From a virus (Duplodnaviria > Caudoviricetes), in IMG/VR virus record IMGVR_UViG_3300025924_000020, positions 30,963-94,962 of that record: a stretch of DNA of 64,000 bases, one strand, 5' to 3'. Below the pieces are notes generated by a model. The model saw only the letters and a program-made list of their open reading frames with translations, had not been told where the DNA came from and searched no databases. The number at the start of each line of letters is the position of its first letter. Positions within the stretch are counted from its first letter, which is position 1. The translations under genes were made by a program, and so were the position numbers. This document shows, one piece after another, positions 1-64,000 of the stretch.

Positions 1-3000
1 GAAACTACTCTACAAATGGGTTTGGACTTTGATGTGGATAAAACACAGTTACTACGTAGAGTAACCAAGGATGGTAAAATAGATAAGGCTCACGTAGATA
101 CTAAGTTATTTAATATCTATTGGTCAGTATTGACAAACAAAGAGCATTTGAACGCAATGCTAACACCATTATCAACTGCTCGCTTAGAAGCAATTAAAGA
201 CAACTATACCAAACGTGGTATCTTAACTTCAGAGACAAATCAATCACCCTTCACTCTAGAAGCCGATATTAAAGCTCAAACAAAGAATAGAGAAGAGAAG
301 GTAAAAGTTGGTGGTGCTTCTAGAGCAGCTACCGCACATAGTGTTATTCAGATGCTTGGTGAAGAAGCAATACAAATAAATCCTCTATTTGATATTAAGA
401 TAGCTCGTAAAGGACCTCTTAGATTTGGTCATATGACTTCTCAAGATGGTAGTTTAATATCTGAGAACTTAGGAGAAATACAGCAGGCAGCACTTGATGC
501 GGCTAAAACGCCATTGTTAGCTATTTTCAATATTACCAAGAAACTTCTTTCTCCAGCAGAGACATTAGTGATGCTTGGTTATGATCTTAGAACTGTTACA
601 GACTTCTTCATGCAGCCTGTAGTCAGAGAATGGTCTAGTAACTATATAAAAGAAAATGAAGACGATTTAGCTGCTACTGAAAGCTTCTTAGAAGCTCATC
701 CAGAAGTGGGTAGTGTCATCAACAATTTACGTAAGCAAGGAAGTAGACCTACACTTAGCTTAGATGCTCTTAGTCAAGCGTTAACTTCTAAAGTAGGTGA
801 GAATCCTATACACGATGCGGCTGTACTTCTTGAACTAGGTAACTTATTGCAAGCAGGTAAATTGTTGTCTAACTTCACGAATGTGCTTAGCTTAGATACT
901 TTTGGAGATACATCATCCATAGAATCGTTACAAGTTATGGCTCAACAAGTAATGGAGTCTACTAACACAGATAACAACTTCTATATTGATCCTAGAGTAT
1001 TTAGTATGGAGAAAGCTCCAACTAATGCTAAGAGAATTGCTGCCTTCCATGAGTATAGCTTAGAGAAACCACTTGTATTAGCAAATGAGATATTCCCTAG
1101 TACTAATATTCACTACCAAGCAGCTAGGGATTATATTCTTGAAGCTCTTACTTTACGTAAGACTAACAAAGATTTGCTAACGAAAATTAACAAGTTTATA
1201 CACTTCTATAAATTACAGCACGACTCAGCGCTGTCCCTTGCACTTGGTAAAGTATCACCTACTAAAGAGCCATATACTTCTAGGTGGAGATTTACAGAGC
1301 CAGGAAACACTATTGTTGAGTACTTTAGCAAGTTTATGAAGAACGCTAAGAAGAATCATCCTGGACTGTTCAATGAACAAGGAATGATACAGAATAAACT
1401 ACTAGCTAGTATACAAATTCAAACTTTCTCGAATAACGATAAGTTAGCTATGTTAACTGTAAATAATGTTACAGATGATAACAATAGCGATCTAGTATTG
1501 GCTTGGAATGATTTGCTTAATGCTAAATCAGAGGAAGTTAGAACCTTAGCCCACGATTTAATTAGATATGCAATTTATACGTCTGCTTTTAATTACAGTC
1601 CTACTTCATTTGCAGACTTGATTCCAACTGATATCTGGAAAACAACTGGATTGGCTAATTATTGGGAAGACAATAGAAATTCTAGTATTGACAATGAAGG
1701 TCTACTACTTAATTTTGTTAGACATAATTACAAAAAGATTAAGTTCTTCCCTCAATTCTTTATTACCTCTAATGGTAGATCACAATCTATCATAAAATCA
1801 AGTAGGGTAATGGATGATAAAGGTATACTTCAAGCTTTTCAAATTAGTAAGGAATACAAGCAGGCTGAGGTATTACCTAGATTCGCTATTGTAAAAGGAA
1901 GATTGTATGAACAATCACCAGCCAATCCATATTCCTATAAACAATTACAAAGTGCTGGTGGAGATAACTTTTATGAAGTATCAACAGATGGAAGAAATCT
2001 TTCAAGAAATCCAGTAAACAAAGATGATGGCTCTCCTAATCCCTGGAAGAATGCTATTGTACGTAAAGATGAAGAACTAAAAACTACTGATCCTAGACTA
2101 CAAGTTGAGAATAGGCTAAGAACTTTTGAGCTAGGTACTTTAGAAGGTAAACCTCAAACCGATCAAGAAAATGATAACCTTCACAACAACATGATTAATT
2201 TTCCTGAAAAAGGAATGGTTAATGGTGGTGAGACATTTGAAGAAGCTTCTGATCGTGTAATTTCTCTAATGAAAGATTTAACTAAGAATGCTGCAAATAA
2301 CAGTGTTATAGTAACTCACAATGCTGTATTTGGAATTATTAAAGTATGGGATCAAGAAGGTAGGCCAGATTCTCTAAATAAAGAGCAGAGAATAAAATAT
2401 ACCAAACAGGATAACACAGTAGCAACTGGTTCACACTTTACAATTAAGACTAGTAAAGGAAAATTATTTGTGGTTAGGCATGGTGAAACCACAGATAATG
2501 TAGCTAAAGTGTTTAGAACTCCATCAGCTCAGCTTACTCAGAAAGGTATAAAGCAGGCTGAAACTGCAGCTAAGGCACTAGCTATATTCCAGATCCCAAT
2601 GATTATTACGTCACCAATGGAAAGAGCTGTAGAGACTTCTAGAATCATTTTAAAAGCTCAAGGGGAAGTACAGAAATTCAATCAACCTGCTTTGTCAGAT
2701 AGTGATATAATAGCTACAAATCCATTTATAGAGTACTATCTACCTAACCAAAGCAATGATCCTAAAACTGTACTTGAACATCTTATTAAAGATGAAACTA
2801 ATCCAGAAAACAGGCAAGCATTACAACATTTACTTGATAACGTATCTAAAATAGACGCTAAAATAGATGTTACTGCAGATGATATGTTGGGTTTTATGGG
2901 TAGATATGAAGTCATCACAAATAATGGTAATCTTGTTAGTTCAGTAGTTAAAATAAACCCTAACACTAATTCCATAGATTCTCAAGCAAGTGCTAGGGCT

Positions 3001-6000
3001 GTAATACATCATGAATTGGAACATGCATTCACAGTAGGTGTGTTAAAGAATCCACAGACTGAATTGGAGAAAAACTTCAACACAAATTTAAGTAGAGTAT
3101 TAGAAGAAGCTAGACAAAAATTAGGTATAGTCTACTATACTGAAAATAAATTTGAATTTATAGCTGAGTTAGCTTCAAATGAAGCCTTTAGACAGAAACT
3201 TAGAGGGGCCGACTTGTGGAGTAGAATTATTCGTTCAATACGCAAGGTATTAGGAATGAAAGACTCCTACGATAAACTTATAGAACAAAGGTATGAAGTT
3301 ATTTCACAAGGAGAAAAACTAGAAAGAAGTAGTGGAGTACTGGGTAAACCTGAAAATAAAAAACCAGGTAAAAAGCAGTTAACTATTTTTGAAAGCATGT
3401 TATCTTCTCTGGACTCTAGAGTTAGAGAATTAAAGAGAAGAAGAGGTAAAGAATCTGCTATAGAAACTGAAGCTGAATTAAAAGTACTCAAAGAACTAGC
3501 TAAGAAGAACGAGTCTGCAATGGCAGTCAGATACTTAGTGTATGTCAATAAGGAAATAGCTAAGCTTAAATCTATCTATGACTTGATGGATAAGACTCCA
3601 GAGAAGTTGAATGCTAAATTAATAGCTCCAATGTATGATCAATTACTATCATACAATTTACTTGACGAGTTACTGAAAGATGCTAAGACCAACCCAGATG
3701 CGTATGTGGGTAAGACTGGTGATATCAAGCAATTTATCACTGAAGTAAATAATCTAAGAGGTGAAGTGTCTGATTTACGACTAAAATTAGAGCACCTTAT
3801 TCCATATAGAGTAGCTAGTTTCATTAAAGATAATATTCGTCAAGGTCAGAGCTTTGAAGAGGTAGTAGATTCCCTTAAAGTAGCAAATGGTGATGTAAGC
3901 TATATAGCTAGATGGTTAACTCCATTTATTGAAGTGAATGATGACACTGTTAAAGCATTTGCTCAACGTTATGCTGAAATTGATATGGAAGCGTATCGTA
4001 AGACTCAAGAGGAATTATACAAATTTGATAAAGTACAGCAGAAGACTACTGTTAATTTAGGTAGCAACAGACGAGTAACAATAGAGTATACTTCAACTGG
4101 TGTAAATAAGGCTCTTGATGATTATGACAAGTGGTTAAAAAAGAAGGGAAAGAACCCAGGTTCTATTAGAGATAAATTTGATCCTATCCTAGATAAAGCC
4201 TCCTTTAATAAGGATACGAGTGAAGGTATTTCTTTTATAGCTCCTTGGACTAAGGAGGGTAAAGCAATCCTTTCCATTAAAGAAGGATCAGAAGACTATC
4301 CGTTAAAGCAGTTGTATGAAACTATTGTTCTAAATTATCTCAAGTCTCAAGAAGAAATTAAACTTCCATCTCAACGCCCAGGATTACGTATACCAACTAT
4401 TGGAAGAGATGTAATGGAAGGATTCTTGAAAGAAAAAGGTATTAAGGAGACTGCTGGTATGATGAAAGAGCAATTCCTGAATAACTTCATTGAAAGATTC
4501 GATGATAATGAGTATCAACAAGTAGACCAACATGGTAATGTAATTAAGGCTATTCCATTACGCTATACTTCTAAACAGGATGGTAAGGATGGTAGATTAA
4601 ACCTAAACGAAGTAAGTTTAGATGTAGCTTCCACCACTATGTTATTTCGTCATGAAATGATTAAAAGACCTATGCTTCTAGCAATACAAGATGATGTAGA
4701 ATTAGCTAAAACACAATTGGCTCAGCGTGAAGTAATGCAAACTAAACGCATTGAAGCAAGTGGTTTAACTCCATTCCTATCTTCTGAAAGAGAAGGTGTC
4801 GTATTAGAGAATGGCAAATATCAGACTATAAAAGGTTTAGAATCTAAAGCTTACAATGCTTTTCAAGACTTGATTGATCGTAAACAGTACGGTATAGTTA
4901 AGAAACGTGAAGGAGATATCAAAATTGGAGAGAAGAAAGTATCAGCTTCTAAAGCCCTAGATGCTTTCTTAAGATTCAGTGGATTTAGAATCATGTTTGG
5001 TAAAATTGCTATTCCTTTAGCTAACTGGAGTGTTGGTGAACTCACAATGATTAAAGAAATGATTGGAGGGAATATTATTGATTACAAAGATTATCTCTAT
5101 GGACAGAAGAAGTATAATCAAGTAGCTCTTTCATCACTTTCTGATTTAGGAAGAAGAGCTAAACAAACTGAGTGGGGTAAGTTATTCACTTACTTCAACC
5201 CAATGGATAATCTACGTCCAGTTAATACACTAGGAATAGACACGACTTGGATGAGAACAGTATGGCATAAGATTATCTCTACTGGAGGTCATACAGTTGA
5301 GTATAAACTAGCGGTAAACGCTTTAGGAGCTGTAATGAACAGGTTTAAGGTAGTTAATCCTGAAGGTAAGTTAGTCCCTATGGATCAGGGAATACACATC
5401 TCTGATGCTGGTAAATTAACTCTAAAATCAGGTTATAAATATGCTGGAAAACAAGGTAAGCAATATGAAAAGCCTAAGACTGAAATTAGTGACAAGGATA
5501 TTAACGAAGTAATACAATATACTCTACGTACTTATCAGCTAATGAACGGTGTGTATAATCAAAGTGATAAATCAGCTGCTCAAGCTTATACAGTAGGCCG
5601 TCTAGTAACCTTTATGCGTAATTGGTTAGTTCCAGGCTTACAAGCTAGATGGAATACAAAGCATTCAGATCAAAGATTAGGTATGGAGAATGAAGGATAC
5701 TACATTTCTTCTTTAATAGCCTTCAATAATATTTATGGTAAGAACGGATTCTTGAAGGGTACATTGGATTCTCTCAAGATGCTGTTCTGGTTAGGAGCTA
5801 GTGATCCTACAACTCTACTTTTACCTAATGAATTAGCTCTTTCTCCTGAAGAGCAAGATGATTTGATCAATATGCGTAAAGCCAATATCAGAAAGACCCT
5901 ATTTGAACTTTACATGATTGCTGGATTAGGTTTGCTTATCTTTGCTGGATATGATGACGATGATGATAGTTACATGAAGTATATGGCAGCTAGAATCAAA

Positions 6001-6288
6001 CGTGAATTAACCACTTATTATGATCCTACTACAGCTTGGGATGTGTTAAGATCACCTACAGTAGCCCTTTCAACTATAGAAGCTACTTCTAAATTGTTAG
6101 GTACAATGACTGATGGTGGGTGGAATTATCTTACAGGGAATGAGCAAGAGATGATTAAGTCAGGAGCTTACAAGGGATACGGTAAAGCAGAAGCAGCTTT
6201 CTGGAGAGCTTCAGGATTAGATTTCATGAAGCAGTTTGAGGATATAGATCGTAAGACAGATTTTGTACTTAAAGGAGCATACAGATAA
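1..6288 (+). CDS. Giant virion-packaged RNA polymerase / cargo polyprotein (crAss-like), 5'-truncated by the window edge
   Basis: Frame is open from base 1 (ETTLQMGLDFDVDK). DFDVD matches the DxDxD catalytic loop of crAss-like two-barrel RNAPs. Internal RHG histidine-phosphatase motifs (~2098-2655) and an HELEH zincin motif (~3010-3024). Convergent with the replication block, as in crAss-like genomes. Confidence 0.85.
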   Translation, partial: ETTLQMGLDFDVDKTQLLRRVTKDGKIDKAHVDTKLFNIYWSVLTNKEHLNAMLTPLSTARLEAIKDNYTKRGILTSETNQSPFTLEADIKAQTKNREEKVKVGGASRAATAHSVIQMLGEEAIQINPLFDIKIARKGPLRFGHMTSQDGSLISENLGEIQQAALDAAKTPLLAIFNITKKLLSPAETLVMLGYDLRTVTDFFMQPVVREWSSNYIKENEDDLAATESFLEAHPEVGSVINNLRKQGSRPTLSLDALSQALTSKVGENPIHDAAVLLELGNLLQAGKLLSNFTNVLSLDTFGDTSSIESLQVMAQQVMESTNTDNNFYIDPRVFSMEKAPTNAKRIAAFHEYSLEKPLVLANEIFPSTNIHYQAARDYILEALTLRKTNKDLLTKINKFIHFYKLQHDSALSLALGKVSPTKEPYTSRWRFTEPGNTIVEYFSKFMKNAKKNHPGLFNEQGMIQNKLLASIQIQTFSNNDKLAMLTVNNVTDDNNSDLVLAWNDLLNAKSEEVRTLAHDLIRYAIYTSAFNYSPTSFADLIPTDIWKTTGLANYWEDNRNSSIDNEGLLLNFVRHNYKKIKFFPQFFITSNGRSQSIIKSSRVMDDKGILQAFQISKEYKQAEVLPRFAIVKGRLYEQSPANPYSYKQLQSAGGDNFYEVSTDGRNLSRNPVNKDDGSPNPWKNAIVRKDEELKTTDPRLQVENRLRTFELGTLEGKPQTDQENDNLHNNMINFPEKGMVNGGETFEEASDRVISLMKDLTKNAANNSVIVTHNAVFGIIKVWDQEGRPDSLNKEQRIKYTKQDNTVATGSHFTIKTSKGKLFVVRHGETTDNVAKVFRTPSAQLTQKGIKQAETAAKALAIFQIPMIITSPMERAVETSRIILKAQGEVQKFNQPALSDSDIIATNPFIEYYLPNQSNDPKTVLEHLIKDETNPENRQALQHLLDNVSKIDAKIDVTADDMLGFMGRYEVITNNGNLVSSVVKINPNTNSIDSQASARAVIHHELEHAFTVGVLKNPQTELEKNFNTNLSRVLEEARQKLGIVYYTENKFEFIAELASNEAFRQKLRGADLWSRIIRSIRKVLGMKDSYDKLIEQRYEVISQGEKLERSSGVLGKPENKKPGKKQLTIFESMLSSLDSRVRELKRRRGKESAIETEAELKVLKELAKKNESAMAVRYLVYVNKEIAKLKSIYDLMDKTPEKLNAKLIAPMYDQLLSYNLLDELLKDAKTNPDAYVGKTGDIKQFITEVNNLRGEVSDLRLKLEHLIPYRVASFIKDNIRQGQSFEEVVDSLKVANGDVSYIARWLTPFIEVNDDTVKAFAQRYAEIDMEAYRKTQEELYKFDKVQQKTTVNLGSNRRVTIEYTSTGVNKALDDYDKWLKKKGKNPGSIRDKFDPILDKASFNKDTSEGISFIAPWTKEGKAILSIKEGSEDYPLKQLYETIVLNYLKSQEEIKLPSQRPGLRIPTIGRDVMEGFLKEKGIKETAGMMKEQFLNNFIERFDDNEYQQVDQHGNVIKAIPLRYTSKQDGKDGRLNLNEVSLDVASTTMLFRHEMIKRPMLLAIQDDVELAKTQLAQREVMQTKRIEASGLTPFLSSEREGVVLENGKYQTIKGLESKAYNAFQDLIDRKQYGIVKKREGDIKIGEKKVSASKALDAFLRFSGFRIMFGKIAIPLANWSVGELTMIKEMIGGNIIDYKDYLYGQKKYNQVALSSLSDLGRRAKQTEWGKLFTYFNPMDNLRPVNTLGIDTTWMRTVWHKIISTGGHTVEYKLAVNALGAVMNRFKVVNPEGKLVPMDQGIHISDAGKLTLKSGYKYAGKQGKQYEKPKTEISDKDINEVIQYTLRTYQLMNGVYNQSDKSAAQAYTVGRLVTFMRNWLVPGLQARWNTKHSDQRLGMENEGYYISSLIAFNNIYGKNGFLKGTLDSLKMLFWLGASDPTTLLLPNELALSPEEQDDLINMRKANIRKTLFELYMIAGLGLLIFAGYDDDDDSYMKYMAARIKRELTTYYDPTTAWDVLRSPTVALSTIEATSKLLGTMTDGGWNYLTGNEQEMIKSGAYKGYGKAEAAFWRASGLDFMKQFEDIDRKTDFVLKGAYR

Positions 6289-6290
6289 AT

Positions 6291-6340
6291 AAAAAAGAAC
6301 CCCTAAAGCCGAGGCTCTAAGGGTTTAAAATTTTCTTTTC
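6291..6340. terminator. Probable terminator hairpin at the convergence of the RNAP gene and the minus-strand block
   Basis: Imperfect hairpin aacccct-aaagccgaggctcta-agggttt flanked by A- and T-rich tracts between convergent stop codons. Confidence 0.4.
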
Positions 6341-6691
6341 AATTAGTAATTCTTTCACTCTACTCCAATCAACATAAGGTCTTCCTTTAGTAGGATATAT
6401 CAATGGACAACCTAATGCTGCATCATCAATATACAACTGAGCATAACACTTATTACTAGCTGTCCAAGAAGTTTGTGATGGATTGTACTGTATTCCATGC
6501 AATGGTATGTTATTTACTAAGAACCATTTGGCCGCTTCTTCCAATCCTTGCCCACTTCTCATTGTAAACAAGATGAGTTTATGTCCTTCTTTTACAAGTT
6601 GTTTAAGTATAGGTTTTGCCCCTATCTCTTTACCAGTATCTGGATACTCATGAGTCACACAAGTACCATCGAAATCAATTGCTATATCCAT
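6317..6691 (-). CDS. HAD-superfamily phosphatase
   Basis: Motif I IAIDFDGT, motif II LFTMR, motif IV YIDD. Confidence 0.85.
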   Translation of the reverse strand: MDIAIDFDGTCVTHEYPDTGKEIGAKPILKQLVKEGHKLILFTMRSGQGLEEAAKWFLVNNIPLHGIQYNPSQTSWTASNKCYAQLYIDDAALGCPLIYPTKGRPYVDWSRVKELLIEKKILNP

Positions 6692-6936
6692 CCTAATTTA
6701 AATAAAATCTCTGTATTCCTATAGTGTTAAACTCAACTACTTGGGTTGGTACTACATCACCTTTAAGGACTAACCAAATCTTGTCTACTTCACTCTGTTT
6801 CATTACCAAAGGGTTATATGTTGTCTAGTACCTTTCCAGTAATAGAATAAAAGTAATTTACCTTTACTAGTACGTTCAATGTTTGGGCATAATACCATTA
6901 GCACTATACCAGCGATCATGAGTATAGGTATCATAA

Positions 6937-7587
6937 TTAATTAGTCTCTTTATCATGATGATCAATTTCAAGTAGTACATCTCTTCTACACATAATCTTA
7001 TCTAATTCCTCATACGAATAGGGCATAAGGTTGTTAGTATCTACACCTACATCCATCGTGCGTATGTTCTTAGTATAGTACTGATCACCAATCCAATTAG
7101 GATTACCTATTTCTGGTCTCATAGCATCTAATGTACCATGAGAATGACCATATAACATCCAAGCTCCTTTATGTGAGTGATTCCATACACGCATAGCATA
7201 ATGACAAAGAACAATGAATCTACCATTGATCTTGATCTCTTTATAATGCTGTACAGACTTGAATAGCTTTTGTATATCTTCTCTATTACGCTCAATGTGG
7301 TGATCATGATTGCCTAGAATAAGGTGTATATTCTCACAGTTTAGTCTAGACCAGAAATCTTCAATAGCCTTGAATCCTCCAAACGACCAATCACCTAAGT
7401 GATAAAGAATATCATTTGGTTGTACTAGTTTATTGAAATTCTCAACTAGTTTATCATTGTGTTCTTCTAGTGTAGCAAATAGTCTACAACCACTCTTGTC
7501 TTCCCATTCAGAAACTCCAGCTACTATGCTTTTGTGGTTGTAATGGGTGTCTGAAGTGAACCAAATATTAGGTGATGTATTGCTCAT
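6937..7587 (-). CDS. Calcineurin-like metallophosphoesterase
   Basis: SDTH, LGD, GNHD, CHY and GHSHG motifs. Confidence 0.9.
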   Translation of the reverse strand: MSNTSPNIWFTSDTHYNHKSIVAGVSEWEDKSGCRLFATLEEHNDKLVENFNKLVQPNDILYHLGDWSFGGFKAIEDFWSRLNCENIHLILGNHDHHIERNREDIQKLFKSVQHYKEIKINGRFIVLCHYAMRVWNHSHKGAWMLYGHSHGTLDAMRPEIGNPNWIGDQYYTKNIRTMDVGVDTNNLMPYSYEELDKIMCRRDVLLEIDHHDKETN

Positions 7588-8092
7588 ACTTCTTTCTGTT
7601 TATTTTGTTGTAACTCTTGTGCATATCTTTAATTACTCTAATAGGTATCCATCTACCCGTCTTAAAGAATCTAATAAAGTTCCTGAAGATAGATTTCCAC
7701 AAAGGTATATCAAGAAATAGAATGTACAACTTAACAGTAAAGTCTTTGTACTTCTTTTTAATCAATTTATCTATGTAGATATCAATATAGCTCTCTCTAC
7801 AATGAGTATTGTCTACAAGAATATGTGAGATACTATCATCAATAAGTAGTGCTTTAAAGTTATCATAGAAAATCTGACTAACTTGAGTCTCTGTGTTTCT
7901 ACGATGTAGATATGGTTTAGGAAAGTGATCCTCCCTGATCTGATCTCTACTAACTACGCCTAGTCCACGATCACCTGGCAATATACCAAATGTGCTCTTG
8001 TACTTTTCAACATAGGTAGACTTACCAGCACAGGGAGGACCTGCTAAAATGATTATTGTTTTAAGCATTGTCTTCCACGACTTGATCTTCAA
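7568..8092 (-). CDS. P-loop polynucleotide kinase-like protein (AAA_33); likely start at MLKTII
   Basis: Walker A GPPCAGKST, SRD and VDNT motifs as in the PNK kinase domain. Confidence 0.8.
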   Translation of the reverse strand: MKIKSWKTMLKTIIILAGPPCAGKSTYVEKYKSTFGILPGDRGLGVVSRDQIREDHFPKPYLHRRNTETQVSQIFYDNFKALLIDDSISHILVDNTHCRESYIDIYIDKLIKKKYKDFTVKLYILFLDIPLWKSIFRNFIRFFKTGRWIPIRVIKDMHKSYNKINRKKYEQYIT

Positions 8093-9482
8093 TATTCACT
8101 TCCCCAGTCTTACTATCCTCATCTAATTGCTTAGATTCCTTCTCAAGGAAACGTTTACTCTTCAGCTTAAAAGCTGAAAATGTATCTTTCCCATCGATAC
8201 GTACTACAATACCTTCTGCTGGTACTTTATTGGTACAATAAGGACAATCTTTTTCTAGATATGAGCTAGATAGCAAACTCAATAGTTCGTTACCCCATTG
8301 ATCTACACCCTTTATGAAAGTTTGATTGAATATTTCTCCAGCTGTACCTTCATTAGCCCAACGATTTAGCTTTCCGTAGTACAACTCTTTTACGGTTTCT
8401 AATTGATACTTCTCACAATATCCTTTAATTTGATTCCAGCTAAATTCGATTGTATTGCCATCTGGTTTAGTGTAAGTGATACGATAGACTAGGAATTTAT
8501 GTTGTGCAGCATCAGTTTCTACAGGTCTTAGATCATCATTCCTTACACTACCAACCATACCAGTGTTACAACCGTAGTCATATGCTTTCTGTATAGCTTT
8601 ACCAGAAGGTAAGTATCCTACAATCTCACCATAAATAGTGATACCTTGTTCGATCTTATCTTTAATTTCATTCAACACTACTTTCCAAATATCTTCATTA
8701 TAGTATCCAGCGGTAGCTTCTTTGTTTACATATTGGTTTTTGATAACTGACCTACTTGAATAGAGTGTGTCATAAACCTTATCAACAATATTGAAGCCTA
8801 GAAGCTTACCTATTTTCTCCCAAACGGTGAGTTGTTTATTAACTAATACATTAGCAAACACTGCTGAAGTACCATGCCACTTATCTGTAATACAGATGAT
8901 ATCTTCTGGTTTGAATAAATGTAGATTCTTAGCTAATTGATTAGTATCTACATGGAATCTGAATTGATTTGGTACAAGTTTATCAAATCTCTTAAGTTTC
9001 TTGTTGAACCTAGATTCCTTAGCTGTAGTAGCATGTTGATGAACAATCTTGTACTTCTTACAAATGTTTACTCCATCAATATCAGTGAACTCATCACCTT
9101 CTTTTAACTGACCTCCCCAATTACCCATTAAAGGATATAAAGTATCAATAGGTGCTATGTAACCGGTAGATATAACTCCCTTAAACTTAATCGCTTTTAC
9201 TCTACCTGTGTCTTCAAAAAATCCAGGTTTAGCAGTTTGGTCGTAATTCAAGTTACTATGTCTAAATTCATTATTCGCACATAGATATGATGCTGCAATT
9301 CTACATTCAGCAGGAAAAAAGAGATATAACTGATTTTCATCAGCGTCTTTCTTTGTAAGAACATCATTACCGAATACAGTTACTTTGACTAAATTATCCA
9401 ATCCATCCACTTTTTGCTTAGGTGGAAGTTTGACGACTGTACATGCATAATTCTTAGAATCTTCTCTTATTTCTAATTTCAT
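8061..9482 (-). CDS. RNA ligase (Rnl2/DRB0094-like, N-terminal OB fold)
   Basis: Adenylation motif KWHGTS, IYGEIVG, EGIVVR, FKLKS; N-terminal KFKGVISTG OB motif. Confidence 0.85.
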   Translation of the reverse strand: MKLEIREDSKNYACTVVKLPPKQKVDGLDNLVKVTVFGNDVLTKKDADENQLYLFFPAECRIAASYLCANNEFRHSNLNYDQTAKPGFFEDTGRVKAIKFKGVISTGYIAPIDTLYPLMGNWGGQLKEGDEFTDIDGVNICKKYKIVHQHATTAKESRFNKKLKRFDKLVPNQFRFHVDTNQLAKNLHLFKPEDIICITDKWHGTSAVFANVLVNKQLTVWEKIGKLLGFNIVDKVYDTLYSSRSVIKNQYVNKEATAGYYNEDIWKVVLNEIKDKIEQGITIYGEIVGYLPSGKAIQKAYDYGCNTGMVGSVRNDDLRPVETDAAQHKFLVYRITYTKPDGNTIEFSWNQIKGYCEKYQLETVKELYYGKLNRWANEGTAGEIFNQTFIKGVDQWGNELLSLLSSSYLEKDCPYCTNKVPAEGIVVRIDGKDTFSAFKLKSKRFLEKESKQLDEDSKTGEVNIEDQVVEDNA

Positions 9483-9492
9483 ATTCTTTCTG

Positions 9493-10587
9493 TTATAGTA
9501 CTACTTCTAGCATACCTTTATTAATAAATACTGAATGCACATCATCTTCTTCTACAAAGATTATTTGCTTTTCAGCAGCTTTTGGATCATACATTTCCCT
9601 AACAGTTATGGGTTGATCTTCTTCGTACTTAGCTGTACCATTATACTCAATTCCATTTATAGAGATAGTAGCAGTCTTGTGATTTCTCTTAAGTGCTTTT
9701 AGAAAGTACTGATAAGTTTTAACGCTTACCCCCTCCTCAATCCTAGTTTTACCTTTTTCTGAAACTTCATAAATAGCATAAGTTGTATCTAAGAATTCTA
9801 GATTCATAGATGCACAACACTTAATAGGATCTTCATCAAAGATGTTTACCTCTGTAACTATAGCTTTGATAATATCTACAGTGATTAACTTTAGTCCTTT
9901 AACAAACTCAAGAATAGATTCCCTATATGATTTATTAGTCAATAGGTCATCTATGATCTCTTCAATTGTAGTACGCTCTAGATCAGTAAATGTTTCTTTG
10001 TAACGAATTCTTCCAGGACGGTTTAGCATATTCTCATTCAGGTACAGTTCATTAGTAGTAAGAATGAAAGTCCTTCTATACAATCCACTAAAGACACCAT
10101 CCATAAGTGTTAAAAGAGTATTGTCTTCTTTTATATCATCAGTGTCTGTTTCATGATTGTATCTAACAGTAACAGCATCAAAGATCTTATCATACTCATC
10201 AATGAATATAACTAGATCGGTGTCAATTTGAGATAGGAACTTAAGCATACCACCCAATTTCTTACTAATAATGATAATTGGAATTCCTAATTCGTTAGCT
10301 AATATTTTACCTGTAATAGTCTTGCCAGTACCTTTTACACCATTAAGTAATACACCAAGATTACCAGTACTATTTTTGTAGTACTTGAGTACTCTGTTTA
10401 TCAAGTCTGATTTAAGTCCATACAATTTGAAATCGAACTTGAAGGTATCACCCGTGTTATTTAAATATAATTCACCAGTATTTGGATCCGCTTCAAGAGT
10501 GTAGATGGTATTTTCCATTTTCTCTACATTACCAGATATGTCTCTCAAATACCAGTCATTATTGTTTTTCTGCCAAACTTTATCCAT
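9493..10587 (-). CDS. AAA+ ATPase
   Basis: Walker A GVKGTGKT, Walker B IFIDEYD, LLTLMDG, TTN sensor, RPGRI Arg finger. Confidence 0.9.
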   Translation of the reverse strand: MDKVWQKNNNDWYLRDISGNVEKMENTIYTLEADPNTGELYLNNTGDTFKFDFKLYGLKSDLINRVLKYYKNSTGNLGVLLNGVKGTGKTITGKILANELGIPIIIISKKLGGMLKFLSQIDTDLVIFIDEYDKIFDAVTVRYNHETDTDDIKEDNTLLTLMDGVFSGLYRRTFILTTNELYLNENMLNRPGRIRYKETFTDLERTTIEEIIDDLLTNKSYRESILEFVKGLKLITVDIIKAIVTEVNIFDEDPIKCCASMNLEFLDTTYAIYEVSEKGKTRIEEGVSVKTYQYFLKALKRNHKTATISINGIEYNGTAKYEEDQPITVREMYDPKAAEKQIIFVEEDDVHSVFINKGMLEVVL

Positions 10588-10798
10588 CTTTTTTAAATTT
10601 TAATGTTTCGTTATCCCTATGATCTAAATAGAATTGATCGTGTAGGTGAAAAGTTTCTTTCTGTCTCTGTAAAATAAGAGCACACCACCTCTGTACATCG
10701 GGGTCATCAGGATACTTATCTTTTAGATTATTTGCACAAGCATTTATAGTGTTAAGCTTGCCATTAGTATCATGAATCAGAGTGTCCAGAGTTATCAT
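10580..10798 (-). CDS. Hypothetical protein
   Basis: 72 aa ORF overlapping both neighbours in the operon. Confidence 0.6.
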   Translation of the reverse strand: MITLDTLIHDTNGKLNTINACANNLKDKYPDDPDVQRWCALILQRQKETFHLHDQFYLDHRDNETLKFKKDG

Positions 10799-11049
10799 AT
10801 TTTCTCAAATCTAGCTGGATAACACCATTGTATCTTATCTCCATCTGGTAATGTAGCTCCAGTTTCCCAGCAGCTAATACTACCAAAAGGAGATTCAATA
10901 CCGACATCTATATGGTCGTGCTCATTATGAGTTAAGACTTGTTTTACTTCATACTCTTTCTGAGTAAAAGTAGGACCATTCTGATTACCTTTAAGTGGAT
11001 TAGTGTTGATTACTCTAACTTTATCTCCAGGTTTTAATTCTGTTTTCAT
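10795..11049 (-). CDS. Hypothetical protein (SH3-like start LKPGDKVRV)
   Basis: 84 aa ORF with ATGA overlaps. Confidence 0.65.
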   Translation of the reverse strand: MKTELKPGDKVRVINTNPLKGNQNGPTFTQKEYEVKQVLTHNEHDHIDVGIESPFGSISCWETGATLPDGDKIQWCYPARFEKI

Positions 11050-11561
11050 GGTTTATAAAATACAACTGTTACTTTACAGTTTTTTAAATGTTCTTGAATC
11101 ATTTTCTTTACTATATTCCAATCTCCTCCTGCAAGATGACAACCAATCAAAGGGAGTCCAATATGTCTACCTTTAAAAACATGATTCATCTTCTTAAGAC
11201 ATAACTCAAGAGCTGCATAATCTAAATCCATCTTACCTACTTTTCTACCAGTAATGTCAAATTGAGTGTAGCAGTTGGTTATGATTAGAGTTTTACCTGA
11301 AGGTAAATTTATCCCTTTAGGGTGATAAACTTCTTTTTTATATATAATTCTAGGCTGATAGTCTATACTACCAAGCTTATTCATATCACCTTTGTACCCT
11401 TCTCTTTCAAGTTAGAATTTGTCAGCTCCAAACGCCTTAGCCATTTGAGGAGCTAATCCAGCTCCCATAATACACTGACAATTACAGCCATGAGCAATAA
11501 CATCAAACTTACCTTCTTTAGCTAGCACTATAAGGTCACCTTCTATTTCCTGGTAGTCCAT
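11046..11561 (-). pseudogene. Macrodomain (ADP-ribose binding/hydrolase) gene interrupted by an in-frame TAA at 11412-11414
   Basis: MDYQEIEGDL..IAHGCNCQCIMGAGLA..GADKF*LEREGYKGDMNKLG..NCYTQ..PLIGCHLAGGDW; both halves are in the same frame. Confidence 0.8.
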
Positions 11562-11950
11562 TTACAGTAAGTTTTGTAGGTCCAAACTCCAATCCAAGTC
11601 AATGGATTGTAAATAGATCCAAAGTAAATAAGTGATTCAGATACTACTTCTGCATCCCAATTGTTACGATAATGGCTGATTTTAGGAGGAATAATGAATA
11701 CGCCTAAACTTTCTTTGCTTTTTTTCCACATAGCTGCTCTTGTTAGTTCAGTATAGGCATGATACCCTTCAGAAATTCCACACGATCTTATACGTAATTG
11801 TACTTTATTGGTTGGCTTCCACTTAAGGTACCTAAAGTCTCGATAAGTAGGCCAAAAAGCTATAAGAGATCTAATACCGTGCTTATAAACCACGATAGGT
11901 TCTTCTGCTATTTTAGTAGTATCATTTTCACTTGCTAATCTGAAACACAT
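11543..11950 (-). CDS. Hypothetical phage protein
   Basis: 135 aa ORF, MCF..VYK..EGYHAY..FIIP pattern. Confidence 0.7.
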   Translation of the reverse strand: MCFRLASENDTTKIAEEPIVVYKHGIRSLIAFWPTYRDFRYLKWKPTNKVQLRIRSCGISEGYHAYTELTRAAMWKKSKESLGVFIIPPKISHYRNNWDAEVVSESLIYFGSIYNPLTWIGVWTYKTYCKWTTRK

Positions 11951-12051
11951 AAGTATGTATGATTAGATTGTACAAGCATGATATTAGCTAATATAGCATT
12001 GTAATCATGCAAATTAATTTTTCCTTTTATATTTTCCATAATGTTTTTAGT

Positions 12052-12453
12052 TTACCAATCAAATACTACAGGTACACCTTTCCAATAACCACAGTTATTG
12101 TCTCCTAGATCTTCTCCTACTGAAGTGCAAGCATATCTGGATAACTCCCGAGCTGCTTTATATTTTCTACTTCTATCAGTTAATGATTGTATCCACCAAC
12201 TGTCATATTTAATTGTTGGTACTGCATATCTTGGTATGCCCCTATAACAGACACATCCAGGTTGTTTAACAACAATACGCTTTGATTCATTAATATAAAT
12301 ATCTCCATAACAATCCCGTAGTTTAGTAAAACCGTGTCGCCGAAGCTTAGGAATTGAGATCTTACCTAATTTATCAATAAAGTCCTGTAGTCTATTTTCT
12401 TCTTTAGTTTTGTGTCTCTTAAACGCAATCCGTATTCTTTGTGCTGGTGTCAT
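12052..12453 (-). CDS. Minimal protein-kinase-like fold protein
   Basis: VVK, DLGDNNCG catalytic-loop-like motif and terminal VVFDW. Confidence 0.5.
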   Translation of the reverse strand: MTPAQRIRIAFKRHKTKEENRLQDFIDKLGKISIPKLRRHGFTKLRDCYGDIYINESKRIVVKQPGCVCYRGIPRYAVPTIKYDSWWIQSLTDRSRKYKAARELSRYACTSVGEDLGDNNCGYWKGVPVVFDW

Positions 12454-13061
12454 GGAATGTACAAGTTAGTTGGATTATTTTTGTGGATTTCATGCTCCTT
12501 GTGATGTGAGATTGTAAAACTTGCAAGGTTGAATGGTTGAGTAATAATATGCCAACCAGATTTTGATGGTAAGATAGCTAGCACCTTGTAATCTCTGTTA
12601 TTTATTTGCTTCTGCAGTGAAGTTATGAAATCTGCTACATCGTCAGCTGCTTTTCTATCAGGATTATCAATGTCAATTAACCACCTTTTATCAATCTCAG
12701 AATGATATTCACCACACACGGAATCGTAAGCTTTCCTAATACTATAGAAATCTCCATTAGACATTTGGTTGGCTATTTTCTGTAATACATGAAATCCAGC
12801 TTTCTGAAAGTTTCTAGGATTAAGGTTGATACTTACCCTAGCTTCAAACAATTGAGCTAGTTTGATCATTTCCTCTTTATGTATATCTAGCTTTTCTTGT
12901 GAAGTGATATAATAGGCTTTGATTAAGCGGGAGTTGTTATTACTTCCACCTAATCTTTCACCTTTATGGTCTTTCTTCCTTTGAAGAATCTGTACGAAAT
13001 AGAAACAGTCCTTATGAGGAAATTCAAGTAATGGTTTAATTAAATCAAAATTATCAACCAT
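12450..13061 (-). CDS. Conserved phage protein with AEP (primase-polymerase)-like motifs
   Basis: WLIDID (DxD) and SKSGWHII (sxxGxH) motifs. Confidence 0.55.
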   Translation of the reverse strand: MVDNFDLIKPLLEFPHKDCFYFVQILQRKKDHKGERLGGSNNNSRLIKAYYITSQEKLDIHKEEMIKLAQLFEARVSINLNPRNFQKAGFHVLQKIANQMSNGDFYSIRKAYDSVCGEYHSEIDKRWLIDIDNPDRKAADDVADFITSLQKQINNRDYKVLAILPSKSGWHIITQPFNLASFTISHHKEHEIHKNNPTNLYIP

Positions 13062-14577
13062 AACTAGCTAATCTATCTCTGATTTCCTGAAGAGTGGTAG
13101 TTTTCTCTAGCTTACCATCTTTAAAGACAGTTTGTAGCAGCCAAGTATTTTCTTGCTCCCAAGTACATTGATCTTGGACGAATAAATTACCATTTTCATG
13201 TTGACCTACTCGTAACAATCCTTTCTTACTTTTCTTAGTTCCATCATCAGTAATTGGGTCTTTGAAGATTTCTCTTCTTTCAGTCCATTGTGACGGTTCA
13301 AGTGCTTCAGGAGATCTGCCTTCAGGGTAGCCCGTCATTTCAACTTCTCCATATGTCGCTTTCATTGCGAAGCCAAAAGTATCCCTAGTATTGTGCTGAT
13401 AAGTATAAGAGCCAATCCCAAGTACAACATTCGTAGATGCAAATCCTTTTGCCTTAAGTCTTTCACATATTTGCCTCGCACAGTCAAGGGTGATAGAATC
13501 ACCGTAGATAGCACCAATATGAAAATCCAATTCTTTATATCCATATTCATTTATTTTTCCTCCAAACAAATCCCAGAGAAGTTCAATGACTCCTTTTCTT
13601 TCTGCTTCAGAAATAGCTTTACCGCCTTTATCATACCAGCCTATTGTATCTTTATGAAGATCATCTCTTCCACAAAGAATATCTACTGGATTGCCTGAAT
13701 CGGGTCTAATTACTAGTTTACCATCTCTTGCAAGAATTTGTTCTTTGATTTTAGGAAGTATTTCAGTTAGAACTTTCCAAAGATCCCAAGTATCACTAAC
13801 AATACTGAGAATTCCAGTAGGATAAAGCTTAAGCAGCCTGCTGAAAGTGTCAATTTCATTTTCTTTGATGCCCATACACATAACACTGTGCTCTGTAGCA
13901 GGAACACTTGCACCAATGAGTCCACTAGCACCATAAGACTGTTCAAGCTGGTAAATTGCTGGAATAGTATCAGTGCCTGTAAACGAGAGTAAATGACCCA
14001 TGCCAGAAAGAATACTAGACTCAATGCTAGACATTCCCCGCATAGAGAAATCGTGTCCTTGCCACGGTACAAAGTCCACAGATCCAGTGGTTTCCTTTGC
14101 ATATTTCGATAGTAATTTCTTGTATTCATAAGCAATTGTTGCTGAAGTGGTAGGTTGCCATAGCATTGCAGACATTAGTGTCTCAACGTAGTTAGTGAGC
14201 CAATAAAAATCAGGATGTGTATTCTTGATTGTGAGTAGTGGTACTCCAATAGGACACAGTGTTCCCTCGGGAAGAGCTTTAATTTCTAATGGTAGATAAC
14301 CTAGATCGTGTAAAGCTTCAATATGTTTACTATCCACATTGATATGTCTTTTATACTCTTCTATTACTTGTGTTTTGGGTAGTGCAAAGAAATGACGAGT
14401 AAATTTATCAGTTAGATACTGTAGAATGAAGTGCTGTACACCAAATACAACTACCTTATCTATTCCAGGAATCCTACTCTTTCTTGGAGTGAGGTTAGAA
14501 TAGATCAATGTTGTACCTTCTGGATACATCTTATGATGTTCTGTTTTGTAAAAATCCGTATATAGTAGTGGATTCAT
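13054..14577 (-). CDS. Nicotinamide phosphoribosyltransferase-like protein (NARP1 Namat-type)
   Basis: TDFYK, HDFSMRG, GTDT, ATEHS, SDTWD, IRPDSG, IYGDSIT, TRDTFGFAMKAT, KKSKKG motifs. Confidence 0.92.
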   Translation of the reverse strand: MNPLLYTDFYKTEHHKMYPEGTTLIYSNLTPRKSRIPGIDKVVVFGVQHFILQYLTDKFTRHFFALPKTQVIEEYKRHINVDSKHIEALHDLGYLPLEIKALPEGTLCPIGVPLLTIKNTHPDFYWLTNYVETLMSAMLWQPTTSATIAYEYKKLLSKYAKETTGSVDFVPWQGHDFSMRGMSSIESSILSGMGHLLSFTGTDTIPAIYQLEQSYGASGLIGASVPATEHSVMCMGIKENEIDTFSRLLKLYPTGILSIVSDTWDLWKVLTEILPKIKEQILARDGKLVIRPDSGNPVDILCGRDDLHKDTIGWYDKGGKAISEAERKGVIELLWDLFGGKINEYGYKELDFHIGAIYGDSITLDCARQICERLKAKGFASTNVVLGIGSYTYQHNTRDTFGFAMKATYGEVEMTGYPEGRSPEALEPSQWTERREIFKDPITDDGTKKSKKGLLRVGQHENGNLFVQDQCTWEQENTWLLQTVFKDGKLEKTTTLQEIRDRLASYG

Positions 14578-15401
14578 TATTCAAATACGTTAAATGTTGT
14601 TACTATGTTACTATTGTAATGTTCTTGAAATGAATTAGTAGTAAATACTCTAGTGAAGTACTTACCTAACTCATCAAATCCATTACTAAAAATACCGTGT
14701 GATACTGCTAAGAATAAATCTCCAGCATTTCTCTCTTTTAATTTCTTTGCTAGTTCAATAAATGTTCTACCTCCCATACATATATCATCCACGATAAGTA
14801 CTGGCCTTCCTTTGAAATCCTCTCTAGAAAGTTCAATAGAGTCGATATTACCTGTTGAAATAGATCTTGATTTATTAGCTGATACTACCTCTCTTTGCAT
14901 TGGTAATGCCTGAGCCAGCTTAAATATCTTCTTGTATGCTCCTGCATCTGGTGATAATAAAATAAGATTATCATCATTAGTTGCCCATCTTATTACGGTT
15001 TCTATGAATTTGTGATTTGTTTCTACACTCACTCCTTGTAGCAATGCTGGTGTTACGTCACTGTGTACATCAAAACAACGGTAATGGATTCTGGGGTTTC
15101 GCAGAATTTCAGTAATAGTCATTAGACTAAAACACTCTACTTCAGAAAAATCTCTATCAGCTTGTTGATACGGAAAATAGGGACAATGAACCGCAAATTT
15201 ATTTACTCCCATCTTAAAAAGTAGGTCTTTCACTATTAAGAAGAAAATTAAATTCTCAGTAGTATTCAGTCTTACCTGAACCGTTAACAGTTCATTTGGG
15301 ACAATCAGTGCTTTTAATTGAACATGTATCTCTCCTCCTGGAAATTTCCATGCTTTGTATTGTGGAGTTTCTGTAACTCCTGGTCTTAAATCTAATATCA
15401 T
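14577..15401 (-). CDS. Ribose-phosphate pyrophosphokinase-like protein (NARP1 Adps-type); start MILDLRP
   Basis: FPGGE, PYFPYQQADR, DVHS, SPDAGA, IVDDICMGGRTF, SHGIFS; stop overlaps the NAMPT start. Confidence 0.9.
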   Translation of the reverse strand: MILDLRPGVTETPQYKAWKFPGGEIHVQLKALIVPNELLTVQVRLNTTENLIFFLIVKDLLFKMGVNKFAVHCPYFPYQQADRDFSEVECFSLMTITEILRNPRIHYRCFDVHSDVTPALLQGVSVETNHKFIETVIRWATNDDNLILLSPDAGAYKKIFKLAQALPMQREVVSANKSRSISTGNIDSIELSREDFKGRPVLIVDDICMGGRTFIELAKKLKERNAGDLFLAVSHGIFSNGFDELGKYFTRVFTTNSFQEHYNSNIVTTFNVFE

Positions 15402-15411
15402 AATTTTTTGT

Positions 15412-15657
15412 TTATTGTGAACCCCAATCGAAAGCACTCGCAAATAGAGAGTCATCCTCTCTGTTATCGTCCCAATAGCTATTGCTTGACGAGTAAGTTT
15501 TGAAAGGTTTCTTGAGAGCTGCTACCTGTTTTTTAGTTAAGAATTTAGTTTTCTTATACCACTGTATTACACTTCTATGAAATAGACTTACTTTAGTGGG
15601 AAACTTAAAATCATATTTAAGTTCTATTTCTAGTTTCAAGTCATCTTCTACATTCAT
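15412..15657 (-). CDS. Hypothetical protein
   Basis: 81 aa ORF with an AT-rich leader, LTKKQVAAL motif. Confidence 0.6.
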   Translation of the reverse strand: MNVEDDLKLEIELKYDFKFPTKVSLFHRSVIQWYKKTKFLTKKQVAALKKPFKTYSSSNSYWDDNREDDSLFASAFDWGSQ

Positions 15658-15669
15658 AATTTAAAAATT

Positions 15670-15754
15670 TGAGCTTCGGGCTGGACTCGAACCAGCAATC
15701 TCCGTATAGGATAAGCCTACACTACATGGTATTTTACCATTAAACTACCTAAGC
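15670..15754 (-). tRNA. tRNA-like RNA with an aberrant, extended anticodon arm (pseudo-tRNA; identity undetermined)
   Basis: GCTTAGG/CCGAAGC acceptor stem, D loop AATGGT, perfect T arm GCTGG-TTCGAGT-CCAGC; 28-nt anticodon arm. Confidence 0.65.
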
Positions 15755-15786
15755 ATAGTCCCACTCACGCTCTTGTGGCAACTATT

Positions 15787-15965
15787 ATACAACATTTTTA
15801 TGGCCTTAATTTCAGCAAGCGACTTCTCTTAGTCTGAAGTAGTTGTATTAACTTTTAATAATTGAAAAAACTATTGCAGGTTATCATTCTGCATTGCTAC
15901 TCGTATGAGTAGATCTTGTCACATAGCATAGAGGTAAAACGTCAATTAAAACTCTATGGACAATT
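15787..15965 (-). ncRNA. Two putative stem-closed structured RNA modules next to the tRNA-like gene
   Basis: atacaac/gttgtat (15787-15848); aattg/caatt (15860-15965) enclosing tgcag/ctgca, ctactc/gagtag and catagag/ctctatg hairpins; no ORF. Confidence 0.4.
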
Positions 15966-15981
15966 AAAGGAAATAGTTTAG

Positions 15982-16128
15982 TTAGAAAATCTCGTTTCTT
16001 GTTAGTTTCTCTTCTAGAACTATGCACCAAGCTTTAATGTTTCTTCTTACTCTTGGTGAGTCTAGGTATTGTTGTAGAAGTTCGTCTGAGAAGAACTTCA
16101 CATCATAATGAATGAATCTCAGGTCCAT
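15982..16128 (-). CDS. Small hypothetical protein (48 aa, MDLRFIHYDV...)
   Basis: Manually translated ORF overlapping the 3' end of the upstream gene. Confidence 0.45.
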   Translation of the reverse strand: MDLRFIHYDVKFFSDELLQQYLDSPRVRRNIKAWCIVLEEKLTRNEIF

Positions 16129-16306
16129 CTTTGATTTCTTTTATGTTACTTCTAGCTACCAGCTTAAGTAACGATTTAGTTTGTTTGTTTACTTCCTTAG
16201 AATGAGTTATGAAGATAAAACCATCTATGTCTCTAGCTGGATACCACACATCTGCTTCATAATCTCCATGTTTCCCAGGTAGTTTTTTGATTAGTTTTAT
16301 TTGCAT
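16103..16306 (-). CDS. Hypothetical protein
   Basis: 67 aa ORF. Confidence 0.6.
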   Translation of the reverse strand: MQIKLIKKLPGKHGDYEADVWYPARDIDGFIFITHSKEVNKQTKSLLKLVARSNIKEIKDGPEIHSL

Positions 16307-16321
16307 AAGTTTGATTAAATG

Positions 16322-16348
16322 AAAAGGAGTGAAATAATCACTCCTTTA
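16322..16348. terminator. Intrinsic terminator
   Basis: aaaggagtga-aataa-tcactccttt hairpin with A/T tails. Confidence 0.65.
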
Positions 16349-16429
16349 ATGAAAACTATAGGTGGGGTACTCTCCCACAACCCCCTCAAGTATCGAGGAC
16401 TCTGTATTTTGGAGCTACTATAATTATAT

Positions 16430-16957
16430 CTATAATACTAGTCTGATCTTTTTTCGTATTTTGTGTATTCTATGGGCAAGTAATTGCCTATAAATATGTT
16501 GTTCTTCGGCTATCTCACCTTTGGGATACCCCTCTTCAAGCCTTTGTACAATTTGCTGTTCTTGATTGTTGAGAATAGATTTTAGCTTATCTTTTAATAG
16601 GAGATAATCCATCTCTATCTCTTGTGTGGGTTGACCTTTGTGTACATATTGCCATTCAAGCACATCTGGATCATGATCCTCATATACACTATGTCTGATT
16701 TTTGGGTAAATAATGCCCTTAAACATGTACTTACCGCTTCTTATTCTATTAAACCAAACTCTTTTTACTTTACCCAGTATAATTCCTTTATCCTGTTCAA
16801 ATAAATTAGTTCCGTGGTTCTTATGCCAACTAACATAAGCATCATGCACAACATCCCTATAATCATAAGCCATGTTGCTTAGCTTACATAAATAGAAGGC
16901 ATAACTACTAGCTTGCCAATATAGTTTATTGTTCATTATCCTGAACAACTTAGACAT
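16430..16957 (-). CDS. ECF-type sigma-70-like factor (likely start at 16936)
   Basis: Region 2-like DYRDVVHDAY; region 4 HTH LNNQEQQIV..EGYPKGEIAEE..HRIHKIRKKI. Confidence 0.65.
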   Translation of the reverse strand: MSKLFRIMNNKLYWQASSYAFYLCKLSNMAYDYRDVVHDAYVSWHKNHGTNLFEQDKGIILGKVKRVWFNRIRSGKYMFKGIIYPKIRHSVYEDHDPDVLEWQYVHKGQPTQEIEMDYLLLKDKLKSILNNQEQQIVQRLEEGYPKGEIAEEQHIYRQLLAHRIHKIRKKIRLVL

Positions 16958-17280
16958 GTATCATCTTTGCTACTGATATCACAAGTAGGAGCAGTAGTAC
17001 TAGAAACATTGTTATTAGGACTCTCTTTTGGTGAAGTTTGGAGTACTCGTTCATGATTTATACTTAGGGGTTTACGATATTGTAGATTAGGACGATCTAA
17101 ATCAACAACAATTTTCTTGCCATCTATAATAAAATATTTTACGAATTCACTCTCATCTTCTAAATACCTTAACATAAACTCAAAATCCAAGTAACCTCTT
17201 TGCCTAGCTTCTCTTTCTTTAATAATTTCATCCGCTGGTTCACCAGTAATTGGGTTAATGAGTTGTTCTTTTTGTTGCAT
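16936..17280 (-). CDS. Hypothetical protein ending in an RNR-alpha-like CxxCSG tail
   Basis: 114 aa ORF ending TCDISSKDDTCLSCSG. Confidence 0.6.
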   Translation of the reverse strand: MQQKEQLINPITGEPADEIIKEREARQRGYLDFEFMLRYLEDESEFVKYFIIDGKKIVVDLDRPNLQYRKPLSINHERVLQTSPKESPNNNVSSTTAPTCDISSKDDTCLSCSG

Positions 17281-17290
17281 ATGTTTTTGT

Positions 17291-17842
17291 TTAATTTACT
17301 AATTCTGTAGACAAGATTAGCTCATAGAAGTTCTCTGGCCCTGGTATACTCGCCAGCTCAGCATCAGCTGGTAACCTGGTATCCAATTCAGCCTCCAACT
17401 TTTTTCTTAAGCCAATATCTTTATTTAATGCCATGAGTTCTCTAGCAGACGTCACACTCTTACCATCTCCAGTTGGATGTTTATACCTTAATCCTGATTT
17501 CTTCCTAATGACTTCTTTAGCATCTTCAGGAAACTTAGAATATTTACCCTCTCTAAATAATCTAAGTACAGGTTTGAACAAGTTAGGTATTTCGAATACT
17601 AGGAAATGATGATTATCCTTCTCAAAATTAAACCTAAAAGTAGGTAAAGCTTTGACAACAGAACTAGCTGATTGATTTAATTCAACTACTAGGTGTTTAT
17701 CATCATTATTGACATAGCTATTAACGAAATTACCTATACCAAAGTTTGAGGAATTTAATCCAATTAACGGTAGTATGTAATTACTGCATAAATTGATACT
17801 TCTCTTTTCCTGCATATAATCTTCATTATGAGAAGTAGGCAA
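17291..17842 (-). CDS. Conserved crAss-like hypothetical protein
   Basis: YILPLIG..FVNSY..FREGKYSKF pattern. Confidence 0.7.
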   Translation of the reverse strand: MPTSHNEDYMQEKRSINLCSNYILPLIGLNSSNFGIGNFVNSYVNNDDKHLVVELNQSASSVVKALPTFRFNFEKDNHHFLVFEIPNLFKPVLRLFREGKYSKFPEDAKEVIRKKSGLRYKHPTGDGKSVTSARELMALNKDIGLRKKLEAELDTRLPADAELASIPGPENFYELILSTELVN

Positions 17843-17881
17843 TATACAAAATTTAGTAAACTAAACAAAAAATCTTTCTTA

Positions 17882-18682
17882 TTAAGTAAATAATTCGCTC
17901 TTTATTTCTTCATTTTTAGGCACTTTTATGGGTTCTGGGATAATAAACCCTTCTTTTTTGTCTAAGATCTTGAGACTCACGTAGTTCTTATGATATTCTT
18001 CTAGAGCATTGTAAGTATTGTCGTAGTGAAGTAGATATGCAGAAAACACTAATTCAGCATATTCAACATCGAGATGATAGTTGATTTTTGTGAATAGATT
18101 GTCTGCGTACTTTTGACCTTTGCCTGGTAAACCTTTGATATTATCTCCAGACTGCCCAGCAATCATATCACTCCAGAATTTCCTATTTGCTTCAGTGTTA
18201 GACATAGTTACCCATTCTTTCTTTCTCCAGTTATAATGTGTCCCTTCAAGACCTAATAGATCGTTATCAATAGCACAGATAAAGGAATTAGGAAGAGCTA
18301 ATCTAGTGATGTTAACTGCATCATCTACTTCCATGTAGTCTACATAATGTGCTCCCCTATTAAGTAAAGTTAGCTGCACATCATTCCACCACCAAGGCTC
18401 TTCTTTATTACGATTACCTTTATAATCTGGGTTAACTTCTAATCTAGTTAGTGTGGTATTTATCCCTTTCATGTAACCAATCCAGTGTGTAGCTCCACTT
18501 TCTTCAAGAATCATCTTCAAGACTTTATCGGCATCTACTGCCATTTGTTCAAAGGTCTTCTCTTTATAGATAAACCTCTTCCCATCTTCAGTACGCCTAG
18601 GATTACCTTGTTCGTCTAACTCCTTCTCTGGATGAGCAATAGTATAACATACTGAATCTAAATCAATAATAGCAATCTTCAT
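17882..18682 (-). CDS. 5'-3' exonuclease / flap endonuclease (PolI/T7-type)
   Basis: IIDLD, YKGNR, EVDD, DNDL, GDNIKGLPGKG helix-3-turn-helix. Confidence 0.9.
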   Translation of the reverse strand: MKIAIIDLDSVCYTIAHPEKELDEQGNPRRTEDGKRFIYKEKTFEQMAVDADKVLKMILEESGATHWIGYMKGINTTLTRLEVNPDYKGNRNKEEPWWWNDVQLTLLNRGAHYVDYMEVDDAVNITRLALPNSFICAIDNDLLGLEGTHYNWRKKEWVTMSNTEANRKFWSDMIAGQSGDNIKGLPGKGQKYADNLFTKINYHLDVEYAELVFSAYLLHYDNTYNALEEYHKNYVSLKILDKKEGFIIPEPIKVPKNEEIKSELFT

Positions 18683-18876
18683 TTTACGTGTGATAGAATT
18701 TGTTCACAAATATACTCAAATGGTCCTATTTTTTTAAACCAATAGCGATCCTTCTCTTTCATACTATTGCAAGATTCTATTAGTCTCTTATGATCATCTT
18801 CAGTAGCTACTGTTATTGTAAATTCGTAAGGAGTAAATTGTCTTGGTGTTAGTTCTTTCTTTGTTACGTTAAGCAT
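18679..18876 (-). CDS. Hypothetical protein
   Basis: 65 aa ORF in operon. Confidence 0.6.
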   Translation of the reverse strand: MLNVTKKELTPRQFTPYEFTITVATEDDHKRLIESCNSMKEKDRYWFKKIGPFEYICEQILSHVK

Positions 18877-18879
18877 AGT

Positions 18880-19068
18880 CTAATCTGGGATTCCCTCATC
18901 TCCTTCTATTTCTAGAAATTCATCGACTTGTGTGGAAACTAGAAACTGCTCATCCCATCCTTTAGATGAGAAGAAGTAGGATAGTTCCTCATCTAGTTGA
19001 TCCATGTTAGTGTCATCTCCTATAATTACTTGTGCATCTATGTCTATTACTCTTTTCTTCTTTCCCAT
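18880..19068 (-). CDS. Small acidic hypothetical protein
   Basis: 62 aa ORF in operon. Confidence 0.6.
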   Translation of the reverse strand: MGKKKRVIDIDAQVIIGDDTNMDQLDEELSYFFSSKGWDEQFLVSTQVDEFLEIEGDEGIPD

Positions 19069-19277
19069 TAGTTGATGGTTATTTGGTTCTTTTTGACTGT
19101 TATCTTAGAGGCGAAACCTCTCATAATTAGCTTAGGTTGGGTTCGATTGTATTTAGTTTCACAAGGTACATTACAGTGTACGTGTGTCGTATTATAGCAC
19201 TTTCCTCTGAAATGTACACTCATCTTCTTCTCTCCGTGACGGAAATAGTGATAGAAAAAACGATAGGCTTTATTCAT
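19068..19277 (-). CDS. Small basic phage protein
   Basis: 69 aa, FFYHY..SVHFRGKC..CNVPCETK..QP. Confidence 0.65.
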   Translation of the reverse strand: MNKAYRFFYHYFRHGEKKMSVHFRGKCYNTTHVHCNVPCETKYNRTQPKLIMRGFASKITVKKNQITIN

Positions 19278-19980
19278 TTACTCTCCAATTTATAGGTTCT
19301 AAATTATTCTGTTGAAACCATCTGTTTGCTTTGGAGAAGTGATTGCAACCTGAGTACTTATCAACACCATGACTTCCAGAGGCTGGGTGACCAGCCTCCA
19401 GAATCATGTGTTTATATTCAGGTATACCCCCTAAAGCAGTTAGTAGTGAATCTTGTGCTGACTTACCCCAAAGCATAAATACTTTAGGGTTATCATCTTT
19501 CCATAGAATCCTTAATACTTCATTGGTAAACTCCTCCCAACCTAATCCTTTGTGTGAAGTAGGTGTACCTGATCTTACAGTTAGGCATGTGTTAATTAGA
19601 AATATTCCTTTCTTAGCCCAAGGAGTCAAATCACCATTAGGAAAAGCCTTCAAGAACTCTTCTTGATTAGAGGTTCTAACTACATCTCTGTCTACCTCTC
19701 GATAGATCATCCTCAAAGAGAATGGTATCTCTTTCTGTAGTGTACTAAAGGCTAAACCATGTGCGTGATTTCCATAAGGATATGGATCTTGGGCCATCAT
19801 AATGGCTCGTACTTTTTCTGGAGGACATAATTCAAAAGCTTTAAAAATGTCATTTGGAGCAGGACAACATTTGTATGTTGTGTATTCTCTCCTCAGACTA
19901 TCTTTTAACTTTATGAAGTAATCTTTGTTAAGCTCCTCCTCCAGTAGTGGATACCACTGGCCTAGAAATTGTTGATTCAT
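19270..19980 (-). CDS. ung: Uracil-DNA glycosylase, family 1
   Basis: AQDPY, AHGLAFS, LIN..LTVR, SH..GWE.FT, FMLWG, HPAS, CNHFSKAN motifs. Confidence 0.92.
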   Translation of the reverse strand: MNQQFLGQWYPLLEEELNKDYFIKLKDSLRREYTTYKCCPAPNDIFKAFELCPPEKVRAIMMAQDPYPYGNHAHGLAFSTLQKEIPFSLRMIYREVDRDVVRTSNQEEFLKAFPNGDLTPWAKKGIFLINTCLTVRSGTPTSHKGLGWEEFTNEVLRILWKDDNPKVFMLWGKSAQDSLLTALGGIPEYKHMILEAGHPASGSHGVDKYSGCNHFSKANRWFQQNNLEPINWRVNE

Positions 19981-20356
19981 ACTTCCTTAACTTGTTAACC
20001 ATTTTCATGAAATCAGTCATGTACAGAATAGCAAATTTATCTTTAGTGATAAACCTACTGTTTACTTTTTCTGTTTGATTATGTAGTATGACATTCACAA
20101 TATTAGCTTCTTTGGGCATCTCAGATAGTATCTTGCCATATGTTAAATGACCTTTTACATTCTTACATTGTACTGACCAAGGTAATCTACCATGTAAAAT
20201 CTCATCTTGATTCACCAGATCTATCCCTTGATTATCTCTAGCTCTGTTTGCACTTCTAGATGTTACACAATTAACGAATCCAACTTTCCTAAATTCATTA
20301 GCACAATCCCTCTCAAATTTATGACCACTAGCTCGATTTCTCTTACCGTTCGTCAT
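19928..20356 (-). CDS. Holliday junction resolvase-like PD-(D/E)xK nuclease
   Basis: GHKFER..TSR..DNQGIDL..VQCK. Confidence 0.75.
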   Translation of the reverse strand: MTNGKRNRASGHKFERDCANEFRKVGFVNCVTSRSANRARDNQGIDLVNQDEILHGRLPWSVQCKNVKGHLTYGKILSEMPKEANIVNVILHNQTEKVNSRFITKDKFAILYMTDFMKMVNKLRKYESTISRPVVSTTGGGA

Positions 20357-21147
20357 AATACCTCTTCTGAATTCATAATCATTTTAGCCCGATTTAAAAA
20401 CTCCTCTTGAGTTAATTTAGGTTGTGGCGGCACTAAATACTCTACTATTTGTGCCCTAGTTAAATGTTCTACTTTAATCTGTTTGAGATCATCTAGTGGA
20501 CTTTCAGTTTTAAATGCATTATCTGTATAAGTCTCTCTAACTACCTTTATATCACTATAGGGTAGTGTCACTGGTTTTTCAGTATAGATACATGCCCTAA
20601 CGTACTTCAAATGTTTAGCTTTGATTAGCACTAAATATAGGGGTGTAAATACAATCTTATCAGTTCTGTAATCAGCTAGCCCAGGGTAAAAAGTATTTCT
20701 TATTGATGCAATTGTCTGTCTACGATTGCTGGTATAAGTTACTAGTCCAAAGTCTCCTATTATAGAAGCTGTTTCGGTTCTTCCCCATTCTGGAGAACTA
20801 AATGTAAATCCACGAATAGAATTACCTGATGAGGTTGAATCACCATAGTGTAGACAGTATTTGTCAACTACAGGACTATCGAGAATCTCTACTAAATTTT
20901 TCTTAACTAGTTTATCAAACTTTTTTTTCCAATTTTCACTTCTATCTTCTCTACCCTGCCATCTAGAAGCGATAGTAGAATAGGCTAATGTATCTTTATC
21001 ATTATAATACATTACGCTAAGGTCACCAGTTTTAAAGACAGGTAATAACTGTGCACAAAATAATGGCACAAATTGCTCTCCGCTTGATATTTTGATATAT
21101 CCCTGGTGATGCATTCCCGCATAGACGTCTTTTGCCTTTATATGCAT
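20353..21147 (-). CDS. Hypothetical protein overlapping the E1 gene
   Basis: 264 aa ORF. Confidence 0.7.
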   Translation of the reverse strand: MHIKAKDVYAGMHHQGYIKISSGEQFVPLFCAQLLPVFKTGDLSVMYYNDKDTLAYSTIASRWQGREDRSENWKKKFDKLVKKNLVEILDSPVVDKYCLHYGDSTSSGNSIRGFTFSSPEWGRTETASIIGDFGLVTYTSNRRQTIASIRNTFYPGLADYRTDKIVFTPLYLVLIKAKHLKYVRACIYTEKPVTLPYSDIKVVRETYTDNAFKTESPLDDLKQIKVEHLTRAQIVEYLVPPQPKLTQEEFLNRAKMIMNSEEVL

Positions 21148-21884
21148 AATTCTTCTACTTTAGGTTGTTCAAATAACATTAATGGTAGATTAAAATCTAA
21201 CTGTGTTATTACTTCTCTAGGTAGCACTTTAGGTACTTGGTTATTAAACCAATTTGTAATTTGGGATACCATTAATGCACTTATTAAGGCCCCACAGTGA
21301 GTAGTAGCCTTCATAGTACATTGAGCTTCAGGTAATTCACTATCATCAAAACAAGAGTTTCTATAATGACTTATAGTTTCTTCTGAGCTATCTTTTGGTA
21401 TAGCAAATACGTTACCTTGCTCCATTGACATTCTACCATCAACAAATAAGGATATTTCTTTACCATACTTTAGCCATAATTCAAAGACTATCTTTCTAGC
21501 TGCAATATTATCAAATGATACACAGACTACATCGATAGCCCTTAACATAGAAGCTATAGTTGGGTCATCCTCCTCTATTTTGTGGTTAAGGGGTGTTAGT
21601 TTAGTCTCTCCACATAGATAAGTTACAACTTCAGCCATCGCATCTACCTTAGACTTACCTACATGGTCTTTACCGTATAGCTGTCCAGCAATATTATGCA
21701 ATTCGACATCATCATAATCAACTGTAACTAGTTCAGCGCCAGTTCTAGCTAAGAATAAAGTTAGATTAGAGCCTATACCCCCTTGACCACAAATTAAGAT
21801 TGAACTACTAGAAATACCTTCAAACCAAGGTGCTCCCTTAAATCTACCGTAATACTCAGCAGTGTTCTTTTTTGTACGTGTCAC
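21138..21884 (-). CDS. E1-like ThiF/MoeB-family adenylyltransferase
   Basis: GQGGIGS, DYDDVELHN, KVDA, FDN..AR, DGRM, putative catalytic Cys in AQCTMK. Confidence 0.9.
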   Translation of the reverse strand: MTRTKKNTAEYYGRFKGAPWFEGISSSSILICGQGGIGSNLTLFLARTGAELVTVDYDDVELHNIAGQLYGKDHVGKSKVDAMAEVVTYLCGETKLTPLNHKIEEDDPTIASMLRAIDVVCVSFDNIAARKIVFELWLKYGKEISLFVDGRMSMEQGNVFAIPKDSSEETISHYRNSCFDDSELPEAQCTMKATTHCGALISALMVSQITNWFNNQVPKVLPREVITQLDFNLPLMLFEQPKVEELCI

Positions 21885-22917
21885 AGACAGTTTCGATTTT
21901 GTTTGCTAACCAATTATCATCATGCAACTTAACAAACTCCTTTACTGCATCAATGGCTTCTGCCTCTTTAATGTTAGTATTGAAGAAGTAAGCATCAAAC
22001 CAATAGCTTTTAAAGTACTGCATAAATGCTTTCTCATAAGTTGGTAAAGCTGCTGTAGTAACTAAGGTATTGGCTTTATTTAAAGCATCTTTAGGAGCTA
22101 TGTTCTTAGGGTCGTGACCCAACAGGAGCAACTCAGGTATTTCATTGAGTACTTTTCGATAAATATTCTGATCTACACCTTCAGGTTTATAAACCTTATT
22201 TACACTACTGTTAGTAGAGCTTTTATGATCAAAACCTATTCTATTAGGTACATAAACCGTTGTTTTCCTGTTCTTCAATTCAACTTCTTCAATTTGATTG
22301 ATAAGCCATTCCTCACCTTCATAAACGGTATCACAAGGAACTATAATTACACCTTTCCTCTTTTCTTTCTTCTGGTGCTTAGTAATTTGTTTCTTCAACC
22401 ATTTTGGTATAGACCATGTTTCAACTCCTTCAATCTCCTTTTCGTATTCGATAGAGATCTCAGAGAACGGTTGACAATCATAATTGCATACAACAGATAA
22501 AAACATTGGACTAGTAGGCGCATTGTCTACTAAGTCTTGAGTGTCTATACCTGAGTGAAATGCTCTCATGTTATGATGTGAGTGCAATTTACCAATATAA
22601 TATCCGTTATCTTTATCTTGTCTTGTAGGGTCTATCTGTGGGAACAATTCGAAGAATTTAATCCAGCTTTCATTTCCTTCAAATGAAGTAAATGTAGCAT
22701 CGCCAAAATCCATAAGGAATACATTCTCACAGGTTAGTTCCAATTCTGCTTCATCGTTGTCTAGAAATTCTTCTACACTACCTTTGGTAACTTTGTACAC
22801 CAATAACCCAGACCATTCTTTATTGGTTGGACATTGATTATGTAGAAGTGTTATTTGAGCTTGAAGCTCTGTTGTTAGCAGTACTTCTGCTCTTTTTTGT
22901 AATTTAAATGTTTCCAT
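21856..22917 (-). CDS. JAB/MPN+ (JAMM) metallopeptidase
   Basis: EWSG ... HSHHNMRAFHSGID = E..HxH-x7-S-x2-D. Confidence 0.88.
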   Translation of the reverse strand: METFKLQKRAEVLLTTELQAQITLLHNQCPTNKEWSGLLVYKVTKGSVEEFLDNDEAELELTCENVFLMDFGDATFTSFEGNESWIKFFELFPQIDPTRQDKDNGYYIGKLHSHHNMRAFHSGIDTQDLVDNAPTSPMFLSVVCNYDCQPFSEISIEYEKEIEGVETWSIPKWLKKQITKHQKKEKRKGVIIVPCDTVYEGEEWLINQIEEVELKNRKTTVYVPNRIGFDHKSSTNSSVNKVYKPEGVDQNIYRKVLNEIPELLLLGHDPKNIAPKDALNKANTLVTTAALPTYEKAFMQYFKSYWFDAYFFNTNIKEAEAIDAVKEFVKLHDDNWLANKIETVCDTYKKEHC

Positions 22918-24124
22918 TAAGTTTTGGAATATCTGAAAATATGTTATTTATTTCTTTCACTACCCTTCTGAAGAATGCATGTGACACTCTTAGGATAGTC
23001 TCATCTGTTGATTTTTCTACGGTCTCTGGTATGATCCTAAATGTTCTATTATACCAATGCTCTAATACTTGGCGACACTCTAATGGTAAATCACCATAAG
23101 TTGGAGGTCTACTATTAGAACCATTCCTAGCATTGTCAAGCATGTAACTGTTCATTGATAGGTTATATTTGAGAAGATCACTGGAGTGTATACTAGCAGC
23201 TAGCATTTCAGTAACTTTCCTCTCTATTTCAAACATCTTTTTACTAATTTCAATACTAGATAGCGACAAATAATTATCACCATTATTATGTGTAATCATA
23301 TCTGGTGTAAGTTGTTCGATTACTAATATAGCAAATTTTCGTATAATTTGATTTGAAGAATACACGCCGTTACTCGCTGTATCGGTTAGTGGAGTAACAC
23401 TTTTTAAGTTACTAATTGAAATATAAGGATTACCCTCTAAACTTTCCCATGATAAATAAGCATTTAGTTGAGCTAAGTATAACCCAAATTCTGCAGGAGT
23501 TAGACTGATTTTAGCTTTCTCATAGATCTTGGACATTGGTGTACCTGAACCCATACAAAAACTTTGAAAGTTATACAGATCTTGTCGTAAATGAGAATGT
23601 CCATAGATGTTATTTACTTCTCTTTGACTTAATGCTGCTCTCCACCCATACATGGCATTAAAACAAGTTTGAGTGTTGTTAACCGAAAGCTTAATTATTA
23701 GGTCTTCGACAGTGTGGGTTTCACCAGTATCATTAGTTAATGTTATACTAGGATATCTAAGATAGATACAACCATTGCTTCTATTAATCCAATAATTACC
23801 AGGCATTTCAATCTGCAGAATCTTCTCAGCTATTTCATAGATATCATCTTCTGTTTCTACTATAGTACTACTATCTGGTAGAAGTATGAACCGTCTTTCT
23901 AAAGTAGGAATGCATGTCACTTCGTAAACGCCCCTATCAAGATATCTAGTCCCTACTGACCGCACGGGTATCTTTTCTGGCCATGCAGTTCCTCTCCAAG
24001 GACTTATAGTATTAGAATAATTTAGTCTTAGGTTACCATCCATAGCCCAAAAGGCCTCAGAGCTACCTGATGTACCATTGTACTTAAGAATTTCTTCTTT
24101 TGTTGTTTTTAACGTTTTTATCAT
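22904..24124 (-). CDS. Prokaryotic E2-like conjugating enzyme domain protein
   Basis: YGHSHL..FCMGSG (His + catalytic Cys), WESLEGNPY; lies between the Ubl and JAB genes. Confidence 0.7.
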   Translation of the reverse strand: MIKTLKTTKEEILKYNGTSGSSEAFWAMDGNLRLNYSNTISPWRGTAWPEKIPVRSVGTRYLDRGVYEVTCIPTLERRFILLPDSSTIVETEDDIYEIAEKILQIEMPGNYWINRSNGCIYLRYPSITLTNDTGETHTVEDLIIKLSVNNTQTCFNAMYGWRAALSQREVNNIYGHSHLRQDLYNFQSFCMGSGTPMSKIYEKAKISLTPAEFGLYLAQLNAYLSWESLEGNPYISISNLKSVTPLTDTASNGVYSSNQIIRKFAILVIEQLTPDMITHNNGDNYLSLSSIEISKKMFEIERKVTEMLAASIHSSDLLKYNLSMNSYMLDNARNGSNSRPPTYGDLPLECRQVLEHWYNRTFRIIPETVEKSTDETILRVSHAFFRRVVKEINNIFSDIPKLNGNI

Positions 24125-24137
24125 AATTTATAATGTA

Positions 24138-24167
24138 AAAAAGTCTAGGTTTTACCCTAGACTTTTT
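24138..24167. terminator. Bidirectional intrinsic terminator inside the Ubl operon
   Basis: aaaaagtctagg-ttttac-cctagacttttt. Confidence 0.75.
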
Positions 24168-24175
24168 GATGTAAG

Positions 24176-24391
24176 TTAGAAGGGAACTTCGTCATCTATT
24201 GGATCGTGTGAACTTATATAGTTTACACTAGTACTATTTGATGCATACCAAGTAGGATTAATAGCTTGAGTATACACCATACCTGAACTTCCATAATCCA
24301 TTGTTTCTTTAGAAGATTCCTCTGTCTTTACTACATTACTTTCAGAAGATTGGTTAAAAAACCAATCTACTATTTGCTCAATTGTTTCCAC
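24176..24391 (-). CDS. Small protein with an SSB-Ct-like acidic tail
   Basis: GTG start overlapping the Ubl 3' end; ends DPIDDEVPF. Confidence 0.55.
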   Translation of the reverse strand: METIEQIVDWFFNQSSESNVVKTEESSKETMDYGSSGMVYTQAINPTWYASNSTSVNYISSHDPIDDEVPF

Positions 24392-24647
24392 GACCAGAAT
24401 TGTTCTTACTCATTACAAAGTAGAGAGTAAAATCTCCTGCTGGGAGTGTTTGTGAATCTGAAGTAAGATTGATGCTTTGACCAGCGTATTTAATCAAAGC
24501 ATTCATCCCACTAATAGCAAGTGCGCCAATCTTTGGTTCTTCTTCTTTCAATTGCCCCCATGTAGCAGCGGCTGAGAAAGTTTGACCAGAGGAGTTTTCT
24601 CCTCCTTGAGTAGAACCATAAGTAATCGATCTAGTTGCTTGTGACAT
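24378..24647 (-). CDS. Ubiquitin-like (beta-grasp) protein
   Basis: 89 aa; TWGQLKE helix, LPAGDFTLYFV last strand, C-terminal SG+RGNN; upstream of E2-JAB-E1. Confidence 0.7.
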   Translation of the reverse strand: MSQATRSITYGSTQGGENSSGQTFSAAATWGQLKEEEPKIGALAISGMNALIKYAGQSINLTSDSQTLPAGDFTLYFVMSKNNSGRGNN

Positions 24648-24649
24648 TC

Positions 24650-24922
24650 TTAAGCAGCAAATTCAGTGTCAAGAATTGATTGTGCAGTCGTTAGATCTGC
24701 TTTGTTTTGTGCTACTTCAGCTGTCAATCCCATTACTTTCTCTACATTAAATGGAACTGCTCCAAGAGCATCATTGTATGCAGCAGCCAAAGTAGCTGAT
24801 TGAGCTTTAAGTGAAGAAACTTTTTGTTCTACAGATGCACGTGCATGTGCTTCTGAAGTTGTTGCCGATGCTTTCTTCTTTTCATCAGCTGATTGTTGGA
24901 GCCTATCCAAATATTTGGACAT
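24650..24922 (-). CDS. Ala-rich helical/coiled-coil protein
   Basis: 90 aa ORF ending 2 nt before the Ubl start. Confidence 0.75.
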   Translation of the reverse strand: MSKYLDRLQQSADEKKKASATTSEAHARASVEQKVSSLKAQSATLAAAYNDALGAVPFNVEKVMGLTAEVAQNKADLTTAQSILDTEFAA

Positions 24923-24974
24923 ATTTAAAAATTAATTAAGTTAACTTGTTGACTGTTACTAGCCGCCAACTACG

Positions 24975-25322
24975 CTATTTTGTAAATGATTTGTTTCTAA
25001 AATGGAATAGATAAAAGACTGCATTACAGATAATATGTCCCATATGATGCAAACCTGATTCTGGATCGGTTTCTTCTTTATTGAATAAAGCCACCAAATG
25101 TCTCTGCATAGATTCTAAGATCTCTTCTCTATTTAATCCTTTCTTCCAATTGTCAGGAGCATATTTTTTACTACCAAACATCAGGACTTTAACGAATTCT
25201 TTGAGACTTTCCCAGTCTACCAAATTCCATTGTAGTTTACCTTCATTGAATCGGTCTGCTTTCTTTACTTCTCCTCCTCCACTAATGGCTTCCCAGTCGT
25301 AGAAGTGTGTTATTTTATTCAT
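24975..25322 (-). CDS. dATP/dGTP diphosphohydrolase-like domain protein (DUF5664-type)
   Basis: GK.W.LV..V..FG.KKY..DNW.KG..RHL..DPESGLHH.GH..CN. Confidence 0.85.
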   Translation of the reverse strand: MNKITHFYDWEAISGGGEVKKADRFNEGKLQWNLVDWESLKEFVKVLMFGSKKYAPDNWKKGLNREEILESMQRHLVALFNKEETDPESGLHHMGHIICNAVFYLFHFRNKSFTK

Positions 25323-26326
25323 ACTAGCATTTCATCTATAATTGTCTTTGCTCTTTCAAATCCAACAGCTTTACATAGATCTGTTTTATCTTTTGCTTCC
25401 TTTAGAAATCTAGGTTTGATCCAAGGATACTTATCTAGATACTTCTTAGTAGTTCTTTCTCCAGTCATATCAGGGTCTAGAGTTAAATAAATCTCTTTGA
25501 ATCGATCTTTTAATTCCATCATTTTACTATCAGGTATCATAGTACCTTCACTTCTAGCACATATAGCTTCGTATCCTAATCTACGACAAAAAATAACGTC
25601 CTTACATGATTTATCTATGATCAGCTTCTCACCCTGACTAGGTAATTGTATGTAGCCGAAAAAATAATTATCGGGTAGATCGTTACGAAACTTAAATGCC
25701 TTTTCTGCAAAAGGGCTATAAATCTGATAATATTCTCCTGTTCTATAACTGAATGTTGGGTCTGGTACTGTAAAGGGAGCTTTCTGCTCATTATAAGACC
25801 AGTACCACTTAATTTGATCTACTTTGTAAAGCTCTAAAAGAGCTTTATCTATTCTGAATTGTTCCCAATATTTACGTCCTTGCTCTGTGAAAGGGATAGG
25901 AGCAATACGTATTTTGATGTCAGTAAGATTTGGTCTATCGTAATAGCTTATCTTTTCTCTCTTTTCTACTGGAGTCAAGCTATAACCTAAGCCAAAGTCC
26001 TCATTAATCTTTGAGTACACTTCAGTTCTAGATAAATTAAATATCTTTTGGATCAATTTAAAAATTGTACCAGATTCATCACTAGCACTATCCTTCCACA
26101 TATAATCTACTCCTAATCCACTATTGGACTCATAAATACTAAAACTTGGAGTTGTATCTGATCTATAGGGACAGGGTAATGCTCGATGAAGTGGTATGTT
26201 ATCATAATCAACATAGAAACAGTAGAGAGTATACTCATCTACTTGTTCTAATATTGATTGTTCTGTTGGAATAATGGACTTGTATAATTCGTCAAAGTCC
26301 ACTTCTCTATTGTTATTTTGTTGCAA
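25319..26326 (-). CDS. DNA primase (crAss-type, TOPRIM)
   Basis: CPYRSDTTPSFSIY, WKD, KSCKDV, LDPD..G, KDKTD. Confidence 0.85.
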   Translation of the reverse strand: MQQNNNREVDFDELYKSIIPTEQSILEQVDEYTLYCFYVDYDNIPLHRALPCPYRSDTTPSFSIYESNSGLGVDYMWKDSASDESGTIFKLIQKIFNLSRTEVYSKINEDFGLGYSLTPVEKREKISYYDRPNLTDIKIRIAPIPFTEQGRKYWEQFRIDKALLELYKVDQIKWYWSYNEQKAPFTVPDPTFSYRTGEYYQIYSPFAEKAFKFRNDLPDNYFFGYIQLPSQGEKLIIDKSCKDVIFCRRLGYEAICARSEGTMIPDSKMMELKDRFKEIYLTLDPDMTGERTTKKYLDKYPWIKPRFLKEAKDKTDLCKAVGFERAKTIIDEMLV

Positions 26327-26990
26327 ACATTGATGATGCTTGTGCAGCTTCGGCTGTATTTACAGTCTGTGCTCCGCCTGCAGCATCTCCTTTATCATAG
26401 CCTTGCTCACTTTCATACTTACTAAATCTAAGTTTAGAAGGATTTACATCAGCGGGTTCAATAAAAGGATATGTTGTTAGATATTTAGTTCTTAGTTTAG
26501 GATAGTGTTTTGCTTTAGATTGACGGATAAACATAACGTTTACCTTCTTGCTGCTAGTACCTATTACTCCAGTCATCATAGAAATGAATTGAGTAATAAT
26601 ATTAGCATATACCTTGTCCATTGTAGTCTGCTCGGCTAGTAACGAACTAAGATTATCCTTAGTGATACCAGTATTAGCAAATACATCCCATTTACGCTTG
26701 TCAGCTGTTAAGTACACAGATGCGATATGATCCAACGGATCTTTCAATTCTGCAATACTATTTAATAGTTCTTCTGTGTTTTTCAATCCACCATTAAAGT
26801 TCTGTACTCTTGGTGAATATACAAGTAAATCTAGTTCTGGCTGATCAAAATCAGTTTGTCCTGCTGTAGACAATGCTGCTAATGGATCAACCTCTACATC
26901 TTGTTTAAACCCAATAACAAGGGTTCCTTTATCATTCTTGGTTACTTTAGTAACCTGCACATTTTTGTGAATTCCAACGCCTAAGCTCAT
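26313..26990 (-). CDS. Replication-module protein (possible ssDNA-binding protein)
   Basis: 225 aa between the Sak4-like ATPase and primase; VGIHKNV start. Confidence 0.5.
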   Translation of the reverse strand: MSLGVGIHKNVQVTKVTKNDKGTLVIGFKQDVEVDPLAALSTAGQTDFDQPELDLLVYSPRVQNFNGGLKNTEELLNSIAELKDPLDHIASVYLTADKRKWDVFANTGITKDNLSSLLAEQTTMDKVYANIITQFISMMTGVIGTSSKKVNVMFIRQSKAKHYPKLRTKYLTTYPFIEPADVNPSKLRFSKYESEQGYDKGDAAGGAQTVNTAEAAQASSMFATK

Positions 26991-27004
26991 ATATAGTTAA
27001 TTTA

Positions 27005-27631
27005 TTAATTTGTTACTGGTTCTTCGGTTATTACTTCTGTTGCTCTAGTTTTAATAATCTCTTCAAGATCAGTAGGTACTATTGGATAATATGATACATT
27101 CTCCCTCCTGATATAAGTTTCTTCACCCTTATTCTCTCCTCTGGAAATTACTTTGGGAATATAACTAATACCATCTGTGGTCTTGAAAACATTTTCTACT
27201 TGTATTACTAAATCTACATAAGTTTGATTTTCAGTTAACCAACCAAACTCTTTTACTAGATTAAGCAGTTCTTCACTTTTTGTTCCCTGTGTGAATACAC
27301 TACTTTTTGGGGTGCCATCTTCATTGTATCTACATGAAGCAAATAAATCTATCTTACTTTCAGTTTTAGGTGTAATACCAAATAAGATAGCTCTTGGATA
27401 AGCAGCTAGTATAGACCATTTCTTAGTATCTACAATGTCTATACCATTACCTTGTTCTGTGTCTGAATTATCTCTATACTCCAGATTTGCAAATTCGGCC
27501 AACTCTTTGCTAGGATATACATTACCATTAGCAAAGATTCTAAGTATCTTGCCTCCTTCTGGAGTAGTTTGTTTAGGCGGCTTTTGCCTACCTGTGTCGA
27601 CTAGGGTTAAGTTTTTAAAGAAATCGTACAT
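27005..27631 (-). CDS. Hypothetical protein
   Basis: 208 aa ORF. Confidence 0.7.
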   Translation of the reverse strand: MYDFFKNLTLVDTGRQKPPKQTTPEGGKILRIFANGNVYPSKELAEFANLEYRDNSDTEQGNGIDIVDTKKWSILAAYPRAILFGITPKTESKIDLFASCRYNEDGTPKSSVFTQGTKSEELLNLVKEFGWLTENQTYVDLVIQVENVFKTTDGISYIPKVISRGENKGEETYIRRENVSYYPIVPTDLEEIIKTRATEVITEEPVTN

Positions 27632-27643
27632 CTATAAAACAGT

Positions 27644-28327
27644 TTAATTATTGTATTCTTCAATCTTTTTTAAGACATAACTTAGATTGTTAGGAATCTC
27701 AAGTTTGTCAAACATTCCTCTAGGAGATTTACCAGTATTTGTACCATCATTTTGAGTTACAAATACATACTCCATGTTACCATCTTTATTTTTATTAGCT
27801 TTGCTATACAGCACAACACTAAACATGCCTTCGATATTTAGGTACTGATCTACCAATTTACCAATTGTTTTTGCTTTGATGATCTTGTTACCAAAAGTGT
27901 CTGTATCTACTTCTGGATGCATCATCATAATGAAATTAAGGTTAGGTCTTAAACTCTTACCTTTAATAATGATATTGGAAAAGTTAGTTCCAATATCTGT
28001 GTATTTACCATAACCAGCTTCTTTAGCTCTAGCCATGAATTCGAATGCCATAATATAATTTGCATCATCTAAGACGAAATTTCTAATATGTGGCATTTGT
28101 GTGTTTACATAATCCAACGCCCCCAATACATCCACAGCTTTATCTATATTGAATAGATTACCGTTTGTATTGTCTTTGGTCCATTCTACATAATTTTGTT
28201 TATATCCTTTGAATGGTAGTGCCTTTTTTGCTGGATTAGTTATTACTGTTTCTTGAGGATTTAGTTCCTCCAATGCTGTACTTTTACCAGTTCCTGACTG
28301 GCCTATGATTAGGATCTCTTGCCCCAT
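27644..28327 (-). CDS. AAA_24 / Sak4-like ATPase (recombinase)
   Basis: GQSGTGKST, KKALPFKG, VLDD, GYGKY, KTIGK, KSPRGMF. Confidence 0.85.
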   Translation of the reverse strand: MGQEILIIGQSGTGKSTALEELNPQETVITNPAKKALPFKGYKQNYVEWTKDNTNGNLFNIDKAVDVLGALDYVNTQMPHIRNFVLDDANYIMAFEFMARAKEAGYGKYTDIGTNFSNIIIKGKSLRPNLNFIMMMHPEVDTDTFGNKIIKAKTIGKLVDQYLNIEGMFSVVLYSKANKNKDGNMEYVFVTQNDGTNTGKSPRGMFDKLEIPNNLSYVLKKIEEYNN

Positions 28328-28734
28328 TACTTCACTTTGTATTTTGATTTTACAGCTTCTATTAATCCTTTAAGATCAGTGACATCAACTGTAGCCAACG
28401 TTACTGTTGTTACTACTTCATTAATTGTCGGGATATTGGATTTAGGATAAGATTTCATTATGTAGTCCCTTTTTGCTGCTAGTAAATCTTTCTCAGCATC
28501 TTCCACGCTAATCAGGCCATAATAATAACCACTATGCCCATAACTCTTCCCTATCTTATTAATCTCAGTAGCTACTGTAGTATAATCCGTTACTAATTTT
28601 TTCTCTTTAGTGCTTAATTTAACTGCATCTTGTGCTTTCTTTTTCTCAGCTTCATATTTTTGTACTGATACTTTGAAAAGTTCATCCCATATTGACTGCG
28701 CAATAATTTGGATGGTTTGATTTGTTATCTTCAT
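28327..28734 (-). CDS. Hypothetical protein
   Basis: 135 aa ORF. Confidence 0.7.
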   Translation of the reverse strand: MKITNQTIQIIAQSIWDELFKVSVQKYEAEKKKAQDAVKLSTKEKKLVTDYTTVATEINKIGKSYGHSGYYYGLISVEDAEKDLLAAKRDYIMKSYPKSNIPTINEVVTTVTLATVDVTDLKGLIEAVKSKYKVK

Positions 28735-28736
28735 TA

Positions 28737-29783
28737 TTAGTGCCTTGTGGCTTCTTGATACTTTAATTCATCCATATCTCTAGCATCTGGTAGTTGACTA
28801 AATAGCCCAATCATACCATCAAACTTGAGATCTATTACTTTATTGTTTTCTCCTCTTCTATTCTTCAAAATGTGTAAGCTTCTATACCATGATCTCAATT
28901 GATTCATGTCATAGCCTCTAAATGTAGTTTGCTCTTCAGGTAAATGCCTGATTGGATCGTATAATCCAAGAACAATGTCTGCATCTTTTGTAGGTCTTTT
29001 TGAGTCTTCAAAGTCAGTTAATTTTGGTGTTACACTACCAAACCTCCTTCTTTCTGTAGTAGACAAGTCACCATGAAACTGTTGTACAATAACAAATGTA
29101 AAGTTACATTTATTCCTGAACCATACTGATATTCTACTGATCCTATCAATTGTACTTTTGATAGTTGTGTGTCCGGAATCCATTTCTGCTAAGTTTACAG
29201 TGTCTAAAGCAACTATGATATACAGATTAGGGTTATTAGGCGTATATGTTCCACATTCACTTATAAGTGCTGCTTCTCTACTAAATCTACCATTAGCCTT
29301 AGCTACATTCATTAGAATATCGTGATACTTATTAGGTGTGATATCCTCGTCGAATATTAGGCATTTAGATAAGAATTCAGCAAAGTATTCATCCATATCT
29401 TCTATTAGAATATTACCTTCATCACTAAGTCCTCGTAAGATTCGCTTAGGTGGAATTATCTTCTGATAGTCAAAGTACAACTTTCTTGTCATTGCTCCAG
29501 CTAATCCTATCTCTGGAGTAATCTCTAAACTAAGATCTACAAATAAAACATCTAATTTAGTAGGATCATTTATCCTTTTATAGTATTCATATGGTGTATG
29601 AATATACTTGTCTCTGACTAAAGATGTCTTACCAACAGAACTCTCAGCTCCTACTAGAATATATGTTCCTTGTGTTATACCATCAGTATGATCATCTAGC
29701 TTCTGTATAGTAGTTGGTATATGATTTACACTACCATCTCTGCCTTTAGCAATTAATGCCTTTGTTCTATGTAATACACTCAT
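28737..29783 (-). CDS. DnaB-like replicative helicase
   Basis: GAESSVGKT, SLE, VQQ, DADIVLGL, ILKNRRG. Confidence 0.88.
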   Translation of the reverse strand: MSVLHRTKALIAKGRDGSVNHIPTTIQKLDDHTDGITQGTYILVGAESSVGKTSLVRDKYIHTPYEYYKRINDPTKLDVLFVDLSLEITPEIGLAGAMTRKLYFDYQKIIPPKRILRGLSDEGNILIEDMDEYFAEFLSKCLIFDEDITPNKYHDILMNVAKANGRFSREAALISECGTYTPNNPNLYIIVALDTVNLAEMDSGHTTIKSTIDRISRISVWFRNKCNFTFVIVQQFHGDLSTTERRRFGSVTPKLTDFEDSKRPTKDADIVLGLYDPIRHLPEEQTTFRGYDMNQLRSWYRSLHILKNRRGENNKVIDLKFDGMIGLFSQLPDARDMDELKYQEATRH

Positions 29784-30263
29784 TTAATCCTCCCAGCGAC
29801 TGCTACCATCTATCCTTGCTTCATTACTAGACTCTTTATAGTGATCGTATTCATCCTTCCACACATCATTTATAAGGTATCTAGATAATATTATCTTGTA
29901 GGTGACAGTCTTATAGTAATGCTTCGTTGAGGCTACAAGTCTATCATAGTTAACTGTTGGGTCACTAAGTATTGAGATAAGTTTCTTTACAGCTGGAAGG
30001 TTATACTGTCGTACAGTATAGCTACCTGTTGGAGTATTAACTCTGTGAGGTATTTCTGCATCTCTAATAAACTTATTCCAAATCTCTTTTTTGTCAATGG
30101 TGTACTTAACAGTCGTTGTTGCTGGTAATGATTCAAAATCTATATCAGTTTGTACACCACCTTTTAAATCATCATTCAGCTTCTTAGTGATTACAAAGTC
30201 ATTATAGACCATGATTCCATAACCATTATCCAATAACCATTTCACAACTTCTTCTAAAGCCAT
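29784..30263 (-). CDS. Hypothetical replication-associated protein
   Basis: 159 aa ORF abutting the DnaB gene. Confidence 0.65.
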   Translation of the reverse strand: MALEEVVKWLLDNGYGIMVYNDFVITKKLNDDLKGGVQTDIDFESLPATTTVKYTIDKKEIWNKFIRDAEIPHRVNTPTGSYTVRQYNLPAVKKLISILSDPTVNYDRLVASTKHYYKTVTYKIILSRYLINDVWKDEYDHYKESSNEARIDGSSRWED

Positions 30264-30454
30264 TTAGGAGGTTTACTTTTTTCTAGTACTCTAACTAACT
30301 CACATAAACCATACCATAATAGTACGAACCAACTAAAGATGAATGATAGTACTACATCAGCCCAGTTTCTACTGTAACCCCTTCTGTATTGTGTTTTCTT
30401 TATGATGAAGTATGATACTACTCCTCCTATCAAATAAAAATATAGCCATATCAT
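30254..30454 (-). CDS. Small membrane protein
   Basis: Two hydrophobic segments. Confidence 0.6.
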   Translation of the reverse strand: MIWLYFYLIGGVVSYFIIKKTQYRRGYSRNWADVVLSFIFSWFVLLWYGLCELVRVLEKSKPPKWL

Positions 30455-31716
30455 AATCTTTCAATGTTTAAGTCTTCTTTCAATGTAATTGTTTTAGAGT
30501 TAGTAAGATTAAATGATGCTGTCATTTTATCTGCCCAATTTCTTGCTTGTGTTGCTATTGTCATTTTGGTAAAGCTACCATTAACCTGCCTAACCATCTC
30601 CTCAAAGACTGGTATAAGAATGTATACTTTGAGAGTTTGATCTGGTCTTAGTCTTAATCCTCTACCATGTGTCTGCACAAAAGATGTTTCACTCCCATCA
30701 TATGATTCATAGATAATGGTATCTACTCCAACTAAGTTAACGCCTCTATTCACCTTCTTAACTACAGCGACCTCTTTTATTTCTCCAGAGTTGAGTTTAT
30801 CTAATGCAGTATTATCTTGTTCATTTTTACCATGAAATGGGTTAGGTAATTTATCACATTGCTTAGTTAATGAGCTGAAAATCAATATCTTATGACCTTC
30901 TTCTTGGTGTATCTTATTAATTAGATTCTGAGTTACTTTTATAGAAGAATCTAAGTTGTTAAGTATAGACTTTCGCTTAGTAGCTTTTATTTTGAAGTTC
31001 CAATCGGCAGCCTTCCAATCAGCTTGAGTACTAGCAATAACATTCATAAGTCTATACTTCTTTTCAAGATTTGCTTTAACGATCATAGCTTTATGATACT
31101 CTTTATCATAGTATTTGTATTGATCGTTTTCAGATGTCATAAACTTACCACCATCTCTCTTCTTCTGCTCTATTGTTTTCTGTTTGCTTAAAGGATACTT
31201 AACGAATATGAATTCACTCTTGTTTAGTATACCTGCTTCTTGTAGGTCTTGTACTTCTGCTTTGTAACAGATTGGCAAGAAGCTATTGATAAATGCTTCT
31301 TTCTCTTCAGTTACGAAACCAGTCATACCTAACACTATTTTACATTCATTATTGTCAAAGAACTTTTTGTATTCTTCAGCAATAAAGTCTAACTCATCTG
31401 CTATTACTAGATCGAATTTCCTACCAACCCATTTATAAGCTGTTTGGTAGCACTCTGATTCAATAGATTCCCATCTATATCCCCACTTATCAAACTCTTT
31501 CTTCCAGTTTTCATCTCTAAGAAGAGTAGAGTTAGTAAGAAGTAATATTTTGTCATAACCATTTACGTAATATTCTTTCAAAAAGAATTCTTTTAGAATA
31601 TCTATAGCAATCTTAGACTTACCACTACCTGTAGGAACTACAATAGTATTCTTCCTATCACTTTCTAACCACGCGGCTTTTGCTTCTTGTTGTAGTCTCT
31701 CTCTTGGGTCTTGCAT
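30451..31716 (-). CDS. Superfamily 2 helicase
   Basis: PTGSGKS, IADE, GMTG, RGVNL, QTHGRGLR. Confidence 0.9.
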   Translation of the reverse strand: MQDPRERLQQEAKAAWLESDRKNTIVVPTGSGKSKIAIDILKEFFLKEYYVNGYDKILLLTNSTLLRDENWKKEFDKWGYRWESIESECYQTAYKWVGRKFDLVIADELDFIAEEYKKFFDNNECKIVLGMTGFVTEEKEAFINSFLPICYKAEVQDLQEAGILNKSEFIFVKYPLSKQKTIEQKKRDGGKFMTSENDQYKYYDKEYHKAMIVKANLEKKYRLMNVIASTQADWKAADWNFKIKATKRKSILNNLDSSIKVTQNLINKIHQEEGHKILIFSSLTKQCDKLPNPFHGKNEQDNTALDKLNSGEIKEVAVVKKVNRGVNLVGVDTIIYESYDGSETSFVQTHGRGLRLRPDQTLKVYILIPVFEEMVRQVNGSFTKMTIATQARNWADKMTASFNLTNSKTITLKEDLNIERL

Positions 31717-32278
31717 GAATTTTGAAATCCGTAAATGTACCTGTCTTCATTTTATTATCGATAGAGTTTCTATTTTGACCTATAGCTCTACAAGCGTCAC
31801 TAAGAGAATTGTAAATTTCCCCAGTAGGAAGGTATTCTACTTTGTGACCAGTGGTATTTTTATTTATAAGTCTAGAAGTTGCCTTCATCTTAATAATGGT
31901 GCTAACCTTGTGTTTTCTTCCTTTAGCTGCTTTTCCAAGTTTCTTTTTAGTTTCATTTGATACCACTATATTAGTAGTTCCTTCTCCTCCATCAGTTAAA
32001 TTGCATAATGTACCTAATCCTAAGTCTCTTCTACCATAGAGTTTAATGAATTCTACCTCCTTAATTTTAGCTTCTACTAGTGTTAAATCATCTAACATTA
32101 TCTCTACTTCGTAGGGAGTTTTAGCAGTTATATTGTTCCAGAAATTGCTTCTTTTTCTCTTTGAGAATGCCCTATGATATTCCCTACCTGGTCCCTTATA
32201 TGATTTTTCTTTAGTTCCTATACCGATATAAAAGACTTCATTTTTATCTAATCTGATATGCCTGTAAATATAATTCAT
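31658..32278 (-). CDS. GIY-YIG homing endonuclease with a NUMOD3-like segment
   Basis: YIYRHIR..FYIGIG, E..FI, NLTDGGEG, SNETKKKL. Confidence 0.85.
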   Translation of the reverse strand: MNYIYRHIRLDKNEVFYIGIGTKEKSYKGPGREYHRAFSKRKRSNFWNNITAKTPYEVEIMLDDLTLVEAKIKEVEFIKLYGRRDLGLGTLCNLTDGGEGTTNIVVSNETKKKLGKAAKGRKHKVSTIIKMKATSRLINKNTTGHKVEYLPTGEIYNSLSDACRAIGQNRNSIDNKMKTGTFTDFKIHARPKRETTTRSKSRVVRK

Positions 32279-32282
32279 ACGA

Positions 32283-32290
32283 CAAAGGTA
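32283..32290 (-). promoter_or_regulatory. Bacteroidota -7 element TACCTTTG, 4 nt before ATG
   Basis: Matches TAnnTTTG. Confidence 0.7.
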
Positions 32291-34516
32291 CTATTTATTC
32301 CAGTAGGTAGCAAATTTTCCATCACATTCCATATCAATTTCTTTCATAAGATAGTTTTTGGCCGCCCTCTTCATCAAGTTCATAATTCTCTCTAAGAACC
32401 ATTCTTTTTTTTCAAATGGAACATCGTAGATTAATTCATCATGAACTTGTAAAACAAATTTACAATCCTGTTTAAATAAGTTAGCCCAAAGATCAATCAT
32501 ACACATAGCCTCTCGTACAATATCACTATTGGTACCTTGGATTGGGGAGTTTCTAGATGCAGCTTCTACCTCTAATAGAGTTGACTTGTCTATAGGAAAA
32601 TCATAATGTTTATGATCAAGAATTGGTGTAAACCATCTTCTACTATTAGTCCTAGTATTATGAATAACGTAACCATTTTCGGTTGCTTTCTTAGCTTTAT
32701 TTTCTAGAAAACTAATTACTCGTGGTACTTCATTCTTTATTACGTCAATACAAATTTGACCTTCTTCAACAGTTATTTGTGCAGTGTTAGCTACCTTAGT
32801 CGCAAAAATTCCGTATGCGACTGGAAATAAACCCGCAGAGTTTTTAAACTTATGTCGTTCTTTTTCCTTCTCTACATTTGTTTTATTCATTTCATAAGTT
32901 TCTGACAACTGCTTCCACTTAGGGTCACCAGTTTTCATATACCTATTAGCATAAATAGCTCTATAACATTTAGTACCAAAATAACTGTGCATATCAGGTA
33001 AATCAAGTATCGCTTTTACAGTCAAGTCCTCTGCTAAGGAGGCCATAATAATACCCTCGCAGGCTTTGTAATCTACTGTAATTAAAGCTCTACCTTCATC
33101 TGCCACAAAACATTCTCTGTACTCTTTTGGAGATGGTATCTGTTGTGCGTTGAATAATCCTTGTTTCCTGTTTCCGCTAGAAAATCTACCTGTTGTTGTT
33201 CCAGCCTGGTCTATTTTAGTATATGCTCTACCTTCTTTGACATATTGATGTACCCATTTTCCACCAAAGGAGTGAACGTTATGTATAAGTTTTTTATACT
33301 TATCAAATTGCTCCATGAAAGGGGTATGTATACTATCTTGATTGTTAATTAACCACGCGGCTCTTGCTTCTTTACCAACACCAGGTTTCATTTGGTGTGT
33401 CTTCTTATCTTTACCTAATGGTAAAGGAATAGACATCTGTTCAAATACCTTTAATACTTGCTTCTGACTACTCCAATTTATATCACTGGTTGTGTGGGAA
33501 ATCTCTTGTAATAAGTCTACGGAGAGCTTTTCTAATTGTTTCTTCTGAGTCTGATAACTTTTTAGATGAGTTTTGTTCTTTTCCTCTAAGTTTTTCAACT
33601 GCAGCTCTAGCTTTTCTTTTCGCTTTTGCTCTTTTGATCTTCTGTTCTCCCACTTTAAGCGTTCCTTTACTAGAGCTGGGTTTACTACTTCCATGTTTAC
33701 CCCAGGAGTTGAGGAGACCATGTTGTTTAGTGTTTCGCATACTTTATCTGCTTTTTCTTGTCTTTCTTTTGCAATATCTAACCATTTAGGTGTATTATGC
33801 TTGATGCCTTTAGTTTCTGTCCATGCAATAGGTTTGATTATTCTACTGCATAGAGAATTAACTAGGAATGTTTGTCCTAACTTGTCTGCATATTGAAGCT
33901 GTGCCTCATACATGGCTTTTAGTTTGATACTATCACCAGCATTGTATAGGATATGTTTATTTTCAAAGAATTCACATGTAGCAAATTCATTCCTAATATC
34001 TTTATCCATATGAATAGGTACAGCATCATTACCCAACCATCTATTTATTTCTGATATAAGATCATGCTTATATCCTTCTTTACCAGAATATAGACGTTTA
34101 CCAGTAACCATAGTACAACCGTACCTCATTGGCATAAAGCCAGTAGCTGTACCCCATATTGCTTCATGATCTGCATTGTGAGCAATGAAGAAACACCTTT
34201 TTAATATTTCAGGTGTAAATACTGCACTATTTGGTATAGATGTATTATCTATTACTAGAACATGATCATTACCCCAATGGAATGAGGATAAAAGTAATTG
34301 TCCTTTATTAGGCTCACCTCTATTCTCTATATCATGTCCTAGTACTAGCCAACCTTTGAATCTTTTATCAATCTCCTCCGTAGAATCGCTCCCACTCAGC
34401 TTCAGTAAGTCCTGTAATTGGCTTACTTGCTGTAGGTTCAGGAGTTGTATCTGTGGGTGGTGTACTTGATGGTCTGTTCTGTTTGTTAAGAACGTAACGG
34501 TCATACTCTTGTGCAA
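32291..34516 (-). CDS. polA: DNA polymerase family A with a 3'-5' exonuclease domain
   Basis: HDIE, AHN..HE, YNAGD exo motifs; TTTGRFSS, NAQQIP, DYKACE (motif A), R..K..YG (B), QGTNSD, QVHDEL (C). Confidence 0.92.
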   Translation of the reverse strand: MHKSMTVTFLTNRTDHQVHHPQIQLLNLQQVSQLQDLLKLSGSDSTEEIDKRFKGWLVLGHDIENRGEPNKGQLLLSSFHWGNDHVLVIDNTSIPNSAVFTPEILKRCFFIAHNADHEAIWGTATGFMPMRYGCTMVTGKRLYSGKEGYKHDLISEINRWLGNDAVPIHMDKDIRNEFATCEFFENKHILYNAGDSIKLKAMYEAQLQYADKLGQTFLVNSLCSRIIKPIAWTETKGIKHNTPKWLDIAKERQEKADKVCETLNNMVSSTPGVNMEVVNPALVKERLKWENRRSKEQKRKEKLELQLKNLEEKNKTHLKSYQTQKKQLEKLSVDLLQEISHTTSDINWSSQKQVLKVFEQMSIPLPLGKDKKTHQMKPGVGKEARAAWLINNQDSIHTPFMEQFDKYKKLIHNVHSFGGKWVHQYVKEGRAYTKIDQAGTTTGRFSSGNRKQGLFNAQQIPSPKEYRECFVADEGRALITVDYKACEGIIMASLAEDLTVKAILDLPDMHSYFGTKCYRAIYANRYMKTGDPKWKQLSETYEMNKTNVEKEKERHKFKNSAGLFPVAYGIFATKVANTAQITVEEGQICIDVIKNEVPRVISFLENKAKKATENGYVIHNTRTNSRRWFTPILDHKHYDFPIDKSTLLEVEAASRNSPIQGTNSDIVREAMCMIDLWANLFKQDCKFVLQVHDELIYDVPFEKKEWFLERIMNLMKRAAKNYLMKEIDMECDGKFATYWNK

Positions 34517-34571
34517 GATCGGTCATTGTTTCGTAAAACTCTTCTCTAGTGTCTTGTTTGTTTTTTCCCAT
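34368..34571 (-). CDS. Small hypothetical protein overlapping the 5' part of the polA ORF
   Basis: 67 aa, ATG after an AT-rich leader and a terminator. Confidence 0.5.
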   Translation of the reverse strand: MGKNKQDTREEFYETMTDLAQEYDRYVLNKQNRPSSTPPTDTTPEPTASKPITGLTEAEWERFYGGD

Positions 34572-34602
34572 GTTATTATAATTTGACTTTGTTAACGAAA
34601 AA

Positions 34603-34642
34603 CAAACCCCAAAGAAAACTGGACTAATTTTTTCTTTGGGGT
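34603..34642 (-). terminator. Intrinsic terminator
   Basis: ccccaaagaaaa...ttttctttgggg hairpin; T-tract on the minus strand. Confidence 0.6.
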
Positions 34643-34662
34643 ATAAAATTTAATTGTGCTTA

Positions 34663-35178
34663 TTAAGCGGGTTGAGTGATCTCATTAGTATGAGCAGCAA
34701 CTGCAGCGAAACTGAATTTGCTTGCAGTTTTAGCGCTATTCACACGAATGTTAGTAACTCGCAATACTTCTTCTCCTTCTTGGCTAGCTACATAGCCTAC
34801 AGTAACCTCCACCTCTTCACCTTTCATAGGTAAAGATGGTGATTGACCTTCTGGTTTCCAAATAGAAGCTGTCATGAATAGACCATTAGTCTCTTCAATA
34901 GCAACGCTCTCTTGACCAGCAAATGTCTCAGCTACTTGTTGTGCTTTGTCTTTAGCAATAGCTTTCAGGTTTACAATGTAGCGACTACCTTTGTCGTCTG
35001 TAAAGAGATTCTTCTCAGATACATTGTTTAGTACAGTGAGATTGTACTTACCTGGTGAATCAATAAGAGCAAATTTGTCTAATAGACTCGTTTTGAATAA
35101 AATTCCACTCGTTCCTTCCATAACTTTCCTTTTATAAATTGTATGTAATTGTTTTTTAAAAATACCTATGTAACCCAT
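34663..35178 (-). CDS. Possible OB-fold/ssDNA-binding protein (likely start MEGTSG)
   Basis: Beta-rich, LPMKGEEVEVTVGYV; followed by a terminator, upstream of polA. Confidence 0.5.
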   Translation of the reverse strand: MGYIGIFKKQLHTIYKRKVMEGTSGILFKTSLLDKFALIDSPGKYNLTVLNNVSEKNLFTDDKGSRYIVNLKAIAKDKAQQVAETFAGQESVAIEETNGLFMTASIWKPEGQSPSLPMKGEEVEVTVGYVASQEGEEVLRVTNIRVNSAKTASKFSFAAVAAHTNEITQPA

Positions 35179-35201
35179 AGGTGAGGTTATACACTTAGTC
35201 C

Positions 35202-35447
35202 TTAGTGTAATATCTTTTCTACAAATTCACGATCAGCACAAAGTCCATTAGACAATATGTATGAATCAGATTTGGGATTATAATCTAAAATTTCTAAGGT
35301 ATCTTTCTGTACTACTATTGTCTTACCAATACTAGCACCTTTCTGTTTATCTAAGGCTGCGTTATCAGCTACAGCAAACATTCCTACTAGTATAAATACT
35401 ATTATAACGATACTCCACAGTCCCCAGAAAACAGTAGATGCTTTCAT
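35202..35447 (-). CDS. Small membrane-anchored protein
   Basis: N-terminal TM helix. Confidence 0.65.
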   Translation of the reverse strand: MKASTVFWGLWSIVIIVFILVGMFAVADNAALDKQKGASIGKTIVVQKDTLEILDYNPKSDSYILSNGLCADREFVEKILH

Positions 35448-35761
35448 ATTCGCTGCTTACCAATAGTCAGATGAATGTTAGCTCTCATTTGATCAACGTT
35501 CTCAATGTAAGAGTTTAGTAGTTGGTTATCCAAGTATTGACTAGTTCTTGTTTTCCTTCTAGCTTCTTTAAGTCTAGAATCTCTTCGCCATACTTCAGGA
35601 TCTCTATTGGCTACAAGCACTAATGGTGCTATAGGAGCATTTTCTTCTCCTGCAAAATCATGTCCACGTTCTGATGTAGTAATGTTACATCTACCGTATT
35701 TAAGGTCACCTACGAAAACTCCCTTTCGTGGTGATAAGTCAACTAGCTGTTCTCTGTGCAT
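35444..35761 (-). CDS. Hypothetical protein
   Basis: 105 aa ORF. Confidence 0.6.
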   Translation of the reverse strand: MHREQLVDLSPRKGVFVGDLKYGRCNITTSERGHDFAGEENAPIAPLVLVANRDPEVWRRDSRLKEARRKTRTSQYLDNQLLNSYIENVDQMRANIHLTIGKQRI

Positions 35762-35978
35762 AAGTCATTAGTATTTCTGTTGGATCATTAGAGAAGAAAG
35801 CAGCTGCTATAGTAACAGCTTGCTCAAACTTCTCTAACTCTTTTGGTTCGGGTTTACAAACTATTTTTTGTCCTTTGTTAATTAAGATATACATCTCAAT
35901 TAATCTATATCCTTCAGCAGTAGTGAATTCCTTCTGTATTGCTATGTTGTGTAGTAACATTAGATCAAAAATATCCAT
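35739..35978 (-). CDS. Hypothetical protein
   Basis: 79 aa ORF. Confidence 0.6.
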   Translation of the reverse strand: MDIFDLMLLHNIAIQKEFTTAEGYRLIEMYILINKGQKIVCKPEPKELEKFEQAVTIAAAFFSNDPTEILMTYAQRTAS

Positions 35979-35979
35979 A

Positions 35980-36441
35980 CTACTTCTTAACGAAGTCCAA
36001 GATATCTTTCAATGCTCCATACTCTGGATTAACAAAACCCATTATAATGGTATCTAGACTAAGTAATGTTCCAATAGATAGTATCACAGCTAAAACAGTG
36101 AAGCCTATTCCTAGTATAAGGTTATAAGTCCCTTTAGTTATGTCTCCGTAATCAGTCCAAACAACTAATTTTATCTGTTTGTAGGCTATCAGGAAGCTGA
36201 TAATAGCAATGATACCTATAACTAACCAAACAAATGAATTAACTACTTGCTGTTTCACCATTACAGTATAAACATGTTCAGCTCCTACTTTAAGGGCTTT
36301 ACCCAATCCTTGCAATGCATCTTTAACATCACTATAGATCTTCTCTTTAGTTAGCTTAACGCTATCTTGTTTTTGTGCATAAGCACAGTTTGCAACACCA
36401 ATTCCTAGAATTAATATTGCTGTTATAATTAATCTTTTCAT
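35980..36441 (-). CDS. Membrane protein (signal peptide + 2 TM, NPEY motif)
   Basis: Hydrophobicity pattern; coupled to the lysin gene. Confidence 0.7.
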   Translation of the reverse strand: MKRLIITAILILGIGVANCAYAQKQDSVKLTKEKIYSDVKDALQGLGKALKVGAEHVYTVMVKQQVVNSFVWLVIGIIAIISFLIAYKQIKLVVWTDYGDITKGTYNLILGIGFTVLAVILSIGTLLSLDTIIMGFVNPEYGALKDILDFVKK

Positions 36442-37088
36442 ACTTTTACTCGTTTAATCCAATGATTCAGAAATATGATCTGACTTGATTTTCTATCTAC
36501 AATATTAGTGTAGAAATCAATCCTGTTATTCATCAGTTTTACTAAGAACTCCCACTTGTTTACTTTATTGAGTTGTTCTATAGTTTGTGAGTTGATACAA
36601 TTGGTTATTTCAACTGTATAACCCATTTGACATAGCGTTGTCTGCACTATAGCAGCACCAACTGTACCATTAATTCTAAAGTCCAATACATAGTTAGCTA
36701 TATCTTGATCTTTTAGATTCATAAAGTCTTCTTTAACCCAAATGGTTAGGTAGTAGTCTAATACATAATGATATAACATAGGATCTGGGATACTGTCGTT
36801 CCACTTGATTCTATTATGTCTTTTGTATTCATCTACATATTTCCATCCTAACCACTCTGAGTTGAACCTTCTTGCAATACCTCTATATGTTTCTTGACCA
36901 TAATCATTTGGGTGATGTACCCAGAATCCTTCATGATCTAAGACATATTTGAGAGCTATTCTAAAATCTGCCCGCTGTGGTTGTAACACCACCTTTACTT
37001 GAATTGTCTCCTTTGTCGCCTTTCCACATTGTAAGGAAGATAAGACCAACAATAATGACACACATAACTTCCGCCATAGTTTCTTCAT
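36438..37088 (-). CDS. Glycoside hydrolase family 108 lysozyme with an N-terminal signal
   Basis: HEG..HPNDYGQETYRGI catalytic pattern; C-terminal FLNHWIKR. Confidence 0.88.
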   Translation of the reverse strand: MKKLWRKLCVSLLLVLSSLQCGKATKETIQVKVVLQPQRADFRIALKYVLDHEGFWVHHPNDYGQETYRGIARRFNSEWLGWKYVDEYKRHNRIKWNDSIPDPMLYHYVLDYYLTIWVKEDFMNLKDQDIANYVLDFRINGTVGAAIVQTTLCQMGYTVEITNCINSQTIEQLNKVNKWEFLVKLMNNRIDFYTNIVDRKSSQIIFLNHWIKRVKV

Positions 37089-37111
37089 TTTTAAAATTTA
37101 GGTAAAACATA

Positions 37112-37533
37112 AGATACACCCTAACCGAGAACATTAGCGGTTAGTATCTACCTACTCTCCCTTAGATACAAGGAATATCGTGGGCGTATCTGTTCCTCAC
37201 TGTATGCTAAGAATTCCTCTTAGTCAGATATTGGCATATGTTGTAATAGGGACAACATTAACCCTATAATTTTTAATGGCTGGAGCAGTACGCTGTCGTC
37301 TAGTTAACTGGATTTTACACACTTATAACGCCTATATTACCTCTCTATCACAGAGTATGCGTAGGGAACCAGCACCACCAAAATGTCTTATCCCAGAACT
37401 TTCGAACATTCTGGGGACTTCTTTAATTATGACTTCCGTAACCTAGTATCTAGAAGTTAATAGGACTTGTTAGTTGTTAATGGCCCTAGAACGCACACAA
37501 CATGTATAGTTTCCTAATTCATAAAAATTAAAG
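37112..37533 (-). ncRNA. Cluster of putative stem-closed structured RNA modules
   Basis: Closing stems agatacaccc/gggcgtatct (37112-37191), tggctggagc/gcaccacca (~37277-37381), ctttaatt/aattaaag (37421-37533); no ORF. Confidence 0.45.
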
Positions 37534-37549
37534 CAAGATTTTTAAATAG

Positions 37550-37634
37550 TAGCGGGGATAGGACTCGAACCTATGAGGTCTTTCGACACAAGCTTATGAG
37601 GCTTGACTGCTACCAGCTACAGGGCTACCCCGCG
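37550..37634 (-). tRNA. tRNA-Met (CAT), initiator-like acceptor stem, long variable arm
   Basis: CGCGGGG/CCCCGCT, anticodon arm CAAGC-CTCATAA-GCTTG, T arm ATAGG-TTCGAGT-CCTAT; CCA not encoded. Confidence 0.85.
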
Positions 37635-37639
37635 ATGAA

Positions 37640-37817
37640 AGATCAAATCTATATTAACACCGTACAAATAGGTGTGTTATAGTTTCATTGTTAATTACTT
37701 CTTCTATCACTTGATCCGCTAAGACCAATGTTAACAATAATAGCTGCTACAGCGTACCATGTTAATTGGCTAAATGACGCTTCTATAATCAGTGTCTCTG
37801 ATAATCAGATTTGATCT
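37640..37817 (-). ncRNA. Putative structured RNA module
   Basis: Perfect 11-bp closing inverted repeat agatcaaatct/agatttgatct with internal hairpins. Confidence 0.45.
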
Positions 37818-37917
37818 AATTTCTTTTGATAAATTTCTTCTAATCTATGATCTTTACCAGCAAGCAAAAGAATAAAAAATGCTGATATGTACAATAATAA
37901 CCTCTTAAAGAACTTTC

Positions 37918-38148
37918 TCATGATTCTAGAGTTTCTTGTATGTATTTGGCAAACGGTGTTGCTATAAATCTCTCATCAAATTTGATGGTGCCATCACTGG
38001 CTTCTTCGAACTTACTAACTTTAACTGGTTCCAATAGATTACCAGTTACTTTATCTCTAATTGAATAGACTATCATCTTTGTTGTAAATGATAATCGTTT
38101 GATGAACATATCAGAGTGCTGTAGTTGTACTTTAAATAAATGTATCAT
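37918..38148 (-). CDS. Hypothetical protein
   Basis: 76 aa ORF. Confidence 0.55.
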   Translation of the reverse strand: MIHLFKVQLQHSDMFIKRLSFTTKMIVYSIRDKVTGNLLEPVKVSKFEEASDGTIKFDERFIATPFAKYIQETLES

Positions 38149-38504
38149 CGTTTCAAGTCTTTAAGCTTCTTTGGAGATAAATGTAATAGCTCTATCTTCT
38201 CTACACCCTCTCGCCAAGGTATAATTATTTCTGTTCGTTCTGGTATTATGCAGATTATACCTTTTATGCCATGATATGAAATAAGATAAGTAGCTCTGAG
38301 ATGATCAACTTGCTTATATTGTTTACTCCATATGTAATGAGAATGTACAGTAGATTCTTGTAATTTGTACTCAATCTTCCATTTAGTGTAATAGAAATCC
38401 CAAATATAAAACTCTATCGAGTCTTGTTGAATCATTACATAATTCCTAGCTGGGTGTATATCTCCATTCCATGCATATGCAGTAAACCAAATTAAGTATT
38501 TCAT
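38145..38504 (-). CDS. Hypothetical protein
   Basis: 119 aa ORF. Confidence 0.6.
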   Translation of the reverse strand: MKYLIWFTAYAWNGDIHPARNYVMIQQDSIEFYIWDFYYTKWKIEYKLQESTVHSHYIWSKQYKQVDHLRATYLISYHGIKGIICIIPERTEIIIPWREGVEKIELLHLSPKKLKDLKR

Positions 38505-38521
38505 AAGCAGTTGAATTTTAG

Positions 38522-38552
38522 TAAAAAGGGAGAACTGTTTATCCTCCCTTTA
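38522..38552. terminator. Intrinsic terminator
   Basis: aaagggag-aactgtttatc-ctcccttt. Confidence 0.6.
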
Positions 38553-38558
38553 TTGTGA

Positions 38559-38921
38559 TTAAGCTTCTACATCTGCCTCAAGTTCAGCAAGAGTCTTTTT
38601 CAAGAACTCAATCTTCGTCTTGTGAGCAGCTAGATCCTCTTCAGCCTCAGTCACACTATTTTGTGCAGAGATGAGGTTTGATACATAGTAGTTACGATCA
38701 TCAATGAGTTCACCATTGTTAATCTTCGCTCCCTCAAGTGCGTCTTGAGCTTCTTTCACACTCTCTTCTAAATTGATTGTATCACCATCTAGTGATGCAA
38801 TTTGAGATTTGAGTGCTGACTGAGCTTGACGGAAGGTCTTCTCAGCTTGTGCTTGTACGTCATCACCTGTAACTGAGGCAATGAATTGCTTTACAAACGA
38901 TTTGATTGTCGACATGTTCAT
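38559..38921 (-). CDS. Coiled-coil protein
   Basis: 120 aa with heptad pattern. Confidence 0.75.
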   Translation of the reverse strand: MNMSTIKSFVKQFIASVTGDDVQAQAEKTFRQAQSALKSQIASLDGDTINLEESVKEAQDALEGAKINNGELIDDRNYYVSNLISAQNSVTEAEEDLAAHKTKIEFLKKTLAELEADVEA

Positions 38922-40981
38922 CGTATTTTTTGTTTTGAACTACCTCTCACTAGTTCAGTTTTTATTGATTGTACAGGATGGATGAGAGAGTCTATCCTGT
39001 TTTTACTTTTATGTACTTTGGGTAACCGTACCCGTATGGGTGTACTATTACTGCCAGGTGTTGTAGGCTCTAGTGATTTTTCTTCTCTAAAAGCTTTTTG
39101 ATATTTAGGCTTATAGTTCTTAGCAAATTCCTCAAACCCTTCTAAGCGAATCCACACATTAGCGAATCCAGCTATACTAAATGCGAGTATACCATTTTTA
39201 ACTTCTATTTTTACGATACTTGCACTAGGCCAAGTATATGTAGTCCCTGCTACTTCCCATTGTGCTATATACTCATTTGGACCACTAGTGATCCAGGCAT
39301 TAATTGCAGCTATAGATATTTCATCACCAATTTTCAGTTTTGTAGATAACGGTGCTACTTCTGCTTTAGGTGTTCGTGGCACAATTCTGTCCTCTGCCAA
39401 GCATCTATTTAACCAAGAAATTTCTTCTAGAGTAGATAATCTGAATGATCTTTTTTGACTATCATAATAACACCAAGCACCATCTCTAACTAATTGACCA
39501 CTGAGACCATTACAATATGGAACGTTTAAGTAATCAGCTCTACCTCGTTTTCCAGTGTAATCACTTCCATATTCAGGTACAGTTACTCTACCAATCATCA
39601 TGAAATCTGGATGTACATTAGGGTCTGTTACAGTATAATACTTTCCAGCTTCTACTAAAGGTTTGGTAGTGTTCCATTTACTGTATAAAATTCTAGCTTT
39701 TTCTACATTATCCTTACCTTCCAATTTGTTGTATAGATAATAAGGAGTACTCTTACCTTCGTTTATAAAATAAGCTAAATTTGATTCAGTTAAGTTTAAT
39801 GCTTTGGTATTTTCTAACCAAGTTTCAAGACTTAAGCCTTCTTTTTGATTTATGATCTCAGCCCAGCGCCCACTAGCGTAAACACATCCACATCCGCCTG
39901 ATGCATTGTCTTTTGAACCATACCATCTTATGACTCCTACACTGTCTTGCTCTAATTGATTATAGTCAGTGATTGTGCCATTTGTAACTCCATGAAGACA
40001 TTTAAATTGACTTCCAAGTGGATATCTTTTCTTAACTTCTTCCAACCAATCTATTTTGTCACTTTTAATAGGTTCAAATCCAATAGGCATGATCTCATAC
40101 TTTGAGCTATCTGATGGTGTGCAAACATAATCTTTTTGGCTGGTGAAATCTACATAGTAATCGTTATTGTGATTGTACCTACGTTTTAATCGACCATATT
40201 CTCCTTTTTTAACACCACCACCAGCAGGACGATCAACTAAAGCTTTTATCCATCTACCTATAAGATTCTCTTCTTTCATAGCTTCTTCTTTAGTTACGAA
40301 TGCATTAGCTTTTTTACAAGCTAAATACCATTTAATCTCATCTGCAGTAGCTTCTCTTGTATTACAACTAATAGTAGTGAAGTCACCAGTATTATGTCCC
40401 CACCAAGACTTAGTGGTGATATACATATTACTACATGTTCTTCCATCACCACTACATTCGAAGATATATTCGTATGTATTACCTTGTTTACTAAAAGCAT
40501 AGTAATATTTGCCATTTTCTAGAGATGGACGATTACTCCTTGCAGCTTCTTGTTTCAGAAACTCCTCTTTAGTTGCTTCTGAAAAGTGATATGGTATCCA
40601 ACTAGATATATTAGCTCTGAAAACTTCTTTGGTTGGAGCACTTCTAAATTTACTTAAATTATTTAAAGTAGATAACTCAAATATCTCTCCAACATACTCG
40701 TTATTAATTGACCAATTGTTACCCTTCAATTTAACATATTCTGCAGGAAACTTGATATCTGAGAATTCGTAGATGGTGTATCCAAGACCTTTATAATTAG
40801 ACGCCATACCCCACCCACCAGAACCACCAACTAAATAATGGTCGTGAGTGCTGCTGTAATTAGACACCTCTGGTCTTGATATTTTAAGTTTAGCGTGTTG
40901 CTCTTGATTATATACATGGACTACATCCATGTATTTTAAATCTTCTACTTTCTTAGTCATAGTTAATTGATTAGATACCAA
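38918..40981 (-). CDS. Large modular hypothetical protein (likely start MTKKVE at 40960)
   Basis: 687 aa; recurring GKYY..R.AT.(D/E)EI.W modules. Confidence 0.75.
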   Translation of the reverse strand: MVSNQLTMTKKVEDLKYMDVVHVYNQEQHAKLKISRPEVSNYSSTHDHYLVGGSGGWGMASNYKGLGYTIYEFSDIKFPAEYVKLKGNNWSINNEYVGEIFELSTLNNLSKFRSAPTKEVFRANISSWIPYHFSEATKEEFLKQEAARSNRPSLENGKYYYAFSKQGNTYEYIFECSGDGRTCSNMYITTKSWWGHNTGDFTTISCNTREATADEIKWYLACKKANAFVTKEEAMKEENLIGRWIKALVDRPAGGGVKKGEYGRLKRRYNHNNDYYVDFTSQKDYVCTPSDSSKYEIMPIGFEPIKSDKIDWLEEVKKRYPLGSQFKCLHGVTNGTITDYNQLEQDSVGVIRWYGSKDNASGGCGCVYASGRWAEIINQKEGLSLETWLENTKALNLTESNLAYFINEGKSTPYYLYNKLEGKDNVEKARILYSKWNTTKPLVEAGKYYTVTDPNVHPDFMMIGRVTVPEYGSDYTGKRGRADYLNVPYCNGLSGQLVRDGAWCYYDSQKRSFRLSTLEEISWLNRCLAEDRIVPRTPKAEVAPLSTKLKIGDEISIAAINAWITSGPNEYIAQWEVAGTTYTWPSASIVKIEVKNGILAFSIAGFANVWIRLEGFEEFAKNYKPKYQKAFREEKSLEPTTPGSNSTPIRVRLPKVHKSKNRIDSLIHPVQSIKTELVRGSSKQKIR

Positions 40982-41081
40982 ATAATAATTGTTACTACTG
41001 GTACTGCTAATTGTATAGCATGTACTAATTCAAATTTCTTTTTCATAGCTTTGACGTTTTTAGTTTAATTTTCTTAAGAAT

Positions 41082-41396
41082 AATAATTATCACAGATCAC
41101 AGACTCTTGTATAATAGTTCTGTTACGTGTTTAGGTGCACTAAACAACCACCAATAGTAATCCCTACTCTCAGCTTATACGCTTTCGGTTTCCTAGAGGA
41201 CTCTGGTTTACGATTTTAGTTAGATAACAATTATTTAATGAGATTTGTGGTACGAGTGTTCTCGACTTTGTTTTATGAGAGTTTGGAGCACACAACTTTC
41301 TGTCTTCTCTCTTATTAAGGCATTTCATGTATAATGACCTTATCTAGCAGTTTTAACACCTTCGTGAGCTAGCATTATACAAATAGTACCACAAAT
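41082..41396 (-). ncRNA. Two tandem putative structured RNA modules
   Basis: aataatt/aattatt (41082-41235); perfect 11-bp atttgtggtac/gtaccacaaat (41243-41396) with internal tgtataatg/cattataca. Confidence 0.45.
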
Positions 41397-41400
41397 ATTT

Positions 41401-41613
41401 TTACTTAACGTTTAAGGGTTTTTCTCCATTTCTAGAGATAACAAAAAATGTACCTTTTGGATTAGTACTCTTTTGTTCTAAGATTCTTTTATTCGATAAT
41501 GCTAAAGCATATTGTTGATTGTAATAATGCGTTTGTACCCATCTAGGTTTTACTCCTGGTACACCTGATGCTAAAAATTCATGTACATCCCACATTGTAG
41601 GTGTTCTACTCAT
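41401..41613 (-). CDS. Hypothetical protein
   Basis: 70 aa ORF. Confidence 0.6.
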   Translation of the reverse strand: MSRTPTMWDVHEFLASGVPGVKPRWVQTHYYNQQYALALSNKRILEQKSTNPKGTFFVISRNGEKPLNVK

Positions 41614-42074
41614 TATCGAGTGAATGAAATATTATTCAAAGTAGATTGATTAGCACCTGATGATATGTAGTCTGAATAGCCTATAATCATCTGATTTACA
41701 GATAGTTGTGTATAATCAGTATTAACTGAATATGTATACAACCCTACTGCACTACTATTGGAAATATTGAATATTAAATCGTTAGCTGTTAATGGTAGCA
41801 CATTTTTTGATTTGAATGTTTTGTTATTGTATGTTAGATAACAATTTTTAGCCCACTGTGTGACTAACAGATTTGGTAACTGTACTGTACTATCAATTAC
41901 TGTAAATTTAATTGTGAAGCTAGAGTCTTTATAATTCCAATCTCCAATCGCTGAAGTGTAAACTTTAATAGCTTGTTTTTGAGGTGTTACCTCTTGTTTT
42001 GTGCAGCTTATTGTTAGTAACAACACTACTGTTAATATAAATGTTTTCATAATTAAAGATTTTGTTTTAACCAT
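41613..42074 (-). CDS. Putative lipoprotein (likely start MKTFIL)
   Basis: Signal peptide with lipobox-like LTISC. Confidence 0.65.
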   Translation of the reverse strand: MVKTKSLIMKTFILTVVLLLTISCTKQEVTPQKQAIKVYTSAIGDWNYKDSSFTIKFTVIDSTVQLPNLLVTQWAKNCYLTYNNKTFKSKNVLPLTANDLIFNISNSSAVGLYTYSVNTDYTQLSVNQMIIGYSDYISSGANQSTLNNISFTR

Positions 42075-42238
42075 TCGCCTAAAGCGGGTGAAATAACTAC
42101 ATCATGTTCTTCTAGAGCATATTTCATTATCAATTTTTCCACCTCTTCCCTATTCCAACTTTCTTTTACTCTTTTAATTGTGATGGTGTTGTCTTTTGGG
42201 TTCACACGGAGCCTGTATCTTTTTTCTTGATTTTCCAT
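42053..42238 (-). CDS. Probable C-terminal fragment of the gene split by the GIY-YIG insertion
   Basis: LRVNPKDNTITIK..ESWNREEV..WLKQNL. Confidence 0.6.
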   Translation of the reverse strand: MENQEKRYRLRVNPKDNTITIKRVKESWNREEVEKLIMKYALEEHDVVISPALGEWLKQNL

Positions 42239-42831
42239 TTTGGTGGTATTTTAAATTCTCCTAATGATTGCCAAGTCCTACCTTCTCTTATTTGTTGAAT
42301 AGTAGCTTTCGAAACATTGAAAAGTTTTGATATTTTAGAACTAGAATTCCCATCTAGAATTAACTTTCTTATTTCTAACACTTGTTCAGCAGTTAGTTTA
42401 TTGTTACAAGTCCCTCTTTTAAATCCTTTTATAGGGTGAATATTTACTTTGTAATAATCTTTTAAAGAATTGGATATTTGAGACTTAACAGTATCGCTTC
42501 TTACTTTTCCCTTCATTCTATTTTTAGTAGATTCTGAAAGCTTCCCACTTTTATCTAATGTAGAAGTAAGTAGACAATTTAAACCTTTATCCATGACATG
42601 ATAGAAATCTTGCCAATAACGCTCTTTAGTATTCAATTCACCCTCTAAACACTCCTCAATAAACTCGAAAGTATGATTATCTATACCATATTTTCTAAAA
42701 GAATAGTACAATTTTCTCTGATTCTTAGAGTTATTGATGTTTTGATATTGTGAATATCTCTGTGTGTAATCAAGTGTTTGACCTACATAGATCCTATTTT
42801 TAGGGCTAGTGATCTTATATATCCCTATCAT
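42202..42831 (-). CDS. GIY-YIG homing endonuclease with a C-terminal HTH
   Basis: GIYKITSP..IYVGQT, KYG..F..IE, ERYW, GLN; KLT..QVLEIR..FNVSKATI. Confidence 0.9.
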   Translation of the reverse strand: MIGIYKITSPKNRIYVGQTLDYTQRYSQYQNINNSKNQRKLYYSFRKYGIDNHTFEFIEECLEGELNTKERYWQDFYHVMDKGLNCLLTSTLDKSGKLSESTKNRMKGKVRSDTVKSQISNSLKDYYKVNIHPIKGFKRGTCNNKLTAEQVLEIRKLILDGNSSSKISKLFNVSKATIQQIREGRTWQSLGEFKIPPKWKIKKKDTGSV

Positions 42832-42835
42832 GGCA

Positions 42836-42843
42836 CAAAGTTA
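42836..42843 (-). promoter_or_regulatory. Bacteroidota -7 element TAACTTTG, 4 nt before ATG
   Basis: Matches TAnnTTTG. Confidence 0.7.
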
Positions 42844-43335
42844 CTAATACTCCTCGTATTCCACAAGAACTTCCTTTATCTGATGACCCTTATTGTATTC
42901 TCTCACGAATACTTCTAGGAATGATTGAGAAGGTTGCGGAAGCGATTTAGTATGTAAAACTTCACATCCTTCTTTATTATCAGGACAAGGAATAATTACT
43001 TTCAATGAACTATCTGTTGTAGCTATAATTTTATGACATACTTCTTTTCCCCAAGCATCTTTTAATTTGCTTTTCGGTTTTATATATCCAAAGCTTTCTA
43101 TTTTATCACATTGATAAATAGTGAGCTGAGTATCTATTTTAAGAACAAACCAATCTCCTTCTTTTATCTCTTCATCTGAAAGGAAATAGAGATGTTGTAT
43201 CTTTTGACTATCTAAATAGTATTTTCTTGTTTGAGATAATCCTATTGTACCATCTTGATTCTTATATATTAAATGGTCTTTTGCTTTTTCATTAGTTGGT
43301 AGCATGACCAACTGTACCTTTTTAAGTGTAGACAT
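42844..43335 (-). CDS. Bacteroidota-phage conserved protein, probable N-terminal fragment
   Basis: VMLPT..QHLYFLSDEEIKEGDW..KIIATTD..PQPSQSF..VLVEYE. Confidence 0.7.
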   Translation of the reverse strand: MSTLKKVQLVMLPTNEKAKDHLIYKNQDGTIGLSQTRKYYLDSQKIQHLYFLSDEEIKEGDWFVLKIDTQLTIYQCDKIESFGYIKPKSKLKDAWGKEVCHKIIATTDSSLKVIIPCPDNKEGCEVLHTKSLPQPSQSFLEVFVREYNKGHQIKEVLVEYEEY

Positions 43336-43346
43336 AGCTTTTACTT

Positions 43347-43826
43347 TTAAAGTTTGTTTAAGTAATTATCTTGTATTTTCTTGGCTTCTTCTTGATCTTT
43401 ATGGTAACCTATTATCTTACGTTTACCATTTTCCATCACACTAATTCTCCAAGTCTTACTTTTCTTTATCCAATTAATGTGATTATATCTAAATTCTCCA
43501 TTAGGTTTAACTTTCTTATGATATCTAAGTAGATTATCTCTATCTGTTAAATATCTAAGATTATCAAATCTAGGATTCATTTTATCCTCATCTATATGAT
43601 CTATTGGTAAGTCTAATACTTCACCAAAAGTTCTCATTACAAGTGTATGTATAGTTTTAGAATAAGATTTATTATCTTTTCTAAGAACAACTTCGGGATA
43701 ACCCTCAGATGTTACTCTGGACACACTCAGTTTCTTTTGCTTGCTCCATTTGAGAGATAGCACATATCCATAATTACTAATTAAGTAATCAGGAAATCCT
43801 TCAATAGGTTTAATTTCTTCATTCAT
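43347..43826 (-). CDS. NUMOD4-HNH homing endonuclease with an AP2-like tail
   Basis: IEGFPDYLISNYG, IHTLV, IDHIDEDKMN..DNL..N. Confidence 0.88.
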   Translation of the reverse strand: MNEEIKPIEGFPDYLISNYGYVLSLKWSKQKKLSVSRVTSEGYPEVVLRKDNKSYSKTIHTLVMRTFGEVLDLPIDHIDEDKMNPRFDNLRYLTDRDNLLRYHKKVKPNGEFRYNHINWIKKSKTWRISVMENGKRKIIGYHKDQEEAKKIQDNYLNKL

Positions 43827-43830
43827 AATA

Positions 43831-43838
43831 CAAATTTA
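43831..43838 (-). promoter_or_regulatory. Bacteroidota -7 element TAAATTTG, 4 nt before ATG
   Basis: Matches TAnnTTTG. Confidence 0.7.
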
Positions 43839-43841
43839 AGT

Positions 43842-43866
43842 AAAAAGTAGGATTTCTCCTACTTTT
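43842..43866. terminator. Intrinsic terminator
   Basis: aaaagtagga-tttc-tcctactttt. Confidence 0.65.
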
Positions 43867-44037
43867 CCTTCTCAAAATCCACTTATGTATATTTACCTAT
43901 CCAGGACGTTTACACCATTTCAGGTGACATATACTGTAAGTGTTGCTGCTTTGAAACAGCGATCTTGATAGTCTTTAATCCGCTCCGTAATTTGTCCAAA
44001 CACAATACGCACAAGCTAATGAGTATGTTGGTACTTG

Positions 44038-44391
44038 CTAGGATTGACTTCCAGGTCCATTCCAATAAATACAGTAAGATACTGCCGATCCATCAGCGCT
44101 TGTCACAGTAGATTGATCGTACGCACCACTAGGACATGGAGGAGGCATTCTAAATGCACTTGCCTCACTGCCATCTGGTGCTATCTCTAGCAATACAGGC
44201 ACGTTCTTTTGTGCAATTGTCACTTCATGCTTCAATTGCAGGAAATCAATAGCTACAGTCTGTGGTTGTTGAAAAGCAGCAAATGCAATCTGGTTATCGT
44301 CCAGTTTGATCTGGTTTCCTTCAATTGTTTGTGATACCCCTACGAATGCAATCAACGCAAAGAGGAATGAGAAAATAAATTTAGTCTTCAT
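44038..44391 (-). CDS. Secreted/periplasmic protein
   Basis: Signal peptide MKTKFIFSFLFALIAFVGVS|Q; two Cys. Confidence 0.65.
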   Translation of the reverse strand: MKTKFIFSFLFALIAFVGVSQTIEGNQIKLDDNQIAFAAFQQPQTVAIDFLQLKHEVTIAQKNVPVLLEIAPDGSEASAFRMPPPCPSGAYDQSTVTSADGSAVSYCIYWNGPGSQS

Positions 44392-44438
44392 AGTTTATTA
44401 TGTACAGATACGCTGCACCCCGTTTTTAAATTATAGGT

Positions 44439-44666
44439 TTATACTTTGTTAATTTTTTCTGCTGTCTTTTTACTTACAGTAAATACTACACCTGTTTTCC
44501 TATACATAATAGCAACATCTTCTACAACTAATTGCATTAATGCTGATAGTTTTCTTCTTTTAGATAAGGACATATCATCCCATGTTTTCCTCGTCTCCTC
44601 ATCTATTCTTATCTGTGGAAGGGTGTGTGTAAGTTTATTCATAACAATTCTTTTAATACCGTGCAA
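44439..44666 (-). CDS. Small ribbon-helix-helix-like DNA-binding protein
   Basis: LPQIRIDEETR strand-helix pattern; divergent from 44789. Confidence 0.45.
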   Translation of the reverse strand: MHGIKRIVMNKLTHTLPQIRIDEETRKTWDDMSLSKRRKLSALMQLVVEDVAIMYRKTGVVFTVSKKTAEKINKV

Positions 44667-44788
44667 GTTAATTCATCTTATTGTATAAAGTGTTACATAT
44701 TTCACAGTATACAAAAGATACATTATATACACGATAGTTCTAGTTCATTGTCTTAAAATCAACTATATTCGTATAAAAATAAGAAGAA

Positions 44789-45337
44789 ATGGACGTAACA
44801 GTAACAGGGGCAACTCCATCCACAGATCATAATCGTGGATATGAATTTGCCAAAGTCGAAGCAGACTTAAAATCAGCTATCTTTGCTGCTCAAACAGCAT
44901 TGGAAAATACATTATCTAGAAATGCTGCTACTGCGGCTAAAGATTCAGCAGATGTATTGTATCGTTTGCATGATAATATGCGTAATGTAGGAGATTCAAT
45001 TATAACCTCAAGTAATCTAACTCAAGCTAAAGTAGCTGAGCTTCAATTCTCAGTAGCTAGTCAATTTGCAATTGCAGCATTGGCAGCTGAAAAGAATAAA
45101 TCTGAAATACTTGCAGCTGTGGCAGCTACAGAGCTACGTAAAGTTCAAGATCAACTTGATGAAAAGAGGGAAGAAAATGAGCATTATAAGGCTTCTGTGT
45201 CATTCGGTGATAAATTTGCTGCAATACAGAGTCAACTGAATAGTTTAGATCAAATTCAACGTTCTACTAATCAAGCCATTAATTTTGGATCGGGTATAGT
45301 AGGGCCTCAAAGTTCTACTTCTAATCAAGTTAGATAA
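44789..45337 (+). CDS. Ala-rich coiled-coil protein, lone plus-strand gene
   Basis: 182 aa; own leader and terminator. Confidence 0.75.
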   Translation: MDVTVTGATPSTDHNRGYEFAKVEADLKSAIFAAQTALENTLSRNAATAAKDSADVLYRLHDNMRNVGDSIITSSNLTQAKVAELQFSVASQFAIAALAAEKNKSEILAAVAATELRKVQDQLDEKREENEHYKASVSFGDKFAAIQSQLNSLDQIQRSTNQAINFGSGIVGPQSSTSNQVR

Positions 45338-45359
45338 AAGATCGTGTTTGTGTTTAATT

Positions 45360-45391
45360 TAAAAGGATGCTAGTGATAGTATCCTTTTTTA
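45360..45391. terminator. Bidirectional intrinsic terminator
   Basis: aaaaggatgcta-gtga-tagtatcctttt between convergent genes. Confidence 0.75.
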
Positions 45392-45796
45392 ATGTTCTTT
45401 AGATTGTAAACAATGTCCTGCTTCTTTACAGAATGAGCATAGTTGTAGTTTGTTTGAATACCATCCAATTGTTATTGTTGGTATCTTAAGTCCAAATACT
45501 TTGAACAATTCAACTCTATGTTCTTCTGTATGATTCTTTTTGTTGAATCCACCCATACCTACACTCCTTACTCTAATTGTATCGTTCTGTAAACGCCATG
45601 TGTATTTACTATATTCCCAATAACCACCGAATAACACAAAGGATGTAAAATCCCAAGGATGTGTATGGTATTCAGGACTATCATCACCTGTAATTAAGTG
45701 AAATTTAAGGCTACCATTCTTGAAATAGACTGATAGTCTGTATAAGAATGTGGTTCCTTGAGTATTCTTAATGCTTTTGAATTTGAATCGTTTCAT
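45389..45796 (-). CDS. Cupin-fold protein
   Basis: HTHPWDFTSFVLFGGYWE ... HRVEL. Confidence 0.75.
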   Translation of the reverse strand: MKRFKFKSIKNTQGTTFLYRLSVYFKNGSLKFHLITGDDSPEYHTHPWDFTSFVLFGGYWEYSKYTWRLQNDTIRVRSVGMGGFNKKNHTEEHRVELFKVFGLKIPTITIGWYSNKLQLCSFCKEAGHCLQSKEH

Positions 45797-45799
45797 ATT

Positions 45800-47120
45800 T
45801 ATAATGTTAAAAAATACTAATAGTTAAGCTGGATCCTGTGGTTACTCTATAATATATAGTAATAAACTATCGGCTGAATGTATGTCAATTTACCATTACT
45901 TGGTTTGAAACATGTATTATTGTCTACCGTACCCTTGTCTTTACTAGTATCCAGAGGAGTACTCAGTGACAGGTACATACCAAGCACCAATAGTTATATA
46001 AGGATATTGGATTGATTTGGCAATAAATCCATGTAAGCTCTAAAATCTGGGGCCAAAATCCCACAAGTCTTCACATGTAATATCCTTAATGGATTTAAAA
46101 CCCCATACTATTATAGGGGTTTATGGGATTTATTCAGCCCAATTTTCATGATATTAAGGTTTCCCATCATTTTACATGCCACAATCTTAAATAGATTATT
46201 GTGGGTGTATCCTCTAGTTAGGGTTCTAGTGTTACGTTATAATAGTCTGTGATAGGACTATTGGAAATGAAAGGTTGATTGTACAATCAATTAAGTTATC
46301 CATCGTACCTTTTTATGGGCCTTTATGGTAACACCTTTCAAATTGGTATTCTAGAGAATATTAACCTTTAGAATTGGTATTATTTGGGTTGGTTGGTTAA
46401 ACCAGTATTGATTGAATAAACTACGTACAGCTACAGAATAGCTTTATAGTTTATAAATTAGCTTAGTTTGTGGAAATGTTAATAGTATTGTGGATAAGTA
46501 TGGTGTGGTTTCTTACCTCCACTCTCTCATCTCACACACAAATAAATAGGAAAATAACACAGAACAAATCTTAAACTGTATTACTCAGTACATATGATAC
46601 AATAGCAGGCGATCACTTGATTAGTACTATTATTCCTAGATTGTTGGCTTGATACCAAAGAACGTTAGATTTGTTTTTAATATCGTTGATAGAATACGAA
46701 GAATAGAGGCACCAACCTTCATTACATCTTTATAGTAAATATGGCTGCTGATAAGATGTTTCCATCTAATCTTCTATTCACTCACAAGTCCTTGCTTAAA
46801 CTTATGAGTATCAGTGCAAGATTGTTAGTAAAGAATTAGGAACAGGTTCTCCATGCTTACGAGTTATACGTCTATAACTACCTCTCCATTAAGGTTTCCA
46901 ATCCTGATTACAGGATCACTTGTTTGTTCCTAATTCCTTACCTTTAATTCTTATGTACAAAATTGAAATAGATTGGTGGTATATTACCAAGATTGATACC
47001 ACAATAGTATGCTCTGATAGAATACAGCAATTGATGTGCTATCAATGCATTCAATCTATTCCTTCTATGCTTCAGTTGTTTATTCATAGTATTTTGAGTA
47101 TTAGTTAGTTATCCACAAAA
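45800..47120. other. Largely non-coding 1.3 kb region with stem-closed modules and DnaA boxes (candidate origin / ncRNA cluster)
   Basis: No convincing long ORF; several 9-12 bp inverted repeats; TGTGGATAA at 46489 and TTATCCACA at 47109. Confidence 0.5.
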
Positions 47121-47121
47121 C

Positions 47122-47141
47122 AAGAAAAGGGCCGAAGCCCT
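47122..47141 (-). terminator. Intrinsic terminator
   Basis: Minus strand agggc-ttcg-gccct-tttctt (UUCG tetraloop). Confidence 0.8.
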
Positions 47142-47146
47142 AATCC

Positions 47147-47407
47147 TTATGCTGGTTGCTCAATCTCTGTTGATACAACTGGTGTAACTTCGTACAAGCC
47201 GTTTGAACCAGCTCTTGCACCAAACTTAACACCAATCTCACCATTCTGCAGTTTCTCAAGCAATGCAGGAGCTTTCTCTGGATTTACTTCCAAGAAACCA
47301 ACTGTGTTCTTGATGAAACCAAGCTCATCCTCAGAGCTAGTTGCACAACGGATATACGCCTTGCCAGATGTAGCTGAAGGCGTAAGAGAATACTTAATTT
47401 CGTTCAT
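47147..47407 (-). CDS. Small early-type hypothetical protein
   Basis: 86 aa ORF followed by a terminator. Confidence 0.75.
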   Translation of the reverse strand: MNEIKYSLTPSATSGKAYIRCATSSEDELGFIKNTVGFLEVNPEKAPALLEKLQNGEIGVKFGARAGSNGLYEVTPVVSTEIEQPA

Positions 47408-47641
47408 AATGATGAATTTTGACGTTTTGTGGAAACATTTCCAAAGCTAAGAGACAGTTTGTATGAACGCGATAGGAAAAGTTAAGACCAACAGCTCTTT
47501 GTCCGCAAGCGGTCACTGTTGGTCTGTATCACCCTAAATTTAGCGTTTTTCGTCATTTCCTCTTCAGGAATGATGTGTAGGGGGTTTCGGTTTTGATCCC
47601 GAACAAGGGGGAGGTCTTTATGAGCGACTACAGTACTCAAC

Positions 47642-48121
47642 TCACACATTAACTTTCTCTAAGTGGTGGAGGGTTCTGTGGCAGTTTGCACATAGGGGGA
47701 TACATTTCGCTACCTCTTCTTGTATAAGACTAAGGGATTGAGTGTTTAATTTTGACAACTCAAACCTTTTGAGGGAGGAGTCTACATGGTGGAAGTCACA
47801 AAGCCAAGGGGTATCTTTAAACTCAATAGGACAATGTTGACAGGTTAAAGTCTTCTTATACTCATTAAGCCAAGATCTATTTCTTTGTCTATGTGCCTTA
47901 TTAGTTAAACTTTGCATTAACCTTTTTTGTTCCTGACTTATTGGTGGGTTATCTAATATCCATTGATCACGTCTCTCTTTACGTCTAGCTATTTTACGAT
48001 CTAAAACACAACGCTTACAGATACCATGATATCTCTGTACTCCAGCTTTATTTTTACATTTCTGGGGAAAGTCCTTCTCCAGCTCTTTAACTATACCACA
48101 CTTATTACATCTCTTTTCCAT
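47642..48121 (-). CDS. HNH endonuclease with an N-terminal Zn ribbon
   Basis: CNKC..CKRC; CQHC..DFHH..KCIPLCANCHR.LH. Confidence 0.85.
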   Translation of the reverse strand: MEKRCNKCGIVKELEKDFPQKCKNKAGVQRYHGICKRCVLDRKIARRKERRDQWILDNPPISQEQKRLMQSLTNKAHRQRNRSWLNEYKKTLTCQHCPIEFKDTPWLCDFHHVDSSLKRFELSKLNTQSLSLIQEEVAKCIPLCANCHRTLHHLEKVNV

Positions 48122-48221
48122 AGGGGGTTTTTATTTACAAAACTACAAAAAGATATTATATTATGCAAGTACTCCCTAGTAAATAAGCTGTATACACTCT
48201 AAAAATAAACTTCTCTAAATA

Positions 48222-48254
48222 TTTGGAAATGTCATTCCAAGTATTGTATCTTTG
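48222..48254 (+). promoter_or_regulatory. Bacteroidota sigma-70 promoter at the start of the late block
   Basis: TTTG (48222) - 21 nt - TATCTTTG (48247). Confidence 0.7.
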
Positions 48255-48620
48255 TGCAGCATACAAGGGAAAAAGAATAAGATATTGAAGATTTTTCCTT
48301 CCTTTCCTTAGCCCCCGACCTTGTATGCAAAATAGATAGGGGGCTTATTTCTTTTAAAGCAGTTGGATTAGTAGATAGGAGTCTGACACCAAAGCAAGCC
48401 GTAGTCCACAAGGATTCTAAGTAACACGGAACAAACATGGTAGTGGGATAAGATCAGACCTAGGGATTGCGGCAATAACCAGCCTAGAAGCTAATCTAAT
48501 GAAGAGTTCCTTGGGAAATGGCCTAGGGAGCCGCTTTGCAAGAAAAATGACTATTAAATACATATTAACTAATTACTTCTACATCTTAGATTATTCTAGG
48601 GTGAGGGGTGAGCTAAATCA

Positions 48621-48950
48621 ATGCAACCTAAACTAGAGAAAAGATGCAGGATATGCAAACACAAGAAAGACATCTATGACTTCCAAACAAGGATAGATCA
48701 GAAGAGTGGCTTAAAGGTGTTTAGAAACATTTGTGAGGCTTGTAGCACTAAAGAGTGCCCAGCTTGCAGAACAGAGACAATATTTGTAATTAACTACAAA
48801 CCACAACCAATTGAGAAGTTTACCTTCTTCAGAAAATTAGCCAGTGGAGGTAGAACCAAGAAGAAAGGCTGGCTTTGCAAATGTGGCTATTTAGTAACTT
48901 CCCAACAACATGAAGATAACAACCATAGAAATTCCAATATACGAGCTTGA
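48621..48950 (+). CDS. Zn-finger protein
   Basis: CRIC, CEAC, CPAC, CKC. Confidence 0.65.
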   Translation: MQPKLEKRCRICKHKKDIYDFQTRIDQKSGLKVFRNICEACSTKECPACRTETIFVINYKPQPIEKFTFFRKLASGGRTKKKGWLCKCGYLVTSQQHEDNNHRNSNIRA

Positions 48951-49281
48951 TATAGTGATAGTCATAGACACTTCATGGGAAGTAGCTAATAAGAAATTCA
49001 AGCTTGGCTTAGACGAAGATGATCTTAAAGCTCATGCTTGGACCAATCTTCATCCAGATTACAACGGTAGGCATGAAGTATATGTATTACTTAAACCTAA
49101 CTATTTAGATAACAATACCTTACTACATGAAATCTATCACCTTATTTCATGGATCGCTATAGCCAAGGGATTTACTTTGGATGCTAATAACGATGAACCT
49201 CAAGCCTATCTTCAAGGTTATCTTGGTAGCAAAATCCTAGAATTCAGAGACGGTTATTTATCTACACCCGAAAGGGTATAA
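48910..49281 (+). CDS. Small zincin-like metalloprotein
   Basis: LLHEIYH ... NDEPQAY. Confidence 0.7.
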   Translation: MKITTIEIPIYELDIVIVIDTSWEVANKKFKLGLDEDDLKAHAWTNLHPDYNGRHEVYVLLKPNYLDNNTLLHEIYHLISWIAIAKGFTLDANNDEPQAYLQGYLGSKILEFRDGYLSTPERV

Positions 49282-49334
49282 TTTCATTTATCTAAACGAT
49301 TTTATACCCGACTAAAAATATATTTCGTATTTTA

Positions 49335-49366
49335 TTTGGATAAATCGATTTCGTATTTTATCTTTG
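49335..49366 (+). promoter_or_regulatory. Bacteroidota sigma-70 promoter
   Basis: TTTG (49335) - 20 nt - TATCTTTG (49359). Confidence 0.7.
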
Positions 49367-49381
49367 TATCAAATAAAGGAA

Positions 49382-50347
49382 ATGGGAAAAAATTCATACT
49401 TAGGAGATTATGCAATGGTGGCTAGTAAAGGCAAAGGAGCTATTACTACAACTGAAATAGCCAAGTTGGCAAAGAAAGATTTTAAATTAAAAGGGTCAGT
49501 AGAATCAATTCGTAAAGCAATTTCTAAGGAATTATCCAGACATAAACTACAGGAAGTAACTTTCTCTAAACCCAAAGAACAGGTTAGACAGGATAAGTTT
49601 ACAACTCCAGGTGATTACCTAGTCTTAGGTTGTCTACATGTTCCAGGCCACAACAAAGCTATGTTCAATGGAGTTATTGAACTAATCAAAGACATGAAGG
49701 ACTTAAAAGGTCTAATGTTAATTGGTGACTTCTTAGATATGAATGCTTTGTCTGGACACAATAAAGGTCAGTTCACTGCAATCCCAGGTCTCACTTTAGA
49801 TGGAGAATACAAAGCTGGTAATGAAGCTTTAGATAAACTACTTATTAATCTACCCAAAGATACTTCTAAAGTTTACATATACGGTAACCATGAAGATCGT
49901 TGGAATAGATACATGAGTGATATGCAGAATGCTAAAGCTCCTATTAAATCTCCTAAAGAAGCTCTTTACTTAGAAGAAAGAGGATTCAATGTATTTGAGA
50001 ATTGGTCTAGTGATTATGTTACTTTAGGTGCTCATCTTGAACTCTTGCATGGTCAGTACTACAATACACACTGTGCTAAACAACACATAGATAAGTTACG
50101 TGGTTCAGTAATGTTTGCTCATACACATAGAATTCAAATGTATGTAGAGGGTAAGACAGGAGGATTCAATATTGGTTGGGGTGGTGATGTATCTCATCCT
50201 TTCTTCAACTATGCTGAAAGAGGAACTAAAACTCAATGGATGAATGGTTTTGCTATCGTTCATCTTGATGATAAGGGTAACTACTTTGTAAATCAAATAT
50301 TCTGTTACGATAATAAATTTTACTACAATGGGAAAACTTACTGTTAA
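49382..50347 (+). CDS. Metallophosphoesterase with an N-terminal HTH-like segment
   Basis: GCLHVP, GDFLD, GNHEDR, HG, AHTHR; ATG at 49382 lies after the promoter. Confidence 0.85.
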   Translation: MGKNSYLGDYAMVASKGKGAITTTEIAKLAKKDFKLKGSVESIRKAISKELSRHKLQEVTFSKPKEQVRQDKFTTPGDYLVLGCLHVPGHNKAMFNGVIELIKDMKDLKGLMLIGDFLDMNALSGHNKGQFTAIPGLTLDGEYKAGNEALDKLLINLPKDTSKVYIYGNHEDRWNRYMSDMQNAKAPIKSPKEALYLEERGFNVFENWSSDYVTLGAHLELLHGQYYNTHCAKQHIDKLRGSVMFAHTHRIQMYVEGKTGGFNIGWGGDVSHPFFNYAERGTKTQWMNGFAIVHLDDKGNYFVNQIFCYDNKFYYNGKTYC

Positions 50348-50513
50348 ACTTGGCCTCACTGTTGGAGCAATACTGTTGTGCATGCAAATACCAGTAGCAT
50401 ATGCGGCAATAGTACTCTATTTTGTAATCGATCAACTAGTAAACAACTATGAAAAACGAAAGGAAGGAAAAGATCAAGGAACTAAAGAAGCTAATAAAGG
50501 AATCACAAGCTGA
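50328..50513 (+). CDS. Small membrane protein
   Basis: Hydrophobic N-terminal half. Confidence 0.45.
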   Translation: MGKLTVKLGLTVGAILLCMQIPVAYAAIVLYFVIDQLVNNYEKRKEGKDQGTKEANKGITS

Positions 50514-50751
50514 ACTAATTGAGTTCATCAAGAATGACAAGATAGATGAAACCCTATCTGCAGACGATCAGAAGTTAAAGAAGAAAGAATACCAAGATGG
50601 GGTTCAAGTGCGTAAAGTAAAGTTGCAGGAGTTAAAAGAAACTCTCAACCTTACTAGAATGAATAAGTATAATTCATCATTCTTTGAATGGTTGCCCACA
50701 CCCCCAGGAAGAGCATTTAGAAAAATGGCTAGACAATCAAGATTAGCATGA
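50449..50751 (+). CDS. Hypothetical basic protein
   Basis: 100 aa ORF. Confidence 0.65.
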   Translation: MKNERKEKIKELKKLIKESQAELIEFIKNDKIDETLSADDQKLKKKEYQDGVQVRKVKLQELKETLNLTRMNKYNSSFFEWLPTPPGRAFRKMARQSRLA

Positions 50752-51215
50752 CAATATTAGCAGAGATAGCAGCAAGAATGGTTCCAATAATTGGAGCAGG
50801 ATTAGACGCCTTTGAAAAGCAAAGGGAGTTATTTCCAATTAAGTATCTAATCAAAGATATGCAAATGGCAGCTTATTGGCTACATTCTGCTAAAGTAGAT
50901 TTAGACCCAACAGACAGTGATGACATCACTACAAAGATAGATGGCACACATGTGAAAGCAGAACCAATGCCAACATTACTTAGTGTGCCAGATAATCTGG
51001 ACTTTATTAAGACAAATTTAAAGACATTGTACGCAGACATAAACATCTATCTAGATACACAAATTCTTCCTCCACAAGTCATTTACAAAATACAACGTTG
51101 TAGTGATAAGTTAATGGAAGCCTCATTTAATAATGACCTAGCCACCAACTACTATGGACAAATTACAAGATACTACACTAACGCAAGACCAACAGGAACT
51201 GAAGGAGGAAATTGA
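50748..51215 (+). CDS. Hypothetical protein
   Basis: 155 aa ORF. Confidence 0.7.
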   Translation: MTILAEIAARMVPIIGAGLDAFEKQRELFPIKYLIKDMQMAAYWLHSAKVDLDPTDSDDITTKIDGTHVKAEPMPTLLSVPDNLDFIKTNLKTLYADINIYLDTQILPPQVIYKIQRCSDKLMEASFNNDLATNYYGQITRYYTNARPTGTEGGN

Positions 51216-51768
51216 TGAGATAGTTTCCACATCAGAGAACCTTCTACGCAGTATGATTGAATCATACAAAGAAGGTTACAATAGACACAATGATAAGTAT
51301 GAGATAGATTATTATCTTACTATCACTAACCACAAAATAAACACTCCTACTAGTGGTAAGAAAGATGTTGCCTACCTCCGTCTTGAGAGAGCAATTAGAT
51401 CTAAAGAGAAAGTAATTGAAGATCCTAAAGTAGAAGGGATCAAATTACCCGAGTGGCAAACACAACTTGTACATCAGGAGATGTATGTATTCTCTTCAAT
51501 ACAAGAACGGCTTAATCCTAAAGCTCCTTGGAAAGATAAACTTTACTTAGCTTGTTTGTACAGACTCGTAGGAGCTGGTTTGGAATATGCTGAACTACTT
51601 CAGCGTATGAAGAATACAGACTTGAATACACTAAGAGAACAAGCTGAAGAAGAAACAAAGAAACCAGATATTGTAATCGCAGGAGAGATGCCTAAACCAT
51701 TGACACCTGATGAAGAGAAGTACAAAAAAGAAATTCAAGAAATTCGTAAACAAGAAGGAATAAACTAA
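51154..51768 (+). CDS. Hypothetical protein
   Basis: 204 aa ORF. Confidence 0.7.
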   Translation: MDKLQDTTLTQDQQELKEEIDEIVSTSENLLRSMIESYKEGYNRHNDKYEIDYYLTITNHKINTPTSGKKDVAYLRLERAIRSKEKVIEDPKVEGIKLPEWQTQLVHQEMYVFSSIQERLNPKAPWKDKLYLACLYRLVGAGLEYAELLQRMKNTDLNTLREQAEEETKKPDIVIAGEMPKPLTPDEEKYKKEIQEIRKQEGIN

Positions 51769-51771
51769 ACT

Positions 51772-51993
51772 ATGGAAAAAGTAAGAGGTAAATTTACATG
51801 TACTAAAGCAGTAGAAACAAGCTACGGTAAAGAAGTATCATTTTGGGCTTTGTATTCTAACACACCTGAAGACAACAGCTACTCAGCTGCAACACCAAGT
51901 GGACAGATTACTATGCTTGTAAGTAATCCTACAGCTAAAGACTTCTTTGCAGAAGGGCAAAGATACTATTTAGATTTTAGTAAAGCAGAATAA
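51772..51993 (+). CDS. Small conserved phage protein (VRxKF..TPSG..NP.A..YYLDF)
   Basis: 73 aa ORF with a recognisable motif pattern; function unknown. Confidence 0.75.
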   Translation: MEKVRGKFTCTKAVETSYGKEVSFWALYSNTPEDNSYSAATPSGQITMLVSNPTAKDFFAEGQRYYLDFSKAE

Positions 51994-51997
51994 TTTA

Positions 51998-52318
51998 ATG
52001 CAAGATCTAGTAATTAAACCATCTACAATAGGAGGATACATACGTTGTATCTCAGGATTGTTTATTACTAGATCTAATCCTAAAGGGCTAACTCCTACTG
52101 AAATAAACTTTGTAAACTTATCCTACAACGTACTAACTAAACTAAACCAACAAGAGTTTACCAAAGAAGTAAGAGAGGAGTTAGCTAATTCTATGAACAC
52201 TAAAACTCAAGTAGTTACTAATTACATTAACACGCTAAAGAAGAAAGGTGTAGTAAAAGAGAACAAGCTGCACCCTGTATTCTATAAAACTAAACTAACA
52301 ATAGAACATGTCAAGTAA
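51998..52318 (+). CDS. Winged-helix DNA-binding protein
   Basis: LTPTE..RE.LA..VTNYINTLKKKGV. Confidence 0.6.
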   Translation: MQDLVIKPSTIGGYIRCISGLFITRSNPKGLTPTEINFVNLSYNVLTKLNQQEFTKEVREELANSMNTKTQVVTNYINTLKKKGVVKENKLHPVFYKTKLTIEHVK

Positions 52319-52682
52319 TCGTACTCCTATATGGCCTGAATTTAGATATGATGTGCATGAACTAATAGACCCTCATCCTGGGGAATACGTAGAGCAGTAT
52401 ACATACATTAAAATAAAATATACCACTCTAGTGCGAAAAGTTGGCCCTTCAGGAAATTATTATTTAATACCTGTAATTAGTGAATATCAGTTTAAGAAAG
52501 CTAATCCTCTACCAATAATGACTGTCTTAAGACAATTCGTTAAAGAGGTCTATAAGGTAGAACAATTATATTTGATAAGTGGAAATGAAGAAGAAGACCG
52601 CGCTCAGATGTCAGAAATAGAAAGAGTATGCGAGACATATGCTCCTTGGATGACTAGCTACCACACCTCCAATGGCAGATAG
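52308..52682 (+). CDS. Hypothetical protein
   Basis: 124 aa ORF. Confidence 0.65.
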   Translation: MSSNRTPIWPEFRYDVHELIDPHPGEYVEQYTYIKIKYTTLVRKVGPSGNYYLIPVISEYQFKKANPLPIMTVLRQFVKEVYKVEQLYLISGNEEEDRAQMSEIERVCETYAPWMTSYHTSNGR

Positions 52683-52962
52683 AACAATGTGTAACCAAAG
52701 TATACTCAAGGAGGTAGCTTTGGAGTTAGGACTCACTCTTAAAGAAGTAAAGGAGATAGTAGATACGCAGAGTGAGTATACTAAATACGTAATAGAATCA
52801 GGAAGCTTTGACAATGTAAGATGGCCTTATCTTGGTATCTTTAGATCGAAAACAAAAGAAATACAGATGCTAAACTACATAAAAGGCATGAGTCCAGAAC
52901 AAGCTGAAGACTTCAAAAGAGCAGTAAGAACAGGTAGAATTAAATTGCAACCAAAAGAATGA
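52672..52962 (+). CDS. IHF/HU-like DNA-binding protein (crAss-type)
   Basis: ILKEVALELGLT..VKEIV..VRWPYLGIF. Confidence 0.75.
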   Translation: MADRTMCNQSILKEVALELGLTLKEVKEIVDTQSEYTKYVIESGSFDNVRWPYLGIFRSKTKEIQMLNYIKGMSPEQAEDFKRAVRTGRIKLQPKE

Positions 52963-53225
52963 TAACAGTAACATTACCAATAGAAGAATACAAAAGACTA
53001 AAAGAACTAGAATCCTACCTACCAAAGAATAGACTCACTCTAGTATTTGATAAACATAGGATAGAGCCTCTAGATCAGTTGACATTTAATGTACACGGAA
53101 CGAAAAAGGAAAAAGATACTGTTGTACTAACAACAAAGATTGGAACACTAAAATTAACTAGGATAGAAGATCTTGCAATCCTTAAAGATTATAAACTAGT
53201 TCTAGTAAAAGAAGAAAAGATATGA
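52959..53225 (+). CDS. Hypothetical protein
   Basis: 88 aa ORF. Confidence 0.6.
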   Translation: MITVTLPIEEYKRLKELESYLPKNRLTLVFDKHRIEPLDQLTFNVHGTKKEKDTVVLTTKIGTLKLTRIEDLAILKDYKLVLVKEEKI

Positions 53226-53428
53226 TAACTATAAACGAAAACACGCTTAAAGAGCTAGTACTTAGATCTGAACCAGATTTCCTTACTCAGTCTGAACTAC
53301 AACTCAATGGGTATGGTAATGTGAGGTTTTTTGGGGACAAAGATCCTACCTGGGTCTGGACTAAAGAGAGAGTAAGGAGTTGCACTATGGTAGAATTAGA
53401 TTACTTAGTTACTAAAATAGTTGAGTAA
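53222..53428 (+). CDS. Hypothetical protein
   Basis: 68 aa ORF. Confidence 0.6.
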   Translation: MITINENTLKELVLRSEPDFLTQSELQLNGYGNVRFFGDKDPTWVWTKERVRSCTMVELDYLVTKIVE

Positions 53429-53811
53429 TGGTAGACGCTAATTACAACTTCAATGCACCAGTTAAAGTTACAGAGCTAATGAGATTCGCCCGTAACGTTA
53501 ATACAGATGAAATGGAGGTCTTAGATGGAGATATAGTTCATAAGACCAAAACTGAATTTGAGGAATTCTCTAGAGATGCTTATATCTGTTGGGAAAATAT
53601 CAAAGAGTTACTTGCGTTCCCGTACAAAGATGATTGGAAGATTAAAGGAGATAAGTTCTTCATTACTCTAAAAGATTGTCCTAATGAAATGGTAGTCTTA
53701 GGTAATCTAGGCTCAATGGTAGAACATTGGACAGTATTTAGAACTAGGTATCCATTGTTCATAGAATACAAAACTCCCCCTTTCATGACTCTAACTCAAG
53801 ATCACACGTAA
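53428..53811 (+). CDS. Hypothetical protein
   Basis: 127 aa ORF. Confidence 0.65.
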   Translation: MVDANYNFNAPVKVTELMRFARNVNTDEMEVLDGDIVHKTKTEFEEFSRDAYICWENIKELLAFPYKDDWKIKGDKFFITLKDCPNEMVVLGNLGSMVEHWTVFRTRYPLFIEYKTPPFMTLTQDHT

Positions 53812-53812
53812 A

Positions 53813-54076
53813 ATGGAATGGTTTAATTATTCAGGGGACGAAGATAAGTTAATCTTTACATTCAGTAGGAAAGTCCCAATTGCTGAACAAGAACTATGGG
53901 AATTCGCTTTCAAGGAAGAAATATATACCAAGTCCATTGATGAATTAACTGATAGTGAAAAAGAAGTAGTAATTGCAAGAGTGAGATATCTATTGAGATT
54001 GCCTTTTGTAAAGGAGCGTATCCCCTACGATGAAGGATTAACTTTTAAAGACTTAGAAGAAGATGGAGTGGTTTAA
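53813..54076 (+). CDS. Hypothetical protein
   Basis: 87 aa ORF. Confidence 0.6.
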   Translation: MEWFNYSGDEDKLIFTFSRKVPIAEQELWEFAFKEEIYTKSIDELTDSEKEVVIARVRYLLRLPFVKERIPYDEGLTFKDLEEDGVV

Positions 54077-54698
54077 GATAACCGAAGAAGGTGAAATAGA
54101 ATTTGTAACCGAGGAGGTAAAACTAGTCCCAGAGGTCAAAGCTATTCTTACTAGAGAATATAACACTGAGACTGGTGATGCTCAAGGTCGTAAAAGAAAT
54201 AGGGCTAAAAGGGAATTGAAATTCTTAATTCTAAACTACTCTCCCAAATCTCCCTATAGAGACTATAGTGAGAACGAAAGAATAGAAGAAGCTATCATTG
54301 ATTGTAAGTTACCTAAAGACTTTAAACCTTCAGATGAATTGTTAGCCTTAGTTCCTAAATTCTTAGAGGGTAGAAAGAGTAGAGCTGAAAGATCATTAAC
54401 ATCCGCTAATAAGTTTCTAGATAAACTAGAAGCTCATTTAGAAAAAGTAAACCTAGATGAGCGCAGTGCTTCTGGTGGTGTAGTTCATGATCCTCAAAAG
54501 ATAATGAAGACCTTAGAGAATATTCCTTTATTCGCTATGAAGATTGAGGAGTATGAAAGACAAATTAGACAAGGTATAACAGCTAGCCCAACTTCTAAAG
54601 GAGATCACGAGTTGGGATGGATGGCAATGAATGGAATGCCAGATCCTAAAAGACCTAAAGTACAATATGAGGAAGCTGAGGATCAACAAGAGGATTAG
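54063..54698 (+). CDS. Conserved crAss-like protein upstream of TerL (possible small terminase)
   Basis: D..K.RA.REL..SPY..Y.E.ER pattern; position. Confidence 0.55.
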   Translation: MEWFKITEEGEIEFVTEEVKLVPEVKAILTREYNTETGDAQGRKRNRAKRELKFLILNYSPKSPYRDYSENERIEEAIIDCKLPKDFKPSDELLALVPKFLEGRKSRAERSLTSANKFLDKLEAHLEKVNLDERSASGGVVHDPQKIMKTLENIPLFAMKIEEYERQIRQGITASPTSKGDHELGWMAMNGMPDPKRPKVQYEEAEDQQED

Positions 54699-54861
54699 AC
54701 TTCTAGCTATTAAGAGAATTCTTAAGAAATTAGGGATCGAATATGACAGAAGGAATCAAGAACCTTATGGATACGCAGATCCTTATGAAATTTATAAGCA
54801 AATAGAATATTGGCAAGATAGAAGAGAAGAATTAACTAAACAAAACATGAAAGATTTATGA
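54631..54861 (+). CDS. Hypothetical protein
   Basis: 76 aa ORF. Confidence 0.5.
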   Translation: MECQILKDLKYNMRKLRINKRIRLLAIKRILKKLGIEYDRRNQEPYGYADPYEIYKQIEYWQDRREELTKQNMKDL

Positions 54862-55214
54862 TTTGGATACTATATATAATTCTCGATGCGCTAGTCAACT
54901 GGTACATTATTGTAAAGAAGAAGGAATCACCAGATCACTTTGTGATGACTATTATTCGTGGCATAGCTGCTATCATCTATGGAGGATTTATCATAGATGT
55001 AACACCTAGTCTATTTTGGTACTGGTTCTTCTTTTGTACAACTTCTTTTTGGGTTCTATTTGATCCATTGTTGAATGTACTTAGAGGATTGAATCCTTTC
55101 TATATTGGTCAAACAGCTAAGTTAGATCAACTAGGAAACAAGTATAAACCTTGGTACTGGTTGGCTAAAGTATTAGCAGCTGGTACTAGCTTCTTAATGT
55201 ATACACACTTATAA
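54858..55214 (+). CDS. Multi-pass membrane protein
   Basis: Four hydrophobic segments; FD..LN.LRG..FYIG..A.LD. Confidence 0.7.
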   Translation: MIWILYIILDALVNWYIIVKKKESPDHFVMTIIRGIAAIIYGGFIIDVTPSLFWYWFFFCTTSFWVLFDPLLNVLRGLNPFYIGQTAKLDQLGNKYKPWYWLAKVLAAGTSFLMYTHL

Positions 55215-55344
55215 TGGAGACATACTATTACACTAATAAGTCTGGGCAGAAAGTACAAGGTGTTAGACATCTTAACTTTAGAATTGAAACAATTCAGCAT
55301 AACGAACAAATGCTGATTAGAGAATTAAAGAAATACATGAAAGA

Positions 55345-57489
55345 ATGTCTCTCGAAATAATTCAAGACATACCACACAAACTAAGAGGCAAGTTCAATAA
55401 GGACTTGCTTTTGAATTCCTATTTTGAGCATACTGATTTGTTTAGTCCTGCAGCTAACAATTTTTTAAAGACAGGAAAGTACTGTGGTGAAGTCTTTAAC
55501 TCTAAGAAGTACAATATTTTCTGGGGGCAAGAAAAAGAAAGGTGCATTTACGGTTATGAGAATCCAAAAACTAAGCTATGGATTCCTGGCAAGTATTACC
55601 ACTTCTTGAATTATAAACAAATGAAGGTAGTGGAGAAAGGTAAAGCAGTATCCAAACGTGTTACTAGCTTTCCTAACTTCTGGCCTATACACTACTTCTT
55701 TACACTAGATTATGATACTGCAATTAAGAATGGCCTTAACATGTCCATTCTCAAACCTCGCGGTACTGGATTCTCTGAGCTAATGGCCAGCTTTGGTGTA
55801 CATGAATACACCTTCCAAACCGAAACACCTGTATTCTATTTTGTTGCTGTAGAACGTTATCTAAATAAAGATGGTGTACTATCTAAAGCTTGGGATCAAA
55901 TAAACTTCCATAACGCTTCTACAGAAAGAGCATTCAAGCACCTTCGTCAATTCAAAGACCAAGACTTATACAAGAGAGCTTCCTTCATGGACCCCCATAC
56001 AGGGGCTGAAGTAAAGACTGGTGGTGAGATACAAGGAGCTGTAGTAGACCATCCACGTAAACTTCGTGGTGCTCGTGGATTTGTAAACTTTGAGGAAGGT
56101 GGTAGTTTCCCTCAATTAGAATCTTCTTGGATGACGGCTAAAGCCCTTGCTGAAGAAGGTGGTGTTAAATTCTCAATGATGTGTGTGTGGGGTACTGGTG
56201 GTGAACAAGGTCCTGGTATTGCAGGTCTAGAAAACATCTTTACTAACCCAGAAGACTTTGATTGTTTACCATTTTCAAACTGCTGGGAAGAAGCTGATCT
56301 ACCAAAAGATCATGGGTTCTTTTTTCCAGCTTGGGCAGTAATGACACGCTTCATGGACAAATGGGGTAATACAGACTTTGAAAAAGCTAAAGCTTACCAC
56401 GATGAACAGCGATTCAAGGCTAGTCGTAACTCAAACATACTAGCTGATAAGTACATTGCTGAGTATCCATATACGCCTATGGAGGCGTTAATGCGATTAA
56501 ATAATAATCCCTTTCCTGTTGAGAAGCTCCAAAGACAGCTCAGGCGTGTCGATACATCTCCAGAGATTAAGGGTATGATAAAGCATGGTAGGTTAGAAAT
56601 AGAAGATGGCCAAATACGATTTGTGTTGAGTAGTAAAGTAACGCCTGTTGACCATTACCCACATAAAACCGATGAAATCTTAAATGGCGCAGTGTCAATC
56701 TTCGAAACACCCCTTAAAGACAACACAGGTAAAATACCAAATGATTTATATTACATTGTAGCTGACTGTTTCTATGTAGACACAGAACAAGCCACAGACT
56801 GGAATTCATTAGGAGCCTATTACGTGTATAAGAAGTCCAATTCTGTATTCCCAACTGAGGATGATATTCTAGTAGCTTGGTATGCAGGTAGACCACCTAG
56901 AGCTAAAGACTTCCATCGTGAAGTATTTATGGCAGCTAGATACTACAATGCCATAGTACAGACTGAAATCAAAGGAGGAGGTAATGAACTCCTTAACTAC
57001 GCTAAAGAACATGGATTTGTCAATTATTGCGGTGATAGACCTACAGTATTCAACCAAGACAAAGAAAACAGGAAGATATCAACTAGACAATTCTTTGTAA
57101 GAATAGAGGATAATGTCAAACCAGAGAGAATACAGAAGTTAGTTGACTGGTTATTGAAGGAAAGAAGCTTAAAGATAGATGGGGAGAATACTCAATATGT
57201 TCTTAATCTTGAGAAGATATATGACCGAGCACTGCTAGAGGAGTTGATTAAGTACTCGCCAAATGGTAACTTTGACAGAATTTCCTGTCTTCTTGTCTTA
57301 ATGACAATACTCCAAGAAGCTGAGCTTAAGGTAGTAGAAGAGTTATCAAGACCAGACAGGGATAGTATTTGGCATAGACCGCTATTTGCAGACAATGGAG
57401 ATAACAGGGCTTATATGCTATCTCAAGATGAAATGAAAGTAAAATACAGGGATTACCTAAAAGCCAATCCTACCGATTTAATAATGTAA
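55345..57489 (+). CDS. terL: Terminase large subunit
   Basis: LKPRGTGFS Walker A, FEEGG Walker B, GTGG, nuclease Asp residues incl. GNFDRIS; precedes the portal. Confidence 0.93.
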   Translation: MSLEIIQDIPHKLRGKFNKDLLLNSYFEHTDLFSPAANNFLKTGKYCGEVFNSKKYNIFWGQEKERCIYGYENPKTKLWIPGKYYHFLNYKQMKVVEKGKAVSKRVTSFPNFWPIHYFFTLDYDTAIKNGLNMSILKPRGTGFSELMASFGVHEYTFQTETPVFYFVAVERYLNKDGVLSKAWDQINFHNASTERAFKHLRQFKDQDLYKRASFMDPHTGAEVKTGGEIQGAVVDHPRKLRGARGFVNFEEGGSFPQLESSWMTAKALAEEGGVKFSMMCVWGTGGEQGPGIAGLENIFTNPEDFDCLPFSNCWEEADLPKDHGFFFPAWAVMTRFMDKWGNTDFEKAKAYHDEQRFKASRNSNILADKYIAEYPYTPMEALMRLNNNPFPVEKLQRQLRRVDTSPEIKGMIKHGRLEIEDGQIRFVLSSKVTPVDHYPHKTDEILNGAVSIFETPLKDNTGKIPNDLYYIVADCFYVDTEQATDWNSLGAYYVYKKSNSVFPTEDDILVAWYAGRPPRAKDFHREVFMAARYYNAIVQTEIKGGGNELLNYAKEHGFVNYCGDRPTVFNQDKENRKISTRQFFVRIEDNVKPERIQKLVDWLLKERSLKIDGENTQYVLNLEKIYDRALLEELIKYSPNGNFDRISCLLVLMTILQEAELKVVEELSRPDRDSIWHRPLFADNGDNRAYMLSQDEMKVKYRDYLKANPTDLIM

Positions 57490-59895
57490 ATGTCACAAAT
57501 AAATACCACAACCCAGAGGTTACCCAAACTTAGAGTCTCTTTTCATGATAAGGTAGCTGATGACTTTGAGCACACAAAGCAAGTAATGGATCATTACATT
57601 GCTATGGTGACCTTTACTGATGAGATCATAAATCCAGACATTAGAGATGTTAGGATATTCTATGAGGCTTACAACAACAAGCTTCCAGACTCCTATTTCA
57701 GATATGTGGTAAACCCACTCAACTCATCAAACAACGATTATACTAATTGGCCAGCCAGACTCAGACCATATTCGATTATACGTCCAAATATTGACCTCCT
57801 TCAGGGAGAATACGAGAAGCGACCTTTCTCATATGCTGTAAAGGTACATAACGCTGATGCTGTCAACATCTACGAAGATCAGATCTATAAACAAATCTTA
57901 TCCTCATTAGAACAACAATTTATTAATTCTTTAAACGAGGCTGGACAAGATACTGGAGTACCAACTCAACAAGTAGAACTACCAGATAAGATTAAAGCTG
58001 CCCACCAAAGTAATTACAGAGATAAGAGAGCTGAGATGGGAGAAGCCGCTCTTGAAATTATCATAGATCATGAACGCCTAATTGAGAAGTTCAAATTGAT
58101 GTTTCAAGATTGGTTGATCGCTGGAGAAGCTTATTCCTACAAAGGTATTCGTGGTAAACGTATGGTTTACGAACGAGTATCGCCAATGGACATAGACTTT
58201 GATAAGTCTCCAGACTGTGTGTATGTAGAAGACGGTCAGTGGGCTTGTAGAAGAATCTACATGACACCAGCTGAGATCTTTGATAATTTCTATGAGGAAC
58301 TTAAAGAAGCAGATATAGACATCATTGAAGATCAGAATGGTCACCTATCCTTTAGAGCAGTAGGTACAGGAACACAAGCTACCTTACGGGATGATAGAGA
58401 TCTAAGACGATCAAAGGTTGTTCTATTCCATGTAGTATGGAAGTACATGACTAAGATTGGTATAATGACATATACCAATCCAATGACAGGTGAACCAGAA
58501 GAAATTGAAGTACCAGAAACCTATAAACCAGACAAAGCCCTTGGTGAAGAAGTTAAATGGTATTGGGTTAATGAAGTTTGGGAAGGTTATAGATTAGGAG
58601 CTGGAATTGGATCAGCTAATCGTGGTATTTACATTGGTATTAAACCGCTAGAAGGACAACGTAATACAGCTGTTAATTCATCTATCTGTAAACTACCATT
58701 TAACGGTAAACGCTTCTCAGATCTACATTCTCAGAACATCTCTCCTGTAGAGATGGGCCTTCCTTATGAAACATTACATAGAATTCTACACTTCCAACTA
58801 GAAAAGACTATAGCCAAATCTAAGGGTAAGATAATCCTAATGGACCAAAATGCCCTGCCTAAGAAACATGGTTGGACAGAAGAAAAATTCTTCTATTGGG
58901 CAGATGCTACTGGATGGGCTTTAATAGATCGAAACCAACCAGGGGCAGATAAGAATTTTAATCAATATACAGTCCTAGACATGGGATTGTACCAACATAT
59001 AGAGAATCTAATAGAACTTATGACCTACGTCAAGCAGGAGTGGGATGATCTATTAGGAATAACAAGACAACGTAAAGGACAAGTTAAGGCTAGTGATACA
59101 GTAAGAGGTAGTGAAATGGCAGCCAATCAATCTGCAGTTATCTCTGAGAAAGTATTTACACGCTTTGAAGATTTCATTAGATGTGAACTAGAAGGGCTTC
59201 TAGATGTATCTAAATTAGCTTGGGTAGATGGATTTCAAGCTGTACATCAAGGTGATGACTTGCGTAGTCAGATTCTCAAAATAGATCCAGGTATTTATAC
59301 CGAATTGGATATGGGTGTATATATAGCTAACTCATCTAGAGATATAGCTAATCTGGAAATGGTTAGACAGCAAGTTCAATCATTCTCACAAAATGGAGCT
59401 AGTCCATCTACAATTGTAGACATTGTACAAGCTAGATCTTTATCTCGTCTAAAGTCTATACTCCAAGAAGCAGAAATGAAATCTTCAGAAGCACAAGCTG
59501 CTGCAGCTCAATCTGAACAAGAGCATGAGGAAAGGCTTGAAATGATCAGAGAATCTTTTGCTGAATTACAAGGTTTGATTGATGAAAGATTACTCCATGT
59601 GAAATATGATCGTGAGGAAGATCTAGAATTACTTAAGCAGTCTGGAGTAGATCAGAATCCAGCTCCAATAGTAGATCCCAATGATGCTCAAAAGGTGGCT
59701 TTGGATCACTACAACAAACAACGTGAATTAGCTTACAAGGAAAGGGAAAGTAATGCCAAGGTAAGGCAGAAGGATCGTGAATTAGATCTTAAAGACAAAG
59801 AACTTATAGTGCGAGAAAGGATTGCCGACAAGGCAAATAAGACTGCTTTACAAAATAAAGTAGTTGGGGAAAGAAACAAAAAACGTGCAAAATAA
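57490..59895 (+). CDS. Portal protein
   Basis: 801 aa after TerL; PARLRPYSII, LGITRQRKGQ; crAss synteny. Confidence 0.9.
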   Translation: MSQINTTTQRLPKLRVSFHDKVADDFEHTKQVMDHYIAMVTFTDEIINPDIRDVRIFYEAYNNKLPDSYFRYVVNPLNSSNNDYTNWPARLRPYSIIRPNIDLLQGEYEKRPFSYAVKVHNADAVNIYEDQIYKQILSSLEQQFINSLNEAGQDTGVPTQQVELPDKIKAAHQSNYRDKRAEMGEAALEIIIDHERLIEKFKLMFQDWLIAGEAYSYKGIRGKRMVYERVSPMDIDFDKSPDCVYVEDGQWACRRIYMTPAEIFDNFYEELKEADIDIIEDQNGHLSFRAVGTGTQATLRDDRDLRRSKVVLFHVVWKYMTKIGIMTYTNPMTGEPEEIEVPETYKPDKALGEEVKWYWVNEVWEGYRLGAGIGSANRGIYIGIKPLEGQRNTAVNSSICKLPFNGKRFSDLHSQNISPVEMGLPYETLHRILHFQLEKTIAKSKGKIILMDQNALPKKHGWTEEKFFYWADATGWALIDRNQPGADKNFNQYTVLDMGLYQHIENLIELMTYVKQEWDDLLGITRQRKGQVKASDTVRGSEMAANQSAVISEKVFTRFEDFIRCELEGLLDVSKLAWVDGFQAVHQGDDLRSQILKIDPGIYTELDMGVYIANSSRDIANLEMVRQQVQSFSQNGASPSTIVDIVQARSLSRLKSILQEAEMKSSEAQAAAAQSEQEHEERLEMIRESFAELQGLIDERLLHVKYDREEDLELLKQSGVDQNPAPIVDPNDAQKVALDHYNKQRELAYKERESNAKVRQKDRELDLKDKELIVRERIADKANKTALQNKVVGERNKKRAK

Positions 59896-60100
59896 ATACG
59901 AACATATGCTAATACACAAACAGGACGGTTTAACTTATGTCTTATCTATAGGTAGTGCATCTATTGCAAGCTTTGCTATGCAAATGGCAGGAGTGGCAGT
60001 ATCAGCCCTTTTAGGTGCTATTATAGCTTGGCTCTTCAATGCATTTGTAAAGCCAAAATTAGATAAGCTAGTTAAGAAGAAATCCAAGAAAGAAGCTTAA
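59864..60100 (+). CDS. Small membrane protein, holin-like (likely start MLIHK)
   Basis: Hydrophobic segment plus basic C-tail. Confidence 0.5.
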   Translation: MGKETKNVQNKYEHMLIHKQDGLTYVLSIGSASIASFAMQMAGVAVSALLGAIIAWLFNAFVKPKLDKLVKKKSKKEA

Positions 60101-60175
60101 TAAACTCTATGCAAAATACACAATATTGCATATTAAAATAAGAGTATTAAATTTGAACCAACTAACTACTAAACT

Positions 60176-61390
60176 ATGGCTAAGAAAGAAAAAGAATCCA
60201 TTTCATGGGATGCCTTTGAGGAGGATAACCTTCTAGATAATCAAGAAGAGGAAACTCAGGAAGAAGAGGCCCAAGAAGAGGAAGAAACTGAAGAAGAAGA
60301 GGAGCAGGAAGAAAAACCTAAACCTAAATCCAAGGCAAAAAAGAAAGCCGAGGATAAGGAAGATGACGAAGAGTCTGAAGAAGAGGAAGAAAAACCTAAG
60401 AAGAAAGCGAAAGCTAAATCTAAAGAGGTAGAAGAAGAATCTGAAGAGACTGAGGAAACTGAAGAGGAAGAAGAAGGGGCTGATGCCACCGAAGAAGACT
60501 CTGAAGAAGATGAATCAGAAGATTCAATAAAGTTCTTTGAAGAAGTTGAGAAGCTAACTGGTCAGGAGCTAGATGTGGATTATGGAGACACAGATCCCCT
60601 TACTCCTGAAGGTGTAGCATTAAGGGAAGGTGCTGTTAGAAAAGCAGCATTGGAATCGTTTCTAGAAGAAATTGAAACCAAATATCCCAAAGCTTATAAA
60701 GCATTACAATTCGCTTATGATGGTGGAGATGTAGCTGATCTATTTAAAACCACAGCTTCTAGAGATTACTCTAAAGTTGAGATTGGTGATAAAGATACAG
60801 GATTGGCTAAAGAGATTCTAAAAGAATACTACCAGCTTAGAGGCGTTAAAAGTGATGCAAGGTTAGCTAAACTACTCGCTGAAGCTGAAGATTCTGAAGA
60901 AGGATTAGTAGCTGAAGCAAAAGGAGTGCTAGCTGAACTCAAGGAAGACCAATCCAAGGCAGAAGCCAAAGTAGTTGAAGAGCAGAAACAAAAAGCTGAT
61001 AAGCAAAAGAAGAGAGATCAAATTTTAGCTTCAGCAATTTCTGATATCGTCGAAACTGATAAACTTGGTACTTTCAAAATTGGTGGTCCCAGAGAGCAAG
61101 CAGAATTCAGGAAGTTCGTCATAGGTAATGTTCGCAGAACAGAAGATGGTGGATATGAATTTGCAAGTGAAATTGACGATACTAATCTTGAAAAACTACT
61201 TCAATTCCAATACTTTCAGTTTAAGAAGGGTGATGTGAGTAAGCTAGTTCAAATAAAAGCAGCTACTGAAAACGCTAAACGACTTAAACTTAGATTAGCT
61301 AACGAAAAAGCTAAAGGTAAAAAAGGTAGTTCGTCTGATTCAGGTAAGTCATCAGATCAACTTAGTTTCAAAGATTTTGAAACAGATTAA
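60176..61390 (+). CDS. Acidic capsid-assembly/scaffold-like protein between portal and MCP
   Basis: Very Glu-rich N-terminus; crAss synteny; TAAATTTG at 60148. Confidence 0.75.
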   Translation: MAKKEKESISWDAFEEDNLLDNQEEETQEEEAQEEEETEEEEEQEEKPKPKSKAKKKAEDKEDDEESEEEEEKPKKKAKAKSKEVEEESEETEETEEEEEGADATEEDSEEDESEDSIKFFEEVEKLTGQELDVDYGDTDPLTPEGVALREGAVRKAALESFLEEIETKYPKAYKALQFAYDGGDVADLFKTTASRDYSKVEIGDKDTGLAKEILKEYYQLRGVKSDARLAKLLAEAEDSEEGLVAEAKGVLAELKEDQSKAEAKVVEEQKQKADKQKKRDQILASAISDIVETDKLGTFKIGGPREQAEFRKFVIGNVRRTEDGGYEFASEIDDTNLEKLLQFQYFQFKKGDVSKLVQIKAATENAKRLKLRLANEKAKGKKGSSSDSGKSSDQLSFKDFETD

Positions 61391-61421
61391 TAGAAAACAA
61401 TAAGATTTAATATAAAAAACA

Positions 61422-62969
61422 ATGGCAGGTAATCGCGGTAATAAACTCAGGTTCCAGGTACAACAGGACATCTTTGATGCAAAATCCATGTTGGACGAGA
61501 ACAACTTCTATGCAGCACGTCATGGAAAACCAGCCGAATTGACCATGAAGCTAACGTGGTTGCTTGGAGATTCTACCAAGTCATTTCCGTTAGCTATGGC
61601 TACAATGGGCGACATCGTTTCTGGGGACGGTGGATTTAAGAAAACAAATGCTAAAGTGAAAGAATTGGAAGATATCCAATTTACTTGGCCTGTAATGAGC
61701 CGCTTGAACAAAGCGTGTCCAGTCGCAGTAACCAATAGCTCAGCAAATCAAGGAATTGGTAACTCCCAATTCAACATTACGTTTACAGACAATTGGATTA
61801 AACGTAACTACATGATTGAATCTCCTCTTGGAATTCAGGCATACGTAATTGGTGATCCAGTTAAAGTAAGTGAAGGTTTCCAATACACATTGCAATTGAA
61901 CGCAGTAGCAGATTCAGTTATCTGTCCTAGCTCTGAATTGGTTGCTGGTGTACTTTGGTCAGATCTTAACACCTTTAACGCAGAAAGCGAATCTCGTGGT
62001 ACTGAGTTCAAGCGTGTAGCTCCTGGTAAATATAAGAACCAGATGAGTATCATCCGTATGTCTCATCAGTGGGCTGGTAACTCAGCTAACCGCGTAATGA
62101 GCATCACGATTGAGCATGGTGGAAAGAGCATGAGACTTTGGATGGATTTCGAACAATATCAATTCGAACGCGCATGGTTGGAAGAAGTAGAACATATGTT
62201 CTGGTATTCTCGCTATAATCGTAGAAGTAACGGCGAGATTCCATTGAAAGACGTACTTACTGGTAAGGTAATCCCTACTGGCGCAGGTATTCTTGAGCAA
62301 ATTAACAACTATGCAACGTATACTCGTTTGACATATTCGTTCTTGCAAAATGTTGTTGCAAATGCTTTCTTCGGTCAGTCTGATACTGATGGCTTGGCTA
62401 TCACGTTGTATACTGGTCGTGGTGGAATGCGTGAATTTGACCGTGCTATGAAAGAAGCTGGAACTATCCAGAATATCTTAGCGCAAGGTGCAGGTGCTGC
62501 AGCTACCAAGTTCATTAAAGGAGATAGTAACTATGACCTTGTGTCAACTGGTTTCTTCTCTGCAATGTATCACATTGATGGCTACTATATCAAAGTAAAA
62601 CATAATCCAATTTTTGATTATGGTCGTAGAGCAGTAAAAGCTCCTTTGCACCCAGAAACTGGTTTCCCCCTCGAATCGTACCGTATGGTGTTTATCGATG
62701 ATGGTATGTTTGATGGCGAACCTAACTTGCAATTTGTTGCAGAAAAAGGTCGTAGAATGTTACATGGTGTGGTTTCAGGCTTGACTCCACTTCCTAAACA
62801 ATATAAGATTATCCAAGGTATCCAAAACCTTAATGGTGGGGACTTGGCGCTGATCTCAAGCGATATCGACTCGTCTAGCTATCACCGCTTGGCAACAGGT
62901 GGGGTAACACTAAGACGTGGTAATACAAGCTTGCACTTAGAGATTTCGCCTACAGTGGCTGGATACTAA
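61422..62969 (+). CDS. Major capsid protein
   Basis: 515 aa; GAGILEQI, LYTG.GGM.EF, ESYRM; crAss synteny. Confidence 0.9.
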   Translation: MAGNRGNKLRFQVQQDIFDAKSMLDENNFYAARHGKPAELTMKLTWLLGDSTKSFPLAMATMGDIVSGDGGFKKTNAKVKELEDIQFTWPVMSRLNKACPVAVTNSSANQGIGNSQFNITFTDNWIKRNYMIESPLGIQAYVIGDPVKVSEGFQYTLQLNAVADSVICPSSELVAGVLWSDLNTFNAESESRGTEFKRVAPGKYKNQMSIIRMSHQWAGNSANRVMSITIEHGGKSMRLWMDFEQYQFERAWLEEVEHMFWYSRYNRRSNGEIPLKDVLTGKVIPTGAGILEQINNYATYTRLTYSFLQNVVANAFFGQSDTDGLAITLYTGRGGMREFDRAMKEAGTIQNILAQGAGAAATKFIKGDSNYDLVSTGFFSAMYHIDGYYIKVKHNPIFDYGRRAVKAPLHPETGFPLESYRMVFIDDGMFDGEPNLQFVAEKGRRMLHGVVSGLTPLPKQYKIIQGIQNLNGGDLALISSDIDSSSYHRLATGGVTLRRGNTSLHLEISPTVAGY

Positions 62970-63013
62970 GTCATACAACTTTTCTTTTCTTAGTTGGTTT
63001 AGTTGGTTAGATT

Positions 63014-63042
63014 GGTTAGTATTATACTAACCTTTCTTTTTT
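63014..63042 (+). terminator. Intrinsic terminator after MCP
   Basis: ggttagta-tta-tactaacc followed by tttctttttt. Confidence 0.65.
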
Positions 63043-63446
63043 ATAAGGTATTCAATAGCTTTAAGAAGAGTGGTTGTGTTCTCTTTAGCCATTCCTATTA
63101 CTGAATTACAGTAATTACATAATAAACCTCTCACTTTTCCAGTAGTGTGGCAGTGATCTATGTACAAGCCACCTTTCTTATTATAAGTAGATTTAAATTC
63201 TCCACAAATAGCACACTTACCCTCTTGTTGTAAGTACATCTTATCCAGCACTTCTTCAGATATGCCGTATCGCCATTGTAGTAAGTAATCTTTCCTTTTA
63301 CTATTACCCTTATAAGTCTTATGGTACTTAGCACTATATTCTTTTTGGCATCCTCTACAAATTGATCTTAATTTATCTTTGCTGTTTTTATCCTTATTGA
63401 AGGAAGTTAAAGGTTTGTCTATATGACAAGACGTACATGTTTTCAT
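63027..63446 (-). CDS. Endonuclease VII-family homing endonuclease, antisense within the capsid block
   Basis: CTSC..CRGC; YGI..QEGKCAIC..IDHCHTTGKVRGLLCNYCN. Confidence 0.9.
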   Translation of the reverse strand: MKTCTSCHIDKPLTSFNKDKNSKDKLRSICRGCQKEYSAKYHKTYKGNSKRKDYLLQWRYGISEEVLDKMYLQQEGKCAICGEFKSTYNKKGGLYIDHCHTTGKVRGLLCNYCNSVIGMAKENTTTLLKAIEYLIKKKG

Positions 63447-63450
63447 GTTA

Positions 63451-63458
63451 CAAATATA
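63451..63458 (-). promoter_or_regulatory. Bacteroidota -7 element TATATTTG, 4 nt before ATG
   Basis: Matches TAnnTTTG. Confidence 0.7.
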
Positions 63459-63572
63459 CGTAAAGTTAACAATAATACAAACTAGCTTACTATAAACTAC
63501 CTATTGACTTTATCAAATAAATTACACTATCTTTGAGCTTTATAACAACTAACAATCTAACAAACTAAACTA

Positions 63573-64000
63573 ATGCAAGAGAACAAAAACAGTAGGAAAA
63601 TTGAAATTCAACGCCACTTTAACCTAGTGGAAATGTCTCAAGAAGATCCAGAAGTAAAAGCCTGGCTTGGACAATCCTACAAACCAATTGGTCCTTATTT
63701 CAAAGACAAAGTAATTGCTACAGGACTAAATAAAGACGAAATTAAGCTAATTCTACCTAGCTCTGCTGGCGTAGGAATGGACCCCGAAGACAAAGATTTC
63801 AGGAGAGCTGTAGAAAACTTCTATCACAACCTACTCACACGTGTAGATAAAGATGGCCTGATATTGGAAATCGGTCTACAGGAAGGCGGAGAAGAGATAA
63901 GTGAGCAAAATCTACCAATTAACATTAAAGACTATATCATCTATCGTCACGCCCTTACACACCCGCATGTAGCAAGAAGTAAGGATGAAGCAGCTAGAGA
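63573..64000 (+). CDS. Conserved crAss-like structural gene following MCP, 3'-truncated
   Basis: Manual translation MQENKNSRKIEIQR..PINIKDYIIYRHALTHPHVA, open to the window end; TATCTTTG upstream at 63528. Confidence 0.75.
   Translation, partial: MQENKNSRKIEIQRHFNLVEMSQEDPEVKAWLGQSYKPIGPYFKDKVIATGLNKDEIKLILPSSAGVGMDPEDKDFRRAVENFYHNLLTRVDKDGLILEIGLQEGGEEISEQNLPINIKDYIIYRHALTHPHVARSKDEAAR

Follow-up and report, generated by a model that had tools for sequence, protein, structure and literature searches.

Studies of comparable kits of a ubiquitin-like protein (Ubl), an E1, an E2 and a JAB peptidase have to date dealt with them only as bacterial defences against phages. The locus described here is phage-borne, and it raises the question whether a phage encodes a Ubl conjugation cascade of its own; no tagging by it has been shown. 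The genome is that of a crAss-like phage, analysed over a window of 64,000 nucleotides. Four co-oriented genes, coding for Ubl, E2-like protein, JAB and E1, lie on the minus strand (24647-21138) and adjoin the DNA primase gene of the phage. The original prediction, made from sequence alone, was that of a complete Ubl-E2-JAB-E1 operon. All genes that it named are present as open frames on the minus strand, and the motifs that it quoted (KNNSG|RGNN in Ubl, HSHL..FCMG in the E2-like protein, EWSG..HSHHNMRAFHSGID in JAB, GQGGIG and AQCTMK in E1) were all found. These motifs are not chance features, because each is conserved in relatives. One open frame, p71, was absent from its list and is counted here as a cassette member. 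The features, all on the minus strand, are as follows.

25319..26326, minus strand: DnaG-type primase, constant upstream neighbour of the cassette
24650..24922, minus strand: p90, predicted helical, accessory gene just upstream of Ubl
24378..24647, minus strand: Ubl precursor, 89 aa; beta-grasp domain ending K-N-N-S-G85, then four extra residues, RGNN
24393..24395, minus strand: Gly85 codon of Ubl; predicted mature C-terminus and predicted JAB cleavage site
24176..24391, minus strand: p71, acidic, 71 aa; +1 frame overlapping the Ubl 3' end; ends DPIDDEVPF
24138..24167, minus strand: 12-bp hairpin followed by a U run, between p71 and the E2-like gene; terminator- or attenuator-like
22904..24124, minus strand: E2-like protein, 406 aa; residues 1-92 beta-rich N-terminal domain, ~93-245 UBC-like core (predicted), then an inserted/C-terminal alpha/beta region
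23555..23599, minus strand: predicted E2 active-site loop, H176-S-H178, 11 residues, C190; resembles the canonical HPN..Cys of E2 enzymes
21856..22917, minus strand: JAB/JAMM metallopeptidase, 353 aa; catalytic domain ~1-150, helical C-terminal region
21138..21884, minus strand: E1-like adenylating enzyme, 248 aa, single domain; Pfam ThiF; invariant Cys189 in a PCTxK-type motif
20353..21147, minus strand: Y264, fifth cassette gene; fast-evolving family, no known domain

Gene order and distribution

Complete non-redundant related loci number 65, with proteins 20-50% identical, and every one of them has the order Ubl-E2-JAB-E1; the synteny survey that the original prediction had called for came out in its favour. 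In related loci the cassette nearly always adjoins a primase on one side (found in 73 of the 76 non-redundant loci; gp80, its crAss001 homologue, carries the annotation DNA primase) and a fast-evolving fifth gene on the other. When 185,579 species genomes were scanned by motif, only three loci came up, all on MAG contigs and with the same gene order, two of them with a primase or UDG homologue. The cassette is essentially restricted to phages. No paper describing it was found in the literature searched, and public records label its genes "thiamine biosynthesis" or "hypothetical".

The flanking 264-aa and 90-aa genes had been suggested as specificity factors or substrates. The former, Y264, is a genuine and conserved part of the cassette, its fifth gene: almost every locus has a gene of 166-461 aa after E1. 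Clusters of this family are linked by hhalign (c23 to c36, 96%; c21 to c23, 94%; c23 to c26, the Y264 cluster, 81%) and share an N-terminal F/Y-V/I-P-L motif, while a Pfam/DUF6527 search of Y264 gave no match. Its role as specificity factor remains a proposal only. The 90-aa protein, p90, has homologues at 14-15 of the 85 loci, usually as the gene immediately upstream of Ubl, and is accessory rather than universal. The hairpin has a predicted free energy of -16.3 kcal/mol (z -5.35; none of 200 shuffles folded equally well). Its resemblance to an intrinsic terminator or attenuator is inferred from sequence alone, and such a role is no more than a possibility.

Folds and conserved residues of the cassette proteins

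The AF2 model of Ubl (pLDDT 83) has a beta-grasp fold. In a VIA search all of the best 50 matches were ubiquitin-like folds, with a top Z of 8.1 (4wip_A) and with MoaD (6jc0_A, Z 7.1) and BubA (9eav_C, Z 6.1) among them; Foldseek gave a probability of 1.00 for a ubiquitin-like fold. Gly85 occurs in all 37 aligned Ubl domains and is the sole invariant column of that alignment (A2). The terminus is Ser-Gly here, and S/A-G rather than Gly-Gly. In relatives this same Gly is followed by tails of 1-267 aa, or the tail is a separate gene. Tails of at least 20 residues (20-267 aa) are carried by 55 of the 67 motif-bearing Ubl proteins and often combine a SAP/HeH-like motif with a conserved C-terminal peptide; the other 12, the present Ubl included, have only 1-5 residues beyond Gly. 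Some tails end in peptides resembling an SSB tip or a clamp motif.

A separate tail gene was found in the present clade, in L028/L057 and in L030. In the window, p71 is the sole frame with an end of this kind among 187. The same +1-frame ORF, with a start codon of its own and tipped C-terminally with PF, is found in close relatives (EEDDTPF in L003, RFEDPF in L008, EEYIPF in L028, PDLPF in L057), and the N-terminal helix motif of p71 resembles that of fused tails. It is inferred from sequence that p71 is, in all likelihood, the free-standing counterpart of the tail fused to Ubl in most relatives. The separate-tail arrangement supports cutting of the fused forms by JAB at this Gly. Trimming at SG|RGNN, as originally proposed, is thus supported by comparative evidence only; cleavage after Gly85 by JAB is likely, but no cleavage data exist.

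The 406-aa protein belongs to a family of 1763 representative clusters. Its AF2 model is confident (pLDDT 89, pTM 0.82), and nearly all top 50 matches in a VIA-wide fold search were E2, UEV or RWD chains (2f4w_A, Z 6.3; BubB, 9eav_D, Z 5.0). A second VIA look likewise gave little other than E2, UEV or RWD chains, with UBE2L6 at the top (Z 6.2) and UFC1 chains among them. Foldseek against PDB found no significant match, and a Pfam search found no family, with no E2 family even at E 10. Across 67 homologues H178, C190 and G192 never vary and H176 and S177 hardly do; some family members read HPH. According to DSSP the active-site loop sits between strand 4 and the following helix. An E2-like protein with a UBC-like core is probably the correct assignment. 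It rests on a model, on fold matches of middling Z (5-6.3), on motif position and on gene context, and Cys190 has not been superposed residue by residue on the catalytic Cys of E2 enzymes.

In JAB, residues H112, H114, S122 and D125 do not vary and E34 is kept in 97% of the sequences (E..HxH..S..D). The exact JAMM motif noted earlier held and is conserved in relatives; the fold was not modelled. Pfam Prok-JAB matched the present protein at E 1.8e-4, under the curated cut-off, and matched 20 of 44 homologues (best 4.4e-6). E1 scored 91.2 bits for Pfam ThiF (cut-off 28.1). Its family profile matched UBA5 best in PDB (1.6e-13), followed by MccB, UBA3 and ThiF, and hhalign to E. coli MoeB gave a probability of 97.8%. 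G33, G35, D125, R130, R151 and C189 are invariant. The enzyme is similar in size to MoeB and ThiF, has neither a separate Cys domain nor a ubiquitin-fold domain for E2 docking, and in the MoeB alignment lacks the CxxC zinc motifs. The aligned block covers MoeB 29-184, through Asp125 of the DN motif. The Cys of AQCTMK, described earlier as C-terminal, held as a conserved residue, but its position had to be corrected: it is residue 189 in a protein of 248 and falls in the crossover-loop region, a short way beyond the end of the aligned block and a few residues at most from where MoeB has C187.

The original prediction was to be abandoned if the 89-aa protein were not beta-grasp or if the 406-aa protein lacked a UBC fold or a conserved Cys. 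Both checks were passed and all four assignments survived the refutation tests set for them. Conjugation remains the best reading but has not been shown; conjugation, its target and a counter-defence role are untested.

Proposed cascade and rival explanations

The four parts with conserved catalytic residues, the beta-grasp Ubl and the UBC-like core favour a conjugation cascade, and the order shared with bacterial Bil operons supports it. The cassette likely encodes thioester activation and conjugation of Ubl, active in the replication phase and directed at an unknown target. Folds, conserved residues and synteny were shown; every chemical step is inferred. Ubl would be made as a precursor and cut by the JAMM peptidase after Gly85, removing RGNN here and freeing the tail protein in most relatives. 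E1, which like MoeB and UBA5 probably forms a homodimer, would adenylate Gly85 and may hold Ubl on Cys189. Ubl would then pass as a thioester to Cys190 of the E2-like protein and on to a lysine of a target, chosen by the large extra E2-like domains and/or Y264; JAB may also reverse the tag. The fixed place beside primase and the SSB-tip-like or clamp-motif-like tail ends point, only weakly, to replisome proteins as possible targets. Against the cascade, biochemical evidence is entirely lacking, and neither target nor E3 has been identified. The middling fold matches of the E2-like protein, the JAB score under the Pfam cut-off, the Ser-Gly end of Ubl and the lack of a Cys domain and of a ubiquitin-fold domain in E1 also count against it.

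Alternatively, the cassette may be a processing-only module, in which Ubl serves the tail as a chaperone or pro-domain that sits at its N-terminus and is cleaved off, JAB only releases the halves, and E1 and the E2-like protein bind or adenylate Ubl without protein tagging, for example as a stable replisome scaffold. Ubiquitin in ribosomal-protein fusions and TAPI/TAPK in the tail assembly of lambda are precedents for such a role. The prevalence of long tails, many SAP/HeH-like with a conserved C-terminal peptide, the Ubl and JAB without E1/E2 predicted by genome analysis in lambdoid tail clusters (PMC1779556) and the lack of a known target speak for it. However, the E1 adenylation residues and the Cys of both E1 and E2-like protein are invariant in very divergent phages, which makes little sense unless chemistry takes place at Gly, and the 12 short-tailed Ubls have no cargo to release. 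This explanation is considered unlikely. So is a counter-defence device against host Ubl-based or CBASS-type immunity, where JAB strips host tags off phage proteins or E1/E2 tag and disable a host defence protein. In its favour, Bil tagging in bacteria is directed at phage tail proteins and is undone by JAB enzymes, components of defence systems are often captured and carried by phages, and the fifth gene and outer E2 domains evolve fast, like arms-race genes. Yet very divergent phages have the cassette as a fixed core component of their replication module, not as a variable accessory island. Stripping would need no more than a bare JAB, the phage supplies its own Ubl, and the only PADLOC models with a match were generic ones for E1 and JAB. 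In mechanism this device overlaps with the cascade and differs only in target.

A sulfur-carrier system would have E1 adenylate the Ubl Gly towards a thiocarboxylate, like ThiS, MoaD or TtuB, with sulfur given to a nucleotide, cofactor or DNA and the 406-aa protein as sulfur-transfer or insertion enzyme. The size of E1 and its alignment with MoeB and ThiF, the MoaD chains among the good Ubl fold matches (Z 7.1) and the place among nucleotide and DNA metabolism genes fit this, but it appears very unlikely. No rhodanese, cysteine desulfurase, ThiG/ThiH, MoaE or PP-loop thiolase match was found in the scanned conserved cassette genes, and the annotations of the crAss001 and Fpv1 loci list none; the partner is UBC-like and not of a sulfurtransferase fold; and the S/A-G end and the missing CxxC motifs do not fit either. 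Chance neighbours or decayed remnants without joint function are all but excluded by the identical order in 65 of 65 complete loci and the invariant catalytic residues; nothing beyond the absence of experiments speaks for them.

Comparison with known systems

TAPI (Ubl) and TAPK (JAB) of phages lambda and T1 (PMC1779556) likewise comprise a phage Ubl with a conserved terminal Gly and a C-terminal extension that JAB is predicted to cut, but they lack E1/E2, lie in the tail module, and JAB is fused to an NlpC/P60 domain. CBASS type II Cap2/Cap3 shares E1, E2 and JAB chemistry, and PADLOC E1-E2 models match the phage E1 core; Cap2, however, is an E1-E2 fusion conjugating CD-NTase and not Ubl, and no significant CD-NTase match was found in the phage cassette (only hit E 0.15). 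UBA5-UFC1-UFM1 and MoeB/ThiF with MoaD/ThiS are minimal E1 systems. They resemble the phage cassette in the short single adenylation-domain E1 with a candidate Cys in the crossover loop, with UBA5 as best profile match, although the phage proteins show no sequence-level membership in these subfamilies. Furthermore, MoeB and ThiF have no E2 partner and carry the CxxC zinc sites missing in phage E1.

Bil (BilA Ubl, BilB E2, BilC JAB, BilD E1) is a bacterial anti-phage defence (10.1101/2023.09.26.559546, 10.1101/2023.09.04.556158), for which experiments have demonstrated pre-processing by JAB and thioester transfer from E1 to E2 (10.1101/2023.09.26.559546). Both systems have four parts in the same order, no E3 gene, a Ubl with extra residues after the reactive Gly that are trimmed by JAB, and Cys in E1 and E2; trimming and Cys use are predictions for the phage. 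BilD is a multidomain E1 (IAD-AAD-CYS, with zinc), unlike the single-domain phage enzyme. In BilB the Cys comes first (C138..E144, H146, H151), whereas the phage HxH precedes Cys by 12 residues, like canonical HPN..C, in an E2-like protein of ~400 aa with extra domains. The phage cassette also differs in its place in the replication module of a lytic phage, not a defence island, in the long tail protein usually borne by Ubl and in its fifth gene.

No DUF6527/BubE match was found in the phage cassette. Type I Bub (BubAB, BubCD, BubE; 10.1101/2024.11.21.623953) has the same order of functions, Ubl, E2, JAB, E1 and a fifth protein, a single-domain E1 with its reactive residue in the crossover loop, and a Ubl fused to a downstream polypeptide and cut by JAB at a conserved Gly, as predicted for the phage; BubB and BubA are among the phage fold matches. 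Bub forms oxyesters (E1 Tyr370, E2 Ser333/His335) where the phage positions hold invariant Cys, and it has Ubl-E2 and JAB-E1 fusions, whereas the phage genes are separate and Ubl is fused to a tail that is not E2. The bacterial Bil and Bub operons are the closest known systems, with the phage cassette belonging to neither.

A conserved gene cassette in the phage replication module

The 94,962-bp IMG/VR virus record from which the window derives was judged 100% complete, and the window displays several hallmarks of crAss-like phages, namely a giant ORF of 2090 aa, consecutive genes for terminase, portal and major head protein, and genes for a DNA polymerase, helicases and an RNA ligase. No match of the region to phage records was obtained by blastn. 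The original prediction claimed that a run of co-oriented genes encodes a complete ubiquitin-like conjugation set (Ubl, E2, JAB and E1), and its coordinates and quoted motifs were found to be correct when the ORFs were checked in the window. Most adjacent genes of this minus-strand run overlap by a few bases.

Features of the minus-strand run, from the primase-like gene to the UDG gene

26326-25319, minus strand, primase-like ORF
25322-24975, minus strand, small ORF p115
24922-24650, minus strand, small ORF p90
24647-24378, minus strand, ORF of the ubiquitin-like protein (Ubl)
24391-24176, minus strand, small ORF p71, overlapping the Ubl 3' end
24138-24167, minus strand, strong hairpin and U run between p71 and the E2-like gene (-16.3 kcal/mol, z -5.35)
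24124-22904, minus strand, E2-like ORF
22917-21856, minus strand, JAB ORF
21884-21138, minus strand, E1 ORF
21147-20353, minus strand, ORF of the fifth gene, Y264
Next after Y264, minus strand, resolvase-like ORF, then UDG ORF

The hairpin might act as an attenuator setting the ratio of Ubl to enzymes, which is no more than a possibility. Elsewhere in the window a nicotinamide phosphoribosyltransferase (PHROG E 3e-193) and an RNA ligase are encoded at 13054-14577 (minus strand) and 8061-9482 (minus strand). These could conceivably be answers to host defences that deplete NAD or cut tRNA.

Conservation of the cassette was analyzed by clustering the ORFs of 80 IMG/VR loci carrying the E2 family motif, two close relatives, crAss001, Flavobacterium phage Fpv1 and the window itself, 85 loci in total, of which 76 were non-redundant.

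Occurrence of cassette genes and primase in the 76 non-redundant loci

E2-like gene, 76/76
Ubl gene, 75/76
Primase gene, 73/76
JAB gene, 72/76
E1 gene, 66/76

Missing cassette genes mostly reflect contigs ending within the cassette. All 65 non-redundant loci with the four parts show the order Ubl-E2-JAB-E1. In crAss001 the cassette corresponds to gp79 (Ubl with tail), gp78, gp77 ("metalloprotease domain"), gp76 ("thiamine biosynthesis protein ThiF") and gp75. Almost every locus also has a gene of 166-461 aa after E1. The clusters formed by these fifth genes appear unrelated by BLAST, share an N-terminal F/Y-V/I-P-L motif and are linked by profile comparison at 96%, 94% and 92%, and at 81% for the cluster of Y264. 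Because the gene is nearly universal and its clusters are linked by profiles, the cassette has a fifth, fast-evolving member. None of 37 fifth-gene proteins matched Pfam, including DUF6527, and DUF6527/BubE was not found across the whole phage even at E 10. The original prediction suggested that the 264-aa and 90-aa genes might be specificity factors or substrates; p90 was found in only about 15 loci.

Among 185,579 prokaryote species, each represented by one genome, a motif scan yielded only three loci. All three lie on MAG contigs and have the same gene order, and in two a homologue of the primase or of the UDG could be identified. The scan pattern, WESLEGxPY (from family alignment A6), was strict and the number of prokaryote loci is thus at least three; from this small yield the cassette is inferred to be essentially a phage feature. 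One of the collected loci (L087; JBMNLZ010000002.1, 13573-25944) harbours E2-like, JAB, E1 and UDG genes without a detected Ubl. Some 20 kb separate it from one end of the 640-kb contig of a 'Bacilli bacterium' MAG, and the local GC content is 33.5%; the locus may reflect integration or mis-joining of a phage in a host group where it was not expected.

The Ubl, E1, JAB and E2-like proteins

The window Ubl had no family match by sequence, and a word-seeded homologue search returned only one relative for it and just three to four for the E2-like protein. Relatives of both were therefore collected, after these low yields, by exhaustive HMMER search and locus mining. Alignment of 37 diverse Ubl domains (A2), mined from relatives as the product encoded upstream of the E2-like gene, yielded the consensus LPxGDFxLFLxPxKxKSG, in which Gly85 is the sole invariant column (37/37). 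The family ends in S/A-G, not G-G, at this conserved residue. The AF2 model of the Ubl is a beta-grasp (pLDDT 83), Foldseek matched it with probability 1.00, and VIA returned ubiquitin-like folds in all 50 of the 50 best rows (DIX Z 8.1, MoaD 7.1, FAT10 6.6, BubA 6.1). The original prediction of a beta-grasp-like protein thus held: the Ubl is a ubiquitin-like beta-grasp protein with a conserved Gly at the end of its fold, the fold itself being that of a predicted model. One related locus (L033) has two tandem Ubl-tail genes (4697-5143 and 5215-5688) upstream of the E2-like gene.

The E1 is a member of the ThiF/MoeB/UBA superfamily, as shown by its profile matches, GxGxxG loop and adenylation residues. 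It matched Pfam ThiF (PF00899) with 91.2 bits (cut-off 28.1, E 7.4e-26), and E. coli MoeB over MoeB residues 29-184 with an hhalign probability of 97.8%. A profile of 47 E1 homologues (A3) matched UBA5, MccB, UBA3, ThiF, UBA1 and TcdA in the PDB at 1e-13 to 1e-11, from which no clear subfamily emerged. Conserved in these 47 sequences are the nucleotide loop G33-x-G35-G-I-G-S39 and R14, D56, D58, N64, Q68, K79, D125-N126 and R130; the loop, R14, D125-N126, R130 and also R151 are fully or almost fully invariant. D125 aligns with the DN motif of MoeB. C189, with the consensus PCTxK, is invariant. It lies 6 residues beyond the block aligned with MoeB, and MoeB C187 lies 3 beyond, so that the positions agree only approximately. 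By the hhalign comparison, the E1 lacks the CxxC zinc site that MoeB has. At 248 aa the E1 is a single domain, without a separate Cys domain and without a ubiquitin-fold domain.

The JAMM motif of the JAB is conserved among 44-63 homologues, with H112, H114, S122 and D125 invariant and E34 present in 97%. The window JAB scored 21.8 bits against Pfam Prok-JAB, under the cut-off of 25; 20 of 44 homologues matched this family at E <= 0.01 (best 4.4e-6), and no competing family was found. A search of PDB sequences with the JAB family profile recovered no JAMM chain, only helical-bundle noise from the C-terminal region.

In some relatives the E1 gene (L029, at about 9245-9829, L082, L026, L041 and L069) or the JAB gene (L018, L028, L030, L033, L057, L006 and L002) is split into two ORFs, sometimes with an ORF of 265-355 aa (cluster x55) between the halves. 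Intron or homing-endonuclease insertions are one possible explanation.

By sequence, the E2-like protein represents a separate family that has not been described previously. No E2 family (UQ_con, Prok-E2) was matched in Pfam by any of 67 members, even at E 10, and searches of PADLOC and PDB sequences gave no match. The exhaustive search recovered 1763 representative clusters, 398 of them with E <= 1e-10. Invariant in 67 homologues are G160, E169, H178, C190, G192 and a WES.EG.P block, and H176 and S177 are almost invariant. These residues form the motif Y-x-H176-S/P-H178-L, followed after about 11 residues by F-C190-x-G192; a few members have HPH. Canonical E2 enzymes have an HPN..Cys layout, which the HxH..Cys layout of the E2-like protein mirrors.

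In the AF2 model of the E2-like protein (pLDDT 89, pTM 0.82), DSSP places the motif in the loop leading from the fourth strand (155-166) to the next helix (196-204). A Foldseek search of the PDB with this model returned nothing at E <= 0.001, the top row being fungal Ube2O at E 0.03. In VIA, which is independent of Foldseek, E2, UEV and RWD chains filled nearly the whole top 50 (Z 6.3 down to 4.8), with UBE2J2 at Z 6.3 (rmsd 3.9 over 123 residues) and BubB at Z 5.0; in a second look UBE2L6 (Z 6.2) came ahead of Ubc15, Cdc34, UFC1, Atg10 and Atg3. It is probable that the core of the modelled protein has a UBC-like fold, and the assignment as an E2 draws on moderate Z scores, the motif and the gene context. 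The UBC-like fold is thus accepted only with a caveat, because the VIA Z values are middling; the Foldseek result is also not significant. Motif, position and invariance point to Cys190 as a possible catalytic Cys, an equivalence that is not proven in the absence of a residue-level superposition. Nothing of use came from the ESM Atlas for either the E2-like protein or Y264, and all structural neighbours of the former in BFVD are "uncharacterized". The family profile had a single, non-significant match among PDB sequences (E 0.15), between its N-terminal part (profile positions 57-121) and the CBASS CD-NTase CdnD, which was treated as noise.

Fused and separate Ubl tails

The original prediction held that the JAB trims the four residues RGNN that follow Gly85 in the window Ubl. 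Comparison of 67 Ubls showed that 1 to 267 residues follow the invariant Gly (median 69); the tail has at most 5 residues in 12 of these proteins and at least 20 in the other 55. Long tails start either with the helix motif L..KF.EA.EEII.EI or with a SAP/HeH-like motif, S-Y-K-E-L-R...G-K-N-Y-T...E-L-R, the latter in loci L063, L021, L050, L079, L053 and L001 (crAss001 gp79). They continue as charged low-complexity linkers and finish with short conserved peptides, for example ..RKELGL, ..QKNLGLFD or ..EAREMSAGYR. The SAP/HeH-like motif suggests that the released tail protein might bind DNA, an inference from sequence alone.

In the clade of the window, a short Ubl is overlapped at its 3' end by a small acidic ORF in the +1 frame. 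These ORFs all possess a start codon of their own, a similar helix at the N-terminus and an acidic PF tip at the C-terminus.

C-terminal tips of the +1-frame ORFs

Window p71, DPIDDEVPF
Locus L003, EEDDTPF
Locus L008, RFEDPF
Locus L028, EEYIPF
Locus L057, PDLPF

The PF-type end is unique to p71 among 187 long frames in the window. Another locus, L030, likewise encodes the tail as a gene of its own. It is concluded that p71 is a split-off form of the Ubl tail. A tail fused in most lineages and separately encoded in others is the pattern expected from cleavage of the fused form at the Gly, and this is the strongest support, indirect as it is, for processing by the JAB; cleavage itself is inferred. 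A programmed +1 frameshift joining Ubl to p71 was set aside, without being excluded, because p71 and its counterparts have their own start codons.

Proposed mechanism and comparison with known systems

The evidence is probably best read as a thioester Ubl cascade. The JAB would trim the Ubl precursor after Gly85, and the E1 would adenylate this residue, perhaps carrying the Ubl on C189; the Ubl would then pass to C190 of the E2-like protein and finally onto a target lysine, and the JAB may also reverse the tag. The predicted folds, the invariant residues and the synteny are observed, whereas each chemical step and the target are inferred, in the absence of biochemistry and expression data.

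Three less favoured readings were considered: processing only, a sulfur carrier of the ThiS/MoaD type, and pure counter-defence, which the original prediction had offered in the form of a JAB stripping host-added Ubls. None of them fits the invariant Cys residues of both E1 and E2-like protein together with the UBC-like fold as well as the cascade does. Against a sulfur carrier, the Ubl ends in S/A-G and not GG, and no neighbouring sulfur-transfer or cofactor-synthesis genes were seen in the scanned set: ThiG/H, MoaE, rhodanese and desulfurase had no match among the scanned conserved cassette genes, and none is annotated in the crAss001 and Fpv1 loci. This negative result is bounded, since other neighbouring genes of the 85 loci were only clustered, without a Pfam scan. 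In a bolder and unlikely extension, the tagging would be directed at the replisome, as a phage counterpart of PCNA ubiquitylation/SUMOylation. Here the tail would carry the Ubl-tail precursor to the replication fork, where the JAB would free the Ubl for attachment by E1 and E2 to a replication protein of phage or host. The SAP/HeH-like DNA-binding motif of long tails speaks weakly for it, as do the tail ends, which resemble the SSB tip (acidic PF, window clade) or clamp-binding motifs (..LGL/..LGLF, other clades). Bacterial SSB ends in a C-terminal DDDIPF peptide, and ..LGL(F) ends look like C-terminal clamp-binding motifs; both likenesses are untested. If true, tagging of replication proteins would switch the replication mode or take over host factors.

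For the thioester cascade, the preferred reading, cultured phage-host pairs offer a direct test. The E1/E2/JAB/Ubl cascades characterised to date outside eukaryotes are all defences of bacteria against phages (Bil, Bub, CBASS type II). In the cassette this logic forms a fixed core part of the replication module in crAss-like phages and related phages of Bacteroidota, cultured crAss001 and Flavobacterium FpV-type phages among them, and it is therefore inferred that these phages would tag proteins with a modifier of their own. Among the most abundant human gut viruses are crAss-like phages, and the E2-like family comprises more than 1700 clusters at 50% identity. No description of the phage cassette was found in the open-access literature, subscription journals being outside the coverage. 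For phages, a 2006 survey of prokaryotic Ubls reported only a tail-assembly Ubl with JAB, and a phage family similar to UBA5 receives a brief mention in a virome preprint of 2026.

The cassette shares the gene order Ubl-E2-JAB-E1 with Bil (BilABCD), and the JAB pre-processing and Cys chemistry of Bil have a counterpart in what is proposed for the cassette. However, the Bil E1 is a multidomain protein (IAD-AAD-CYS), unlike the 248-aa single-domain E1, the BilB motif (C138/E144/H146/H151) has its Cys first whereas HxH precedes the Cys in the E2-like protein, and Bil is a bacterial defence while the cassette resides in a phage. Type I Bub has the same functional order, including a fifth protein, a single-domain E1, like the cassette, with its reactive residue in the crossover loop, the approximate position of C189 in the cassette E1, and a Ubl produced in fused form and cleaved at a conserved Gly, as is inferred for the fused Ubl-tails. 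In contrast, type I Bub uses oxyesters (E1 Tyr, E2 Ser/His) where both cassette sites have an invariant Cys, and its DUF6527 protease BubE is absent from the phage. These differences in E1, E2 motif, reactive residues and DUF6527 make the cassette a member of neither system. It is a variant of its own among prokaryotic E1/E2/JAB/Ubl systems, marked by a new E2-like sequence family, a Ubl-cargo precursor and the phage replication setting. The cassette represents a putative minimal cascade of a MoeB-sized E1 with a probable crossover-loop Cys and an E2-like protein, whose HxH..Cys is closer to the eukaryotic HPN..Cys than the BilB motif is, and its Ubl-cargo fusions recall those of ubiquitin with ribosomal proteins.

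What the first reader, a model, noticed from the sequence alone, without database searches (positions are those of the whole stretch)
37112..37817. Array of stem-closed structured RNA modules around tRNA-Met
Seen: ~700 nt without ORFs is largely tiled by units whose ends pair: 37112-37191, ~37277-37381, 37421-37533, the tRNA, and 37640-37817 (perfect 11-bp stem), mostly separated by short AT-rich spacers. The units share architecture but not sequence, so this is not a repeat or CRISPR array. Inference: a polycistronic small-RNA cassette processed like a tRNA operon, possibly decoys or antitoxin-like RNAs.
Basis: partly seen in the sequence, partly recalled or inferred. Interest (0 to 1): 0.72.

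Follow-up and report, generated by a model that had tools for sequence, protein, structure and literature searches.

The report
Conserved structured RNAs before phage endolysin
In the gene-free stretch in front of this uncultured phage's cell-wall-lysis gene, an odd tRNA and two or three folded RNA elements are real, one of them a new ~180-base RNA family shared with two distant phages, while two of the five proposed modules look like chance folds.

Summary
The window is part of a 95-kb uncultured phage record. The ORF-poor tract 37089-37920 lies on the minus (gene) strand, directly upstream of the endolysin gene.

- **Module 5 (37638-37819, minus):** a genuine structured RNA, here called R1. 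Two distantly related phages carry it at the same place. 92.6% of cells are paired, and 22 of 50 pairs change on both sides, against 0-4 in slid controls. No Rfam family matches.
- **Module 1 (37108-37195):** conserved in one relative. It has two compensatory pairs and ends about 20 nt before the endolysin AUG in both phages.
- **An unlisted element (37238-37266):** a candidate H-type pseudoknot. All 11 pairs are kept in that relative and 3 are compensatory.
- **The tRNA(CAU):** real but aberrant.
- **Modules 2 and 3:** no homologues, and fold energies like shuffled sequence. The number of end-pairing stems in the tract is what chance gives.

So the "array" is only partly real. Its members are unrelated RNAs in a small-RNA/tRNA island, and more distant relatives hold tRNA arrays at the same site. 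Function is unknown: a co-transcribed, processed RNA cassette and a structured endolysin leader are both open. I found no support for decoy or antitoxin roles. Other agents in this scan reported other new structured RNAs in crAss-like phages on other DNA, but not this one.

The parts
37638..37819 (-). Helices in window coordinates: P1 37817-37808/37649-37640; P2 37805-02/37656-53; P3 37801-98/37792-89; P4 37788-83/37682-77; P5 37777-73/37689-85; P6 37770-67/37759-56; P7 37753-50/37746-43; P8a 37735-31/37694-90; P8b 37730-23/37716-09; P9 37675-71/37661-57, with a conserved 10-nt loop.
   Evidence: Homologues at L003:5586-5769 and L011:5793-5970. RNAalifold gives 22 of 50 pairs with compensatory change. 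Pair counts with controls are, helix coordinates. No Rfam match.
37549..37634 (-). tRNA with anticodon CAU, 86 nt. It has a mismatched first acceptor pair, a 3-nt insert before the D stem and a long variable arm. It starts 5 nt after the 3' arm of R1's P1.
   Evidence: ARAGORN; Rfam RF00005 at 37.7 bits with alignment. Not found in IMG/VR by an exact 26-mer.
37421..37533 (.). An 8-bp A/T-only closing stem, 32% G+C.
   Evidence: z about 0 on both strands. No homologue in L003, L011 or the phage collections. Stems of this size are expected by chance.
37382..37420 (-). Stable local hairpin (7-8 bp, G+C-rich) between modules 3 and 2. It has no U-tract, so it is not a canonical terminator.
   Evidence: Seen in the folds. 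Not called by the terminator scan.
37277..37381 (.). G+C is raised (46%), and it coincides with a 56-aa plus-strand ORF (37276-37446) that has no known relatives.
   Evidence: z -0.3 / +1.0; G+C; ORF; no PHROG match; no homologue.
37238..37266 (-). S1 is 37266-62 with 37251-47; S2 is 37258-53 with 37243-38.
   Evidence: The same two interlocked helices occur in L003 (5797-5802/5811-16 and 5805-10/5821-26). 11 of 11 pairs are kept in both and 3 are compensatory. Only two sequences.
37108..37195 (-). Module 1 / model R2: a stem-closed three- to four-way junction RNA that ends 23 nt before the endolysin AUG. 44% G+C.
   Evidence: Homologue at L003:5880-5970, which ends 19 nt before its endolysin AUG. 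Two compensatory pairs in the third hairpin; 94.9% of cells paired. z -2.2.
36438..37088 (-). Endolysin gene (GH108 plus peptidoglycan-binding domain), the conserved downstream neighbour of all these elements.
   Evidence: Pfam and PHROG. The N-terminus MKK is conserved in homologues.
37805..37921 (-). 38-aa hydrophobic ORF whose stop codon lies in the 5' arm of R1's P1. Its start overlaps the stop of the 76-aa ORF upstream (ATGA).
   Evidence: Only a weak PHROG hint.

Best explanation
The tract is the phage's small-RNA island, read from the minus strand in front of the endolysin gene. It holds unrelated RNA genes or elements rather than a family of similar modules.

1. **R1:** a new ~180-nt RNA with a long closing helix, two multi-way junctions and conserved loops.
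2. **An aberrant tRNA(CAU):** it starts 5 nt after R1.
3. **About 250 nt of phage-specific filler:** Their status is unknown and they are probably non-functional spacer or a recent insertion.
4. **A small pseudoknot and the stem-closed module 1:** together these form the structured leader just ahead of the endolysin start codon.

Most likely mechanism (inferred, not shown):
- The region is co-transcribed with the upstream small ORFs and the endolysin gene.
- In this phage, RNase P cleavage at the 5' end of the tRNA frees R1 as a discrete stable RNA that acts on its own.
- Module 1 and the pseudoknot stay on the endolysin mRNA as a 5' structure that affects its stability or translation.
For: **Shown**
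- R1 is conserved with heavy covariation in two phages whose endolysins are only 36-48% identical to this one.
- G-U pairs outnumber A-C mismatches 9 to 2 on the gene strand. This fits an RNA read from that strand.
- No ORF is conserved across the three copies. They differ by single-base indels, and nucleotide conservation runs past every stop codon.
- R1 always lies upstream of the endolysin, in the same orientation, but at 25, 223 and 552 nt from the AUG. This fits an independent gene better than a cis switch.
- Module 1 keeps a fixed 19-23 nt distance to the AUG in both phages that have it.
- More distant relatives have tRNA genes at this very site.
- The G009 relative has three tandem stem-closed units beside R1. 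Their closing stems covary between copies.

**Background from papers**
- T4 makes small RNAs of unknown function, RNAC and RNAD (PMC9697503).
- The crAss-like phage phi14:2 makes abundant non-coding RNAs of unknown function (bioRxiv 10.1101/2020.03.07.982082).
Against: - There are no expression data, so transcript ends, processing and stability are all inferred.
- Only three R1 copies, and two copies each of module 1 and the pseudoknot, could be found. The structures were derived from the same sequences on which the pairs were counted.
- L003 and L011 have no tRNA next to R1, so RNase P release cannot be the general way of making its 3' end.
- The constant position upstream of the endolysin also fits a cis-regulatory role.
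- No promoter or terminator could be assigned. Scan hits are no more frequent than in shuffles for the relatives. In the window the excess is modest: 12 found against 5.7 (sd 2.0) in shuffles.
Confidence: 0.5

Rival explanations
1. The whole tract, R1 included, is one long cis-acting leader of the endolysin mRNA. It would be a riboswitch-like or protein-binding regulator that sets the timing of lysis, and no separate small RNA would be made.
For: R1 lies upstream of the endolysin gene in the same orientation in 3 of 3 phages, even though the gene upstream of it differs. In L011 its closing helix ends 25 nt before the AUG. Module 1 ends 19-23 nt before the AUG in the other two. So each phage has a stem-closed domain just before the start codon. 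Another agent of this scan reported a structured endolysin leader in an unrelated phage (e1-5696736); I did not check it.
Against: The distance from R1 to the AUG varies from 25 to 552 nt, and a tRNA gene plus about 250 nt are inserted in between in this phage. No alternative expression-platform pairing was found. No known riboswitch class matches.
Confidence: 0.27
2. One reading: all five units are discrete small RNAs of one cassette, processed like a tRNA operon and acting as decoys or antitoxins.
For: Stem-closed shape of all units. The tRNA lies in the middle. The relative G009 has a true tandem array of stem-closed units. Module 2 has raised G+C.
Against: Modules 2 and 3 fold no better than shuffles and have no homologue anywhere searched. 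The number of closing stems equals chance. The tRNA model finds no tRNA-like remnant at E up to 10. No toxin gene or target complementarity was found.
Confidence: 0.1
3. The conserved blocks are DNA signals (promoters or protein-binding sites) or a small protein gene, not RNA structure.
For: A sigma-70-like -35/-10 pair (37765-37737, minus strand, 10 of 12 matches) overlaps the most conserved block of R1. One reading frame keeps a short similar peptide stretch in all three copies.
Against: The invariant bases lie mainly in what would be the promoter spacer. 22 pairs covary in nine helices spread over 180 nt. G-U pairs are strand-asymmetric. Single-base indels and non-conserved stop codons and starts rule out a shared ORF.
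Confidence: 0.06
4. Apart from the tRNA nothing is functional, and the apparent conservation reflects slow divergence of neutral DNA.
For: Only two or three sequences per element. Coding DNA of these phages is also 63-73% identical at the DNA level.
Against: Neutral DNA would not keep 92.6% pairing with 22 double changes when slid controls give 0-4. The rest of the spacer is not alignable between the same genomes.
Confidence: 0.04

Closest known systems
Phage T4 small RNAs RNAC and RNAD (species 1 and 2 RNAs of the T4 tRNA gene cluster)
   Same: Phage-encoded non-tRNA small RNAs of unknown function. PMC9697503 classes them as late RNAs of unknown function. That they sit in the tRNA cluster is my own knowledge.
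   Different: No sequence similarity to any GenBank phage, T4 included (blastn). R1 is larger and multi-branched. Processing and expression are untested here.
Abundant non-coding RNAs from intergenic regions of crAss-like Cellulophaga phage phi14:2 (bioRxiv 10.1101/2020.03.07.982082)
   Same: Non-coding RNAs of unknown function read from intergenic regions of an environmental crAss-like phage.
   Different: Those come from long early-region gaps (g004-g006). R1 is short, lies before the endolysin gene, and no similarity was detected.
Theta (minimal HDV-like) ribozymes next to phage tRNA genes (PMC10879173)
   Same: Small structured RNAs adjoining phage tRNAs, proposed to take part in tRNA processing.
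   Different: Theta ribozymes abut the tRNA 3' end with their cleavage-site G. Here the 3' flank of the tRNA is A/U-rich, and no HDV-like family matches at E up to 10. R1 lies 5' of the tRNA and is about three times larger.
Riboswitch-type structured mRNA leaders
   Same: A closing helix, multi-way junctions with conserved loops, and a position upstream of one conserved gene in the sense orientation.
   Different: No Rfam riboswitch matches. The distance from R1 to the start codon is not fixed. No ligand or expression platform is identifiable.
Large ornate phage-associated RNAs ROOL (RF03087) and GOLLD (RF01998)
   Same: Complex structured RNAs of unknown function carried by phages, sometimes near tRNAs (my own knowledge).
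   Different: These are several-fold larger, and the Rfam models give no match here.

Membership tests
Any Rfam 15 family (4227 models) | Covariance-model score at or near the gathering threshold | tested here: not met
   Only the tRNA passes. At E up to 10 nothing overlaps R1, module 1, the pseudoknot or modules 2 and 3. The L003 and L011 copies of R1 also give nothing.
tRNA (RF00005) | Cloverleaf with conserved D and T loops, scored by the tRNA model | tested here: met
   37550-37634 (minus) scores 37.7 bits against a cut-off of 29, though with inserts. The other four modules do not match even at E up to 10, and relaxed ARAGORN gives only spurious calls.
Theta / HDV-like ribozyme at a tRNA 3' end | Nested double-pseudoknot ribozyme starting with G directly after the tRNA 3' end | tested here: not met
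   The sequence after the tRNA is A/U-rich. No HDV-like family matches at E up to 10. The family is described in PMC10879173.
T4 RNAC/RNAD-type stable RNAs | Sequence homology to the T4 RNAs | tested here: not met
   No blastn match to any of 50,697 phage records.
T4 RNAC/RNAD-type stable RNAs | Co-transcription with tRNAs and release by tRNA-processing enzymes as a stable RNA | not testable with these tools
   Needs RNA data. The only support is that R1 ends 5 nt before the tRNA 5' end.
Riboswitch / cis-regulatory leader | Fixed position relative to the regulated start codon or a terminator (expression platform) | tested here: inconclusive
   R1 lies 25, 223 and 552 nt from the AUG, so it is not fixed. 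Module 1 lies 23 and 19 nt away, fixed in 2 of 2. No terminator was called.
   With filters off, models R1 and R2 find only themselves in 36900-38200. Each has one copy in the whole phage genome.

The most novel reading that the evidence does not exclude
R1, the aberrant tRNA(CAU), the pseudoknot and module 1, and perhaps modules 2 and 3, form a dedicated poly-RNA cassette. Its stem-closed members would be cut out by the host tRNA-processing enzymes and act in trans during late infection. For example, they could time lysis, or soak up host tRNA-targeting or RNA-binding defence proteins. This would be a phage 'operon' of non-coding effectors built on the tRNA-island chassis.
Probability: 0.12. 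Interest if true: 0.8.

Novelty: new variant of a known kind. Interest (0 to 1): 0.5.

Why it matters
- Phage tRNA islands are usually read as tRNA genes plus junk. Here the island also holds a well-supported new structured RNA and a structured leader in front of the lysis gene, in an uncultured phage lineage with no GenBank relatives.
- If R1 is a trans-acting RNA, or the leader controls endolysin expression, it would be an RNA-level handle on lysis timing in crAss-like phages. These phages appear rich in unexplained non-coding RNAs: phi14:2 makes abundant ones, and other agents of this scan reported several more.
- The result also shows that "ends pair" is not by itself evidence of an RNA module in A/T-rich DNA.

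Tried and rejected
- **Hidden ORF under a recoded stop:** rejected. A TGA read-through of the 38-aa ORF gives a second hydrophobic stretch in the window only. The frame is not conserved in L003 or L011.
- **Decayed tRNA genes as the origin of modules 1-3 and 5:** no tRNA-model match at E up to 10. Relaxed ARAGORN gives noise.
- **Thermodynamic evidence:** uninformative. Even the tRNA has z of only -1.4.
- **Searches for more R1 copies, all negative:**
  - two motif scans of IMG/VR plus a combined pattern, filtered with the model;
  - 45 whole related viral records;
  - GTDB genomes;
  - GenBank phages.
- **False positives of the models:** L227 (19 bits) and a group of large phages (about 21 bits for R2). 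Both lie inside long ORFs.
- the single metagenome scan used a pattern with one N too many, so it could not match the family. It found only chance hits and could not be repeated.
- The closest endolysin relatives (59%, 58% and 56% identity, from Logan and NCBI) could therefore not be inspected.
- **Host-type Bacteroidota promoter motif:** none in the tract.
- **Sigma-70-like hits:** not interpretable.
- **A promoter I thought I saw just 5' of R1 in L003:** it does not pass the scan and I dropped it.

Full report
**Setting.** The window is bases 30963-94962 of a 94,962-bp IMG/VR virus record rated complete.
- G+C is 35%.
- Recognisable genes include terminase, portal and major head protein, and DNA polymerase A and a helicase.
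- Another agent of this scan called the phage crAss-like (e1-5929428). I did not verify that label. The 2,090-aa ORF gave only a weak match to a family of unknown function.
- Genes from about 6.3 to 46 kb run on the minus strand. The finding therefore has to be read on that strand.
- In the 5'-to-3' sense the order is: a 76-aa ORF, a 38-aa hydrophobic ORF (37921-37805), the ORF-poor tract, then the endolysin gene (37088-36438; GH108 plus peptidoglycan-binding domain).

**Checking the observation.**
- The tRNA(CAU) is real but odd. It is 86 nt long, with a mismatched first acceptor pair, a 3-nt insert before the D stem and a stem-looped long variable arm.
- The pattern is not beyond chance. The tract has two perfect inverted repeats of 8 bp or more with 50-200 nt between the arms, against 1.64 expected from dinucleotide shuffles. 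59% of equal-sized pieces of the window do as well.
- Against shuffles, modules 2 and 3 fold no better (z between -0.3 and +1.0). Module 1 reaches about -2.2 and module 5 about -3, but their borders were chosen so that the ends pair.
- A sliding scan shows equally low z-scores in neighbouring coding DNA.
- No reading frame opens under a single stop reassignment.
- Rfam finds only the tRNA, even at E up to 10.

**Relatives.**
- No GenBank phage resembles the region at the DNA level. By protein, GenBank phages are all below 60% identity, and those covering most of the endolysin are at 24-34%.
- The closest endolysins in the large protein collection are 59%, 58% and 56% identical.
- An alignment-based scan of IMG/VR gave 80 loci.
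- Two of them share DNA-level similarity with the tract: L003 (contig IMGVR_UViG_3300020047_006415; endolysin 48% identical; syntenic over at least 13 kb) and L011 (IMGVR_UViG_3300049893_001613; 36%). The similarity is to module 5.

**R1 (module 5).**
- The three copies are window 37638-37819 (minus), L003 5586-5769 and L011 5793-5970. They align over their whole length.
- RNAalifold gives nine helices. 22 of 50 pairs have kept pairing through changes on both sides.
- On the same structure 92.6% of cells are standard pairs. Sliding the partners by 1-3 columns gives 27-39% paired and 0-4 double changes, and no column shuffle reaches the observed values.
- The caveat is that the structure was derived from these three sequences.
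- The long closing helix has a completely different sequence in each phage but pairs in all three. The P9 hairpin changes four of its five pairs while its 10-nt loop stays nearly constant.
- A further nested 5-bp helix (37735-31 with 37694-90) has one compensatory change in L011.
- G-U pairs (9 cells) outnumber A-C mismatches (2 cells) on the gene strand, so the RNA is read in the sense of the genes.
- No ORF is shared. The copies differ by single-base indels, stop codons fall at different places, and conservation continues past them.
- R1 is about as conserved at the DNA level (75%) as the best-conserved coding segments of these genomes (64-73%).
- No Rfam family matches any of the three copies.
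- A covariance model finds one copy per genome and none in the other 43 related viral records searched whole. It finds none in motif-selected IMG/VR or GTDB loci either.
- Two weak model hits lie inside long ORFs and are false.
- My one metagenome scan was wasted by a typing slip in the pattern.

**Other elements.**
- *Module 1 (37108-37195).* It has a clear homologue in L003 (5880-5970): a 10-bp closing stem, a conserved first hairpin, and a third hairpin with two compensatory pairs and a conserved loop. In both phages it ends about 20 nt before the endolysin AUG.
They recur in L003, where all 11 pairs are kept and three are compensatory.
- Both of these rest on two sequences only.
- *Window-specific DNA.* In L003, R1 and the pseudoknot are about 30 nt apart. 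In the window they are 370 nt apart. So the tRNA and about 250 nt (modules 3 and 2 and a hairpin) are specific to this phage.
- *Modules 2 and 3.* No homologue or paralogue was found. Module 2 has raised G+C (46%) and coincides with a 56-aa plus-strand ORF without relatives. Its status stays open, but nothing positive supports it.

**The locus in wider relatives.**
- More distant phages carry tRNA genes just upstream of the same endolysin gene: one in L008, eight in L010 and six in L012.
- In L011 the 430 nt before R1 hold a strong terminator-like hairpin followed by three head-to-tail units. Each starts with the same 10-nt motif, and their closing stems differ in sequence yet pair in each copy. 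One unit contains a T-loop-like box.
- The site is therefore a small-RNA island in this phage group.

**Mechanism.**
- What is shown: there are conserved RNA structures on the gene strand, and their positions are as described.
- What is inferred: they are co-transcribed, and R1 is released in this phage by RNase P cutting 5 nt downstream at the tRNA 5' end.
- The distance from R1 to the start codon varies (25, 223 and 552 nt). This argues that it is an independent RNA rather than a direct translational switch.
- The fixed distance of module 1 argues that it belongs to the endolysin mRNA leader.
- The rival reading, one long regulatory leader, remains quite possible.
- Promoter and terminator scans were uninformative.

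**Comparison with known systems.**
- The nearest analogues are the T4 small RNAs RNAC and RNAD, of unknown function (PMC9697503).
- The abundant non-coding RNAs of crAss-like phage phi14:2 are another (bioRxiv 10.1101/2020.03.07.982082).
- Theta ribozymes next to phage tRNAs (PMC10879173) do not fit.
- Other agents of this scan reported other new structured RNAs in crAss-like phages, and a structured endolysin leader, on other DNA. None overlaps this family.

**Verdict.**
- R1 is a new small family of structured phage RNA. Module 1 and the pseudoknot are probable structured leader elements. Modules 2 and 3 are unsupported.
- Interest is moderate. The RNA is well supported but rare, and its function is unknown.

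Noticed in passing
window 15671-15754 (minus): The second tRNA of the phage is also aberrant. Its anticodon arm is 24 nt where the model expects 13. ARAGORN reads it either as Thr(AGT) or as Asp with a 9-nt intron. Another agent of this scan has reported on this region (e1-5929431).
   Followed up: partly
L011 5363-5643 (relative IMGVR_UViG_3300049893_001613): Three head-to-tail stem-closed units of about 65, 140 and 78 nt. Each begins with the same 10-nt motif, and the closing stems covary between copies. The middle unit holds a T-loop-like box. They are specific to that record and give weak chance-level Rfam hits.
   Followed up: partly
L010 2851-5934; L012 538-4721; L008 5912-5985: tRNA arrays of 8, 6 and 1 genes lie directly upstream of the endolysin gene in more distant relatives. 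In L010 they include a tRNA with anticodon TTA, which reads the stop codon TAA, 67 nt before the endolysin start.
   Followed up: no
window 37737-37765 (minus): A sigma-70-like -35/-10 pair (10 of 12 matches) sits exactly on the most conserved block of R1. A transcript starting there would give the tRNA a leader of about 95 nt. The hexamers are only partly kept in L003 and L011, while the would-be spacer is invariant.
   Followed up: partly
window 37241-37446 (plus): An antisense sigma-70-like promoter (10 of 12 matches) ends 5 nt before the ATG of a 56-aa plus-strand ORF that covers module 2 and the hairpin. The ORF has no known relatives.
   Followed up: partly
window 37805-38148 (minus): The 76-aa and 38-aa ORFs overlap by ATGA, which suggests translational coupling. 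The 38-aa product is hydrophobic and, given its place before the endolysin, could be a holin-like protein. L003 has an unrelated 49-aa membrane ORF at the matching place.
   Followed up: no
L007 5776-6148; L008 6704-7119: ARAGORN calls 'tmRNA' genes just downstream of the endolysin genes of two relatives. In L007 the call overlaps a 154-aa minus-strand ORF. They are probably false positives.
   Followed up: no
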